A stretch of DNA of 64,000 nt from Glaucostegus cemiculus (taxonomy: Eukaryota). The stretch is taken from positions 29,884,001-29,948,000 of the forward strand of contig CDPCPM010000056.1 in the NCBI GenBank assembly GCA_976551045.1, written 5' to 3'. The position numbers were made by a program, and so were the translations under genes. The notes beneath the pieces are model-generated. The model did not search any database. It saw only the letters and a list, made by a program, of their open reading frames with translations, and was not told the origin of the DNA. Below, one piece after another: positions 1 through 64,000 of the stretch. Position 1 is the first letter of the stretch, and each line of letters opens with the position of its first letter.

Positions 1-339
1 TCAGTAACTCCCCTAAAGAGAAGTAGGGGAATGCATTTTTCAAGAGGAAGCTACAGGTAATGCAGGTGTCAAGAGAAAAGTTGTTATTAGAAGCCAGATT
101 CTTACCATGATTATTCTAGTGAGGTCATTGAAATTTCCTTTCACTGCTGCCATCTCTTGGGAGCTAAGTTCAAGTCATTAACCTTCCTGCTGGCCTCTTC
201 CTACTGGCATAAGTGGTGTGCATGGAGGATTTACTCTGCTCTTGTGGAGACAAGGCAGGTTCACATGAAATAGATTTTAAATGAAAACTACCATATGTAA
301 TCACAATGTTTTACTATATCATCCTGCTTTCATGATATA

Positions 340-443
340 AGAACTGAAAATACTGGATACGTATAGCAGGTTAAGTCATACAGTAGCTGTGAAAAATAGA
401 AACAAAGTCAGTGTTTCACATTGATCACCTTTCATCAGAACTG
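340..443 (-). mobile_element. Penelope-like pLTR fragment with hammerhead relic
   Basis: Minus strand CAGTT CTGATGA AAGGTGATCAATGT GAAA CACTGACT followed by TTGTTTCT...ACAGCTACTG...CCTGCT...CCAGTATTTTC, the same layout as 55784-55880. Confidence 0.6.
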
Positions 444-1847
444 CTTCGTCCTCTAATTGCCATTTCCAGGTAGTTTCTCACCATATCTTTGACAAAGTCA
501 ATCTTGAGTGGTCTAATGGACAGTTCGAAGAGTAGCCATCACCCACTCATTGATTTTATTGTCTGGTCTCACTTGGAAATGTGGTCTTCGAGTATATTTG
601 GGCCTTTAAACAGGAATAGAATGGAGAAGATTGCTACATAGTGAACCACAATGAGGTGAACAGGACCATGAAATCAACAAAAGTTATTCTGAAAAATACA
701 ATAACCTGTGGGGAAAAATAGATTTAACAACAATGAGGTATTTCACGCATAGGGCATAAAATGGCCTAAGCATCAGAAATAATTACTAAATTATGTGGTG
801 TAATGTGGAAAGGTATTAGGAATGCTACTATTTTTGTTTTGAAGCCTGGGGCAAGAGTACTGTACGACGATAGCTGTATCAAAATGAATTGGTGGCAGTG
901 TACTGAAGGTTGTATCTGGACACATAGACCTGCACTGAGTCAGCGGCATTGTAGATTCTTCTCATTCCATCAGTCTAATGGATAGCAATTGAATTTAATT
1001 AGTAAAGCAGCTCAGAGTAACAGCACGCTGCGCAGAGTGAAATGAGAAGCTATCTACTGAAGACTTGCAAAGAATGTCTTTTTAACTGCCATTCTGAATA
1101 GTGATGGAAGCCAAATGCTCTCCTCATAATCTCCAACTACAAATTATTACAGTAAAATGTGGAAGGGGGTCCCCCTTCTCACTTTTTCTTTAAAATGTAC
1201 AAGGAAAAACACATAAGCCCTCCTGTAGTTTTGATGCTAACAAGAGACTCAATTTTGCCTGGCTGGTCACAGCAAGCAGGCAAGTTCCAATGATTGATTA
1301 TTGTGGTATCTCTGTATCTTTGACTTTGAACCATGACCTCTTTGTGTACAAAGAGGGTTGGGACCTACCATTTGCCATCTGGAAAGAGGGACTGTACACA
1401 GGGAAAAAAGTCTAACATTAATCACCCAATTAAGAGCACACAAAAATAGACCATACAAGTTTTATGAAATTTAATAATTTTCTAATTTAATTGGATTCTT
1501 AGACAGCCCACTATCCAGAACTGGCAGAACTCGTTTATACATTTGCTCTCAATCCCTGCACTAAAAAGTGAGCTCAAGTTCGTCTTTGCTCGACTAATCT
1601 GCAAGCACTTTAATTAGCCTGAAGAAAAGTGATTGTTCACTTCAAACCAAAAGGACGGACAGACTGAATTCTCACCTATTGTGTGATGTGGAGCATTTTA
1701 CTAGACAAATTCACCAATTAGTCCAGTCACATACAGCAGTATTCTCTCCGTTTCTAGAGACCCAGCAATGCAAAGCCACCTCTTTGAAAATCCAGTGCAA
1801 TTATGCTGAGAGCTTGAATTTCTATCTGGGTTTTGATTGGTGAGGTT

Positions 1848-1869
1848 GGGGGGGGGGGGGGGGGGGGGG
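1848..1869. repeat. G22 homopolymer
   Basis: Direct count. The length may be unreliable in the assembly. Confidence 0.9.
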
Positions 1870-4800
1870 TTTGACAACTGGGAAAACCTATCTCCAGAGG
1901 CATTTTGACTCCCCACTGAGGACATTTTTTTTTGCAGAGTAAAAAGAATGTTGTATTGATCTGATTACACTGCATTACCCACAATAGAACAGCATATTGA
2001 TGCTGAGAAAACACTTGCATGATACACTACATCTGTTGTGACCTTACCAAGGGTAATTTAGGTAGCACCCCTCTGTTCAGCCTACCTTGGATCTTTTCAC
2101 TTTTGTGCCAAAACATCCCGATATATAAACAATGCAGATTTTCAAGCTTTTTAAATAATTTCTTATAATTGTTATGATACAAATTTCTGTTTAATAGCTT
2201 CCATTTAGAAATAGAAGTCAACTTCCCCAGAATGAACATCATTCTGATTTAATTTATTACCTGGCCTGCAATGTCTATCAGGACTACATAACAGCTTTAT
2301 CCTAATCACTGTGAGACTCAAGAACAAAATAGCATGCAGGACTGTGATTTCAGGTAAGGTTCACACAAAGTGTAATGCATAATGTCTTCTTGCACAAAGT
2401 GTAACAACCTCCTTTAAATCACAATTACCAGGGAGTATGAAGAGAATAATAACACTCAACATTTTCTGCAGCCCAGTAAAACAATGCCAACAGAATTGCT
2501 GTCTCTTTTGGCCATATAATTTGCTCCAAAGTCACTGACTCTTTCTCATGTTCTTCATTTTATGTCACAACTTCCCTCAACTCCATCTGCTCCATCTGTT
2601 TTATTTTTGTAACATCCCCAATTGTCCCAGTGCTCATGGAAAGTTACTTCACATGCAATTACAATTAAGGATGGGAACATCTCCAGTCAGGGAGAAACCT
2701 TGCTTAAACTGGACTCATTAACTCTTCCAGTATTTCCTTTTCTGCTTTGTTTCTGAAAGTACTTCCCTTCCTTGAACTTACTTGATATTATATTTTCAGG
2801 TTCTTTCCCAACTGTCTGATAAACCTAAGTTGGATCTTCTTTGGTGTACTGGCAAGTAGTCCTCCCTTCATCCTCATGTTAGTCATTAAGACACTGGTTT
2901 ACCATCTGCTCCAGTGAACTCTTCAGTTCTGGATCCATAACTCCTTCTGGCACTTGGCTCACCTAACTGAAGACTGGGTTTAGGCACTGGTCAACAATGT
3001 TTAGTTCCAATTCCAAGCCAGAGCAAGGTGAGTTGGGTAGCTTTGGAACAGCAAAAAGAGAAAACACAAGCACACACTTATAAGTGCCCAACTGACCAAT
3101 CCAGAGATTAGTATGGGTTACCATATTGGTTGAAATGGCTGCAGTTGATGAATTGGGGAGAAAAGTAAAATGAATGAGTTTTAGATCTGTAGTGATTCAA
3201 AAACAAAATCAATGCAAGGTTTACAAGACTACTTGTAATGTCCTCCCATGTAAGTATGTCAGTCAGCTTGGAAGTTAGTATGAGAGAAAAGGAATTTTCC
3301 TAACATATTTCTAAACATCTTTTTGTAACTAGGATTTGTGCATCTTCTGGAACACCCTCAATTAATACTAGGAACTTCCTCCACTGGTGACAAAAGCATT
3401 TCTCCAAAAGAAACTATGTGCAGATCAGTTGGCATCTGCACAGATACATTTGTGAAATACAAGTTAGGGACTTTTAGATAACATGAAGCGGTCTATATGT
3501 GGTTCCTGTTTTTCATCAGACCCCCAGTATTTGCTTGTTTTACATTTACCTGTAGCTTTCTCTTATCATGTACAATGTGCACACAACAGGAAATTTCCTT
3601 TGTAGATGTTCAGCTTTTACAAAGGTGCCAGCATACCATCAATCGAAAGTAATGTGTCATAAAATGCATTTACCTTCAGGAAAATTGTGTTGATGAAAAG
3701 ATGATGTCCTGATAAACTAACAAAAAAAATATTGTAAGTACTGTGGATCATTTAGTATATATAGTATTTTATAATTCCTTGTGCAAGTAATCTTAGTGCC
3801 TCCTGGTTCTCTGTTCTATTGTGTCAGGATATGCATTGGTAAAGTAACAGAATTTACCCCCTCTCATCTGAAATTACTACAGTAAAAAATGATGCAAATT
3901 ATTACAATGGTGGTTAGTATTCTGTGGTACCTTTAGTTTAAACAGAAAACACTAAAGATAATCAAATAATATTCCAAACAGATAAAAACACAACAAGAAA
4001 ATTTGATTATTGATAGGTCTAAGTCTGAAACTTAGTCAAATGGAAGAGGTGGAGATGCCCTTTTCAGCAGGACTGTGCAACTAAGCAGGATCTAGACTAC
4101 ACTGTTACATAATCCACAAAATAAAACAGGTGCTGAGTTTGAATCAGCTCCACTTTTCTGTCTTTCTCTAACACAAACACAGATTTAAAAAACATGTGCA
4201 ATTATTGTAACCCTTATTAGGAAACTATTACCATGGTCTTCAGCTTTTTCATGAATAAATATTAACTAATGAATTTCCAGGTTTCTTTTATAAAAAAAAG
4301 AATCAACAGGACTGTTGTCATCTTTAATATTTTCCTTAATTTGGCCCAATGAGTATTGAAACTCTCCCAGGGGAACAAATTTCTTACGTTCGATCGACGA
4401 ACCTCGTTCTCCTTTTTTTATTCAGCAGCCATAAGGCACTTTATTTTACCACTTTTACTACCATCTGTACCAACTTTCCCCACAGACCGCTGCAGCTGTC
4501 CAGTGTAATGTGTTCAGTTTCTTTTATTTTCTGTCCAAATAGCTCGTCAACAATTCTGAAATATTTATAACTATTGTGTCCCTTTTGTTCTGGGCAGCTT
4601 GAGGGACTGATCCTCTTCTCTTTTTATAATGAAATGTTCCTACGCACAGTATATCACCACCATAAGTTGATAAGGGGTAAAAGAAACTTGTTTTCAAATA
4701 TCTTGAAAAAAATTATGCAAAAATATAATTAATTATTAAAACTCAAAAGCAAAATGGAAATGCTCAAGAATGAAACTGCACAACAGAAGGCCACCATATG

Positions 4801-5348
4801 TCCTATTTGCTTCAAAACATAAAGGCATGAGATATGATGGCATGTCAACAGTGTCACCCATCATTGTGAGCTGGAAGTTTTATTCTAAATCCAGCCAGCA
4901 TTTCCGATTTGAAATTATATTTGGCATCTACCCATCAGTTGCTCTTCTAGTGTCTGTAAACAAATTTAAAAACAATCAGGTGCTATGCAAATGATGACTA
5001 ACCAATATGATTTGGAAAGGAGAGGATGTATCTTCTCAGAAATGAAAACCTTCAAATTCTTTGCAAGGTTATCTGCAAGCAGAGTATGACTAAGAGAGGA
5101 ATAAATACCACAGCAATGTATTAACTAAGGGGTTGATATTTTGTTTACAAAATAACTGAGTTCATTTACTCAAGTTTACCCATAGTAACACTCTCACAAC
5201 CAAACCAAAGGGGGGATATTTTGGAAGTGGAATTCAATGTGCATACACCCAATCAACATGTTTTGCACATGAAACCAATGACAAATATCTATTGGTCAGA
5301 GCTCACTTCTGACACTTAAGTAGGCTGCTACTTCACCTCATCACTGGT

Positions 5349-5597
5349 AGATAGCGTAGCAGTTAGAGCGACGCTGTTACAGCGCCAGCGATCGGGGTTT
5401 GATTCCCGTCGCTGACTGTAAGGAGTTTGTACATTCTCCCGTGTCTGTGTGGGTTTCCTCTGGGTGCTCCAGTTTCCTCCCACATTCTAAAAGATGTATG
5501 GGTAGGTTAATTTGGGGGTTTAAAATGGGCAGCACAGACTTGTTGGGCCGAAAGGGCCTGTTACCACGCTGTAAATAAAATTTAAATTTAAAAAAAT
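5349..5597 (+). mobile_element. tRNA-derived V-SINE (HE1-like), near full length
   Basis: tRNA-like head (TAGCGTAGCAGTTAG...GGTTTGATTCCC), V-domain GTGTCTGTGTGGGTTTCCTCTGGGTGCTCCAGTTTCCTCCCACA, LINE-like tail GGGCCGAAAGGGCCTGT and an A/T-rich end. Closely similar copies lie at 54982-55215 and 9273-9382. Confidence 0.9.
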
Positions 5598-5599
5598 CC

Positions 5600-5690
5600 C
5601 AGCTTCTGAATGAGATATTAGAGCAAAGTCCTGGCTATTCTCTCAGGTGAATGAAAAGGCCCTTAAGCTTTATTCAATAGTGATCAAGAA
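5600..5690 (+). mobile_element. DeuSINE Deu-domain fragment
   Basis: TTCTGAATGAGATATTAGAGCAAAGTCCTGGCTATTCTCTCAGGTGAATGAAAAGGCCC resembles Deu-domain TTTCGGATGAGACGTTAAACCGAGG...CTCTCAGGTGGACGTAAAAGATCCC. Confidence 0.55.
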
Positions 5691-6923
5691 AAGACAAAGG
5701 TCTAATTGAAGCCGTTACATGCAAATGCAAAGCCATCTTCAACGAAAGTACAATGTTTTCCAAAATCAATTGTATAAAGAACTCTAGTTACTGTGCAAAA
5801 ATTTGAAAAGTAATAATCTCAAATTCTAGTTGACAAAATTTTCAATACAAAAATATTGTTTTATAAAGTTAAAAGCAACTATTACAACTACCACTACTAC
5901 AACATTTAAAGCAATGGAGATTTTGGAAAATCAGGAAGTTTGAGCAGAATTCAAAAAGAAACAGGATTTGGGGAGCAGGGCCTCATTTGAAGAACCTTTT
6001 GGAATATCCTCCCTCCCTACTGCAAAATAGACCTCTTGATTAATATTGCAATGCTATCTGCTCTTTTCCATCTCCCTTTCCCATCACACCTGTAGGTTTT
6101 ATACCTATGTTGAGTTGCTAATCCTGCCAACTTTCAACCAAATATCTGTCATAACAAAAATATCATATTTCCATGTGTTAATCAATGCCTTTCATTCGTT
6201 TGCCTTATTCGTCAGATTTTCTTGCAGTAAAATAGATTCAATCCAGTCCTGCATTGCTTCCATCTCCCTTATCAAGTGAATGTACACTCTGCCTTCTGTT
6301 CAGCTTTATTTCTATATTTGGCTGCTCTTCACTCCCTACTGTCAACCTATTCTGTGCCCTATTCCTCTGCCAGTTTAAACCCTTCCATATAGCACCAGAA
6401 AATCACAATCCCATCCCACAAGGATGCTGGAGCTGTTATCGTCCAGGTGCAATCTGTTTAGCTTGTGCAGGGCTCACCTCCCAAGTTATTCAGTGCTACC
6501 AAAGCCATTTCCAGGAGGGACAGTTTTGAGAAGGAGAAAATACTGTCAACTGTAGACTAAAGATCATGACTTGGCTACAGGTTTACGTTAGTTAAGTTAC
6601 TCAGTGGGCAGGGGCAGGGCGGGGTGGGGGGGACGTGGGGAACATGTTGTTGAGAAGAGTGAATCGGTTCTAGGGCTGAAGTTTAGAAACTCCTTCAGAA
6701 ATGATCAAAAGTGAGGGGTTTGGAGGAAGGTTATGGAGGGAGATCAAAAAGCCAGTATTGGTTCTGTGTATACATGTTAGAGGTTGATGGGGAAGGTGAC
6801 TGGGGCAGGAGTGCATGAATTATCCAAGGCAAGTGAGGGACATTTCAGTGGAGCCCCAATTCAGCTCGATGCTGTCAAGATCCAATTTTCCTGGGAATGC
6901 ACGGCAATGGTCAACCTCAGGAA

Positions 6924-8585
6924 AAGACCATTAGACCAAGGAGCAGAATTAGGCTATTCAGTTCATCAAGTCTTCTCCACCATTCAAGCATGGCTGATTT
7001 ATCTGTCCCTCTCAACCCCATTCTCCTGCCTTCTCCGGTAGCCTTTGATGCCCTTACTAATCAAGACCCTATCAACCTCCACTTTAAGTACACCCAATGA
7101 CTTGGCCTCCACAGTCGTCTGTGACAATGAATTCCACAGATTCACCACCCTCTGACTAAAGAAATTCCTCCTCATCCCTGTTCTATAGGGATTTCCGTCT
7201 ATTCTGAGGCTGTGCCCTCTGGTCCTAGACTCTCCCACTACTGGAAACATCCTCTCCACATTCATTCTAACCAGGCCTAACAATATTTGGTAGGTTTCAA
7301 TGAGATCCCCCCTCATCCTTCTAAACTCCAGCGAGTAGAGACCTAGAGCCATCAAAAGCTCCTCATACATTAACCTTTTCATACCTGGGATCATTCTCGT
7401 AAACCTCCTTTGGACCATCTCAAATGCCAGCACATCCTTCCTTCAAATATGGGGCCCAAAACTGCTCACAATACTCCAAATATGGTCTGACCAATGCCTT
7501 GTAATGTCTCAGCATTACATCCTTGCTTTTATATTCTAGTCCTCTCGAAATTAACGCTAACATTGCATTTGTCTTCCTCACTATTGACTCAACCTGCAAG
7601 TTAACTTTTAGGGAATCCTCCACTAGGACTCCCAAGTCCCCTTGCACCTCTAATTTCTGAATTCACTCCCCATTTAGAAAATAGTCTATGCCTTTATTCC
7701 ATTACCAAAGTGCAAGACTGTATACTTCCCTACACTGTATTCCATCTGCCACTTCTTTGCCCATTTTCCAACCTGTCCAAGTACATCTGCAGACTCCCTG
7801 CTTCCTCAACACCACCTGCCCCTCCACCTATCTTTGCATCATCTGAAAACCTAGCCACAAAGCCATTATCCAGATCATTAACATATAACATGAAAAGTAA
7901 TGGATCCAACATGGACTCCTGCATAACACCACTAGTCACTGGCAGTCGACCAGAAAATGCCCCCTGTATTTCCACTCTTTGCCTTCTGCCAGTCAATCAA
8001 TTTTCTATCCATGCTAGTACTTTTCATGTAATACCATGGGCTCCTATCTTGTTCAGCAGCCTCATGTGCAGCACCTTGTCAAAGGCCTTCTGAAAATCCA
8101 AGGAAACAACTTCCACCGACTCTCCTTTGTCTATCCTGCCTGTTACTTCCTCAAAGAATTCAAACAGATTTATCAGGCAAGATTTCCACTTCAGGAACCC
8201 TTGCTGACTTTGGCTTATTTTATTATGTGCTTCCAAGTACCCCAAAACCTCATCCTTAATAATGGACTCCAACATTTTACCAACCACTGAAGTCAGGCTA
8301 ACCGGCCTGTAATTTCTTGTCTTTTGCCTCCTTCCCTTCTGAAAGAGTGCAGTGATATTTGCAATTTTCTAGTCCTCCAGAACCATTCCTGAATTCGTGA
8401 AAGATCACTACTAATGCCTCCACAATCTCTTTGGCTAACTCTTTCAGAACCCTGAGGTGTAGTGCATCCATTGGTAGGTGACCCAGGAATGAGGAACCTA
8501 GGTGACTTATCTATCTTCAGACCTTTCAGCTTCCCAAGCACCTTCTCATTAGTAATAGTGACTACAGTCACATCTGCCCCCTGAA
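6924..8585 (-). mobile_element. 5'-truncated CR1-clade LINE (HER1-like), RT pseudogene with 3' UTR
   Basis: Frameshifted ORF pieces carry CR1 RT motifs: GKMLESIIKD, SQQGFLKWKSCLINL, LDFQKAFDKV, SGVMQESMLDPLLF, FSDDAKIGG, DLGVLVE, ALVRPYLEYCEQFWAPY, VQRRFTRMIPG, RRMRGDLIETY, RTRGHSL, FFSQRVVNLWNSL. Confidence 0.95.
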
Positions 8586-9272
8586 AACTTCATTTAGTGC
8601 CCCACAGTGCCCCAAAAGGAGTTGTCCACAGTAAATTACATCATGCCACATGAAACAGAAATGGGAATTGCATCAGGCATGAAAGGTACATTGTAACTGG
8701 AAATCTCCTGTTGAGTTCCTTGAGTGGTGAAATTTATCTCAGAAATGGCTGCAATTGATTTTCAGATGCAGAAGCGAAAAACAGCATTTAAATTTCTAGG
8801 CCTATGCAGTAAAAATTTGCATTTGGTTCCTTGTGCTAAATAGGCACAGTCATCTTGCCTATCAACTGCTCTCCCCCTCAACATTCGGTTTCACTGAAGT
8901 TGATAAAGTCAGGGGTTTAAGATCATTTATTTGATACAGTTAATGTAAGTATTATTCAAAATTAAGACCAAAAGTTAATTAAAAGTATAAGCACCCATTA
9001 TTTGCAAATATTTTGTTTATGACCAACAGTACTATTTTAATATAGTACACATTGGTATCAGTATTGGGGGAGTTCAGATAGTGCAGGGATACTGGGCCAT
9101 TGGGGTGGGTGGGGGTGGAGGTGTGGTTAACAGAGAATGGTTGGGGGAGAATGCAAAAGGATCAGAGATTAACCAGAAATAACTAAGACATAGCTCTTCT
9201 GAGGAGCCAAAGAGGCAAGTTAGCAAGCAATGGTGTGTGCAATAAATGGATTTGTGCAGGTTAAATAATTAC

Positions 9273-9382
9273 ATTTTTAAAATAAATTTTACTTACAGCG
9301 TGGTAACAGGCCCTTTCGGCCCAACGAGTCTGCGCCGCCAATTTTAAACCCCCAAATTAACCTACCTGTACGTCTTTCAGAA
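9273..9382 (-). mobile_element. 5'-truncated copy of the same V-SINE family
   Basis: TTACAGCGTGGTAACAGGCCCTTTCGGCCCAACGAGTC...TAACCTACCTGTACGTCTTTCAGAA is almost identical to 54985-55074. Confidence 0.85.
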
Positions 9383-9399
9383 AACTTAATTTGTGTATC

Positions 9400-9730
9400 A
9401 ACAGATCAACTGAAATGGGGCAGAATCAGATGTTACCGAAGTAGAAAGTGGCACGGATACATTGTTATAACCTCAGGTTCAAGTACAACACCAAGATTGA
9501 GAGCAGACTGGTTCCGCCTCAAACATTTGCCAAGAAGAGGGACAGATTCAGTGACTAGGCAACAGAATTTGTGCCAGGAACCAAAGACAATGGCTTCAGT
9601 TTTCGCAATATTTATTTGGTAGAAATTTCTGCTCATCTAATCCTGGATGTCTAACAAGCAATCTCCCAATTCAAAGCCAGTAGAGGTGTTGACAGAGTTG
9701 GTATTGAGGCAGAACTGGGCCTAGTAGTTG
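9400..9730 (-). mobile_element. L2-clade LINE RT fragment
   Basis: The ORF piece MSRNFYQINIAKTEAIVFG...ALNLGVVLEP resembles the L2 motif WMxxNFLQLNxxKTEAIVF...RNLGV. Confidence 0.7.
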
Positions 9731-10089
9731 CTACCAACATGTCAATTAAGGCAATAATTATAAATAGTGATTCCAAACTAATTTTACTTTATGGAAAAAA
9801 CTAAATTAAATGTACTTATGTACTATTATAATATTTTACATTTACCAATATGTTGCTGAACTAGCTGCTCAGTAGTTGGTGGAATGGCTTGATGATCAAG
9901 TACTTAAATCAAACTGTTGTTTTTCAAATAGCTCAGGTCATTTTTGTTGTACTTTATTCTACTTTCACCTCCTTGGCTGGACATTTGTTATTTCATGCTT
10001 ATTTTTAATGAATTCTATGGCATCCCAAAATATCTTCCAGAATGATATAATACTCATGTCATTTACTATCACCAGTATGTGGATGTATT

Positions 10090-10270
10090 AGCAACCTCAA
10101 GATATTGCAAAGTACATTTGAAGTGTAGGCACCGTCATAATTTTGGAAATGTAACAAGTTGAGCATACTAAACTCCCACAAACAGCAATGAGATAATGAC
10201 CACGAGAAAAGATTAAGGATAAATGTTAGCCAGAACACAAGGAAAGACTCACTTTCTCATTTTTGTTCAA
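10090..10270 (-). mobile_element. DeuSINE (SacSINE1/AmnSINE1-like) fragment
   Basis: TTTGAAGTGTAGG...CTCCCACAAACAGCAATGAGATAATGACCA...GGATAAATGTTAGCCAGAACAC matches the reverse Deu-domain as I recall it. Confidence 0.7.
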
Positions 10271-10899
10271 TGAAACAACAGAAGAAAATGCTTATAACTA
10301 ACCTTGAGTTGCCTCTCTTAGTTTCCCATTGTTTTTTTTAATTTAACTTTTAGCATTCTTTGTTGAGGTTTCAAGTAAACACACTAGCTCCTGTATTGCT
10401 CTCTATGGTGTCTTAATACTTGCAAATAAGTAGTTCAGTTTTGAAGGGAACCACCTGTTTATATTCATGTGTGTGTCTCTTCAATCACCTGGATCAAATT
10501 TGGAAGGAATATGAACCTTATTTCTTTCAAGCTGCCTCAAATCAATAAATATGCATAGAGCAAAAAAAAACTAACAGGGTATATAATTTGTGACAAGACC
10601 AAATTAATGCTGTCTTTCCCTCTTTCACCATTAAAGGCAAATAACTCCATTCCTTTAACCCACAAGTAATTAGTGTGAGGTGGGTTCTGGCAAGGGAAAA
10701 TTTGGAAAGTTAAGGAGAAAGGACAATGCACAAGCAGCAAATAAGTAAACAGAGTCTGTCAAGAAATGACAATGCAAACTTAAGAATATACCTCCAAATA
10801 GAGCCTAAGCAGGGAACAAAATAGTACAAAGGCAAAAATGAATGCCCTTTAACTGAAGGCATGAAGCATTCATGGAAATGTAGGTGAATAAATGTCACA

Positions 10900-12340
10900 A
10901 ATGAAAATAAGTGGGTAAAATCTAATGGCCATCATAAAAGCTTGGTTATAAATATTTCAGGATACTTGACTTTTATAAGAGATAAGCAAAATGGAAAAGG
11001 AGGAGTGGAAGCACTCACATTAAATAATAGGATAAAGGCAACAGAGAGATAGGATCTTTGCTCAGAAAATCAAGTATAGGTGGAGCTAAGAAACAGAAAA
11101 GGGACACAAAATATTGGTGGAAATTGTCTATAGGCTCCAGACAGAGGTGCTAGTGTTAGTGGAGATATTATTGATCAAGACATTAGAGATCCATGTAGCA
11201 AGGGTTAAAAAATTGTCAAGGGGAATTAACAAAGAAACCAAGTTAGGAGTAATAATGTGGGGACATGATCAAATGATGTATAATATGGTACTCCAGATCA
11301 ACATGTTGAGGAAACAATGAAGGAAAAGGCTATTTTGGATTTAGTATGAGGAAGGGTTATTGATGACCTGGTTATCAAGAATCTTTCAGGGAACATCAAT
11401 CATTATGTGATAAAAGTTTACATAAGAATTGAAAGTGGTATAGTTCAATTTGAAAGCAGGGTTTTAAATCTGAATAAAACACACCATGAAGACAGGAGGC
11501 ATAATTTGATTGTGAATGCAGTAAAAAGGTATAATATTAAGCAAGTAATGCCCATCATTTAAAATTAATATATAACTAACAATTTATATCCCTTTAAGCA
11601 TTAAAAACCAACAGGAAAAGTGGTGCAGTCGTGACTATCAAGAGAAGTATAGAATTAGATCAAAGGAAAATGCTTTTAAGATTGCCAAAATGAGCAGTAT
11701 TCTTGAGGATTGAAAACGTTTCAGAAAGAGGACCAGTGCACTGAAAAGGTAAGGAAAGGTGGAATACAAAATTATCAAGAAATATAAAAACAAACAGTAT
11801 AAGTTTTTAATGGTATGTGCAAAGATTAAAAAAAGAATAGCGAAGGTTAATGTACGTCCCTGAATGAAGAGAAATTGTACTGTGAAATAAGCAAGGAAAG
11901 TAAACAGATGTTCTATGTGCCTGATGCTAGAGAAAATACAGAAAAACTTCTGGAAACAGAACTACAGAAGTCAAAAGAATGAAGAGTTTAAAGAAATTAT
12001 CATTAGTAAAAAATTAGTACTGGAAAAATTAATGGGACCAAAACACCCCAGGATCTGATGAATTGTTTCACAAGGTTTTGAAGGAGCTGGCTACAGAAAT
12101 AATGCCTTGTGAAATTTTGGACCTCTCTACCCAAGAGATATGTGGAGGCATAGTCACTGAGTATATTCAAGACAAAGATGTACACTTTTTAAAAAATGTA
12201 TCAAGGGAATAAAGTGATAATGGGATTAGTGTAGGAAAGTGGCACGCAGAAAAAAAATCAGCAAAGGTCTTAATGAATGGAGGAGCAGCCATGATGGGCC
12301 TTTTTCCTGACTTCTGCTTCTATCTCTCACATTCTTAAGT
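10900..12340 (+). mobile_element. Degraded CR1 LINE: endonuclease/linker region joined to 3' end
   Basis: Decayed CR1 ORF2 motifs (AAATGGAAAAGGAGGAGTGG, GTCTATAGGCTCC, GGCTATTTTGGATTTAGTA, ACACCCCAGGATCTGATG), then an abrupt switch to a CR1 3' end at ~12105. Confidence 0.75.
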
Positions 12341-15300
12341 CAGAAAGTAGTAAAGTAGCAAATTAGAAATAGTAAATCATTCATCTATTCAAATTTCTCT
12401 CCAAACAGTGAAACATAATGTGTTCCCAGATATCCTTCACTAAAATCAGAACTTGCCTCATGAGAAACCTTTAGAAATGATGCAGAACTTTCCTGTATAA
12501 ATGCCAAGCATTATTTTGAGTACTCTGAACTTCAATAATAAATCCTAACCAGCATACCATGTGGGTGGGAAAGAGTTAATGCTAATAATGGACTCAAGTC
12601 TTGCTCATGTAGCCTATTGCAAATCTGTAAAGTGATCCTTAATTTTGAAGTCTTTTGGAGTACATGAAACACAATGTACCAATGCTCTCTTCCCAAATGC
12701 CAGCAGCTGCGGGCACTGTGTTGCATTGTGGGATGCCAAGGCATCTTTTCATGTCCAAGTCTCCAAGTGTTGTGCATTACAGACCAAGTAGAGGCTCTTT
12801 TACATTTCTTCTGTTGATTGTGTTTTACAGTGTATTGATTGTTCTGACTGCAACCATCAAGCTGTACATGCAGAAGTATCTGCCCAATTCTAAATCAAAG
12901 AACAAGGCATTTAGCAGCTCCATCTGCCCAAGTGCTGCTTTTTAAACATGTACAATGCTGAATAAATCAGGACTCGGACTGCTTCATGATCCTGTTTTAG
13001 TTCACTGGAAGAAGTTAAAAAGCAGCTCACAGTCAATGTTGCTGCTGTCTAAACAGATGGAGCTGCTAAAAGCCTTAGCGCTTGATTCTTTGATTTAGAC
13101 CTAGGTACGTCATTTAATCAGTTTCCTAGTGCTGGCAGTTTTGGATATCTCCCTTTCTTTTAACATAAAGAAACTACTTTGATAAAATTCGGGTAGTTTG
13201 GGAAAATGAGATTTTACTCAATTTTCATGACATATGTGTTTAACAATAAATAATTGACAAATTAATTTTCAATGCATACTTCAAAAAATATTTTCATTCT
13301 ATGTTACTTCATCACACATAATACTAAATGCACTTTTGTACATATGCAAAGACAATTCTTAATTTTGTCTACGTAGATTTATAAGCCATCAGCATGATTG
13401 CTTCTTACTTACCATATTTTGGATTGAACTACTTCAAGAGAATGGGAGGTAAAATCTAATTAAAATCTATTTTGGTATAGAATACTCAGTCACATCTCAA
13501 CCTGATAACATTATTACCCAAAGAGAATCACATCAAGCAAGTGGACAATTTATACACAAAGTCACAAAAACAGTAATACAAAATGCATCATCAGTATGAC
13601 TACCACAGAAAGCCTGTACCAAGTGACCTATGGGTTCTTATTTGAAAATACATTGCTAACTGAAGTTAAGTCTTCACATTTAAAATCATATGCATTGTGC
13701 TTTGCAGCTCCAAATTCTTAAACTACTGGTGGCTTACAAGTACAAAAGACTGACACTTTATCAGCAGCAAGAGGCATGAATGAGTTAACGAAAACTGACT
13801 GACAAACAGCTGTTGCAACCTTAACAAGTTGATCGCCCATCTCCCCTCTTCCTCCCATCTCCACCGCCATGCTATGCCCCTCACACAGACCACCATGCCC
13901 CCAAGTCCCACAGAAGAATGCAGAACAAGGATCAGCACTTCTATTGCTGCTGTCGCTTCCTGTGGCATCAATTGATGCCACATAGAGTAGCTGATATTTT
14001 GCTGAAATGTTAGGGTGGCAGGGAAGATGGGATGAAAAAATGAATATTGAAATACTTCAAAGCAGTCAATAATATTTCAAGAACACTATGCAGCAGAGCC
14101 AAGCTCTAATATACTAATGTTATTAATTATGCATTCACCAAAATAACTTGAGTTCTATATTTATTCAATGTGATCTTAATATTTTTAAGTGTATGGGGTG
14201 GGATAGTGGGGGAGGGAGAGGTGCAGGGAATGCTTAAGGAATACAATGATGGGAGAATAATTTACCATGTATTCCACAAACCTGAACACATCACCATTCT
14301 TTAATGCAAAATTCTGATCAGAATACAAGTCAAGAAGTTCCCATAGTAATTCAGTCACATTGTTCCTCACACTATACGATAAATTTCAATTAACGCTTCC
14401 TCCCCACTATCTTCTTACCGCCAGCTTTCATCAACTATACCCACCCTCAGCCCCCCACCCATCCCCACAACATCTCCTCCACCTCATCTTATCTAAAGAG
14501 GTAATTAGACAAACACGGGAATTTCTGGCTAGTTCTCAGCCTATGCAAAACTACAGATGAACTGTCTGACTACAATTCAAATGCAGCCCTCATCAAGTTC
14601 AAATACAATCAAAGTCTGCACAATAAAGGCTGTGCAGTGGCTCGCGTTCTCCTGGCAAAGGCTTAAGACAATGAGCGTCTTGTTAGAAGGCATCTGAATA
14701 CAAAGAGTCTATTCTCAGATGTTAGCTGAAGCTGCTAAGAAATGGGGAAAAAAATCCCAACCCATTAAGGTTTGACTAGCTTCAGCTTGTATGAATGCCT
14801 CCCCCAGAAAAGTGTAATAGAAATATAACCCTCGATACCCCAGAAGAAATAAAAATGAGGTTTGCCTAGGGAGTAGAAATGTCAATGATTGCTGAATCCA
14901 AATCCCACTTCTCCTTTTTTAAAAAAGCACTGGAAATTAAATTAGAATCACTGGCTCTAACTTTAACTGCATTTTATTTCCGATCTACTTTTAAAAGTTT
15001 GATAAGGTGGAATGTTTAGTTAAGGCAATTAACAAGAAAAACCAAAAAATGTTCTCAATTACTTCCAAGATGCCCATGACACATTCATATCCAGGATATA
15101 GATATAAATTATTGTAGCCGCCTGTATTATGTGACATGCCCCATATGCAACCTGAAGACAAAACATGGAAAGAAATGATTCAAGTCATATGGCAAATGCC
15201 ACTGGTGACAATGAGGATCTATGAAGGAGCATCAATAAAACAATGTCACATTGATATAAATGTATTTCTCAAACAATATATACATTCTAAAAATGCAATG

Positions 15301-16017
15301 TACATAAGCAATATGTATAGACACCAGTTCACTAAGATTAAGCATATTTTTTTCTTAATTAATTGACTTGCAGAATCTTTTAAAAATTCTGGAAGGAAAT
15401 AGGATCTGTATAAAATTATTTTTCATGCCTCAACTATCAAGGAAACCATTCAGGCAATAGATAACATTAGACGAGGATGGATTAAATATATTAGAACACC
15501 AAATAGGCATATATCCCAAATCGGAACTACATTAAAAAAAGTAACATATTTTATAGGTATTCAATGCCACCAGATTCAGATATTTTCTGATACTCCAAGG
15601 GCAGATTTGTGCTTTTTGGAGCTGACAGTAGTGATTCAAGCAATCTGACATTCTGCATGTTGAATTGGCCAGTGATTCTCATCTGATACATAAAAATAGT
15701 ATCTCAATGTGACAACATATCCAATTCAGACTTGCAGCAGAAAAGCACAGCTGAACCCTGAAACCAAAAATGAAGGAGCAAATTAGGTATGGCAGTTCTC
15801 TTTTTGACATCAGTTGGGGTACAGCACGTGAAATGTTCAATTTAACCTGAGTATCTACAACCTGTTGAATTTTTATACCCATCACGTATTACATAAACAA
15901 CAAGAACTGGGATAGCTACAGAATAGCTGTGTGCTCATAACGACTCACTTTTAACATTGTATATTTACACCAAGGAAATAAAGGTGTATTTTGTAGGCCT
16001 AGATCTATAGTAACGTT

Positions 16018-16074
16018 GGCACAGCTTTGTGGGCCAAAGGGCCCGAATTGTGCTGTAGGTATCTATGTTCTATA
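16018..16074 (+). mobile_element. Short SINE/CR1 3' tail fragment
   Basis: GGCACAGCTTTGTGGGCCAAAGGGCCCGAATTGTGCTGTAGGTATCTATGTTCTAT. Confidence 0.5.
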
Positions 16075-16726
16075 GCTGCTGGTGTTATCCTGTGACCCAT
16101 ATGGCCACACGATGCCAATAATGATCTTGCAAAAACCACTATTATACTTTACTGCAATTTTATCTTTATTCTTAATTATTGCAAAAAATCCAAAGAAATT
16201 AATTTCATCAACTATCTTTAACAGCAAGCCGGTCAATGAAATAGATTATTCTATGCATCTTCCCCTCTCCAAGCATTTCTCTTTCAAAACATCAAATATG
16301 AGACAAACGATTAGTTGCCACGTGACGAATAGACACATAAAAATTATTCTTCTTGCCCTCCCCATCACTCCCCTCTCCATCTACCACCACCCACCCCCCC
16401 AACCAACTTCTATCAACTGGTCTCTATTTTCTCTTTCCCCTTCCTGACCCAAACATAATGTTAATGCTTGGATAAGAGCAGTTACCATAGAAACAATCCA
16501 AAGCTGTTCCAAAGAGTCGTCTTGTGGGTAGATTTGAAGTCATTCAATCGATGCCAATCAATGGGAACATTCTTTCCAGTGCCAAGTAATTCCAACTGTA
16601 TTTAAATCAGTACTGTACACATGGGTTTACTTAACCTTTCACTGGCTGATGGTTTCTTTCTATACACAGCACAAATCTCTTTGCAGCTCACTGGGGGTTA
16701 GTGAAGACAACCTATTAAATGGGGGC

Positions 16727-16850
16727 GCAAGAGACTGCAGATGCTGCAATTTGGAGCAAAAAAACAAACTATTGGAGGAACTTAGTGGGTCGAGCAGTAT
16801 CTGTGTGTGGTGGGCGGGGTGGGGAGGGAAGGAAGAAATTGTCGACATTG
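16727..16850 (-). mobile_element. Penelope-like pLTR fragment
   Basis: CAAGAGACTGCAGATGCTGCAATTTGGAGCAA...GGAGGAACTTAGTGGGTCGAGCAGTATCTG is reverse-complement similar to 55836-55915. Confidence 0.65.
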
Positions 16851-17924
16851 CAGTTTGTTTTTTGCTATTAAATGGGGGTTTCATTCCCAATGTCTAAAAC
16901 AAACTGTCAGCACTGTTCCTCTTTTGAGCCAGACAATTAGGATTTCTCCAACAGGGTGAAATTTAGAAACATTTATTGGTCTTTCAATATAAACCTGCTC
17001 ACAATAATGCTAAATTATAGTCTGTCTTTTGGTTTCTTCACAGATGGTTCTACAAGTCAGATCAACACAAGCCTTCAACTGATCGCCAGGTGAGGAGTAA
17101 ATAAGAATTCACTAAAAAAATGTTTGAGTGCTCCAGTACAACATGAGAATAGTGTGTAGAGATATGAAGGTTGTAAATTGACATGCAAAACAATCATTTT
17201 CTTATGTTAGGCATGAAATGAATGACATTTTAAGTACCGTTTAATCAAAATCATGATAAGATGACGTTTTGGTAAAACTAAAATGTCTGATGTTTGAATG
17301 TAATTCTGCTTATTTTGTGGGCCTTACCCAATTGAGTTGTATTCATTATCAATATAATTTATTAAAGAACATATTTTTCTATATTAAAATTGTGGACTTA
17401 CAGTGCCACTTCACGAGTCACACACTAACAAGCTTGCCAAAGCACATGAACTTTATATCTTCTTGAAATGTTCATTTGTTCTAAATATTTATTGCACATT
17501 TTGACAAATCTCAAACTGCTCTGACGATGCAGAATAATAAACAATATTTAAATGGTTATTTGCTGTCAATTACTTAGCCAAGTCATATGCCTTTTCTCAT
17601 TAACCCAAAACCCGACAATTCCAAGAGTAATGGGTATAACGTCAGTTTTATGAACACAATCACAATTTTCTACAATATTAAAATTATGATAAATAATATA
17701 AATACACTGCGCAAGATAAATTGGAAGTCTTTTTACAAACATCCATGTTATTAGTTTTAGTAAATGAATTCCAATTTTTCTTTCAAATCTGTTGGGAAAT
17801 TTGGATGGTGGTGCAGTTGCCCATTATCAGGAATATTGTTCTCAGTACGTTAAAAGCAGTACTGACTAGAGAGGAAACTAGAGCTTTTTTTTAATTGTAG
17901 TTCATTATCATATTCCTTTACAAA

Positions 17925-18122
17925 ATAGAAGAGGGCAATTCATTTATTCAGCCCATCGATCAATTAACCTAGAAACCTGTCTTTGGGATGTGGGAGTAAA
18001 CGGAAGTACCCAGAGAAAACCCATGCAGTTATACGGAGAATGTGCAAATTCCACCCATCAACACCGAAAGTCAGTTTTCAACCCAGTTCACTGGAACTGT
18101 GAGGTAGCAGCTAATCAGCCGC
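17925..18122 (-). mobile_element. Older diverged V-SINE
   Basis: TGTGGGAGTAAACGGAAGTACCCAGAGAAAACCCATGCAG...GAGAATGTGCAAATTCCAC is a decayed reverse-complement V-domain, followed by a tRNA-like part. Confidence 0.7.
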
Positions 18123-19100
18123 ATTCAGAAGGCATTTGATACAATTCTGCACAAAAGAATGGTTAGAAAAATTGAAGGCCATAGAATAAATAGGTTAGAG
18201 GTATCCCAAGTAAGAAATTATTTTACAGACAGAAATACACACCGAGTCATGCTAAGTGGATTTTTCATCAGGCTGCAGAGACATGGACTGTGGTGCACTC
18301 CCAGGATCAGTGCATGGACACTTGCTTTGACTGATATATTTTATTGACTTAGACATTTTTGTGCCGGGTAAAATTTCCAAATTTATGGATTACACACAGC
18401 TTGGAAGTGTGGCAAGCAATGAGGAGGATAGTAGTAGATTTCACAAGGACACCAAGGCCAGTCTATATGTGTATAAATCTTTGAAACTGGCAGGACAGAC
18501 TGAGAAAGCAGTTAATGAAGCATCTGGGATCCTGGCCTTCATAAACACATGCATAAATTACAAAAACAACGCCGTTTTGTTGAACCTTTATAAAAATACT
18601 CATTAGGCCACAACTACAGTATTGTGCCCAATTCTGGTCACCGCACTTTAGGAAGGTTCTGAAGGCCCTAGAGAGCAGAGACAAGATTTACTGGAATGTT
18701 TCCAGGAGAGAGGATTTTCAATTATGAGGACAGAACTTAAGGTTGTTCTCCTTGCAGCAGAAAAGATTCAAAGGAAGTTTGATAGAGGTTTACAGAATGT
18801 GTAGAGAGAGAGAGACAGAGAATTTTTTCCCAATAGCAGAGGGGTCATGGACCAGATGACTCAGAATTAAAGCAATCAGCAAAAATTTCAAGGCTTTATG
18901 AAGAAAAACAACTTTTTATGCACATAATTTGGAAAGCATTGCCTGAATGTGTGATGGATGTATATTCTATGGCAGCTTTCTAAAGTAACGGGTAAATATT
19001 TGAAATTAAGAATTTGCAAGGCTGTAGAGAAATGGGATTGTGTTTGCTGGCACAGATTTGATGGGTCAACTGTCCTCCTTCTTTGCTGAAATGATTCTAC
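18123..19100 (+). mobile_element. Degraded CR1 LINE RT and 3' end
   Basis: KAFD-like AAGGCATTTGATA, KISKFMDYTQLG (FADDTKLG-like), CAGTATTGTGCCCAATTCTGGTCACCGCAC and a 3' UTR-like end. Confidence 0.85.
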
Positions 19101-20666
19101 AGTTCACTTCACATCAAAAAGCAAAATGAAACATGGAGTTCAATAATAGCAAAATCTAAACAGTCAAAACATTTCTTTCAAATCAGCATTTGGGAAACAG
19201 GGAACATTTCAGTTTACTGAGGAACTAACACACTTAAAGTTTGTGAGAAGAATGAAACTAGTCATTCTGAAAAATAACATTCTCAACCATCACTTGGTGG
19301 TCAAAACATACTGCTGTGTTTACAGTGATAACATATCTTTCCCTTATAACCAGCAAAGTTAGTGGTTCTACTGAGCAGTGCTTCACCTTTGGAGGATACA
19401 GAAATTTTAAACGTATTTCAAAAATATGATATTTAAAATATCTAATATATTTTCAACTCAGTCAAGTCTCCTACTTCTCATAGGAATCTCCCACATATTT
19501 TCTTATATGACCTAATGGGAACTAATGTATCCATTTCTCATCTTTCATTAATCTCCTGCATGAAAATCTTCGACGCGTGGCAGTTCTTTGACCTGTGCTC
19601 CGTGCTTTTATTATTTTCTGTAACGTTCTACATTTTAAATAATGATACAGAGCAGAGCAACATGCTGTTAATGAAATAAGGTTCACGTGCTATAGGTGAA
19701 GGGAACAGAGGGTTCAATGGTCTTTAAAATAATTAAGTGTTCACACTTTGTCACCAGCAAAATTAAACTTTACAAAGACAGATCTGGAATAATACTGCAT
19801 AAATGTTACTGCGAATTGAAATGGACAGAATAACAGCACATTCTCCAGTTATTAAAACTACTAGCTCAAGAAATTGGTGGAGTGGAAATGCAAATCCTGT
19901 AGGCACGCTGGAGGAAATGATCTGTCCCATCTGAAGACACTCTCACTTGGGTCCCTGTTCCACATCAATTTTAAACAAGCTCTTGCGCAATGGCTCTTTC
20001 AACTGTAACTGAAAGGGGGCAAGTTACCCACAGCTTTATATCGTTTATGCTCTTCTTTCTACAGCATATTATTAAAGATAATGGCATTTTTATAAAGGGA
20101 TTCAGAGAACACATTTGTTGATAGAGCAAACACTCTTTTACTTCTTTAAAGTTATTCCATATTTAATAATCTTCAAAGCATCACTTTTATTGACTAAACT
20201 GAAATGTATCAGTTATGAAGTATTAATGTCAGCCGTGTTAATGTATAATCACGCTGAAAGTTAAGAGGATTTATTTCCAATAAACAAGAACTAATCAGGT
20301 TTTGATATATAATATTGACAATGCATCCACACATTAAACATTGCAATTTTTTTGAAAAGGTCACATTAGTCCTGATTTCTACTGTGTACTAAACAAGAAA
20401 AAGGAATCAAGAAAAATCCTTGTTGCATTTGGGAAAGCATTAAATAGAACTACATTCTAATATGTTGGTCTAGAAGCTAACTGGTCTGATTTTTTTGTGT
20501 GTAGGAAACAGTTAAATAAAATGTAATAATTTTAATTTTTATTTAACTCTTTGCACACAAGAAGTAACTTAAATGGAACGGATGAGTAAAGAATTTAATC
20601 AGTAAAGATTGTTGGTATTTTCTGTGGAACAATTAATTTATTACATTTGATAAGGAATTTTATGTC

Positions 20667-20790
20667 CATAGAGTCATGGAATGATACAGCACAGAAACAG
20701 GCCCTTCAGTCCATCGAGACCATGCCAGCCATTAACCACCCATTTACATTAATCCTGCATTAATCCCATTCTTTTCACCACACATTTCCA
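20667..20790 (-). mobile_element. SINE/CR1-type 3' tail fragment
   Basis: CATAGAGTCATGGAATGATACAGCACAGAAACAGGCCCTTCAGTCCA is the reverse complement of the typical HE1/HER1 3' end. Confidence 0.6.
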
Positions 20791-23700
20791 TTCCCTGATG
20801 AAAAATGATCTGGTTTTATATAAATATAAAAAATAAAAGTGTACATTGGTTGTGCCAAATCAGTGACAAAATAATCCAAACTAGACACCAAAGATTATTT
20901 TACAAGTTGTTAAAAAAAATAATCAGGCCTAACAAACTAACATGGGAAAACTATACTCATTTGCTCTCCGATAAACAACAAACAGCAATTATACTCTTTA
21001 TGAGGGATTTACTTCAATGAGAATTGTCCAGTTGTTCAATTTTTTTTTCAAAGCATTCAAAGCACAAGACCCATTACTGTCATGAACAGTGATAGCACCC
21101 ACACCAGACACATCCTATAGCAATCTGTTCATCCTTTTTAACAGTACTAAGTTACAAATAACGCAAATCCTCCAAAACAATAACTCAATAAGCCCAATCT
21201 GCACGAATGCAATAAAGTACTTAGGAAGAAAACGTAAAGTATTGTCACTGGAAACCTGTGTATTTTTCATGATTAAAGCTATCAGCAACTTTCCTCAATT
21301 AAAGAGACAGCATTAAATTGTCAGTAACCAGTGATGTCAAACTATTTATACATTACCTCAGAAGTTCAGACATCCAATTCCAAGGAGGCATCCTGTGGTA
21401 CTAATCATAAGAGATGTATGTTTGATTGAATTATAACTAAAATTAAGGGAAAATACTAGATTCTGAAAGAGGTAGAGATAAAGGGTACCCCAGGTGCAGA
21501 ATTATAGTGAAAATCAGGTTCATAACTATGGAGGCTTTTTAAAAAAAAACATCTTATTTAAGGACTGCAAAAAAATAGCCCACAGCTCTTCCCCAAGTAT
21601 TATGTTCAAAGTTTTTCTTTCAGTTTTCAAGTTCTTTAAATAAGTAACAATAGTAAATGTGTAACAAGAGTTTCACTGCTACGTGTGGTCATCAACATGT
21701 CTGAAATGTTAAAAAAAAAAGAAATTAACATATAATCGCTATTAATGTTACTAGCCATGACCCTTACGAATATTCAAAAATTACTTTTTTCACTCATTGG
21801 AGCTTTTAAAACATTTGACTGCAGCACTGAAATTTTTACAGTGAGTTACTATATTTGCTCTATTGGTCTCCATTGGAATTATGCCAGGTGGAAATGATAA
21901 ACATCAGCAAGGGCAGCAACTGTCTTAGCATTTTGAATATATGGCACTCCACATGTCTGATTTATATCTGTATCCTTGATAGGAGGAGGAGGAGTTGAAA
22001 AGGTTTTCAAATTCCATGTGGCATACTAAGAAACAATTAGGTCAATTGTGGGAACACGTGCAGCTTTTAATCCCACATCATATTTGGAACCAAAATGAAA
22101 GCAACATAGAAAATAATAGAATATATTTTAGGGTTTGGTTTACTGCCATCTGTGAAAATGTCTGAGTTATTTAATGGTGTATTCTAAAGCTAACCACTAT
22201 GAAACACCAAAACCCACGGAGTAGGCCTCTGTAGTTCAAAAGATTTATTTTAACCACAAGGGACAATGGCCAACAATAAATATTACTTTCATTCTGCCCA
22301 CATCACTTCTATAACCATATTCCATAGGTTTGTGCTAAGAAAGAATAAGCTCCTACCATAATACTTAGCAGCTGAACAATGGAAACAATACTGGTGTTGA
22401 GGCACATCAAAAAACAAGCACAAGCATGCAGTTGTTAGTGGAATAATTATCTTAATATTTGCATAAAGTTGGCCATTATCTAATGTGTGTTTCTGATATT
22501 GAGAATTGTGTATTTCTTGAAGTGCTGATACTCAGTTTAGCTAAACCTAATTTTTTTGGGGAGAAGACTGTCAATGTCATTAGAAACCACAGTTACTTAT
22601 TCAAGAAACATTATGCTCAAGTACAATAGTTCTGAAAGAAAATTTTAAATACTAAGTTTAAAATATAACATTAATTATTAACTCCTTACTTAATTTTTCC
22701 TTCCTCAATGTTAACCATACAAGTAAGTCTTTCAGTAAGTAGGATTGTTTGAGTATTGTCTTTTATGTTGCACCAAGGGTACATTCATGGCAAACCTAAC
22801 TGGGCAGAAACTAACTTATTTTAAAGTAGTGACCCACATCAGACACTGGTGAAAGAATGACCTTGAGCTCCAATGCTTTGGGTGGTGGGAGAGTTGAGGT
22901 GTTAAATTTAAACACATAATTTCATTGAAGTTGCTCAATTTCAGTACACTAAAAGACACTCCTCCTCTTTCTTGCCACAGAGCCACCCCCGTCAATCACT
23001 ATCACAATGGTTTAATCAATGTATCAGTAAAATTGCAGTCAATAAGATTCACTGAGCTGTGATGCCCCCCCCCCACCATCTCAAGAACACAAATAAATCA
23101 ACGTAGCTAACTCTAGTTTTGCTTTCCAGCATCCTTCATGTCAAAACCCATCTTCCTCGTCAACACCTCCCCCTGACCTGCACAATCCCTCCCCACTGCC
23201 CCACCTGACACTGCATCCATTCTGGAGGTCAGTCTCACTGAAGAGTTTTCCATCTGCTGAAACATCACTGAAGAACATCAAAACATTTGGTATGGATTCT
23301 TTGCACTATCAAGCTAATGGAGTAGGCTTTAAGTGATGGACTTCTTAAAACAGCTGCTTTGACCTAAATATTTTAACATACAAATGAACAACTGCATTGA
23401 ATTTTGATTCATGGAAATGGTGCACATTTTGTTATTAACCAAACAGTGAATGATGATAGATAACTGCCTAGTGTTTACAATTACCAAAAGATTGGGAGAT
23501 TTAAAAAAAAAGCCAGTTGCACAAAAGAGTAAAGTTAGCTTCTATTTAAATTATTCCCGTAAACCTCGTTAAACAATTTTTATTGCTGGTTCTCACTTAG
23601 ACCACAAGATGGAGCAACTAATAGAACCAGGCCTCCTGTAAAATGGGAAGTTAGGGTGGGGGAATTCGCGGGAGAAGGGAGCAAGCAATGTGCGATGGGC

Positions 23701-26700
23701 ATAAGCTAAAGTTATTTACTGTCAATTAATTACAAAGGAACAGTTAAGGTGGAAAATCTATTGAAAATGTCATTGCCCACAATGCTGTGTGCCAACATCT
23801 GGAGAAAGAATTGTAGTATAGGTTCACAGCCATCGGGGTGTAATTGGATTGATGGAAAATCGACATACAGACAAAGGAAAAGGGGAAGAGAACAGACATT
23901 GGGACACAAGTAAAAATAAATCCAAGTTTAATTAAATATTTCACATGCCGCTTACGCAAGCTCTACTGATTTGTGGAATGAAACTCAAAAATTGATAGAA
24001 GATCCCTCCAGCTCATTTGCTGGACAGACTGAGTTTGTTAAAATGTTAGAACTGTATTAAAGAAATTGCCATTTGATCTTTCACATTATTCTGTTCTTTA
24101 ATTGCAATATACATGTCCCACTGAATGTTTTTGAATGCCAATCATTGTTGCATTTTTTCCTTCTAGGAGTGTCAACATTTAGCAAATCCAAAAGCGTTAA
24201 ACCATATTGTTCTCACCAACATTTATGGCATGACTACCTAGAGCTTCCATTTGCCAAGAAGGGATAGAGGAAGCTTTAAAAAAAATGTTGGCTGTGTAGT
24301 CGGTCACACAAAAGAGTAAAGTCAGGATGTGCCAATACATGAGCACATCAATGCAACCAACTCACGTAAAAGAAATCAAAATGCGATACCGCATTAAACT
24401 AATTTTAAATAAAGAATTCACAACAAGGAAAAGTAAAGCTTCAGCACCTAGCGATACAGTTAAGTTCTTTAAGCAGCAAACAGAGTTATTCAAATGTCTG
24501 AATTTCTTAACTATTCGAATGGGCAACATAATATGTTAGTTGGCAGCTGTTATAGTCAGGCACTGCATCATAACAGAAGCCAACATGGTATGATACAATT
24601 CAACATGAATGTCTAATTCATCAACTTTATTGTCAGTATAAAATGAGATATTAAATAAGATTGCAACCTATTATCTATAAAAAGATCCAGATAAAACAAT
24701 ACTTTCCAACTTTAATTTTTTTCTATAAAAGCAAATTTGCTAAATTCATCGAAGGCTCTGGTTATAGTGTTACTGAACATGAACAATGTCATGGATTCTT
24801 TCAATGGGAGACACAACAGTACTGCATTGCTTGGTAAATGATCATAGGAGGATCGGCAGGCAGAAACCCATAGCCATTATACAAGCGTAACTCATCATCA
24901 TTTTAACTGCGCAGACTCCCTTGAACTAAACATTGCAACAATTCATCAAAGACCTATTGCTTACTCAAACTTAACAGAACTATGCAAAAGGAAGCAAATT
25001 ATCAAGAAATATGCTAAACATTAATTACAATTATTTTAGGAATATAGTCTTTAAAAACAGTAATAGTGAGACCACCTCCTTAAAATATTCCCTCTCATGT
25101 CTGAGAAAGGGGTTCAATCTCAACCCAAGATATTCATCTTGTTTCTTTTAAATTAAGAAAATCAAAGCTGTTTTGGGGGAAAAAAATGCTCAAGGTCTAT
25201 GAAAAGCCAGAAAATGGAGGGGAAAAAAAACTTTGATTATTGTATGCAACTCAACAAAAGAGATTTTGTCTCTATAAAAAGAAACAGTATCCATTTTGTA
25301 TTCTTACAAGGGATACATTTAATACCAGTCAGCCATCATGTAGACACACTTTACAGAGTTCTCAAGGCTTGTAATAAAAAGTCAATCAAAGCAGATAATG
25401 GCAAAATTGCAGAAGCTTTATTTTACAGGCCCATAAAAATATACTTGAAAACATTAAAAGAAGATTTTCTTAAATAACATTTACTTAGTTTTTTTTAAAG
25501 ATGAGAATAGCTTCATCTTTTATGGCTTTGAATAATAATTGCCTATCCTCAAACAAAAAATATGGTCGCTAACAAAAAAATCTGCAAACCAGTTTCGCAT
25601 TTTTTTTTCTCCTGTTGGCTCTCTTTTGTTCCACAGTTTCTTTAATCCATCAAGAGGATTTCCAAATTAATGCCTTGTGTGGGTGTACAAATATAATCTT
25701 CAGAAAATGGTCAGCCTGAAGCAACAAAAGGTGTGTCAGGTGAATAAAGTTTCAAAATGTCGGCTGTAGGACAATTTGGCACAAGTTTTCTTTCAGGACA
25801 AAATTTCGTATTGATAAATTTGAGGTGACAGAAGCATCTGCCCCACTGCTTCGATTAACACCTTTGTACCCACCACCCCCCAAACTTCCAGAGACATAAA
25901 CGAACACAAAGAATAAATAAAGCAACAAATTAATCTGTCAAGCAAGGAAAAGATGCATATTTGGTGGGGGTTTAGGCCGATTTGAACATTTATAGTAGAA
26001 ATCTAATCAAAAAGTATATACCTTTCCCTGTATTATCTCTTCTCAAAAGGACTAACATATGCAAAATAAATTCAGTTATCAAGCTGATACATTAAATTTC
26101 AAGATTCCAAAGCTATATCCATTTACAGATCATTTTGGAAATTAATTTAAAGTGAGATTTGAAAGTGAAGCTAGGCTTTTGAAAAGGCTTGAAAATGCAA
26201 CAAAGAAGACTGTATTGCTGCAGCTGGTTAAAAGAAAACCACTGAAGTTTAAAGAACTATTGCCAGGGTTTCAATAGAAAATATTAACACTAACAGCTTC
26301 CAAAACCAAACTACTACATTCATTCACTGACTGCGTCTGTAGCACGCAGCAGAAGTGGATTAGAGCCGATGTCAGAATGTGCACCAATCCAAGTGGCTGG
26401 GGTCTCCCAGCAGCAAAGCCAAAGCTCTAACCAAGTGAAATGTTCAGCCCTGCTGTGTACTTCAGTGACCACAACAAAGATTGTGGTTTCTACCACATTC
26501 ACCCTAAATAGCTGAAAATTATTGTTATTCATTATGCCATGGAAAGAAAGGGAAATATAAAACTGCTGCCGTTGAAAAGTGGTGGAAATTGCCCTTTAGA
26601 CATACAAGGTTTTGTTACGACCAGATAAAACATTGCTATTGATGACTTATATAACAAGTATCTATAGGGCCTCCAACAGTTTGCGCTTCTAGGTTTAAAA

Positions 26701-29700
26701 ATAATTAAGTGTTCTTCCTTGTCAAAACTTAGTTTTAGCTATATTGCAGTTTGAGACAACTATGAATAACAAGTTTAAACTAGTGTAATTCAAGAGTTTA
26801 AAAAGTTTATTACTGCAAAATGTTCAGTTTTCCATTCTCAATCCAAATTGCTGGAATTCTCCCAATACCATTTATTTCAAAATCTAAAGAAGTATGTTGC
26901 CATTGACTAAGCATGGTATTCTCTTATAAATAATGCAATAATATTATTGCAATTTTAATTGAGAAATGATTTACAATCACTCACAAAGGAACGAATGACA
27001 TTATGAGACTGGAAAAGGTTCTGTAGTCTAATCTGTCCTCAAAAGAAAAACAATTCAATCATTCTTGCTCTCCTTTTCTCTTTACACACACTATGTGCCT
27101 CCACAAGCAATCCTTCCCACGTGCTCTGCATGAAATAACTTAATCCAAATTGTCACTATACTTGAAAATCTTGAACATGTACTCTCTAGATCTACAGTTT
27201 GTGACAACTTACAGCATGTTGATCCCAGAGGAATTCCACGTTCGGTATAGATTTTATATTTTGAATTACTGGGCTTTTTCATTTTAATTGTCACCAACAT
27301 TTCTGCTCACTTCTGAACCCTCGTTCCAGTACCTTTAGTCCTGCAGTCCTTCACAGTAATCAATGTTTATGTATTCTGGGATTGCTAATTGTGAATGGAG
27401 AAAGCTTGTCTGAGTCCAGAAATAATTTCATAACTTACGACTGCATAGAACATCTCAGCTTTTCTAATTAGCATATTTTAGTACCAGTGATGCTACTCAA
27501 ATATAACACTGTTCCAAACTCTAGCCAAATGTCTCTTCTTTGAAGATAGCACTAGGCATTAGGAAAGACATTCAGGTTGGGTAAAGTAAACCTAGTGACA
27601 GAATAGACACAGTAAGTAAATAAGAAGTGAGATAAAAGATTAATTTTGATCTATTAGCTCTTTTATTCCATTTGATCCCATTTATGGCTCTTACAATTTG
27701 TTGCTGAGTAAAGAAATGAGTAGAAGCATTACTGGGTAAATTAGACCAACATTTGTATAAAAGCTACATTAAAATGAGTTACATGATGATAAGTAAGCTC
27801 ACATTTGATGTTCACCTCTAAAAATTCCTGTTGTTACTGAAGGTCAACGTACACTTTTGTAGATTGCTTTGATTCCAGTTAATAGGAGATACAAAAATAA
27901 ACAGAGGCCAGGAACGAAAACAAAGAAACTTTGAAAGAAACTTAGACTTAAAAACAAAATCAGCAAGTTCAATGTCTACATTTTCATTCCACTTAAACTT
28001 GACTATGGAGGATTCTCTCAACTCGGACTCTATTTCAACCTAGATTCCCTCTCCACAAACTGTTTGCATAGGCAGTGGGTCACAACAATACTGACGAGCT
28101 GAAGACAGCACTCGCATGAGTGCCCACTAATAAGCAAAGATCACCGTTTATCTAAGAGGTCAAATGCCTGTTGGCTTGGGTCACGACCTAAACAACTTAT
28201 GTCATGACCCTTACACGTGCCTGGAATGATGCCATTCTGACCTGGGTCAGCTGCTAATGGTGCAGGCCATAAATTAGATTGCGCCTTGCACTTTTTCAAA
28301 AGAAAGTTTGTCTTCCTCCAATGCAGTATCTTTCTAAGTTTAACTCGATACATATATGGGACACCGGAATGACAAAGAGCTTATCTATTAATTACAAACT
28401 AAATACAAAGGATAACTAGATCACATAGGACTGTTCAATCCTATTTCTTTACCACATTTAATTCCCTAGCAGATCTGAAATTGAACAGTTTTTTCAAGAA
28501 CTATTGCGTGTTGTTAAGTAGCAGCAAACACTAGCTTAAAACAGATCATTCCCGAATACTTAAAATCTGAATTATTTTAATCTTTGAAAAATGTTCTTGA
28601 TAGTTATAAAACTCTCAATTATCTTTTTCACTGCATGATCATGAAAGTCTTTTTCATCCAAAACCTGGACTGTTAAAATTGCTGATAACTTTATTTCATA
28701 TCCCATGCAACCTCATCAAATAGCACTACAACTCTGAAATCCTTCGTAACAGATTATAACGTTGTGCTTTTTCCACTGACTGCTACACTGTGGCCATTAT
28801 TCCACTCCCACACTTCTTCCACAAAGGGGATATTCCCCAGAATAGTTCTAGAATGTTCTCCTACTGGCCTATAACTAAGTTCTTATGCTGAACAATTAGA
28901 AAATTCAGAACAGTTGGTTAGATACAAGGCTCTGATGGTTTCTATATTGAGGATCTCTGGAGCAATTCTAATTTAAATTAACTGGAAACAAACAATCCCT
29001 GAATTCAGGCCTTAACAACTTTTAAAGCAAATAGTACATCAGAAGAAAATAATAAAGCCAAAGACAATTATTGACTACAGTTTCATAAGTTTGTTTAAAA
29101 ATTACATATGCTTGTACCTTGAGATTTCCCAGAGATTGCTTTTTTTTACAATTGCACTTTGTCCATGAAATTAATATTCACAGCAAAATATTTCCAAACT
29201 TCAACCAGTTTCTTATTATCAGTAATTAGTTGCCATGGTTAATACAGCTTTTCTTTAATTTCAGAAGGCTTAGGCATTGCTGAATTGTTAAATTTATTTG
29301 AAGAAAAGGTTTATAGTTTTCTTAACCAAAGTATTGAGCACTTGTTGAAAAGTTCAGTTATCTGCAGAAAATATCAGAAAACACCTCTTTTCAATTTTAG
29401 AAGAAAATTGTTTGATTAAATGAATAAAAAAAAACAAATAGCGATATAATCGCTGTTCCCCAAAACATGTCACTTCAGAATCAGACTACAGGAAAGAGCC
29501 AAGCATCAGCAAAAAAAAAGTGGCCACGTATTCCCATGTTGGCTTTGGCATGTTGGACAAAGCACTTTTTAGAGTTCATGCTTTATGCCAGCACTGGCAG
29601 CTGCTCAGTCCATTGAAAACTCCTGAACCTTCCAAGCAGGCCAAAATTGGATCCAGTAGATTTTCAGTGCACAACTCTCAGTGAACATCATGAATTTAAA

Positions 29701-31004
29701 AATACATATTGTTTAAGAGCATCGTGTGCATTTCACGTTGCTTATTTTAGTGAACACGGGAGTAAACATTTTAGGTTAATACTGACCTGTTCCTTGCCAC
29801 TTCATAGTTGAGATAAAAGGTAGTATGCTATGCGTGAATGGATCAGAATATATTTTCCAATGCATTTGGACCTTCAGCAATTCTCCCTGTTATTTTCGGA
29901 GCCAATGGCCATAAAGCTGACTAGGTTTTAAACTGGCAAAGCACTCTGGATTTAGGACAAACAAAACCACGATAGGTGGCAGCGACAATCACATAAATAT
30001 TTCCTAAAAGCAAAAAGTTTCAGGAAAACAACAGATTCGAAACTGCAAATGACTTCAGAGAGTAAAGTTTGTATGTTACGTATTCTAAGTACTTGCTATT
30101 CTGAAGACCAGTGACTTGTAATGATATCGTTACAACAGGAAGAGGTCAAAGACTTTAGAATTACTCGCTAAGAGTGACAAGCATAAGAAATAAAATCTAA
30201 ATATTCAGAAAACATTTCCACATCAACTTTTTTTATAACCACCACCTGTATTTACCATATATACACATATACCTGTTCTCATGGTGTACCTGTAAATAAG
30301 AAAATCTGAAAAAGAACACATGAGAACTTTATCCTGGAAGCTGGTGGAGAGCAGCCATATACTATGTTATTCTGCCACTATAAGCAGTGTGTAGAATCCA
30401 AAGTTTGACACTTCACTTGGGCAGCAGACAGTTCACAGCACAAGACTCTTAGCTGCAGATTGCCACTGCTGAACCCAAGCTGGCATAATTCTTGTGCCAG
30501 CACTGGCTGACCCAAATTGTCAAACTTTTGGTCATGCTTTTTCAGTTGCGGGTGTTCTGTATATTTTGATTTGCACATCACACGTTCACACTAAAATATT
30601 GGTAATTTTCTTTTTACTTGTAAACTAAATATAATTCTGATGGGAATTTTCATCTTCCATCTTGGGCTATGAAGGGTGGGAGTGGGAGGAAAGAAAGAGA
30701 ATGCTGGTTTGATCATGAAGGGCGTGAGAAACACAGCTGGAGAGTTTAACAGCAGTTTGTAGATCCGGCCTGTAATGAGCATTTATGACCATTACACAAA
30801 AGAAACAAAAATGCTGATCAAAATCACAGATTGCTTTAACAAGTTTAGGCTACACTTGCAACAGGATAGGATCTAAATTATTTTCAAGAGCATGCAGAAG
30901 AAAGTTAACTTGATAAAAAGTACATACACAAGACAACCATTATGTAAGGTTACATTTAAGGTGAGGATACATGCAGCATAATCATTTCACAAAAACTAGA
31001 TTCA

Positions 31005-31592
<588 letters not shown>

Positions 31593-34500
31593 CTAAAAAA
31601 GTAAAATAAAACAGAAGAGAAAGAAATAAGCAAAAATGAAGTTCTGACAAAAGAAACAGCATCACACTTGAACATTCATTAGAATTGTCTTCTTATAAAG
31701 TAAACAAATGAAAAAAATTTGAAAAAATCAAGAGACATTTCACTTAAATAAGAGATTTGATTCAATACCATTGTAACCTCAGACCAGCACAGTATTTTGT
31801 TCAAAGCTGGACTTAGAAAAATTTATGCCATGTACAGTGAGAATTCTTTGTGTGGAACAGTCAGAAAGATGCCGACGGCATAACTGAAAGCACCCATGTA
31901 GGTAACGTCCAGAACACTTGCCAATATTCAAGACATTCCCTGCGTGTGCTTGGTTTGTTTATGAAGAGCTTTCCCAAAACAGTAGAGAAAGATCCCTCGA
32001 CTAAAGCATGGGTGCTTTCATTAACCTTCGCCAGCTTTAAAAAAAATGCAGATCTCTTTACTCTCCGTCCCCAACCCCTTTGCATGTGGTGTAGCCAGCA
32101 TGAGCCCGCCTATTTGGCAAATTCCACACACTAGAATGCCAATCAACAGCTCGTACGAGGGGGCTTTGTGCAAAGCAAGAGAGGACAACCCCCCCCCTCC
32201 ACAAGATGGTTTCAAACACAGCAAGTCTGTACAGTCAGAAAAAAATCTGCATATTCTTCATTGTGAATTCATGCTATTTTCACAAGAAATGTCACATTGA
32301 GCTGTGCCCTTGTGCACAAAAATTAAAAATAAAAACACGCTTATGCATTATTTGAATCTATATACAGATAATGCCACATAAGAAGTATTGAATAGTTATT
32401 AATAAAGTAGTTTATTTGCAATCCTTATTCAATAATAATAATAAAACAAATTTTCACCATCCCCTTTACCCAACTAGTAAATACATTAAAAATCTGTAAA
32501 TCTAGAGGGGAAACTGTAATCATTACCAACCTTTCAAATCCAATTTTTAATCAATAACATAAAAGTGACTCGGGAAAACTGTTAACTACTCACAGGGATT
32601 ACAGCATAAACAATAACAAAGCACTGTTAAACGCTTTTTAAATGTCTATTATTTTCATTTAGATTTAACTAGTCAAAACCATATATTTTGATAAATAACT
32701 ATAAATTTAACATTAAATACATTAGTATAAAAACCCACAAAAAAATTCTGACCAAAACTGCCATCTGTCTTTTTTCTTTTGTTTAAACCAAATGCTGCAT
32801 AAAGTGTTTTTAAACAATAAAACAAAAGTAGCATCACTTTTACGATGACAAGGATGCAAAATCTGTTTTAACAGCAGAAAATAAAATTCTGAAATAGTGT
32901 GCATTTTACATTTGCTGAATAAAGTTGTGGATTTTCATTATATAAACTAGGCCACAGCAGTTCAGGCTGGAAGGGATTTTGCTTAATGATATAAATTAAT
33001 GAAAAAATGTTGCATTGGTGGGAACATTTGGAGGATTTTTAGATTAAAGTGAATTTTCATTTACCAACCTTTTTCCAGCCACACGACATCTGGCCTGTAA
33101 TTCTTCAAGCTTAACTGAATTCCTTTACTAAAATCATCTACACGTAGGTAACAATCTGTCCTGTAAAGGAGATTTTCAAACTGCCAAAACAAATAATGAA
33201 GCTCAAATTTATTAAATGACTACCTAAGCAGATATATGTCTCTTCCTATAGTGTCTCAAAGGTTGGGGAGAGAAAGTCAGGACAATATATTCATTCCTGA
33301 ACACAGTTTAAACAAATTAATTTCATAAAGTGTTAAAAGGGTTAACATTCCTGTTACGTTTCACCTCAGTCTAAACTTTTTGTTCTAAAATTCCTTAAAA
33401 TAAACTTTACTATAAGATTTCATTTGATCAGAGCATATAGTGCGGAGAAAGAAATCTCTTAAAATACATTTTCACCATTCTCCATTAGTTAATTCAGAAA
33501 TCAATTCTGCACCAAAGTGTTTATTGTAAATATGGCACAAATTGCCAACTCTGGAACTCATTCCAAGATAAAGAACTCAATCCTGACTAAAGTGAGTTTT
33601 TGGAGTGAATATAAATACAATACAGCCGTGAATGAAAACCTAGAGTCAGTATTTGACCTTGGTTGTGTGCATGCATGGAACAAGGGATGCCAGTGTGGTG
33701 ATACTATGTCACCACATTGATGTCCTTTGCTGTGGCCTTCAGATGCCACGAGTTCAGATCTGTCTTCTGCTGTTTTGTATTGCAACAGGATTCAGATCCA
33801 TAATACCCATTTGCAGTTGGGGAGGGGCAAGGTAAAATATTTTAAAAAAGGCAATTTAGTAAAATACAGATTATTTCTCAAAAACATAAAAACTGACTGA
33901 TTGACTTAAGGAAATTTACATTGTGCATTATCATAATGTTTAACTATTAAGCATGGTACATTAAAATTTTGCAATCACTTGCACATATAGATTTACATTT
34001 TAATTCAGTCCGAAGCCTACAAGTTTTATATATTCTTGCATCGACTTTATGTTGGAAATCATCCAATGTACAGTTTCCTTGCTCTACCACACTGCTAATT
34101 CAGAAAAGAAGCTTTAAATTACTTTAACCCATGTAACCGTCAATCCTACATCTTCCCCATGATGCCTGACATCTTTCCTTCTCAATCCCAATGTGAAATA
34201 AAAATACGTAACTTTTTTTCTGCAAAAAGAAAATCAGTTCGAAAAACAAAAATGAAATGCTACAAAAAGTGAATTTTGCAGGAAGAGGAAAAGTCCGCAG
34301 GATGGAAGGTTCGGTCGTCATTAGTATATTTATCCTCCTGCAGTCGCTCCTTATTATCTACAAATTAAACATCTATTATATTGTGAAAAGACTGGGGTAG
34401 TTACATTACATTTTGCAATTTGATGTTAGCTCCCAGGACAGGCAACATTGATGTATAAAGAGTGCTGAGTTGCATTTTTTAACCAAAAACATTATGTTTT

Positions 34501-37132
34501 CCCCCAATTAAAGCCTATTTTCCCCTTTTCATTTTTTAAACAAAGATCCCTAGTTTGAGCTGATTTCTAAATATTTTACATTTCTGAAGGCCAAACCACT
34601 TAGTTCCTAAGTGACAATCAGTGAAGTTGTGGTTGTTGTGGGTCTATTTTCATATAAACCTCAGCACTGCACTTCAGTGCAGCAAGCACGTTCTTCTTTT
34701 GGCACTGCCACATCAATTAGTGTATACAGTCTAAAATGATGAAGCAGACTAAGCACCAATGTTCCTTTAAGTGGTCAAAAACTTTGCATACTTATATTAT
34801 AGCTCTGATAATTGGAGTTCTTTATTGTTTACAAACAACTGTCTCTGAGCGCTGAAAATCAAATTCTCGACTTGCGGCCACTTACTGTTCATGTATTTTC
34901 CATACCTTTCCTTTCAAAATTAACTTTTTTAAAAAAACAATCTAATGCATTTTAGATCATTTGATGCATTTTTTTTCCTCTTGTGCGTACATTTTTTAAA
35001 TTAACAAAGCAGAACTTATTTTAAAAGAAGTTTTTAAAGTCTTTAAAACAAAATGTGACAGTGATCAAAATGTACACATTACCGGGCATGAATGTTATTT
35101 TTTGCTGTACTTTACTGTTTAAAAAACAAATTATATATAATAGACTGAGAACAAAAGAAAAATATTGCAGATGCTGGAAATTGTTTTTATTCAACAGATC
35201 AGTTATCTTTATTCAATATTGTAACCACTGTACCAACAACCTCTTAAATTTAAGAGACTTTACATTTTTTTCCTGGAGCACTTGTCCTTTAAAATAACAT
35301 TTAAATATAAAAAGTAGATTCCTCAAAGAATGTGGTATTAAGTGTGTGGCTGAAGGCTGGTTTAAAACTGAAGGCCTCAATAACTAAATTACCTACAGTT
35401 AACAACTCCATTGTTCAAAATGATATACTAGAAAGTATTCCGAAATGTACTCACAATGCGAATAACGTCAGAAATGAATGACTTCTTGCGCATTTAATAA
35501 TACAGGAAAAGTACAAAATGTTTTGTGACATTTAAGTTACTGAAAATTGTGAAGAGCTTATATTAAACTTTTACATCAATTTTAAAATATTGACTAACTT
35601 TCTAGCAGGTAGCAAAACACCGAATAATTTGCTGTGTTCATGGGGAACGCCAACTTGGGAAATATAACAACAGTTACTTCAAGATGGTCATACTGACTTT
35701 GGCTTTATATAGCTGTTGGTGCGAAATTAAAGTCATAATTCGAATCTTTTCCACAGTCTGTGTAGTAGATTTTAAAAGCTTTTGTAAAGACCTTGATGCT
35801 GCCCCCACCCACACAAGGGAAAGTTATTAATTAAGTAGATCCATAGAAACATTGCAAAGAATGTCTATTGCTGATAAAGCTTTGGAAACTTCTAAATCAC
35901 GTGTAACTTTTTTTAAAGAAACAGACTGACTACCAAAGATTCACAAACATTTTGTTGGTAATATTGGAAATAACAATATTTTTTTTTTGGGGGGGGGAAT
36001 CCGTACGTAGATTTGTTTTATAAAATCGGAGATCCAGAATCCACTTTATACGGTCCATGTGTGTTTTTTTAAACCAAAAGTCTTGGAATTACCGTGGGTT
36101 AAATTTCCTAGGGTGTGTGGAAGTATAAAATAAAACAGATTTCGAAGCAAAACCGCAATCTGGAAACTTGAGTGTAAAGAAACGCGGCCCGCCAGCAGCC
36201 AACGCTTCCACCGGGGAAACCCCGACCAAAAGGAGCGTCAATAAAAAACACTGTCAGAAGGGGAAACCTTCGGGGTCGCCAACTGAATGGTCCCGACTTA
36301 CAGAGAGGAATGACATAGGTGATGGGCTGGGGGTGAGGGAGAGGAGGGGAGGGAGAAGAGGGGAGGAGGGGGAAGTTGTTGAGACAAATAAAAATAATAA
36401 GGAACTCGAAAGGGAAGCCGATGTCGTGTCTAAACCACAATGCCCGCAACCACCCATCACATTTGCAGAAGTGCTCCAGAAAGTTAGAGGAGCTCAACCT
36501 CCCAGGGAAAGCAACTTGGCCAGACGGTACTCCACACCTGACGGGACCTCGGTGCCCCGCCAAGAAACTCTCGCCGTCAAGTCGACTTCAGCCTGGGGAG
36601 AGCCAGCCTCGACAGCGGGCACACGGAGCGCAGTGCTCGCCGAACCCGCTGGCCGGGCGCTGCGGCGTGCTGAGCAGGCGTTAGCGGGATTGTTATCAAA
36701 GATATTATTTTTAAAAAAATCAAACTTCCGCGCACCGCTGTTGTGAGTAAACTCCGTACCTTACAGTCAAAACAAAAGCGTGCTTCCCCGTCGCTCGCTT
36801 TCCACCCACCCCCCTCCTTCAAAAAAATAACAGCAGCCATCGCCACACTTCGCTAGCCTGGGGAAGTCTTCGGAAATGCACAGCACCTCTGCAAAAACCG
36901 CTCTTGGAAAAGGTAATTTGTAAAAATATTTTCTCAAAATTTACAGTCAAAAATAATAAATATTAATACGTATCCGCCATTAGCCATGTGCCTCAATGGG
37001 GCAGATCGCTGAGCCCACTCACTGATCTGAGAGGCAGCAGGAGGCAGGGGGGGAAAAGAGAGGAAAAAAAAGTTTAATAAAATACCATGCTGGCCTCTAA
37101 AGGGATACAAATGTTGCAAAAATGTATCCTAC
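31593..37132 (-). other. NFIA: NFIA intron 1 (5540 nt, GT-AG, phase 0)
   Basis: Bounded by the exon 1 donor and the exon 2 acceptor, and the frame is preserved. Confidence 0.9.
36760..36840 (-). CDS. Candidate alternative first coding exon of NFIA (MAAVIFLKEGGGWKASDGEARFCFDCK)
   Basis: Strong Kozak GCGATGG, exactly 27 codons, ending at AAG|GTACGG (phase 0, compatible with exon 2). It lies within the CpG island. No transcript evidence. Confidence 0.35.
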
Positions 37133-37159
37133 CTGGGTAAGACAGAGCGGAGAGTACAT
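37133..37159 (-). CDS. NFIA: NFIA coding exon 1 (MYSPLCLTQ)
   Basis: The minus strand reads ATG TAC TCT CCG CTC TGT CTT ACC CAG followed by donor GTAGGA. This matches the canonical NFIA N-terminus and joins exon 2 in phase 0 to give MYSPLCLTQDEFHPF. It lies inside a CpG island. Confidence 0.95.
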
Positions 37160-37242
37160 TATTGTGGCGGTGCTGGTGGTGGTGAGAGGAAAAGCCGGCT
37201 TTCACATTTCAGTCTCGAACTGAAGCCAGCTCGCTTCTCCAT
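37159..37242 (-). other. Upstream ORF (27 aa, MEKRAGFSSRLKCESRLFLSPPPAPPQ) ending in a TAATG overlap with the NFIA start
   Basis: Read directly from the sequence. ATG at 37242 in AGGATGG context, with a TAA that uses the A of the NFIA ATG. Whether it lies in the mRNA is unknown. Confidence 0.45.
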
Positions 37243-39949
37243 CCTGAACTTTAACCCCGCCTATAGTTACTATATAGTCCACATCGCAACTCTGCCTCTC
37301 TCAGTGTGACAGTCGGGCGGCCGCCTCGCACACCTTCCCCTCCCTCGGTCTCACACCTGCTTTTGGGGGTGGTGGTGGGGGGGGAGATATTTTTTCCCGC
37401 CCGCTCGCGAGCTGCTTTCTACGGCAGCGGTCTTGATATTATGATAGAGAATTAAGCGGGGAAAAGTCAGGCGTGTAGCCTGTCAGTGAAGGGAGCGCTG
37501 GCTTTCTGCGAGCCAGACTGGACTACACCCCTCCCGATCGCTCCGCAGCTCCCGGCGCCACGCGAGCATCGCTCTCCCTTCTCTCGCTCTCTCTATGAGG
37601 GGGAAAAAAAAACCAGACCGACTGGATCTTTAAATAAAACCCGATCCCCCTTCCCAGCCCTGAGGCTCTGCGTCAACACCCGAATGCAGCAGGACATTGT
37701 GGCTGGATGCGGCGGCCAATGTGGAGAGCCCACAATGAACTTGGACTTGAGCTTGTGGCAGACTGAGTGCGTTTCTTTCTTGTGGCCCATTCATGGAAAG
37801 AAATTCCGCCACAAATGCCCGACGCCGTGACATATATATTAAGAAAGTTCTAAGTCTGCGTGCAACTTTCTTGTAAATAAATTATGGGGCGATTTGTTTG
37901 CCAGCAACAAAGTTAGTTGCGAAATGATTTGGGATTTTTCTTCCCCCGCCCCCATGAAGTCGTCTTTTAAAAAAAAATCTTTGATTTGTGCACTCAGGCT
38001 TTGGCGCCTTTTTCTAACAACAATAAATCACAATACATAACTAAGAATCATGTGTCTGTTTATTGGTTTTTTTCCTTCGCGTCACCCAGTCGAAAGTCAC
38101 GTCCACCGCTCCTCCGCCCGGCTGCCGTTCATTGTTTGACATTTTCTTTGCCTGCGCAAATGACCCATATGTAACACTGAGTGATAAGCGATTGGCTGGC
38201 CAGCGCGCATGCGCCCTCTCTGCAATGCTCTCTGGGTCTTGTAGTTTGAGAGCCTGTCCACTGCGCAACTTCGCTTTGAGGATACCGTCTAAGACAGCGC
38301 AACACACTTTGGTTTATCACAGATCGTGAAAGATAGATTAGTTTCTGTTAACGGACATATCTTTCTAAACAAATATACATGCTCTGAAGTGTTTCTGTCT
38401 TATATTTGCAACTGGGTTTTGGAGGTGTTTGTTTTAGCTGATGAACAGGGAGTGGGGTAGCAGCTTGGTGAAATTGTCAATAGATTGGGTGCAGCTCTGA
38501 ATTAAAGAAAAATCACAAATCGAAAGCAGAACCGAAATTCAGCGGAGTGAAAACATATGGCAGAAGGTTAGAAGCTCATCACAATGCAAAATATTCCAAC
38601 ATGTTGCAACCACAACCCTACTTGTTATCCATTAAACTTTTCAGTGTGTTAGCAACGTAGCAATAACTCGAAAATACAGCACGGGTTCTTTTCCAGAGGC
38701 ACGTGTTTGTTCAATTATCCTCAAATAAAAACGAACCCATCTTTGTCATCGTAGAATTTAAGACATGTGAACTAATTTATTCGGATAGATCTCCTGCAGT
38801 TTCTGTCCGATGGCATGTTAAGCATTTTGGCGAATTTTGTGGGGTTTCAAGACTTCCATTAAAAAGCCATCATAAAATATTTCAAGGTTCTGTATTACAA
38901 AGGACATTGGTACACATGTTTCACTCCACCAACGCTCAGAAATTCAATACTCAACGTTGATGAAAAATACTGTATTCCTAGAATGTTAAGAAGATAATGC
39001 AAAGCCTGGCATTGACCGTCAATAGAATGGAATGTGGCTGCTCTCTGGCAATGGCGAGAGCAGCATGGACAAAGCCTTTCATTGTAATGTAAGGAAGATG
39101 ATGGGAATTAAAAGAGTAAGTCATAACACCCATCGTTTCCACGCTTGGATCAGTCATCATACGAGACATATACAAGTCAACGCAATATACCATGAATCAT
39201 TATTCCAATACCATTTAAAGCCAAATTACTCCGGGGACTATTCCCAGCCCCCCATCCAAATTCTTGTTCACTTGCTGCCGAAATCCCTACGGCTATGATC
39301 GTTTATTTGAGCGTCAAAACTCCTTTAACACCTTAGAAAATCGCTTTACCTAAAGATGTGCAACATTTTAGCAGATTACATGCAAACGTTTCAAAGATAT
39401 CCACAGCTCTTATTCAAGAAGATCCCTCCTTCTGAAGGCAAGAGAAGTTACCAACTCTCTTGTCTACATATCAGAACACTGGATTTGGTACCTCGACACA
39501 TATTACCATAACAAACTAATGGACACTTAAAGGATGGCATGCAATGCCAAAGCGCGTGGGCAATGTTATTATACTAGAACTTATAATGGCAAATATTTCA
39601 ATACATGCAAATTGTATGTAATTGAAAACGTTATGTACAATTAAAACACAGTGCAATTTATTCCATGATTTGTTCTCATCTCACTTAAAGGAATTAAAAG
39701 GACAAGAAAGAAAAACACTTTTGCAAGAATGATCCTTTTATGAAGAAGGTATTGCAGTGTGTTTTTGTCTACACAATAAAGACCTGGAAATACACTGCAT
39801 TATAATCTATGAAAATAAAGCGTTGGATATAATCTTGTACTAATTGTCCTTATTGATTCAGCTTTAGTACTGTACATATTGAACTACAGTTCCCAAGATA
39901 CTCTTCTGAAATATCCTATTGCAAATAAACCAAACTTGATAGCGGAAAC

Positions 39950-40880
39950 TACAGCTAAAACGCACCGATTGGCGCAGCGCAGCGCGGAGGATGCCAACGG
40001 AAATTTCAATTGGTAGAAGGATCTGCCTATCATGTCGGTTCAAGTTCACGTCTCGGCTGACCGTTTGAAGAAAAAGGTTTTTGAGACTAAATCACACGTC
40101 TCGACACAGCGAGCGCGCAGCGGTTTTTTTTTGCCTGCTCTTGCACCAAGCAGCGACGAGGGAAAATTGCCAAGCTCAGCGCTTTCCGACAGCCCAATCT
40201 TGGCGCAATAATTGACATATTCTACATGGACGCAAACTGGAACCGGCGTGAATAAAAAAAAGACATCTGCCATTAAAATATCAGGCTGAAACATTATTAA
40301 ATATACTTTAAATATCCCTAAAATATTTTGCATTAAAATTTAGAATATCGCTAAAAAATCATAATTGAAATAAAGTTCATTATGTATCACGTACCATTGC
40401 CATGTAAAGAGTACGTGAGAAACTTTAAATTGTTCAGACGTTTAGCTTCATTGTTGTCGTCTTTTTGTTGATTATATTTTGGTTTTAATATATAAACTGG
40501 GAACCGTTGCAAACCGGAAGCGAAACCATGCAAAAGCCGCTGCAAAAAAAAGTCGGCGAATGATGCCTGAGGGTTTTTGTTTTCCAAGAAGAAGCCCCTT
40601 TGAAAGCGTTCCAAGATCGCTCACAGCTCTCTGGCTCTGTGTTGATGGCGATAGAGCACTTTTGTGGAGCGCCCTGAGAAGTTGCAATCGATTTGCAGTC
40701 CTTAGTGTTTATTTCCGCATCGGTATTTGCATAGAAACCACGCACGGAGGAGACCGCACGTTTGACCAATCGGCGTCCAGAATCCCGGGAGACGTAAGTC
40801 GCGCGAGCGTCCGGCCTGGGATTCCATTCCCGGGCCAACGTTCTGTTCCTTCACGGATCCCGTCTGCACGGTGTGAAGCT
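39950..40880. promoter_or_regulatory. Second CpG-rich promoter-like block upstream of NFIA exon 1
   Basis: CpG-dense patches at ~39950-40250 and ~40500-40880, with CCAAT motifs (ATTGG ~39968, CCAAT ~40766) and an ETS-like ACCGGAAG at 40513. Confidence 0.55.
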
Positions 40881-42772
40881 TCTTTCATTTTATATGTATA
40901 CACAGAAGGCATTTGTAATCTGCTGTGATTTTTTTTTTGAATAGCAGAAGTAGGTAAGAAAACATAATAGATTTTAACTTATGCTTCGTTTACCCGATAA
41001 TTTGCGTGCACAGTTCAACAGATCTCGGCCTATTTCTATTTAACATTTATAACAGAGATGGTTCATAGACTTATAATACCGAAGCATTAAGGAGGTTTTA
41101 ACTTTAGTATATCACTACAGATACATAAATAAGCAATCTGTTAGCCTAGAAATGTGCCAAGGAATGTTACTGAGATATTACTGAGCTGTGTGGGCTTTTT
41201 CAATTAGCTTTTTATAAAAAAGAACATTTATCAGAGCTGATATACTCAAATGGCAACAATTAGTACAGAACAGGAGAAGAACGACTGGTAACATTTTATT
41301 TAAAAATAGGTCGACATTGATAGGAGAACGAGAGCTTACTGCATTTGAAATTTATGAGTGAACACAGTTGTATTGGAAGCAATTATTAAACAACAATTTA
41401 ACTTTGGCAACATGGTGTATTCTGTTACATTATCCAATAAAGATTGTGCTTCACAGAATGTGTCATTTATTTTACTACGTCTAAGAGGAAGTAAACATTC
41501 GCATTCCCATGCTTAATTCATTATCTGAAACAGGTGTGTTATCCGTGCACATATTAATGACAATACTTTTGGATTTTTTTATGAATATACCTGATTTTTA
41601 ATTACTCAAACTATCATAAAAATCAAAATAGTTTGAAGCTATATTTTAAGTTGGATCGTCAACGTAAGTCAAATACGCGCGTTGACTCGGTGATTATTGT
41701 ACATGCACGTATTTTAATAATGGAGTCACACAGCTACTGAATGAAATTGACATTTGCGGTCGTAACTTGCATCACCTGTTTAGGCCTCTGTCCTAATTAT
41801 GTCAATACACGCCGCATGCAAGTGAAGCTTTTATAAATATCATTTAACTATTTGTGTTATAACAACTTGTGAGATTCTGGCTTCAAAGTGACTTGGCCGT
41901 GAATTGACGAGAACTGGCATTAAAATGATGATCATATTTAATCTTTCAAACTTGATGGGCAACGCACTTATTGATTTTTTTTACCCGTCATTTTCTTACA
42001 AATGTATGAGTCATTTCGACACGTGTACACATCATATGCCATGTTGTTCGTCCAATAAAATGTGTGCACTTATAGTGTGAAGTGCGTGGAAACTGAATGC
42101 ATCGTGCGGTTGAACACAGAGTGTGACACAAGTAATAAATATGTGAAAAAAACGTCGTTCCAAAGGACACCCTTGGATAGCTTCGGAATTAAAAAAAAGT
42201 AATAATTAATAGACAAGCTTTTTATTATGTGCAATTTATTTTAAATAGAAAGATTGAATATACTAAGATTATTAGCATACACAATAATGGGACTGAAATT
42301 AGACTAATATATTTCATTCAGTTGTACATCTGTTGAGATAACATCATGTAAAACCTCATTGCACCAATCATATTCCGAACTGTAACTGAGCTCAGTTTGT
42401 GCATTGATTAAATGCAGAAAGGCACAAAGTTTTGGACTTATTATACTTTGGACACACCGCAAATAAACAGACTGTTGCAGTATTATATTTGACACGTTAC
42501 TTTCATAGCTGCAGTCACTCTTAAATATTACAGATATTCCCATAGATTTTTATTTACACTTCAGAAGTTTCACAAAAACGAAGGGTATCATTGTTTCCCT
42601 GTCGGCGATTACAAATTAATCCAATCACAGTTGCGGCATTCAGGAAAATATTCGATCCGTTGTCTTTAATAAGGTTCCCACTGCAGACTCACTGCAGTCT
42701 CGATCACCAGCAGTAGCGGCCAGCAACCAGCCAGAGGAACTTTGGAAAATACAGTGGATCGACGACCACTAC

Positions 42773-42920
42773 CATGATGGCAAAGTTCTCATGCCTTCGC
42801 CGCTCCTTGTTTCAACAATGTCACGTTGACATTAATCAGATATCTGCTTTATAACTAAATAATCTCTATCGCCGAGGCGATCGCAATGTATGAGATATTG
42901 ATCCGGCTCTTTATAAATAA
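42773..42920 (-). promoter_or_regulatory. Candidate distal first exon/promoter contributing only ATG (would give MDEFHPF isoform)
   Basis: The minus strand has TATTTATAAAG at ~42919-42909 and then GCCATCATG|GTAGTG at 42775-42773. The donor is weak. Confidence 0.35.
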
Positions 42921-45900
42921 AGCAGCGTTAAATGAAAAAAAAAATAAAGTCTCAACAAAACTAGACGCCGCGACAGCACGTACAAAGCGAGCTGACGTTT
43001 ACTGAAAGTGATCACAATGCAAAATCTGCCCGATTTTTTTTAAAGATACAACATTGATTCAATTCTAATACAAGGAGTCGTCGCAGTTTCCCCCTAATTA
43101 TATGAATACATGTCACTTGCGGAGATGTCCGTATAGATTTGGCGCTGGAGATGTTGATCTGAAGACATTCCAGAACAGGGAGTGCGGAAGAGAAAGTCTT
43201 TGTACATTATTCCGCCGGTCTTTGCAAAGCCTAACGTTAAGATCCCAGGTCTCGTGTTAACACCATGCAGTACCACAACTAGAGGGCTCTAATACCAACA
43301 ACAAAAAAGGTGATTTACTGATTTTGGAAAATGTTGCGAGAGATTTGAATCCCCACCCCCACTCACAATGGTGCGCTCCACCGAGTCGTGATTTTTTTGG
43401 CCTTTCGTGTCGCAACATTTTTCTTTTCTCTCGAAATATCGACTTTACGTGGACTGCTCTGAAGCAGCGCGAGAAAAAAAAAAGTACGTTTAAAATAAAG
43501 TTTTTAAAAACTGTTGTTTCTATCTCACTCTTTCGACACTTCTGCGAAGTGTTTCTTCGAGAGTTTTCTTGCTGAAATGGAGCTGAGAGTCCAAAGCATA
43601 TTTACAAATGCCCATTCATTCTCGGTTAAGCTCCGAAGTATATGATCACACTAAGGAGTGATGAAGCTGCTTACGATCATAGCCATTAACTCCAATAAAT
43701 AAGGGAAATATATGTAAATACATCAATGGAGAGGACTGTGCCATTAACTTAAATGTTAAACAACAAGTTCAACTTTTTCATTCTGGTACGCAAATTATAA
43801 TTCGGCACAAACTCACCGGCATTATTAGAATACATGACATTTATAATTTTTTTTTAAGAATTAAAACTTTCAAGAAAAGAGAAAAAGACAAAAGTATTCT
43901 TAAGGTTTGAAGTGGAACTCGCAATGTTTAAAGTTGCGTTCTGCATTCGTGGTTCTTTTCACAATGATTTTCGATCGTATACTTTTCGAATTTAAAACTC
44001 TGGTAGTTCGCTCATAATCTAGTGTGAAGTTTTGCAAGTTCATGAGAACTTCCTCAGCTTTATGTTTTTTTTTCCAGCGGCTGTTGCACGTTTTTATCTG
44101 TTTTGCGTAGAGTAGTCTGGGCATATTCACGATTAAATTATCCATTTCATGTTAACTCTTTTGAAAAGATCAAATGACGCAGCATAAAAAAGTTTTAATG
44201 TCCGCTTAATTATGATAAAGCGCAAAATATATCCTGCTGATATTCCCTCGCATGTTCAACATTAACCAAAAAGAATGGAATTCAAAAGAATGTTTAGATG
44301 TGTTTCTTTTTGAGCCTTTGTAACTTAGTGTTTCTTGAATTCGCTCACGCACCTGCATTGTCATACTTAAATTATGTACTTCAGATTTTTCTAAGTGTTT
44401 CTATTAATTATTTATTTTACTTTTTTTTTTGAAAAATAAGACTTAATTTCTTCTGAATATAATTTTAGGTCTTCTGTTTTATGACTAACTGTAAATTGTT
44501 ACTTAAGCAACTTCAATTTTTTCAAGATCCGAACAACTTTATTTTTGAGTACCTGAAAAGTTAACTATTTTTGTGCGCGCATGACTCCAAGAGAAGGATG
44601 CAATATTTTTATTGTGTTCTCTGTCGATCGGTGTTAGAAAACTGACACCAGTATCTTTTGTGAAATTCTGGACTAACTAAACGTAAATAAAATATACCTG
44701 AAATATTACTTGCAACATTGCGAGTCCCTGCAGAAATTGTACCGCTTTTGATTTTGTACAAGACTATGATCATAAATAACGGAACGTGTTTTTGTTAATT
44801 ATATATCAAACAGAATTCAATGATCACCTAATTCTTAAATTATACGTTAAATAGTAATATTGATCCCACTAATTACTCACGACTAACTTTAGTATACGTG
44901 GTTTAGATAATTATAAACAATTAGCCCCAGAAAGAAAATGTATTTGTTTATTTCAGGACCATTTAGCACACATTAAATTAAGCAGTGGTTCCCACATCAA
45001 TGTGAACTTTTTTCATTAATTCAATGTGAATTAAATGTGAATTACGTTCAAAAAGTAAAGATTCAAAATGAGTTGGTATAGTCAACAGTTTCAACATAGA
45101 ACCGCAGGATCCAGTAGGAAATGTTAAAAGTAAGTTTCTCTTTAATAGTTATAATTCGGAAATTAATTTTTAGCAACATATACAAGCCTTAAATAAAGTT
45201 AAATTGTGTGATTCTTCTTTTGCTACTTATATATCAGCGAAATAGAATATAAGTTATTTATAAACAATAGAGCGCGATTATATATAGCTGAAGGCAAAGA
45301 AAAGTTTGAAGACTCGACAGTTAGATCTGCATTAATTAGTGAAAGATTAAGTTCATAAATGTATAGTTTTCATATTAATTCTGCTACGTACATATGAGAT
45401 GACGTTTATTTGGAAGGTTGAATATTTATAACTACTGTTCAAAAGTGACAATACATGATTAGAGATTGAGCAATTGATGGCCATATTTGCATATGATTAA
45501 TAATATATAATAATCGAAACTCCCATTATTAAACATTGTCGGATATTATACTCGTTTCATTTCATGAGTAACTTAAAACCTAAAAGCACCCATTTAGAAC
45601 TTTCGGTGGAATTCGTGACCACATGTGCTGTGTGGAAATCCTATATTTAGTTATAAAATATTTTGCTGTCTTTATTTTTGACGGATTTCATTCGAACTTA
45701 TTTATTTCCAGTTCTGCATCACATTTCAGGAAAAAAAAACCACGCTTAAATATAAGATTTTCAAAAGTGGGTGACAAAATAATGGTTGAAAAACAATCTC
45801 AAAATTCAATTGATGAGCAAATTTTAGTTATTTATTCTCCAAATAAGACGAACAGATGATGTAAAAGAGAAGGATGTAACGATGGAAATTAAGATATTTA

Positions 45901-48900
45901 GTCACCTACAAAATGTGAATCGATTTTGATCACGAGGCGAGAATAATATGCTGAAGGAACGAATTTTAATTATGTAAATAGTAAAAAGTAAATAGTAAAA
46001 AGATTATAACAATTGATTGATTGTTCCAAAATCGGGATAAGCAATTAAAAAATGCTACCACGAATACTTTGAATCTTGAGTCATTGTGAAAAACGGAGAA
46101 GTGTAAAGAATGTGGAAAACCAATATCAAAAAAAGTTCAATATGTAAACACTTTAAGCTGTTAGTAGTAAACCCCAACAAATCAAATTTCAGAAATGCAC
46201 AAAACATTTAAATATAAATGTGTTGCTTTTTGTTCATTCATTAACACATTTTGAAGTAACGAGTTTTTAATTTAACAGTAGAGGATTGAGGATATATAAC
46301 AAATTAAGTTTTCGGACAGTGGTCAAATATAGCCGTTTTTTGTGAAACCTCTGTCTTCAAAGTGTACGCCCACAGATATCACTGGCAAGTTTTTAATACG
46401 TCTAAATAGTGCTCCAGCTGCAAGAAAGTTATTGCAAAGATCAACAGTGCTTGTTTTTAAGAATACTGGAAGTAATGTAAATATCAATGTAATCTAAATA
46501 TCATTCTCGCACTGATTTCGCAAGAACTACTTATTGATAACAGTTGCGAACAAACCAAAAAAAATCAACAACTGAATTATAAATTTCGAAACTAACTTTC
46601 CTCTTATTTTTGTCACAATGTCAAACTTAAATTTGGTTACAGTGATACAAGAATTCTCCGAGCAGTATTTTTTGGTCTACGGCAGCATTGGGTTTATACT
46701 GCTAATTATTCCAGCAAAACGTGTATGTAAGTATTAATTAGCCACTTTAGCTATGCTTCTTTTACTAATTTTCGCTATTTTTCTTGTAGTACAGTTAACC
46801 TGTAACATCACGCATTCCAAAGCGAATTTACTTATCTGAGTTTACACTAAAACTGAGGGAGACACGAAATTGTTCGAATTACACAATTACATTCCTTCGT
46901 TATTCTTCCTAACATTTTTCACATTTGAATGCGACTGCAGAGCGCTTGAAGGTGAAAAGTTGGCACACCAGATTACACTGTGATTACCACCTTCGATACT
47001 TTATTATGTACACTGCTAACATCGAAAAGGTGATGCACATGTACCTCGACCTGTCTGCATTATAATTAGGATTAAAGTAAATCTTTCATTGCGGTCGAAA
47101 TTTGGTTTATTTTATTTGTTTCATCTTATTTAATTTATTTGCTTCGTTTGGTTTATTTTATTTACGGAAGAAATGGAATCGATACAGTTATAAATAATTT
47201 GAATAATCAGCTGGGTTTCAAAGAAAACAAATGCGAACATGGGGGGTTCAAAGTATTTGGATGCAGAATTAGAAGACGGATGAATATTTTAGGCATTTTT
47301 TTCTATAAATAGTCGTTTCATAGGTAAATTAGTCGCTATATTTAGTTAAAAAAAAACTAAATGTAAATGTGGCTTTTGCAAAAGAAATGAGAAACTCTAT
47401 TATTCGTAATATTACGGTAATAAGAAACATTCCCACAATGTCTTGCTAAATTATGCCATTGAAGAAATACCAGGATTCTTAGTTAGACTCACAACTAAAT
47501 ATCATGGAATCAAATAATTGATTCAGACTAGTTACAGATAGAGGATAATTATATCAAACCACAAATTATTATTTTTTGTCATTGATTTGGCTAATCACCT
47601 AATATTGTATTGGCACTTTCAAGCTATAGTAATAACAATTATTTTAAAAATCCAGTTTCTTTCTTAAATATTGCACCATCCAATTTTACACTGTTTTTTC
47701 ATATATAATCTCTCGATTATTACGATAATCTTAACAACCAGTATGAGAGTTCAGCTACACTAGTCTGCAATGAATATTATTTGAAACTCTTAAAATGTTA
47801 ACTGTATTATAAATTAAATTTACCTCCTAGTTGCTTTGGGAGCATTAAAAGGAAGTACTTGTTGCAGGCCATCACTAGTCCAAGATCATGTTTAACAACA
47901 TTTCCTTGCAGAAAATACTTAAAAAATTGTGTCATATCACTAATTGCAACTAAGATTATATGCACTGAATACCAAACTGCAATCCACTCTTTACAATCCG
48001 TGCATGTTTCTTTGAAGGTGAATAACTTTAAAACATTTAGTTATATTCTAATGTAAGGTTTTATTTAGTCAAATAAATTATATTGCATGGAACAATCTGA
48101 AATGCAGCTGCATCAATTTCATGAAAATTATGCTTAACAATATTTACTTAAATTTTTAAAAAACTGAAAATACCAATTCTGATATTATTTACTTTGAAGA
48201 CTGTGGAAATTTTGAAACATCTTCATTTTTGTGTTTTCTCTTTTATTTTTGATTCCACAGTCGGATCAATTTTGAATGTTGTTTCTCAATACTTGTTTTT
48301 CAATATCTAATACAGTATATACGTTTCTTTAAAAAAAACCTTCTGTTTTACTGGAATGCAAATGCTGTCTAGGTTAGAGGTGTTTCAAAACACATGGTAT
48401 AGGATGCTTTTACTAGAGTTTATTTTTGTAAAAAGCATTTGGTGCCATTTGTTGCGTTGCCGTTCATGGTCTGATTTCATCAGCTTTTAAATGCCACTAT
48501 TCACACTTTTGACTGTAAAAGTGCTCAAATTACAATCTAAATTAAAACCTGTGCATATTGTGTCCGAATATATCCAGATACAAACCTACGTCGTGTGAAT
48601 TACATTTGCGTAATAGCGTCAGTATTAATAATTAATATTTGCCTCCCCTCACACGCACACATACTGCACATCAGCTATTCTAGTGAGTTTAACTCTGTGA
48701 AGATGGTATAACTTTTGATATGTTTTCATATCTGAAATGATATTGTATAATTCAATTCAGCCTGATTAGTGGAATATTCTGCAACCAATTTAAAAGTAAA
48801 TCAGTATAAACCAAAAAAAAAGATAGCACCACAAATTCACTGAGGTCAAGCAACTCTTGCAGTATGACAACATGCCTTTTTAATTGTGTAGGGGTAAATT

Positions 48901-50968
48901 ATGGAGCAAATATACAAGCATTAGGGTGAATTGTCCACGTTCGTGGCTGTTTACAGATTGCACATGTTAAATTGCCTGAAATAACGCGTGCATGTGGTAT
49001 ATTTTAAAGATGGAGTATGGGCAAGTTAGATAATGTAATAATCCAAATACTGGAACATACGACACTTGTCCAGAAATGTCTGAAAATTAGAAATACATCT
49101 GGTGTGTATTCGATATATTTTGTTGATACATGTTTATTAAAATGCCTTCCATCGGGCGTACGGATGGTGGGTGCATTGCCACACTTTGAAATTATCAATG
49201 CATTTTGACAGATTGTAACTTTTAGTAATCTCTGTCTTTTATTTTGCTGCAGTGGAGGGATTGTATAATTAATTTATATTCGAAGAGAACGGAACGCTTA
49301 TTTCAAACATTTGATGCATTTAAATACTTTATTCAATAGCATTGTTTCTTTTGTAAATTATTGGCAGTAAAATATTGAGATTGGATTTATGGGGGCATTG
49401 ATTAGAGATCATCTCTTATATTGGTTAGTCAGTTGTATAATAACGGATATCACCTTTGCCTTATTTCAATTTTAATTGTCTCATTTCCAGGCTTCGAAGA
49501 TGACCTTACAGGTAGAGATAAATGTGTCTATGAGATCTTGCTCATTTAACTTCAGACAGTGGGGATAAGTAAAACCGGTGAAGTGGTTCAGACTCTTTGG
49601 TAACTCGAGAGCCAGAGCGCCACTAAGAGGCAGAGACAAATTCACATTACAGTACATAAGGGACGCAGCATTAAACGCGTGGTGGGAGGCGGGGGAGAGG
49701 AATATGACATTTCTGTTTGCGAGTGTGTTTGTGAGTGTGTGTATTCATAAGTGAATTGACATACGCCAGAAGGATGTGTGTTGATGTACGCAGTCTTTAT
49801 GTGTGTATACGGGAGATTGTGTGTACGAAGGGAAGGAATACAAGCTTACATCTGTGTGTTTGAGAGTGTACGAGAGAGGGGATGCAGTCTGCATCTGTGA
49901 AAGAGAAAGAAAGCTTCAACATTAGCTTGGAAGGGCAATGGCGGGGGTGGGGGCGTGAGTTTGTGTGTGCGCTCCCGTTCGTGCGCGCCCTCGTATGTGG
50001 GAGTGGATGTATTTTTAGGAACGAACACAAATGGATTCGTGAAACAAAATCTATGAAATTGAGCATGTCTGTAAATGGAAGTGGCTGTCAAAGTGTATAT
50101 CATTGATTGCCACTTGAGTGGATATATAATATGAAAGTGTGTATTTGTAGTGTGAAAGTGTGGACATGAATATGAATGAGTGGATGTCACCCCCTATGAA
50201 TGAATGTATGTCTGAGTGAGTGTGACAATTTATGTCGGCGACTGATATTGTGGTTGTCTAAGGCAGTAGTTGTACTGAAACCGCTGGCCTCAGCAGTATC
50301 TGAGGACGATGTTCTCTGTGCTTCAAAGCACAGACCCATTCCACGCTATTCTTTTAATGAAAGGAGGGTAGGGCGGGAGTATCATTTTCTGGCATTAAAC
50401 TATATATAAGTCTGAACGTTTCCAGATGACCTGTTAAGACTTGACAAACGGTGTGCTCTGATCGGAGTACCGAGTTCCAGTGCTACTTTACTACCACACG
50501 TATCTTGCCGGGAAAATTGTAAAGTGGCAGTGTGTCTGAATGCCGGGTCACAGTACACAACTAGCTGTTCGCCTGAGCACGTATTATGGAGCAAGACGAA
50601 ACTGCTCCATGTATACATTTGTATCATTTGGGGTTCAGCATCTGATCTACCTCCAAAGTTCATTAAAATCAAGCGTCTCCACGGGAAGCCCTCCTCCATC
50701 GGTTAGCTCACAATTGACACAATACAAATTCAGCCCGAACGCAAAGACTCGTTGTAAAATATTTCTTAATTTTCCTTCGACGGGTTATTTTAAATATCCA
50801 GTTCTGAGAAACTGTTCCCGTCATTGTCTACTAACATTTTTAAAAAGCAGCGAAGCGCACAGACTTCCTTTGTTGTCAGTGTGACGGAAATCTGAGGACT
50901 TACCAGCACTCTGGACAGATACGAGTTTGACACCTGTTAACTGTAACTTAAATCATCTACATTAATAG

Positions 50969-50970
<2 letters not shown>

Positions 50971-51002
<32 letters not shown>
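50971..51002. repeat. (GT)16 microsatellite
   Basis: Uninterrupted GT run. Confidence 0.95.
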
Positions 51003-51004
<2 letters not shown>

Positions 51005-53689
51005 GTGTGAGGGGCAGAGAAAGATAAATTAACTATGTATGAAGTGTCAGTTTGCCTTCCATTCACTTGATTATATAATACTTGGTAATTGTAATCATGA
51101 TAATTTTAGATAGCAATTATAGTAGGAGGGTCACTTTTACGGAACAAGGCAGGTGGATGAGGGTTGAAGACCGGTTTCCCACAACAAACACTGGTTGTAA
51201 AACGCATTCAGAGTTCAGGCCACGAGAGTGGACACATCACGTTTATTTTGTAGATGAGATACACATCAGCTTAGTTTAATTTTCCTTGGCACGGCTAACA
51301 ACGAAGTGCACAAAGAAGTTAGCCCCGGGGCCTGGCATCTCACTCAACAGAAACAACGACTTTGTCCACCTGTACTTTAAGAAGAAAAGTTACCTGCCAT
51401 GGCAAGAAAACCGTTCTTCTGCAGTTTCCTTCATATTCCATATTTGTTTTAAGAGCGACCTTTACGATTCACAACAAATTCGTTTTCATTACATGTAGAA
51501 ATATCAGCCCATTTTGACGGACCAGTAAGTTAATTCTACCATATCCGTATATTACCCAGCCCGCGGGTCTTCATGAATATTAGGGTAAAGCTCTACGCTC
51601 CAATGAATAGAAAAGATAGCAAAAAGAACTAACAAGTCTCAGAAAACCGAAAGAAACTTCGTAACGGCCACCGAAGGTATAAGCGTGCAGGAACCTTGGG
51701 ATCGCAAGGGGAGACGATGTACCTAACGGAGTAATTAACAATTTTCGCAAACTCTGAGGCAAAATGGCTAACGTTCAGCGATCGTTCTAGCATCAGTACG
51801 GTTTATTATTTTGGAAAATGATATGTTTAGATAATACAGTTGAATTGGCGGAACCTGGTGACACTGGGCTAGCAGAATGATGCTGGGCAATCAAGAACAT
51901 TAAATAAAAAATCGTTGGAACAACGTTTACATAAATAAACAGAGAACCCACACCCAAACTTCACATAAATAAACGCAGAATTTGGCCGAAAAATGAGCTT
52001 GATAAATAAACACTGAGTGTTTCAAATCAGGAAACTCACATTTAAATAGTATATATTAAAGCATAATTACCCAGAATAAACCTATCACTGAAATAGATTT
52101 AGATTATTGTGGTTCCATTGTGCAATATTCTACCTCAGCTTCTAATCATGTTTATTTAAACCGTACTAGAACCAAATCAGTGATTGCAGCGCTAAGTAAC
52201 TCGATTTTTCAACAACTAAATGCGTATTTCGTGATCGCCTACCGCGGCAAACAATAATGGCTGCTGTGTTACTCTTTGTATCTGAGTTCTGGTCTATTCC
52301 CCTCCTTCCCCAACACACTGTTCTCTCATTCTTTTCAAAACGACATCTACTCTTTGGTGATGAAAGGAATGAACACCAGTAATTACACCAGCAGTTAATG
52401 CGCCCACTTGTTGCTCATTACAGCATGGAGAGGTTACGTTGTCGTTTCAAGGCTCCATGTTTTAAAGCCAGCAAACAGTTTTGGTGTAATTACTCAAAGT
52501 TAAAAAAAAACAGGTTTGCTAATATGTTGTTTTAAGTTTCATCATATTAGACGAGGTAGTAATAACTGATGAAAGGAAAATGAGTAAATGATGCTCTTAA
52601 AAATGCAGAAATCCCTGGCGCGCCGCAGGTCCGCGGTTATCCTCACATTGTTTATGGGCTGCTTGTAGATAATGTTCAGATAGAGTAATTTTAACTTGTT
52701 ATCCTGTGAATTCAACTTTCTTTTAAGTGATCCCTTCCATAACCACTAACTGGAATATTGATCCATACGCACAATTGAAAGGCCCAAGCATAGTGTGCCT
52801 TAAATTCGCGCGTCAATAACAAACTGTATGTGATGGCTGGATACTAAACTGAAGCTATTATTCTTAGGTTATCTAGATCTATGCGTTCATGGGTGATCTG
52901 AAACTTCTAACAAAACAATTGCTACAGTTTCACCGCCTACTTTCAACTTCACACCAAATAAACTGTTCGGCATTAATAGTTTAATGTTGCGGTTGGAGGC
53001 ATAATTAGACTTAAACTAGGCATTCAGTTGTTATTAGGGAAAAGATCTAATAGAAAGGGAGATGACATACTTCAAATGTACGCTGAAGGATCTTTCATTT
53101 TTTGTACACCTAGGTGTACAAAAGGTGAAGATACGACAAACGGGTCGGTGACATTTCTGTTTGTTGTAAGGTTGACAGTAAGGGGCGCTCTTTTAACACT
53201 GCTGTGAATCACCTCTGCCACAGTGCAAACCATCTGGAAAACAAATAGGCTCATGGGACATATGGTTTGGGATAAATGCAAACAAGAGAAAGGAAATATA
53301 TGACAGATTCGAAAACTGATGTTTTGTTTAACTTATTCATCACCAGATATTTATTTTAAATTGTTGGTTTTGGAAAGATATCTAGGGAAAATGCACATTT
53401 TCTCGTCCACATTCAGCAGTGTACTCTCGCAATCAAATAGCAGCTTCTTCAGGAAAAACCCGTTGAAATGAAAACATTGTCCCATAGAAGAAAAAATGAA
53501 GTTATTCACCTCACACCTTTGCAACACGAGCAGAGGTAAATACAGGCACAGGAATTCTGCAGTTTTAGCCTTAAATCTTTGACCAAGATTCGTCCATACT
53601 GAGCCTTGAATGCATATTCTTCTCGAGTTTCTGTCATATTTTTCTGTATGCCTTCTCCCTGAGATCCACCTATTATGTTCTCAACCCTA

Positions 53690-54130
53690 TTCCAGCAAAA
53701 CTGCTGACCACTCAACTTCCTGGGATCCTTGCTTGGTGATACCGTAAATGGCTTCCTCTTGCAAGGCACGTTTAATCTCCTTTCCTCTTCAATCATCTGA
53801 CCCTTCCATTCTTGCACTCTACCGTTAGGTCTCCAACTCTGCTTTGCCTTTCAAGTTGCTTGATCTTATTGTTGCTTCACAAATCTGTCTTCATCTTTCT
53901 TGCAACTCTAAGGAGGTTTCTGGTCTGATAATAGCACCAAGGAAGTCCTAACCAATCTTACAAATGACCTTGCCTGTGACTGTGACTGTACTAAACTATC
54001 TCCCTGCAGATCTTCTTGCAGCTTTTGCCATAATTGTCTACTCCATTAACTGCAACACTCAACGTTGTCCATTTGAGTGGAACTGCCCTTGCTTGATTTT
54101 ACTTTTAGCTGCCCTGTTATTGCCATAGAA
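53690..54130 (+). mobile_element. Highly decayed L2-like RT fragment
   Basis: GATCTTCTTGCAGCTTTTGCCATAATTG...TTGAGTGGAACTGCCCTTGCTTGATTT resembles L2 DLSAAFDTV...LSGTALAWF coding sequence. Confidence 0.55.
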
Positions 54131-54230
54131 TTTCCCACAATGGGCTTTCTTCCTATGTCCACACCATTACTTGTGTTGTCCCACCAGAACATTTGCATCT
54201 TCTATATTTTCTTTCTAATCCTAGCAATAT

Positions 54231-54340
54231 CGTTCTGAAGACATGTAGCAACAAAATGAAACATTAACTCTGTTTCTGTAACCACAGATGCTGCCTGGTC
54301 TACAGAACACTTCCAGCATTTGGTGTCTTATTTTAATTCA
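54231..54340 (+). mobile_element. Penelope-like pLTR fragment with hammerhead relic
   Basis: GTT CTGAAGA...GAAAC ATT AAC TCTGTTTCT...CACAGATGCTGCCTG...TTCCAGCATTT. Confidence 0.6.
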
Positions 54341-54344
54341 CTGT

Positions 54345-54900
54345 CAAAGAGCCATAAAGTGTAGAACAGATCTTTTGGCCACCATGTCAATGCTGACCAT
54401 CAGGTATCTATCTGTCTATACCAGTACTTGGTCTGTAGCCTTCTATGCATTGACAATTCAAGAACTCGTCTAGATAATTCTTAAATGTTGTGCGAGTACA
54501 TGCATCCATCACCCCCTCAGTCAGTGCTTTCTAGATTTCAAGCAATCTCCAGTGTGGTAACTAGAATTGTGCACAGTATTCCAGATGGGAATAACCATGT
54601 TTTATAAAGTTGCACCATAAGCTCCCTGTGCTTATATTCTATGCCCTAGCTAACGAAGACAAGTATCACATAAGAGACAGACAGATTATGACTTTGTCTC
54701 TTCACCAGTTGCTAAGGGCCTGCAAAAGGAGGAGAGATGTCATGCAGGGACACAGCACCATCATGCATGCTTTCTTCATTATCTTATCTACTTGTGCTGC
54801 CACCTTCAGTGATCCTTGAACTTGTACACCAAGGTCCCTCAGTTCCTCAATAAACCCCAACGTCCTGCCATCCATTGTGTATTTTCAATCTTATTAGAAC
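54345..54900 (-). mobile_element. Degraded CR1 LINE 3' fragments
   Basis: Similar to 6924-7650, e.g. AGAATTGTGCACAGTATTCCAG, CCCTGTGCTTATATTCTATGCCC and GTACACCAAGGTCCCTC. Confidence 0.7.
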
Positions 54901-54981
54901 TCTCTAATTTTTTTTTGTCCCTGTCCATCCACGGTCTCATATTTTTTTGTAAAGGATTATTGGGGAGTTGTTCTTTTTCTT

Positions 54982-55215
54982 AATTTACAGCGTGGTAACG
55001 GGCCCTTTTGGCCCAACGAGTCCGCGCTGCCCATTTTAAACCCCCAGATTAACCTACCTGTACGTCTTTCAGAATGTGGGAGGAAACTGGAGCACCCGGA
55101 GGAAACCCACGCAGACATGGGAGAACATACAAACTCCTTACAGACAGCGACGAGAATTGAACCCCGATCGCTGGTGCTGTAACAGCGCCGGGCTAACCGC
55201 TATGCTTTCTGTGCT
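54982..55215 (-). mobile_element. V-SINE (HE1-like), second copy
   Basis: Reverse complement closely matches 5349-5597 over its whole length. Confidence 0.9.
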
Positions 55216-55426
55216 GCTCTATGCTATCTGTGTCTCTTCTTGCTCCCTCTCCACCTTATGCAGGCCCTTGGCACCTGGAGATGAGGTAAAATCATAATCT
55301 GTCTGTTATTTCTGTCAAAATACAACATTTAATCTAGTCAATGTTGGCAAATGTATTTCCTTTATGTCAAGACTGATTGTTTTACACCCTTTTCTTCAGA
55401 GGTTAGTTCACATCTTAAGGGTAAGA

Positions 55427-55916
55427 CACATAAAATGCTGGAGGAACTCAGCAGTTAGGCAATATCTATGGAGGGAAGTAAGCTGCCTCATTCCTGTGGT
55501 CCCCTCACCCCTTCCCTTTCCCCTCCCTTTTCCCCTCCCCTGCCCTCATGGCCTGCTCATCTATTCCCCACGTCCTTCTATTCATTCCATGGTCTACTGT
55601 CCTCTCCCATCGGATTTCTTCTTCATCCCTTTGCCTTTTCTACTTATCACATCTCAGTTTCTTATATGACCCCCTCTCATCCCCCCTCCCCCACCCACCT
55701 GCCTTTCCCCCTCTCACCTGGACTCACCTATCACCTGTCAACCTCCCCCTCCCCCAGCTTTCTTATTCTGCCCTCTTCCTTTCCAGTCCTGATGAAGGAT
55801 CTCAACCCAAAATGTTGACCGTTTATTTCCCTCCATAGATGCTGTCTGACCTGCTGAGTTTCTCCAGCATTTTGTGTGTGTTGCTCCAGATTCCAGAATC
55901 TGTAGAATCTCTTGTG
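55427..55916 (+). mobile_element. Penelope-like element remnant with inverted 5' segment and candidate 14-bp TSD
   Basis: Inverted repeat of ~55 bp (55425-55477 vs 55828-55880), a hammerhead-like core at 55784-55821, and flanking direct repeats TCTTAAGGGTAAGA (55413-55426) / TCTTAAAGGTAAGA (55917-55930). Confidence 0.7.
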
Positions 55917-56064
55917 TCTTAAAGGTAAGAGTATGCGTTACAGGAGATTTCAAAGTCATACATTGTGTCTTTATTTTTATATATTACCCTCAGTATTGTA
56001 CTATGTGAACATATAACAAAATTTGAAATAATATAGAAAGTGGAAATGTAAAGTTGATGTTAGA

Positions 56065-56415
56065 TTACATGTTCTCTATAATCTCAAAGTTGACAGGCTA
56101 GATACAGGGAAGATGTTTCCTCTGACTATGGAGTCCAGAATCAGGAGCACTGTTTCAGAATAAGGGGGAAGCTATTTAGGACCAAGATGGGGATAAACGT
56201 CTTCAGTCAGAGGGTGGTGACCCTCTAGAATTCGTTGTCCTGGGGGGCTGTGTTCATTCAAAACACAGATTGATAAATTTCTGGACATTAAGGGTCATGG
56301 GGATAATGTCAGAAAAAGGTGCTGAGGTGGAAGATCAGCCATGATCTTAAGGAATGGTGGCACAGGCTTGAAGGACTTAGTGGCCTACACCTGCTCCCAT
56401 TTCTTCTTATGTTCC
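56065..56415 (+). mobile_element. CR1 LINE 3' end
   Basis: GGGAAGATGTTTCCTCTG...GAGTCCAGAATCAGGAGCAC...CTTCAGTCAGAGGGTGGTGA...GATCAGCCATGATCTT...GGCCTACACCTGCTCC. Reverse-complement similar to 6930-7290. Confidence 0.85.
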
Positions 56416-57429
56416 CTACAGCCAGCAGCTATTAGTGGTGCGCCTTAGTAAATTGGAAGATGCAAAACTGAGGTACAAGTCCTGTGGGAAACTCTAATTA
56501 CAAACCAAACCCAAGGTAGTCTTAGGAATTAAAAATTAGAAGATGCCAGAAAATGATGTTATATAAAAATTATATTTTGGTATCCTGTAGGTGTGTCAAC
56601 ATGGTTGCACTTTTACCTGATTTTGGTGTCTTTTTGCTCCCTTTTCTTTCCTTCCTGTTTTCCTGTAATAGCTCTTCATTGTTCTTCTCTCTTCATTGTT
56701 CCCTTTCCTTTCATTTGGATTGGGAAGTGAGGGGAAGCTCGGCAGAGAAGGATCCACCAACTGCTATTGGCTACTTTTAGATTGAAGAATTATGAGGAAA
56801 ATATAGCTGGCAGTGGTTGTGTTCCCATTCTCTTGTGCAACAAATAATCGTTCATTCTCAATGCAGTATTTACTTAATCAGCTTCTCATTATTCCTTTTC
56901 TTTCCAACTGTATCCCACTCCCATCCCTTAAATAACCCACTCAGCCACTGTAGTCTCTGCTGTTCCTTTGTGGCTCACTTCCCTAGATACCTAACCCTGT
57001 CGCCTTATATCACTTCCTCATCTACTCACCCTCTCCAACAAGAGGAACAGAAATACTAATAGGTTTTTTTCTTCTTAGTCAGATACCCTCCTTGTTTCCT
57101 CTTACTTTTGTCTCTCTACAAGGCTTTGCTTGCTTTAAAAATTCAACTATTTTCCAGAAATCAAGTATGAGTGAGAAGAGAAGCTGCTTGCCTACCATGT
57201 TTTCTACTTGTACCTTTCCCTTTATCCCATTGTCTCATAGCAGTTGGACAATAGAATCCCTGCCCCTGAAGTGCCCCTTGCATTGTTTTTTTCCAACAGT
57301 CCACAGTAATACCCAGAAGACAATTAATAAAATCTAACTTCAATTTCACATTACCTTTAAGTAGTAGCAGCTGAAGAAATGCATGCTTATTGCTCACACT
57401 ACCAGATCTTGTCTTCCTTTCCAAAGTTT

Positions 57430-57560
57430 AATGAAAGAAAATTGCACTTATGTGTGCCTTACATATAAACAACCACAGGATATCCCAAAGCACTTTGCAG
57501 CCAAAGAACTTCTGTAGTGTCATCATTGTTGCAATTCAGGAATTAAATTCATGCACAAAT
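57430..57560 (-). mobile_element. DeuSINE/L2-type 3' tail fragment
   Basis: GAAAATTGCACTTATGTGTGCCTT...CAGGATATCCCAAAGCACTTTGCAGCCAA...TGTAGTGTCATCATTGTTG. Confidence 0.6.
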
Positions 57561-57673
57561 TAATGGCTTCAACATTGGTGTAATCAAATCCTTGTTTTGG
57601 TTGTTCTTCCCATTCACATGTACACAGACTCTTTCCAACAAAATAATTGTTTAACTTTGCTCCCAGTGAAGTT

Positions 57674-57765
57674 CTAGAAACACGTCCTGTGAATTATTTT
57701 CAAATAATGTTGTAAAACCTAGAAACATGTCCTGTGAATTATTTTCAAATATTGTTGTAAAACCT
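57674..57765. repeat. Tandem duplication, 2 x 45 bp
   Basis: CTAGAAACAYGTCCTGTGAATTATTTTCAAATAWTGTTGTAAAAC occurs twice with 2 mismatches. Confidence 0.95.
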
Positions 57766-57992
57766 TTCAACAGAAACTCGCTAGAAGTGAAGGAAAACAT
57801 TTTCTTCAGAATGGCTGGCTGAACAGCACTCCAGGGGATTATATGCACTGCATAAACTCAGACTGCAGAACTCAAGAATAATCAACTGCATGCCCTGGGA
57901 TTTGGGAGAAGCTGAGATCTTCAGGTAGAAATTTTAATGAAGAATTAAAAGTATACTAAAGACAATCCAGTGGATTAATCACATTTTTTATG

Positions 57993-59640
57993 ACATAAGC
58001 ACTTAAGAAATAGGGACAAGATTAGACTATACGGCTGCTTGGGCATGCTCCACCATTCAATAAAATCTTGTGGTGTTGGTTTCAGATCCATATTCCTGCC
58101 TTTGCCCATAATCCTTGACTCTTCTATTGTCCTAAAGTTTGTCGAATGTCACCTTGAAAAGTTTTCAGTGATTTAGCCTCTATGGTTCTCTAGGTCAGGG
58201 AATTCCCAAGAATGATGATTCTTTGAGAGAAATGATAATACTCATTACCTATACCTTAAATGGGCAACCCCTTATTCTGAAACCATGCACAATTCCCCCA
58301 AAGGGCAATATCCTTCCTGTGTTCACCTTGTCATATATTCTCAGATTGTATATATTTCATTAAGATTGCACTTCTTCTGAACTCCATTGAGTATAGGCCC
58401 AATCTGCTCTCTTCATAAGACAACTCCTTCATCCAAGGAATAATCTGGTGAATTATCTTTGGATTGCCTCCAATGCAAGTATAGCCTTCCTTCAATAAAG
58501 AGATAAAAGCTGAATGCTATATTCCATGTGCTCTCTCCTATCTAGACTTCCTTGCTTTTACACTCCATCCCCTTTACAAAGGCCAACATTCCCTTTGCCA
58601 TTGCATTGGTGAGCTAAGTTTGTGTACATCCTGAGTCTAGATCCCTCTGCACCATAACATTCTATAATCTATTTCCATTTAAAAATATTCTGCTTTTCTG
58701 TTCTTTTCACCGATCTGCATGGCCTCACATAACTTCACTTCGTACTCCAACCTACCAAATATTATTAGCCCAATCCATTTGATTCCTTTTGCAGAGCTCC
58801 TGTGTCATTATCATAGCTTGCTTTTTCCACTTATCTTTTGTATCATCACCAAATCTGGCTTTAATATATTTAGTCCCTTCATTTAGTCAGTAATATTGAA
58901 TATGAGTTATTTTGGTCCCCACCACCAATCCCTCTAGTAACTCACTATTTATTTATCCCAATAGTCTCAATAGTGTTTGCTGTTAGTTAGACAATCCTTT
59001 ATCCTAGCTAATATATTACCCTAATGCAATGTGCTTTTATCTTAATTCTGTAACATTTTATGTGGAACTTTATCAAATGCCTTCTGGAAATCCAAATGCA
59101 CTATATAATACTGGTTCCCCTTTAACCATTCTATTCATCATATCCTCATAGTAATTTACTAAATTTGTCAAACACAGTTCTCCTTTCATAAAATCAAGTT
59201 GACTCTGCTTGTTTGTATTATGATTTTCTAAATGTCCTGCTCCACTTGCTTAATAACAAATTCCAGCATTAACCCAGTGACAGATGTTAGACTAATTGGC
59301 CTGTGCTTTCCTGCTTTCTGTCTCTCTCTCCTCTCTTTTAGAAATATGCTATATTAGCAGTTTTCCAATTCACTTGGAACTTTCCAGAATCCAGGAAATT
59401 TTGGAAGATCACAACCAATGCATCCATCTTTGCAGGTACTTATTCTGACACCAAGGATGCAGGTCCAAGGAACCAGTCTGTTTTTAGTTCATTCGATTGC
59501 CTAGTACCTTTTCTCTCTGGTAAATTCTCCCTTTCTTTCCACCACCCCTCCACCCCCAGTTTCCACTATCAAAGGGATACTTTTGGTTCCTACCATCAAA
59601 GCCGATGCAAAATATTCCTTATTTCCCATTATTCGTTTAG
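57993..59640 (-). mobile_element. Old 5'-truncated CR1 LINE
   Basis: Colinear decayed similarity to 6924-8585, including the ACATAAG...GAAATAGG tail, TTATCAAATGCCTTCTGGAAATCCAA (LDFQKAFDK) and AGATGTTAGACTAATTGGCCTG. Confidence 0.85.
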
Positions 59641-62368
59641 CAGTCCTAACTTTTAAAAGTCTCTAGCTTCTCTTACAGTTTTGTTATCATTTCCATTTGG
59701 TTATACCCATTTTTTGATATTAGAAATTTCACTTACCGGAAAGAATTAAAAGACAATATGTCTTCAGAAAGAAGTTTGAAAGGATTCTGGGGACATAGGA
59801 AGACAATCAGCATGCTTATATTAGTGATTTATATTTTAAGTGTAACTTGGGAATTTAATAATGTTAAGTGTGTCAATTGGAAGGCAAATGGTGATAATTG
59901 GAAATGTGACATTTGAAATTATAACATTACTTTGAACTGGATGTGGCTCTGCAAACAATAAATTAAGGTGTAGGGCAATCTTCAGGCGAAGTTGCATACG
60001 GGACAAGAGTGGTAATTAGACCAAGGAAGGAAGATGTAATTCAATTCTTATTTTGAAGGAATATACTCTTTCCTTCTATTATGGATTCCTACATCCATGT
60101 TTGCTTTTTATCCTGTCTGTGTTAAAATATCATGCTTCTGGCATAACCAGTATCACTCCCCTTAGGCAATTTATCTGAGAGAGGTGAGGGATTTAAAAAA
60201 AACCCTTGAATTTAAAGAAAAAGTACTGTGAATTTCTTCTGCGGCCTCCACAGAAATTAATGTAACCTACCAGAGTCTGAATTGGTTGGCATCACCACAT
60301 GCATCTAGCTTCCATAACTAAGAAGATATGCATTAAGGATATATAGTTACATTTCCTATTTAGATTAAACAGTAGCAAATGAAGCACATTCCTTATTCAA
60401 AACTTCCTAAGAGTTGGATATGGAACCTGGAACAAATCAGTATTTGCCTAAATGCTTCCCCTAAGATAAAATAAGTGACTTTGTGATATTTTAACATAAG
60501 ACCTTACAGAACTAATATCCTCAGATGTAGTACAGATCTATTCAAAGCGTAAAGGAGGGATTCAGAATTATCCAGCCTGCTCCTGAGGGAGAATTCTGAT
60601 CAATATATGTGTATTTTAAAGGCACAGTGTGAGAATTAACTTCAGGCAGGCAATATTTGGATTTTATCACCTGAAATTTTATTATATAGCCCAATTGAAA
60701 TAAAGTTTAATGCAATGGCTAAAATGTAAGAGAGGCCATGGTGAATTTTTCACATTCATTTTTATAATAACAAATATCAGAATTCATATCAATAACATTT
60801 GATTATAAATCAAAACAAATTATTATAATCTATATAAGTCTAATCAGCCAGGCATTTATAGATTTATGTGTAATTTTCTGTTTCCTGCCTTCGAAGGCGC
60901 ATTGATTAGTATTGTAAAAGAGACTCATGCCCAAAAAAATAAGCAAAAGAGGTCATTATTTCAGTTAAGAACCATGAGAGGTACAGCAAATATGGACATA
61001 ACTAAATTTCTTAGCTTAAATGGCATACCAAAGCTAAAGGAGATGAGGAAAAAATGCTGATTTAAAACTGAAATTTCAAAATATCTTACTGTGCATACTA
61101 GTCTATCTGTACTGCATAATCCCTTCAAAACTGTTATAAAGGGAATAAAAAATGGGAGAAGGAAAGATTGTTAGAGGGAAATGTTAAGGAACAGGATAAA
61201 AAGGACAAAAGACAACTCAAGTATAAAAGAAACAGGAAAAGAGCACCTAAACAGATTATAAAGCTTCATTTACTATAAAGATTCATAGTGTATACAAGCA
61301 GCATTAGAATGGATTGTAATTTATGCAAGAAATTTATCTTCCGGAAGTCTGAGTTTGAAAAGAAAACAATCAAAGTAGTATGTACACAAGAAACTTGGCA
61401 ACGAACCGGATGGCAAACCACATACTTTTGCATCATTTAGATGGTTATCACTTGTGGTGATATGGTTCTAAGACTTTAGCACCTGCTTTCAATCCACATC
61501 CAACTGAAGTGTGATTAGCAAAGCGCTGCATGTTACTACCTGGGAACAAGAGTGCCTTTTACTAATTTCAGCACAAATCCTGATAACATGATATAGGTTG
61601 GAAAATCTTACCAGAGCAAGACTCAATAAAAAACAGTACTGAAACACACACCTGTTACTCAGCCAGGGACAATGCTTGAGTGTAATCTTCTACAATGATC
61701 TGAGAAAAGAGTTTTTCTATACTTTCAGGTAATTACAATATCACATTCTGTAACAGATTGTTACTGGGCCAGAAATAGCAACCTCCAGAACTAATGAATA
61801 AACAACAAATGTTAGCTTATCCCTTTTTGAAACGCTAGCATCCTTTCCAGTGACATGAAATATAGGCCTTGTCATAAGCACATGAAATAAGATGTAATTA
61901 GATTCGTTCAATAATACTTCACTTGAATGACATCCAATTTCTCAAAAGTCCCAAATTAAATGATACAAAAACATTCTCCATGACTTTGTAGCATGTTTGA
62001 CTTCATCATTTTTGGCATCAAATTTGTACAATGATATTTCATTTAAAAGTACCAGGAACTTGATTTTGTAATGTCTAATGTTTCTGGATTTTCACTTGAA
62101 GTTGACGATTGCTCTAGTACAGGTCCATTTTCAGGAACTTAATCAATGACAATGGTTTTTTTTGTCTCAGTTTCAGATGAAAATCACTAAAAATGTTACA
62201 TGTCAATTTGAAAACAAGACAGAAATCTGGTCGCACTTTCGAACTGTTACCGCCTGTGAATTTTGCAATAGGTGGGAAAAAGAGGCCTATTGTTTTCGAT
62301 CTTAATCCTTGGGTGCAGCCAGGCAGTTAGTCTTGAAACTAACTGAGTCTTGAAATTGTGTTCAATTT

Positions 62369-62806
62369 TGTTGTCGTGGCTATCCCTCGAGGTCGAGGAT
62401 GATGGTCTTCATTCCGTTGATCTATGTATGGGCTCTCAAGTGGCTTATGAGTCCAATCTTGGCTCATACAGAGAGAAGACACCCGTGTGTGTATTTGTTT
62501 AACATGTACTTGATATGGCACTACAAAAAGCACACAATACTTCACAAATCAACCAACTGATTCCAATGGCACGGAAACCACGACGATTAGAGCTGATGGA
62601 TTTGTTGCAGCCTCCATCCACCTTCACAGCTGTTGAGTTCGAAGTAACTTCATCTGTCTGTTCCACCACTGAGGTCTTGGTTGGATTGTCCTTTGTCAGA
62701 GACCTCATCATCAACCTTACCGCCATAGCTCCAGACAGCATTGCTCTCGGGATCTCAGAACTACACAAGCTTCTGCACCACAACAAGGTGACAATCCACG
62801 GAGAAG
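62369..62806 (-). mobile_element. Non-autonomous RTE-derived retroelement (RTE 5' end + 3' end), 438 bp
   Basis: Perfect 9-bp flanking direct repeat GTTCAATTT (62360-62368, 62807-62815). The 5' part GTCACCTTGTTGTGGTG...CTGACAAAG resembles RTE/BovB/Expander 5' ends. The 3' part CATCCTCGACCTCGAGGGATAGCC plus ACGACAACA resembles RTE 3' ends. Confidence 0.75.
62683..62806 (-). ncRNA. Candidate HDV-like ribozyme fold at the element's 5' end
   Basis: Nested order P1 CUUCUCC, P2 GGAUUGUC, P3 ACC, L3 UUGUUGU, P3' GGU, P1' GCAGAAG, P4 GAGAUC/GGUCUC, J4/2 CAAAG, P2' GACAAUCC. P1 has one mismatch, and G1 and a canonical P1.1 are not seen. Confidence 0.5.
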
Positions 62807-63089
62807 GTTCAATTTCACCCCATTTTGACAATATGAAGTTTCAACCAAATACCCTTGCAATTTCATTAGAAAAGCCCAAAGTTAAAAGAGCCATCACTTG
62901 AAAACAGTGTAAACAATTGGGGCTCTAAGAAATGTTAAACTTTTAGTATATTTCTATTTTGAACCATGAAATATAAGTTTCAACTCACTTAACCATCATT
63001 CATTCACATCAAGCATAGCTACTAGAAATTCTATTGCATGGCAATGGGTACATGATATGATTAATGCATTGGGGCATCATCAACTGTTT

Positions 63090-63400
63090 TGGTTGTGGCC
63101 TTGTCACTGCAAACTTAAGTGGCACCTGAGGCCTAAGGCCAGGTTTGGTGGCTTTGGAGTGAAAAGGAAGGTCAATGGATGTAGGATTGAGATAGGGAAA
63201 TAGTTGATTGGGTAAGCAACAGCAAAGGAATTGGGGATGAACACCCCCAAATGGGTCAGTGTGAAAATTGGAGTGTGGTAATAGGCTGATTGGAGATTTG
63301 GGGGAATTGATGATTGAAACAGGATGGGGAATGAGTGTCAGGGTCAAGAGAGTGCAGGAATGTTGAACCAAAGAATAAAAATACATAAATGGGACCACAG
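63090..63400 (-). mobile_element. Possible very decayed LINE (L2-like endonuclease) relic
   Basis: Purine-rich plus strand with only weak resemblance. The ORF 63009-63398 has no convincing domain. Confidence 0.25.
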
Positions 63401-64000
63401 AGAGGTCATAATCCTATGATGTGCTATGAAGAGCTAAAAAGGGTAATTGCACTAGGACTGACATTATTTATTGTGCATTTCATGTCAAATGCACATCTGT
63501 GACTCACAATAGGAAGTTCCTGGTCAAGTTTCTGAAGTGACATAGAAACAACCTGGAAATGCTTGTTATTGTGTTTCACACTATAGTAAATACATTCCCA
63601 ATTCTGTAGTGCTGAAATAAACTACATAATCTGGTTTCCAAGCCAACATCGTTAAAAAATCACAGTTATGAAGAATTTTCAGTTTTGCATATCCCTGCTA
63701 TTTGGTGATAAAAATGCATTAACATCAAAGACATAGGCTATATCTCAGAAATTATAATTTCATAAAAGAAATTATTAAGTTGCACTCGAAGACCGGGCAA
63801 AGGATTATTGCCTGATATTCCTGCAATTTGGTTACAATATTGAGAGCCTCCTCTATTAAGTGCATTTGAAGGATGTTTGAGAATCAGGTGTGTGGCTGGT
63901 TTTGTCTGCAAAGGTTCATCAAGATGGAGGAATTTATTGGCGGATGTGAAAGATCGAGAAGTTTTCGTAATTCATGCAACCAAAATACTACAATGCCTTT

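Follow-up and report, generated by a model that had tools for sequence, protein, structure and literature searches.

A decayed, internally deleted RTE derivative with a probable HDV-like ribozyme head in Glaucostegus cemiculus

We have analysed a 438-bp unit in a 64,000-nt stretch of Glaucostegus cemiculus DNA (the window; contig CDPCPM010000056.1, positions 29,884,001 to 29,948,000, assembly GCA_976551045.1) and conclude that it is most probably a decayed, internally deleted non-autonomous RTE derivative, with an inherited HDV-like head at its 5′ end that likely cut RNA just before C1. The ends of the unit are common with those of a parent LINE, target site duplications (TSDs) of its copies end at nucleotide 1, separate deletions of the parent occurred repeatedly and the fold of the head covaries across families. 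The element type is already known from other animals and trypanosomes and a single copy is consequently of little weight; the present family adds another member.

In the window, the element lies between exact 9-bp repeats (Table 1), and 27 of the 63,480 positions in the window show an exact 9-mer repeat arranged in the same geometry, the chance rate against which the TSD is to be read. The borders of this 438-bp unit and its perfect flanking repeats, the coordinates of P1, P2, P3 and L3, the C at 62695 and the 3′ hairpin had all been proposed in the initial annotation and were confirmed from the sequence. The flanks match only their own locus among the loci fetched. Nucleotides 1-339 of the window copy are 83% identical to nucleotides 1-359 of the parent, with a 21-nt gap counted, and the 3′ part matches the parent 3′ end at 88–98% over 89–96 nt in six of six long copies. 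The description of the unit as non-coding holds in that it is ORF-less, but its last ~95 nt contain the final 13 codons of the RTE ORF and its origin is therefore not wholly non-coding. The retained codons encode the second half of a C2H2-like finger, and the homologue that is best by E-value (P0002) ends in the finger motif kept at 62463-62422. The RTE protein likely recognises a signal that includes the 3′ UTR hairpin. The tail, initially described as ACA-type, is an (ACG)n repeat that CpG decay has eroded.

Table 1. Positions of the element and its parts in the window
Feature	Position	Strand	Remark
TSD, element 5′ side	62807..62815	.	sequence; chance 27/63,480
TSD, element 3′ side	62360..62368	.	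sequence
Whole element, internally deleted non-autonomous RTE derivative (probable)	62369..62806	-	7.0% from family majority
P1 5′ strand; C62806 = nucleotide 1, predicted cleavage product end	62800..62806	-	
P2 5′ strand	62790..62797	-	covariation
P3 (3 bp) and 7-nt L3 (62780-62786)	62777..62789	-	one CpG change in window copy
P1 3′ strand	62770..62776	-	C62775 breaks one pair in window copy; G in 28/30 copies
P1.1 3′ partner (C38 equivalent)	62769	-	G-C or A-U across heads
J1.1/4 and branched P4 domain	62696..62768	-	21 nt lost between 62724 and 62723
J4/2, C-N-A-A, predicted catalytic C at 62695	62692..62695	-	C in 29/30 copies
P2 3′ strand: G, bulged base 62690, 7 bp	62683..62691	-	
Remaining retained parent 5′ UTR, to parent nt ~359	62468..62682	-	
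Deletion junction, parent nt ~359 to nt ~3768, ~3.4 kb lost	62465..62468	-	vs parent copy L112
RTE ORF, last 13 codons and stop	62422..62463	-	matches C-terminus of intact homologue P0002
3′ UTR hairpin, 5 bp	62385..62398	-	
Short (ACG)n-derived tail	62369..62377	-	

Several details first assigned to the head reflect changes in the window copy. Six of seven P1 pairs is correct for this copy but not for the family, whose majority pairs at 7/7, C62775 being a decay change. The perfect 8-bp P2 of the initial annotation uses a changed base (G in 2/30 copies); in the family majority, P2 consists of a C-G pair, one bulged base and 7 bp. The proposed P4 base, GAGAUC/GGUCUC, also relies on a changed base, and a 21-nt stretch of P4, between two ATG repeats, is missing from the copy. 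P1.1, for which no CC/GG pairing had been noted, is present as a single pair, G62784-C62769, followed by U.U, and the majority has the same arrangement, with the G at L3 position 3 facing the C right after P1 and then U.U. The equivalents of U20 and G25 are retained in L3. The window copy is probably weak or dead.

A search of the same genome yielded 1,206 candidates, and 40 of the 40 scored match at 81–100%, most across the whole unit and with sharp ends shared among copies. The unit is thus multicopy with common 5′ ends, the outcome that had been proposed as a check. Exact matches to a 25-nt head pattern number 234, and its reversed control has 0. Because this pattern occurs in only part of the copies found by other routes (15/30 and 7/29), we estimate the family at ~500–1,200 dispersed copies. 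The 30 best copies differ by a mean of 6.8% from their own majority, and all core pairs are kept in only 9 of the 30 scored. Core columns vary less than the rest of the UTR (53/1,538 vs 362/7,301, or 3.4% vs 5.0%; p = 0.01), a difference weakened by the clipping of alignment ends. In run X13, a contig carries the site of one copy (L004) without the element.

The RTE clade is defined by a single ORF encoding APE and RT, no ORF1 and a length of about 3-4 kb. Long parent loci were reached by walking outward from the deletion junction, and 6 of 20 fetched loci contain both ends over 3.85–4.37 kb, two of the six being one duplicated insertion. The TSD of one parent copy (L112) is 14 bp and the parent 5′ UTR is 682 nt long. 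All parent copies are broken, the longest open frame being 456 aa and containing RT (PF00078), and no intact parent was found among the fetched long loci of this genome. RT homologues are mostly ~1,060 aa with APE (PF03372) and RT (PF00078) and are up to 76% identical; none of the homologues returned is a named RTE protein. The parent has a single APE and RT ORF, no ORF1 and a length of 3.85–4.37 kb; it is these features and the sequence identity of its 5′ UTR to Repbase families in print, not a tree, that lead us to place it provisionally in the RTE clade. The presence in this genome of a decayed ~3.9-kb parent with the same two ends bears out the proposal of a non-autonomous, bipartite RTE derivative. 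Top PF00078 matches were also considered as the parent; the 20 fetched, from 150 scored, contain neither head nor tail and are presumably other LINE types, L1-, Tx1- and Rex-like. The PF20049 profile gave no match in the parent search, and none in control sequences.

The 5′ ends of the copies coincide with the start of P1. Both ends are present in 55 of 72 loci and, like the ORF-less window element, these dispersed copies are flanked by TSDs, of 7–14 bp in 42 of the 55; 30 of the 72 loci were chosen by full-length similarity, which favours intact ends. Relative to nucleotide 1, 26 of the 42 TSDs end exactly before it, 9 overlap it by 1–3 letters and 7 stop 1–5 letters short, in agreement with the original claim that the 5′ end starts at the fold. 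Of 30 loci fished by an internal motif, 21 still begin at nt 1–4. Position -1 is A in 20, T in 19, C in 9 and G in 7 of 55 loci, and this lack of a preference for G rules out that the target site contributes a G at nucleotide 1, which is therefore C.

The family head spans 145 nt with a branched P4 of ~90 nt and follows the nested order P1-P2-P3-L3-P3′-P1′-P1.1-P4-J4/2-P2′ with supported helices. Foreign heads were recovered with an 18-nt core motif found in at least 92 metagenomic stretches, 80 of which were fetched. Because P3, L3 and four letters of P1 were prescribed by the motif, canonical-type heads could not be recovered. A test of P1, P2 and J4/2 outside the motif is passed by 20 of the 80 loci compared with 69 of 16,000 shuffles. 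Fifty-five loci, forming 11 groups, were judged to bear a head, the other 25 resembling chance matches or truncated heads, and matches to RTE-homologue proteins lie downstream of the head in four of the 11 groups. Covariation was scored on 15 aligned heads, two own and 13 foreign, the latter picked by eye from the 80 loci. Both-sided changes occur at 7 of 8 P2 pairs and at the single P1.1 pair, which is G-C in 10 heads and A-U in 5, and 98.8% of cells pair. The covariation score of 0.625 is reached by 0/500 shuffles, slid controls giving 0.11 or less. Of 13 representatives, 12 have C1-G37, and P1 pairs 2 and 3 show compensatory changes when the best register is chosen; the J4/2 C is present in 14 of 14 aligned heads. 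P3 variation is visible only in the printed RTE1-N1_LA. The HDV-like fold put forward for the window copy is thereby upheld, by covariation in P2 and P1.1 and by compensatory changes in P1.

Canonical HDV features are absent, there being no G1.U37 and no C-G polarity of P1.1, with R22-Y38 instead, and the Rfam ribozyme models, searched up to E = 10, hit neither the window nor any of 10 further heads. The deviations had been attributed to either a variant fold or a decayed copy, and each is right in part, as those from HDV are conserved features of the family and the window copy has decayed as well. The CPEB3 ribozyme begins with G1. Like the present heads, it has an L3 of 7 nt and a weak P1.1 in which a single Watson-Crick pair is accompanied by U.U, but it differs in its C22-G37 polarity, its short P4 and its location, which is not on an RTE (bioRxiv 10.1101/2022.09.22.508989). 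HDV itself is described as requiring G1.U37 (PMC1874588). As in the present heads, L1TcRz of L1Tc and NARTc has an HDV-like fold at the exact 5′ end with C1, G37 followed by C38 and a single-pair P1.1 (PMC3185411). L1TcRz is active in vitro, cuts before C1 and is common to the LINE L1Tc and its short derivative NARTc (PMC3185411); the deviations from HDV thus match a known active type. C1-G37 combined with a flipped P1.1 was considered as a new ribozyme variant and dropped, as it is already known from L1TcRz. L1Tc/ingi elements belong to the ingi clade in trypanosomatids and have a 77-nt ribozyme with a small P4 (PMC3185411), whereas the present head is longer, has the branched P4 and sits on an animal RTE. 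The text of a follow-up on ingi/SIDER ribozymes describes P1 G-C pairs as oriented differently and an earlier search descriptor as too strict (PMC4035085).

The copies join the first ~360 nt of the parent to its last ~45-165 nt. Among the first 30 of the 234 head matches, 28 are short bipartite copies, one is a parent and one is truncated. The 28 short copies break off on the 5′ side at nt 360-371 (21 copies) or at nt 427-453 (7 copies), and the 3′ part resumes 45-165 nt from the parent end. Counted by hand, the 28 copies contain ~18 junction types, of which four are found in 3–4 copies each. These data could be read as evidence that short copies never spread as units, each having arisen once by template switch or deletion during insertion of full-length RTE RNA, a reading favoured by the number of junction types and by the existence of nested intermediates. 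We regard it as very improbable, given that the four recurring types sit at different loci with different flanks and that the junction of the window copy recurs among matches of the genome search, query-biased as that search is, pointing to some derivatives having been copied again. Derivatives therefore arose many times and some were recopied; rather than the single SINE-like family first envisaged, the short copies are a swarm of separate deletions.

That the element is an RTE derivative whose 5′ end was formed by the head also has to be weighed against other ways of forming that end. The same bipartite derivative might owe nucleotide 1 to a Pol II promoter within the 5′ UTR; the fold would then be a ribozyme that is slow or vestigial and has been retained to protect the end or to initiate translation. 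The parent 5′ UTR is long, the 5′ break lies at nt 360 or later in 28/28 short copies and could mark a needed promoter region, promoter activity has been demonstrated for the L1Tc segment, in which the same 77 nt act as promoter and ribozyme (PMC3185411), and bipartite LINEs are taken to be Pol II transcripts (Kojima 2018, PMC5786205). Uncleaved RNA is also present: in three RNA runs, 19, 31 and 49 reads cross from the head into the upstream flank, the strand being ambiguous and most copies decayed, and read starts do not pile up at the head in these runs, again with ambiguous strand and mostly old copies. RNA runs from organism A, which may differ from the species of this genome, cover copy L004 in both orientations; no run was found for the window copy itself. 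However, the catalytic C, U20 and G25 (both fixed by the motif in foreign heads), the 7-bp P1 and P1.1 are conserved across distant families. Capped RNAs leave an extra G, and such a G is found in 0 of 2 copies with a one-letter gap between TSD and nucleotide 1. Promoter and ribozyme are moreover compatible with each other, and we consider that a promoter alone sets nucleotide 1 to be unlikely. The absence of an Rfam ribozyme match would fit a SINE transcribed by Pol III, or an unrelated repeat that folds in this way by chance, but this explanation is close to negligible: no Pol III SINE head (tRNA, 5S, 7SL or, by simple pattern, internal A or B boxes) was found in the element, which aligns over its full length to both ends of the RTE parent, and the fold covaries.

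If the RTE derivative worked as its structure suggests, a read-through or nearby transcript would be cut at nucleotide 1 by the head, yielding an RNA that lacks a cap and whose 5′ end is fixed and structured. The APE-RT protein of the parent would bind the 3′ tail hairpin and repeat in trans, and target-primed reverse transcription would insert the copy and produce the 7–14 bp TSD. In this it would work like NARTc/L1Tc and the R2 SIDEs. In Drosophila, R2 SIDEs, composed of a ribozyme and the parent 3′ end, are moved in trans, as proposed here, although they are rare and site-specific in rDNA and the present copies are dispersed (PMC3414825).

Bipartite ORF-less RTE derivatives, in which the RTE 5′ and 3′ ends are joined and the ORF is deleted as in the present element, include RTE1-N1_LA/RTE1-N1b_LA, RTE-N2_Lch, RTESINE1/2, WALLSI3 and Bov-A (Kojima 2018, PMC5786205). 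They differ from it in parent family and tail, and many junctions coexist here. RTE1-N1_LA (elephant, 397 nt) has a homologous head which, as printed, folds by eye in the same way, with the same L3, G22-C38 and C-N-A-A; its P1, P2 and P3 differ from those of the present family and its head is independent of the fishing motif (PMC5786205 supplement). The family majority differs from the printed fragment of RTE-3_Crp at 16 of 128 positions (nt 24-151; ~87% identity, by eye), and the 5′ ends of RTE-7_PM and RTE-14_Lch, compared as the Repbase fragments printed in the same supplement, are also homologous, the 5′ end of RTE-1_Crp printed there being counted among the closest known sequences as well. 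In the available text of PMC5786205, ribozymes of RTEs appear as predictions by Ruminski et al. 2011 and are linked to bipartite derivatives, the heads being left unfolded, and a review likewise attributes ribozymes to RTEs (PMC6765202). No paper on the present family was found in the literature searched, and entries of Repbase or Dfam and the supplementary data of the trypanosome studies may yet bear on its novelty. The element had been considered possibly undescribed; its novelty is lower than supposed because the head is that of known Repbase RTE 5′ ends, RTE1-N1_LA has the same design and L1TcRz is of the same C1/P1.1 type.

A suggestive hypothesis is that junctions are located where the parent 5′ UTR pairs with the tail. 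When 216 UTR windows were ranked by tail pairing on majority sequences, the top six overlapped the break cluster, an overlap also reached by 138 of 1,000 tail shuffles and 82 of 1,000 UTR shuffles. The 30-nt UTR window ending at the break has average tail pairing (511/1,000), and on single decayed copies pairing is not above shuffles. Extending this, we can offer only tentatively, and with more doubt than confidence, the proposal that Rfam overlooks a ribozyme of L1Tc type (C1-G, single R-Y P1.1) which forms the active 5′ end ancestral to a wide animal RTE lineage, curated crocodile, coelacanth and afrotherian families among them. Under the same proposal, short derivatives would keep arising at a single UTR site because pairing of this site with the 3′ tail directs the reverse transcriptase to jump. 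The family is a convenient test set, tying the ribozyme type proven in trypanosome L1Tc to curated vertebrate RTE heads undetected by Rfam. RTE elements are under development as gene-insertion tools with UTR optimisation (PMC13708176), for which how an RTE 5′ end forms is of practical use. The many natural deletions mark the minimal ends of the RTE RNA, ~360 nt at the 5′ side and 45 nt at the 3′ side.

The contig of organism G from sequencing run X13 that connects both flanks of L004:1501-1997, one copy of the element family, without the element (a single contig, depth 4.6) is an empty orthologous site for this copy. A tripartite derivative of the parent LINE was also detected (L062, L071 and L252): its 5' UTR part extends to nt ~427 and is followed by 26-39 nt derived from parent nt ~2040-2074 and then by the tail. 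L062 and L252 represent one locus.

Long copies of the parent (L090-L111 and L121) are grouped on four contigs of the genome that contains the window, C201, C293, C364 and C530, and the flanks of some of them, L111 and L121, are identical, with this clustering and flank identity pointing to segmental duplication. Other LINEs are also present in this genome. At loci L031-L050, many nearly identical reverse transcriptase matches fall in reading frames that stay open for 1,143 aa, and those of a second LINE family reach up to 1,263 aa, suggesting that these LINEs are young or active.

The HDV-like fold occurs in a very compact form at L207, L161, L170 and L188, with a P4 of ~15-50 nt, and these four loci are candidates for minimal ribozymes. 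A short element sharing the head (L131, L137, L152-L154 and related loci) is preceded by (TG)n runs at all 14 of its loci and carries a pentanucleotide repeat at its end in both loci read out; this element is possibly microsatellite-targeted.

Within the window, the element lies ~31 kb upstream of a nuclear factor I gene exon, on the same strand.

Additional features of the window
Feature	Position	Strand	Details
Nuclear factor I gene exon	31005-31592	-	PF10524 and PF03165, both above cut-off
Another LINE	7829-8404	-	decayed reverse transcriptase fragment
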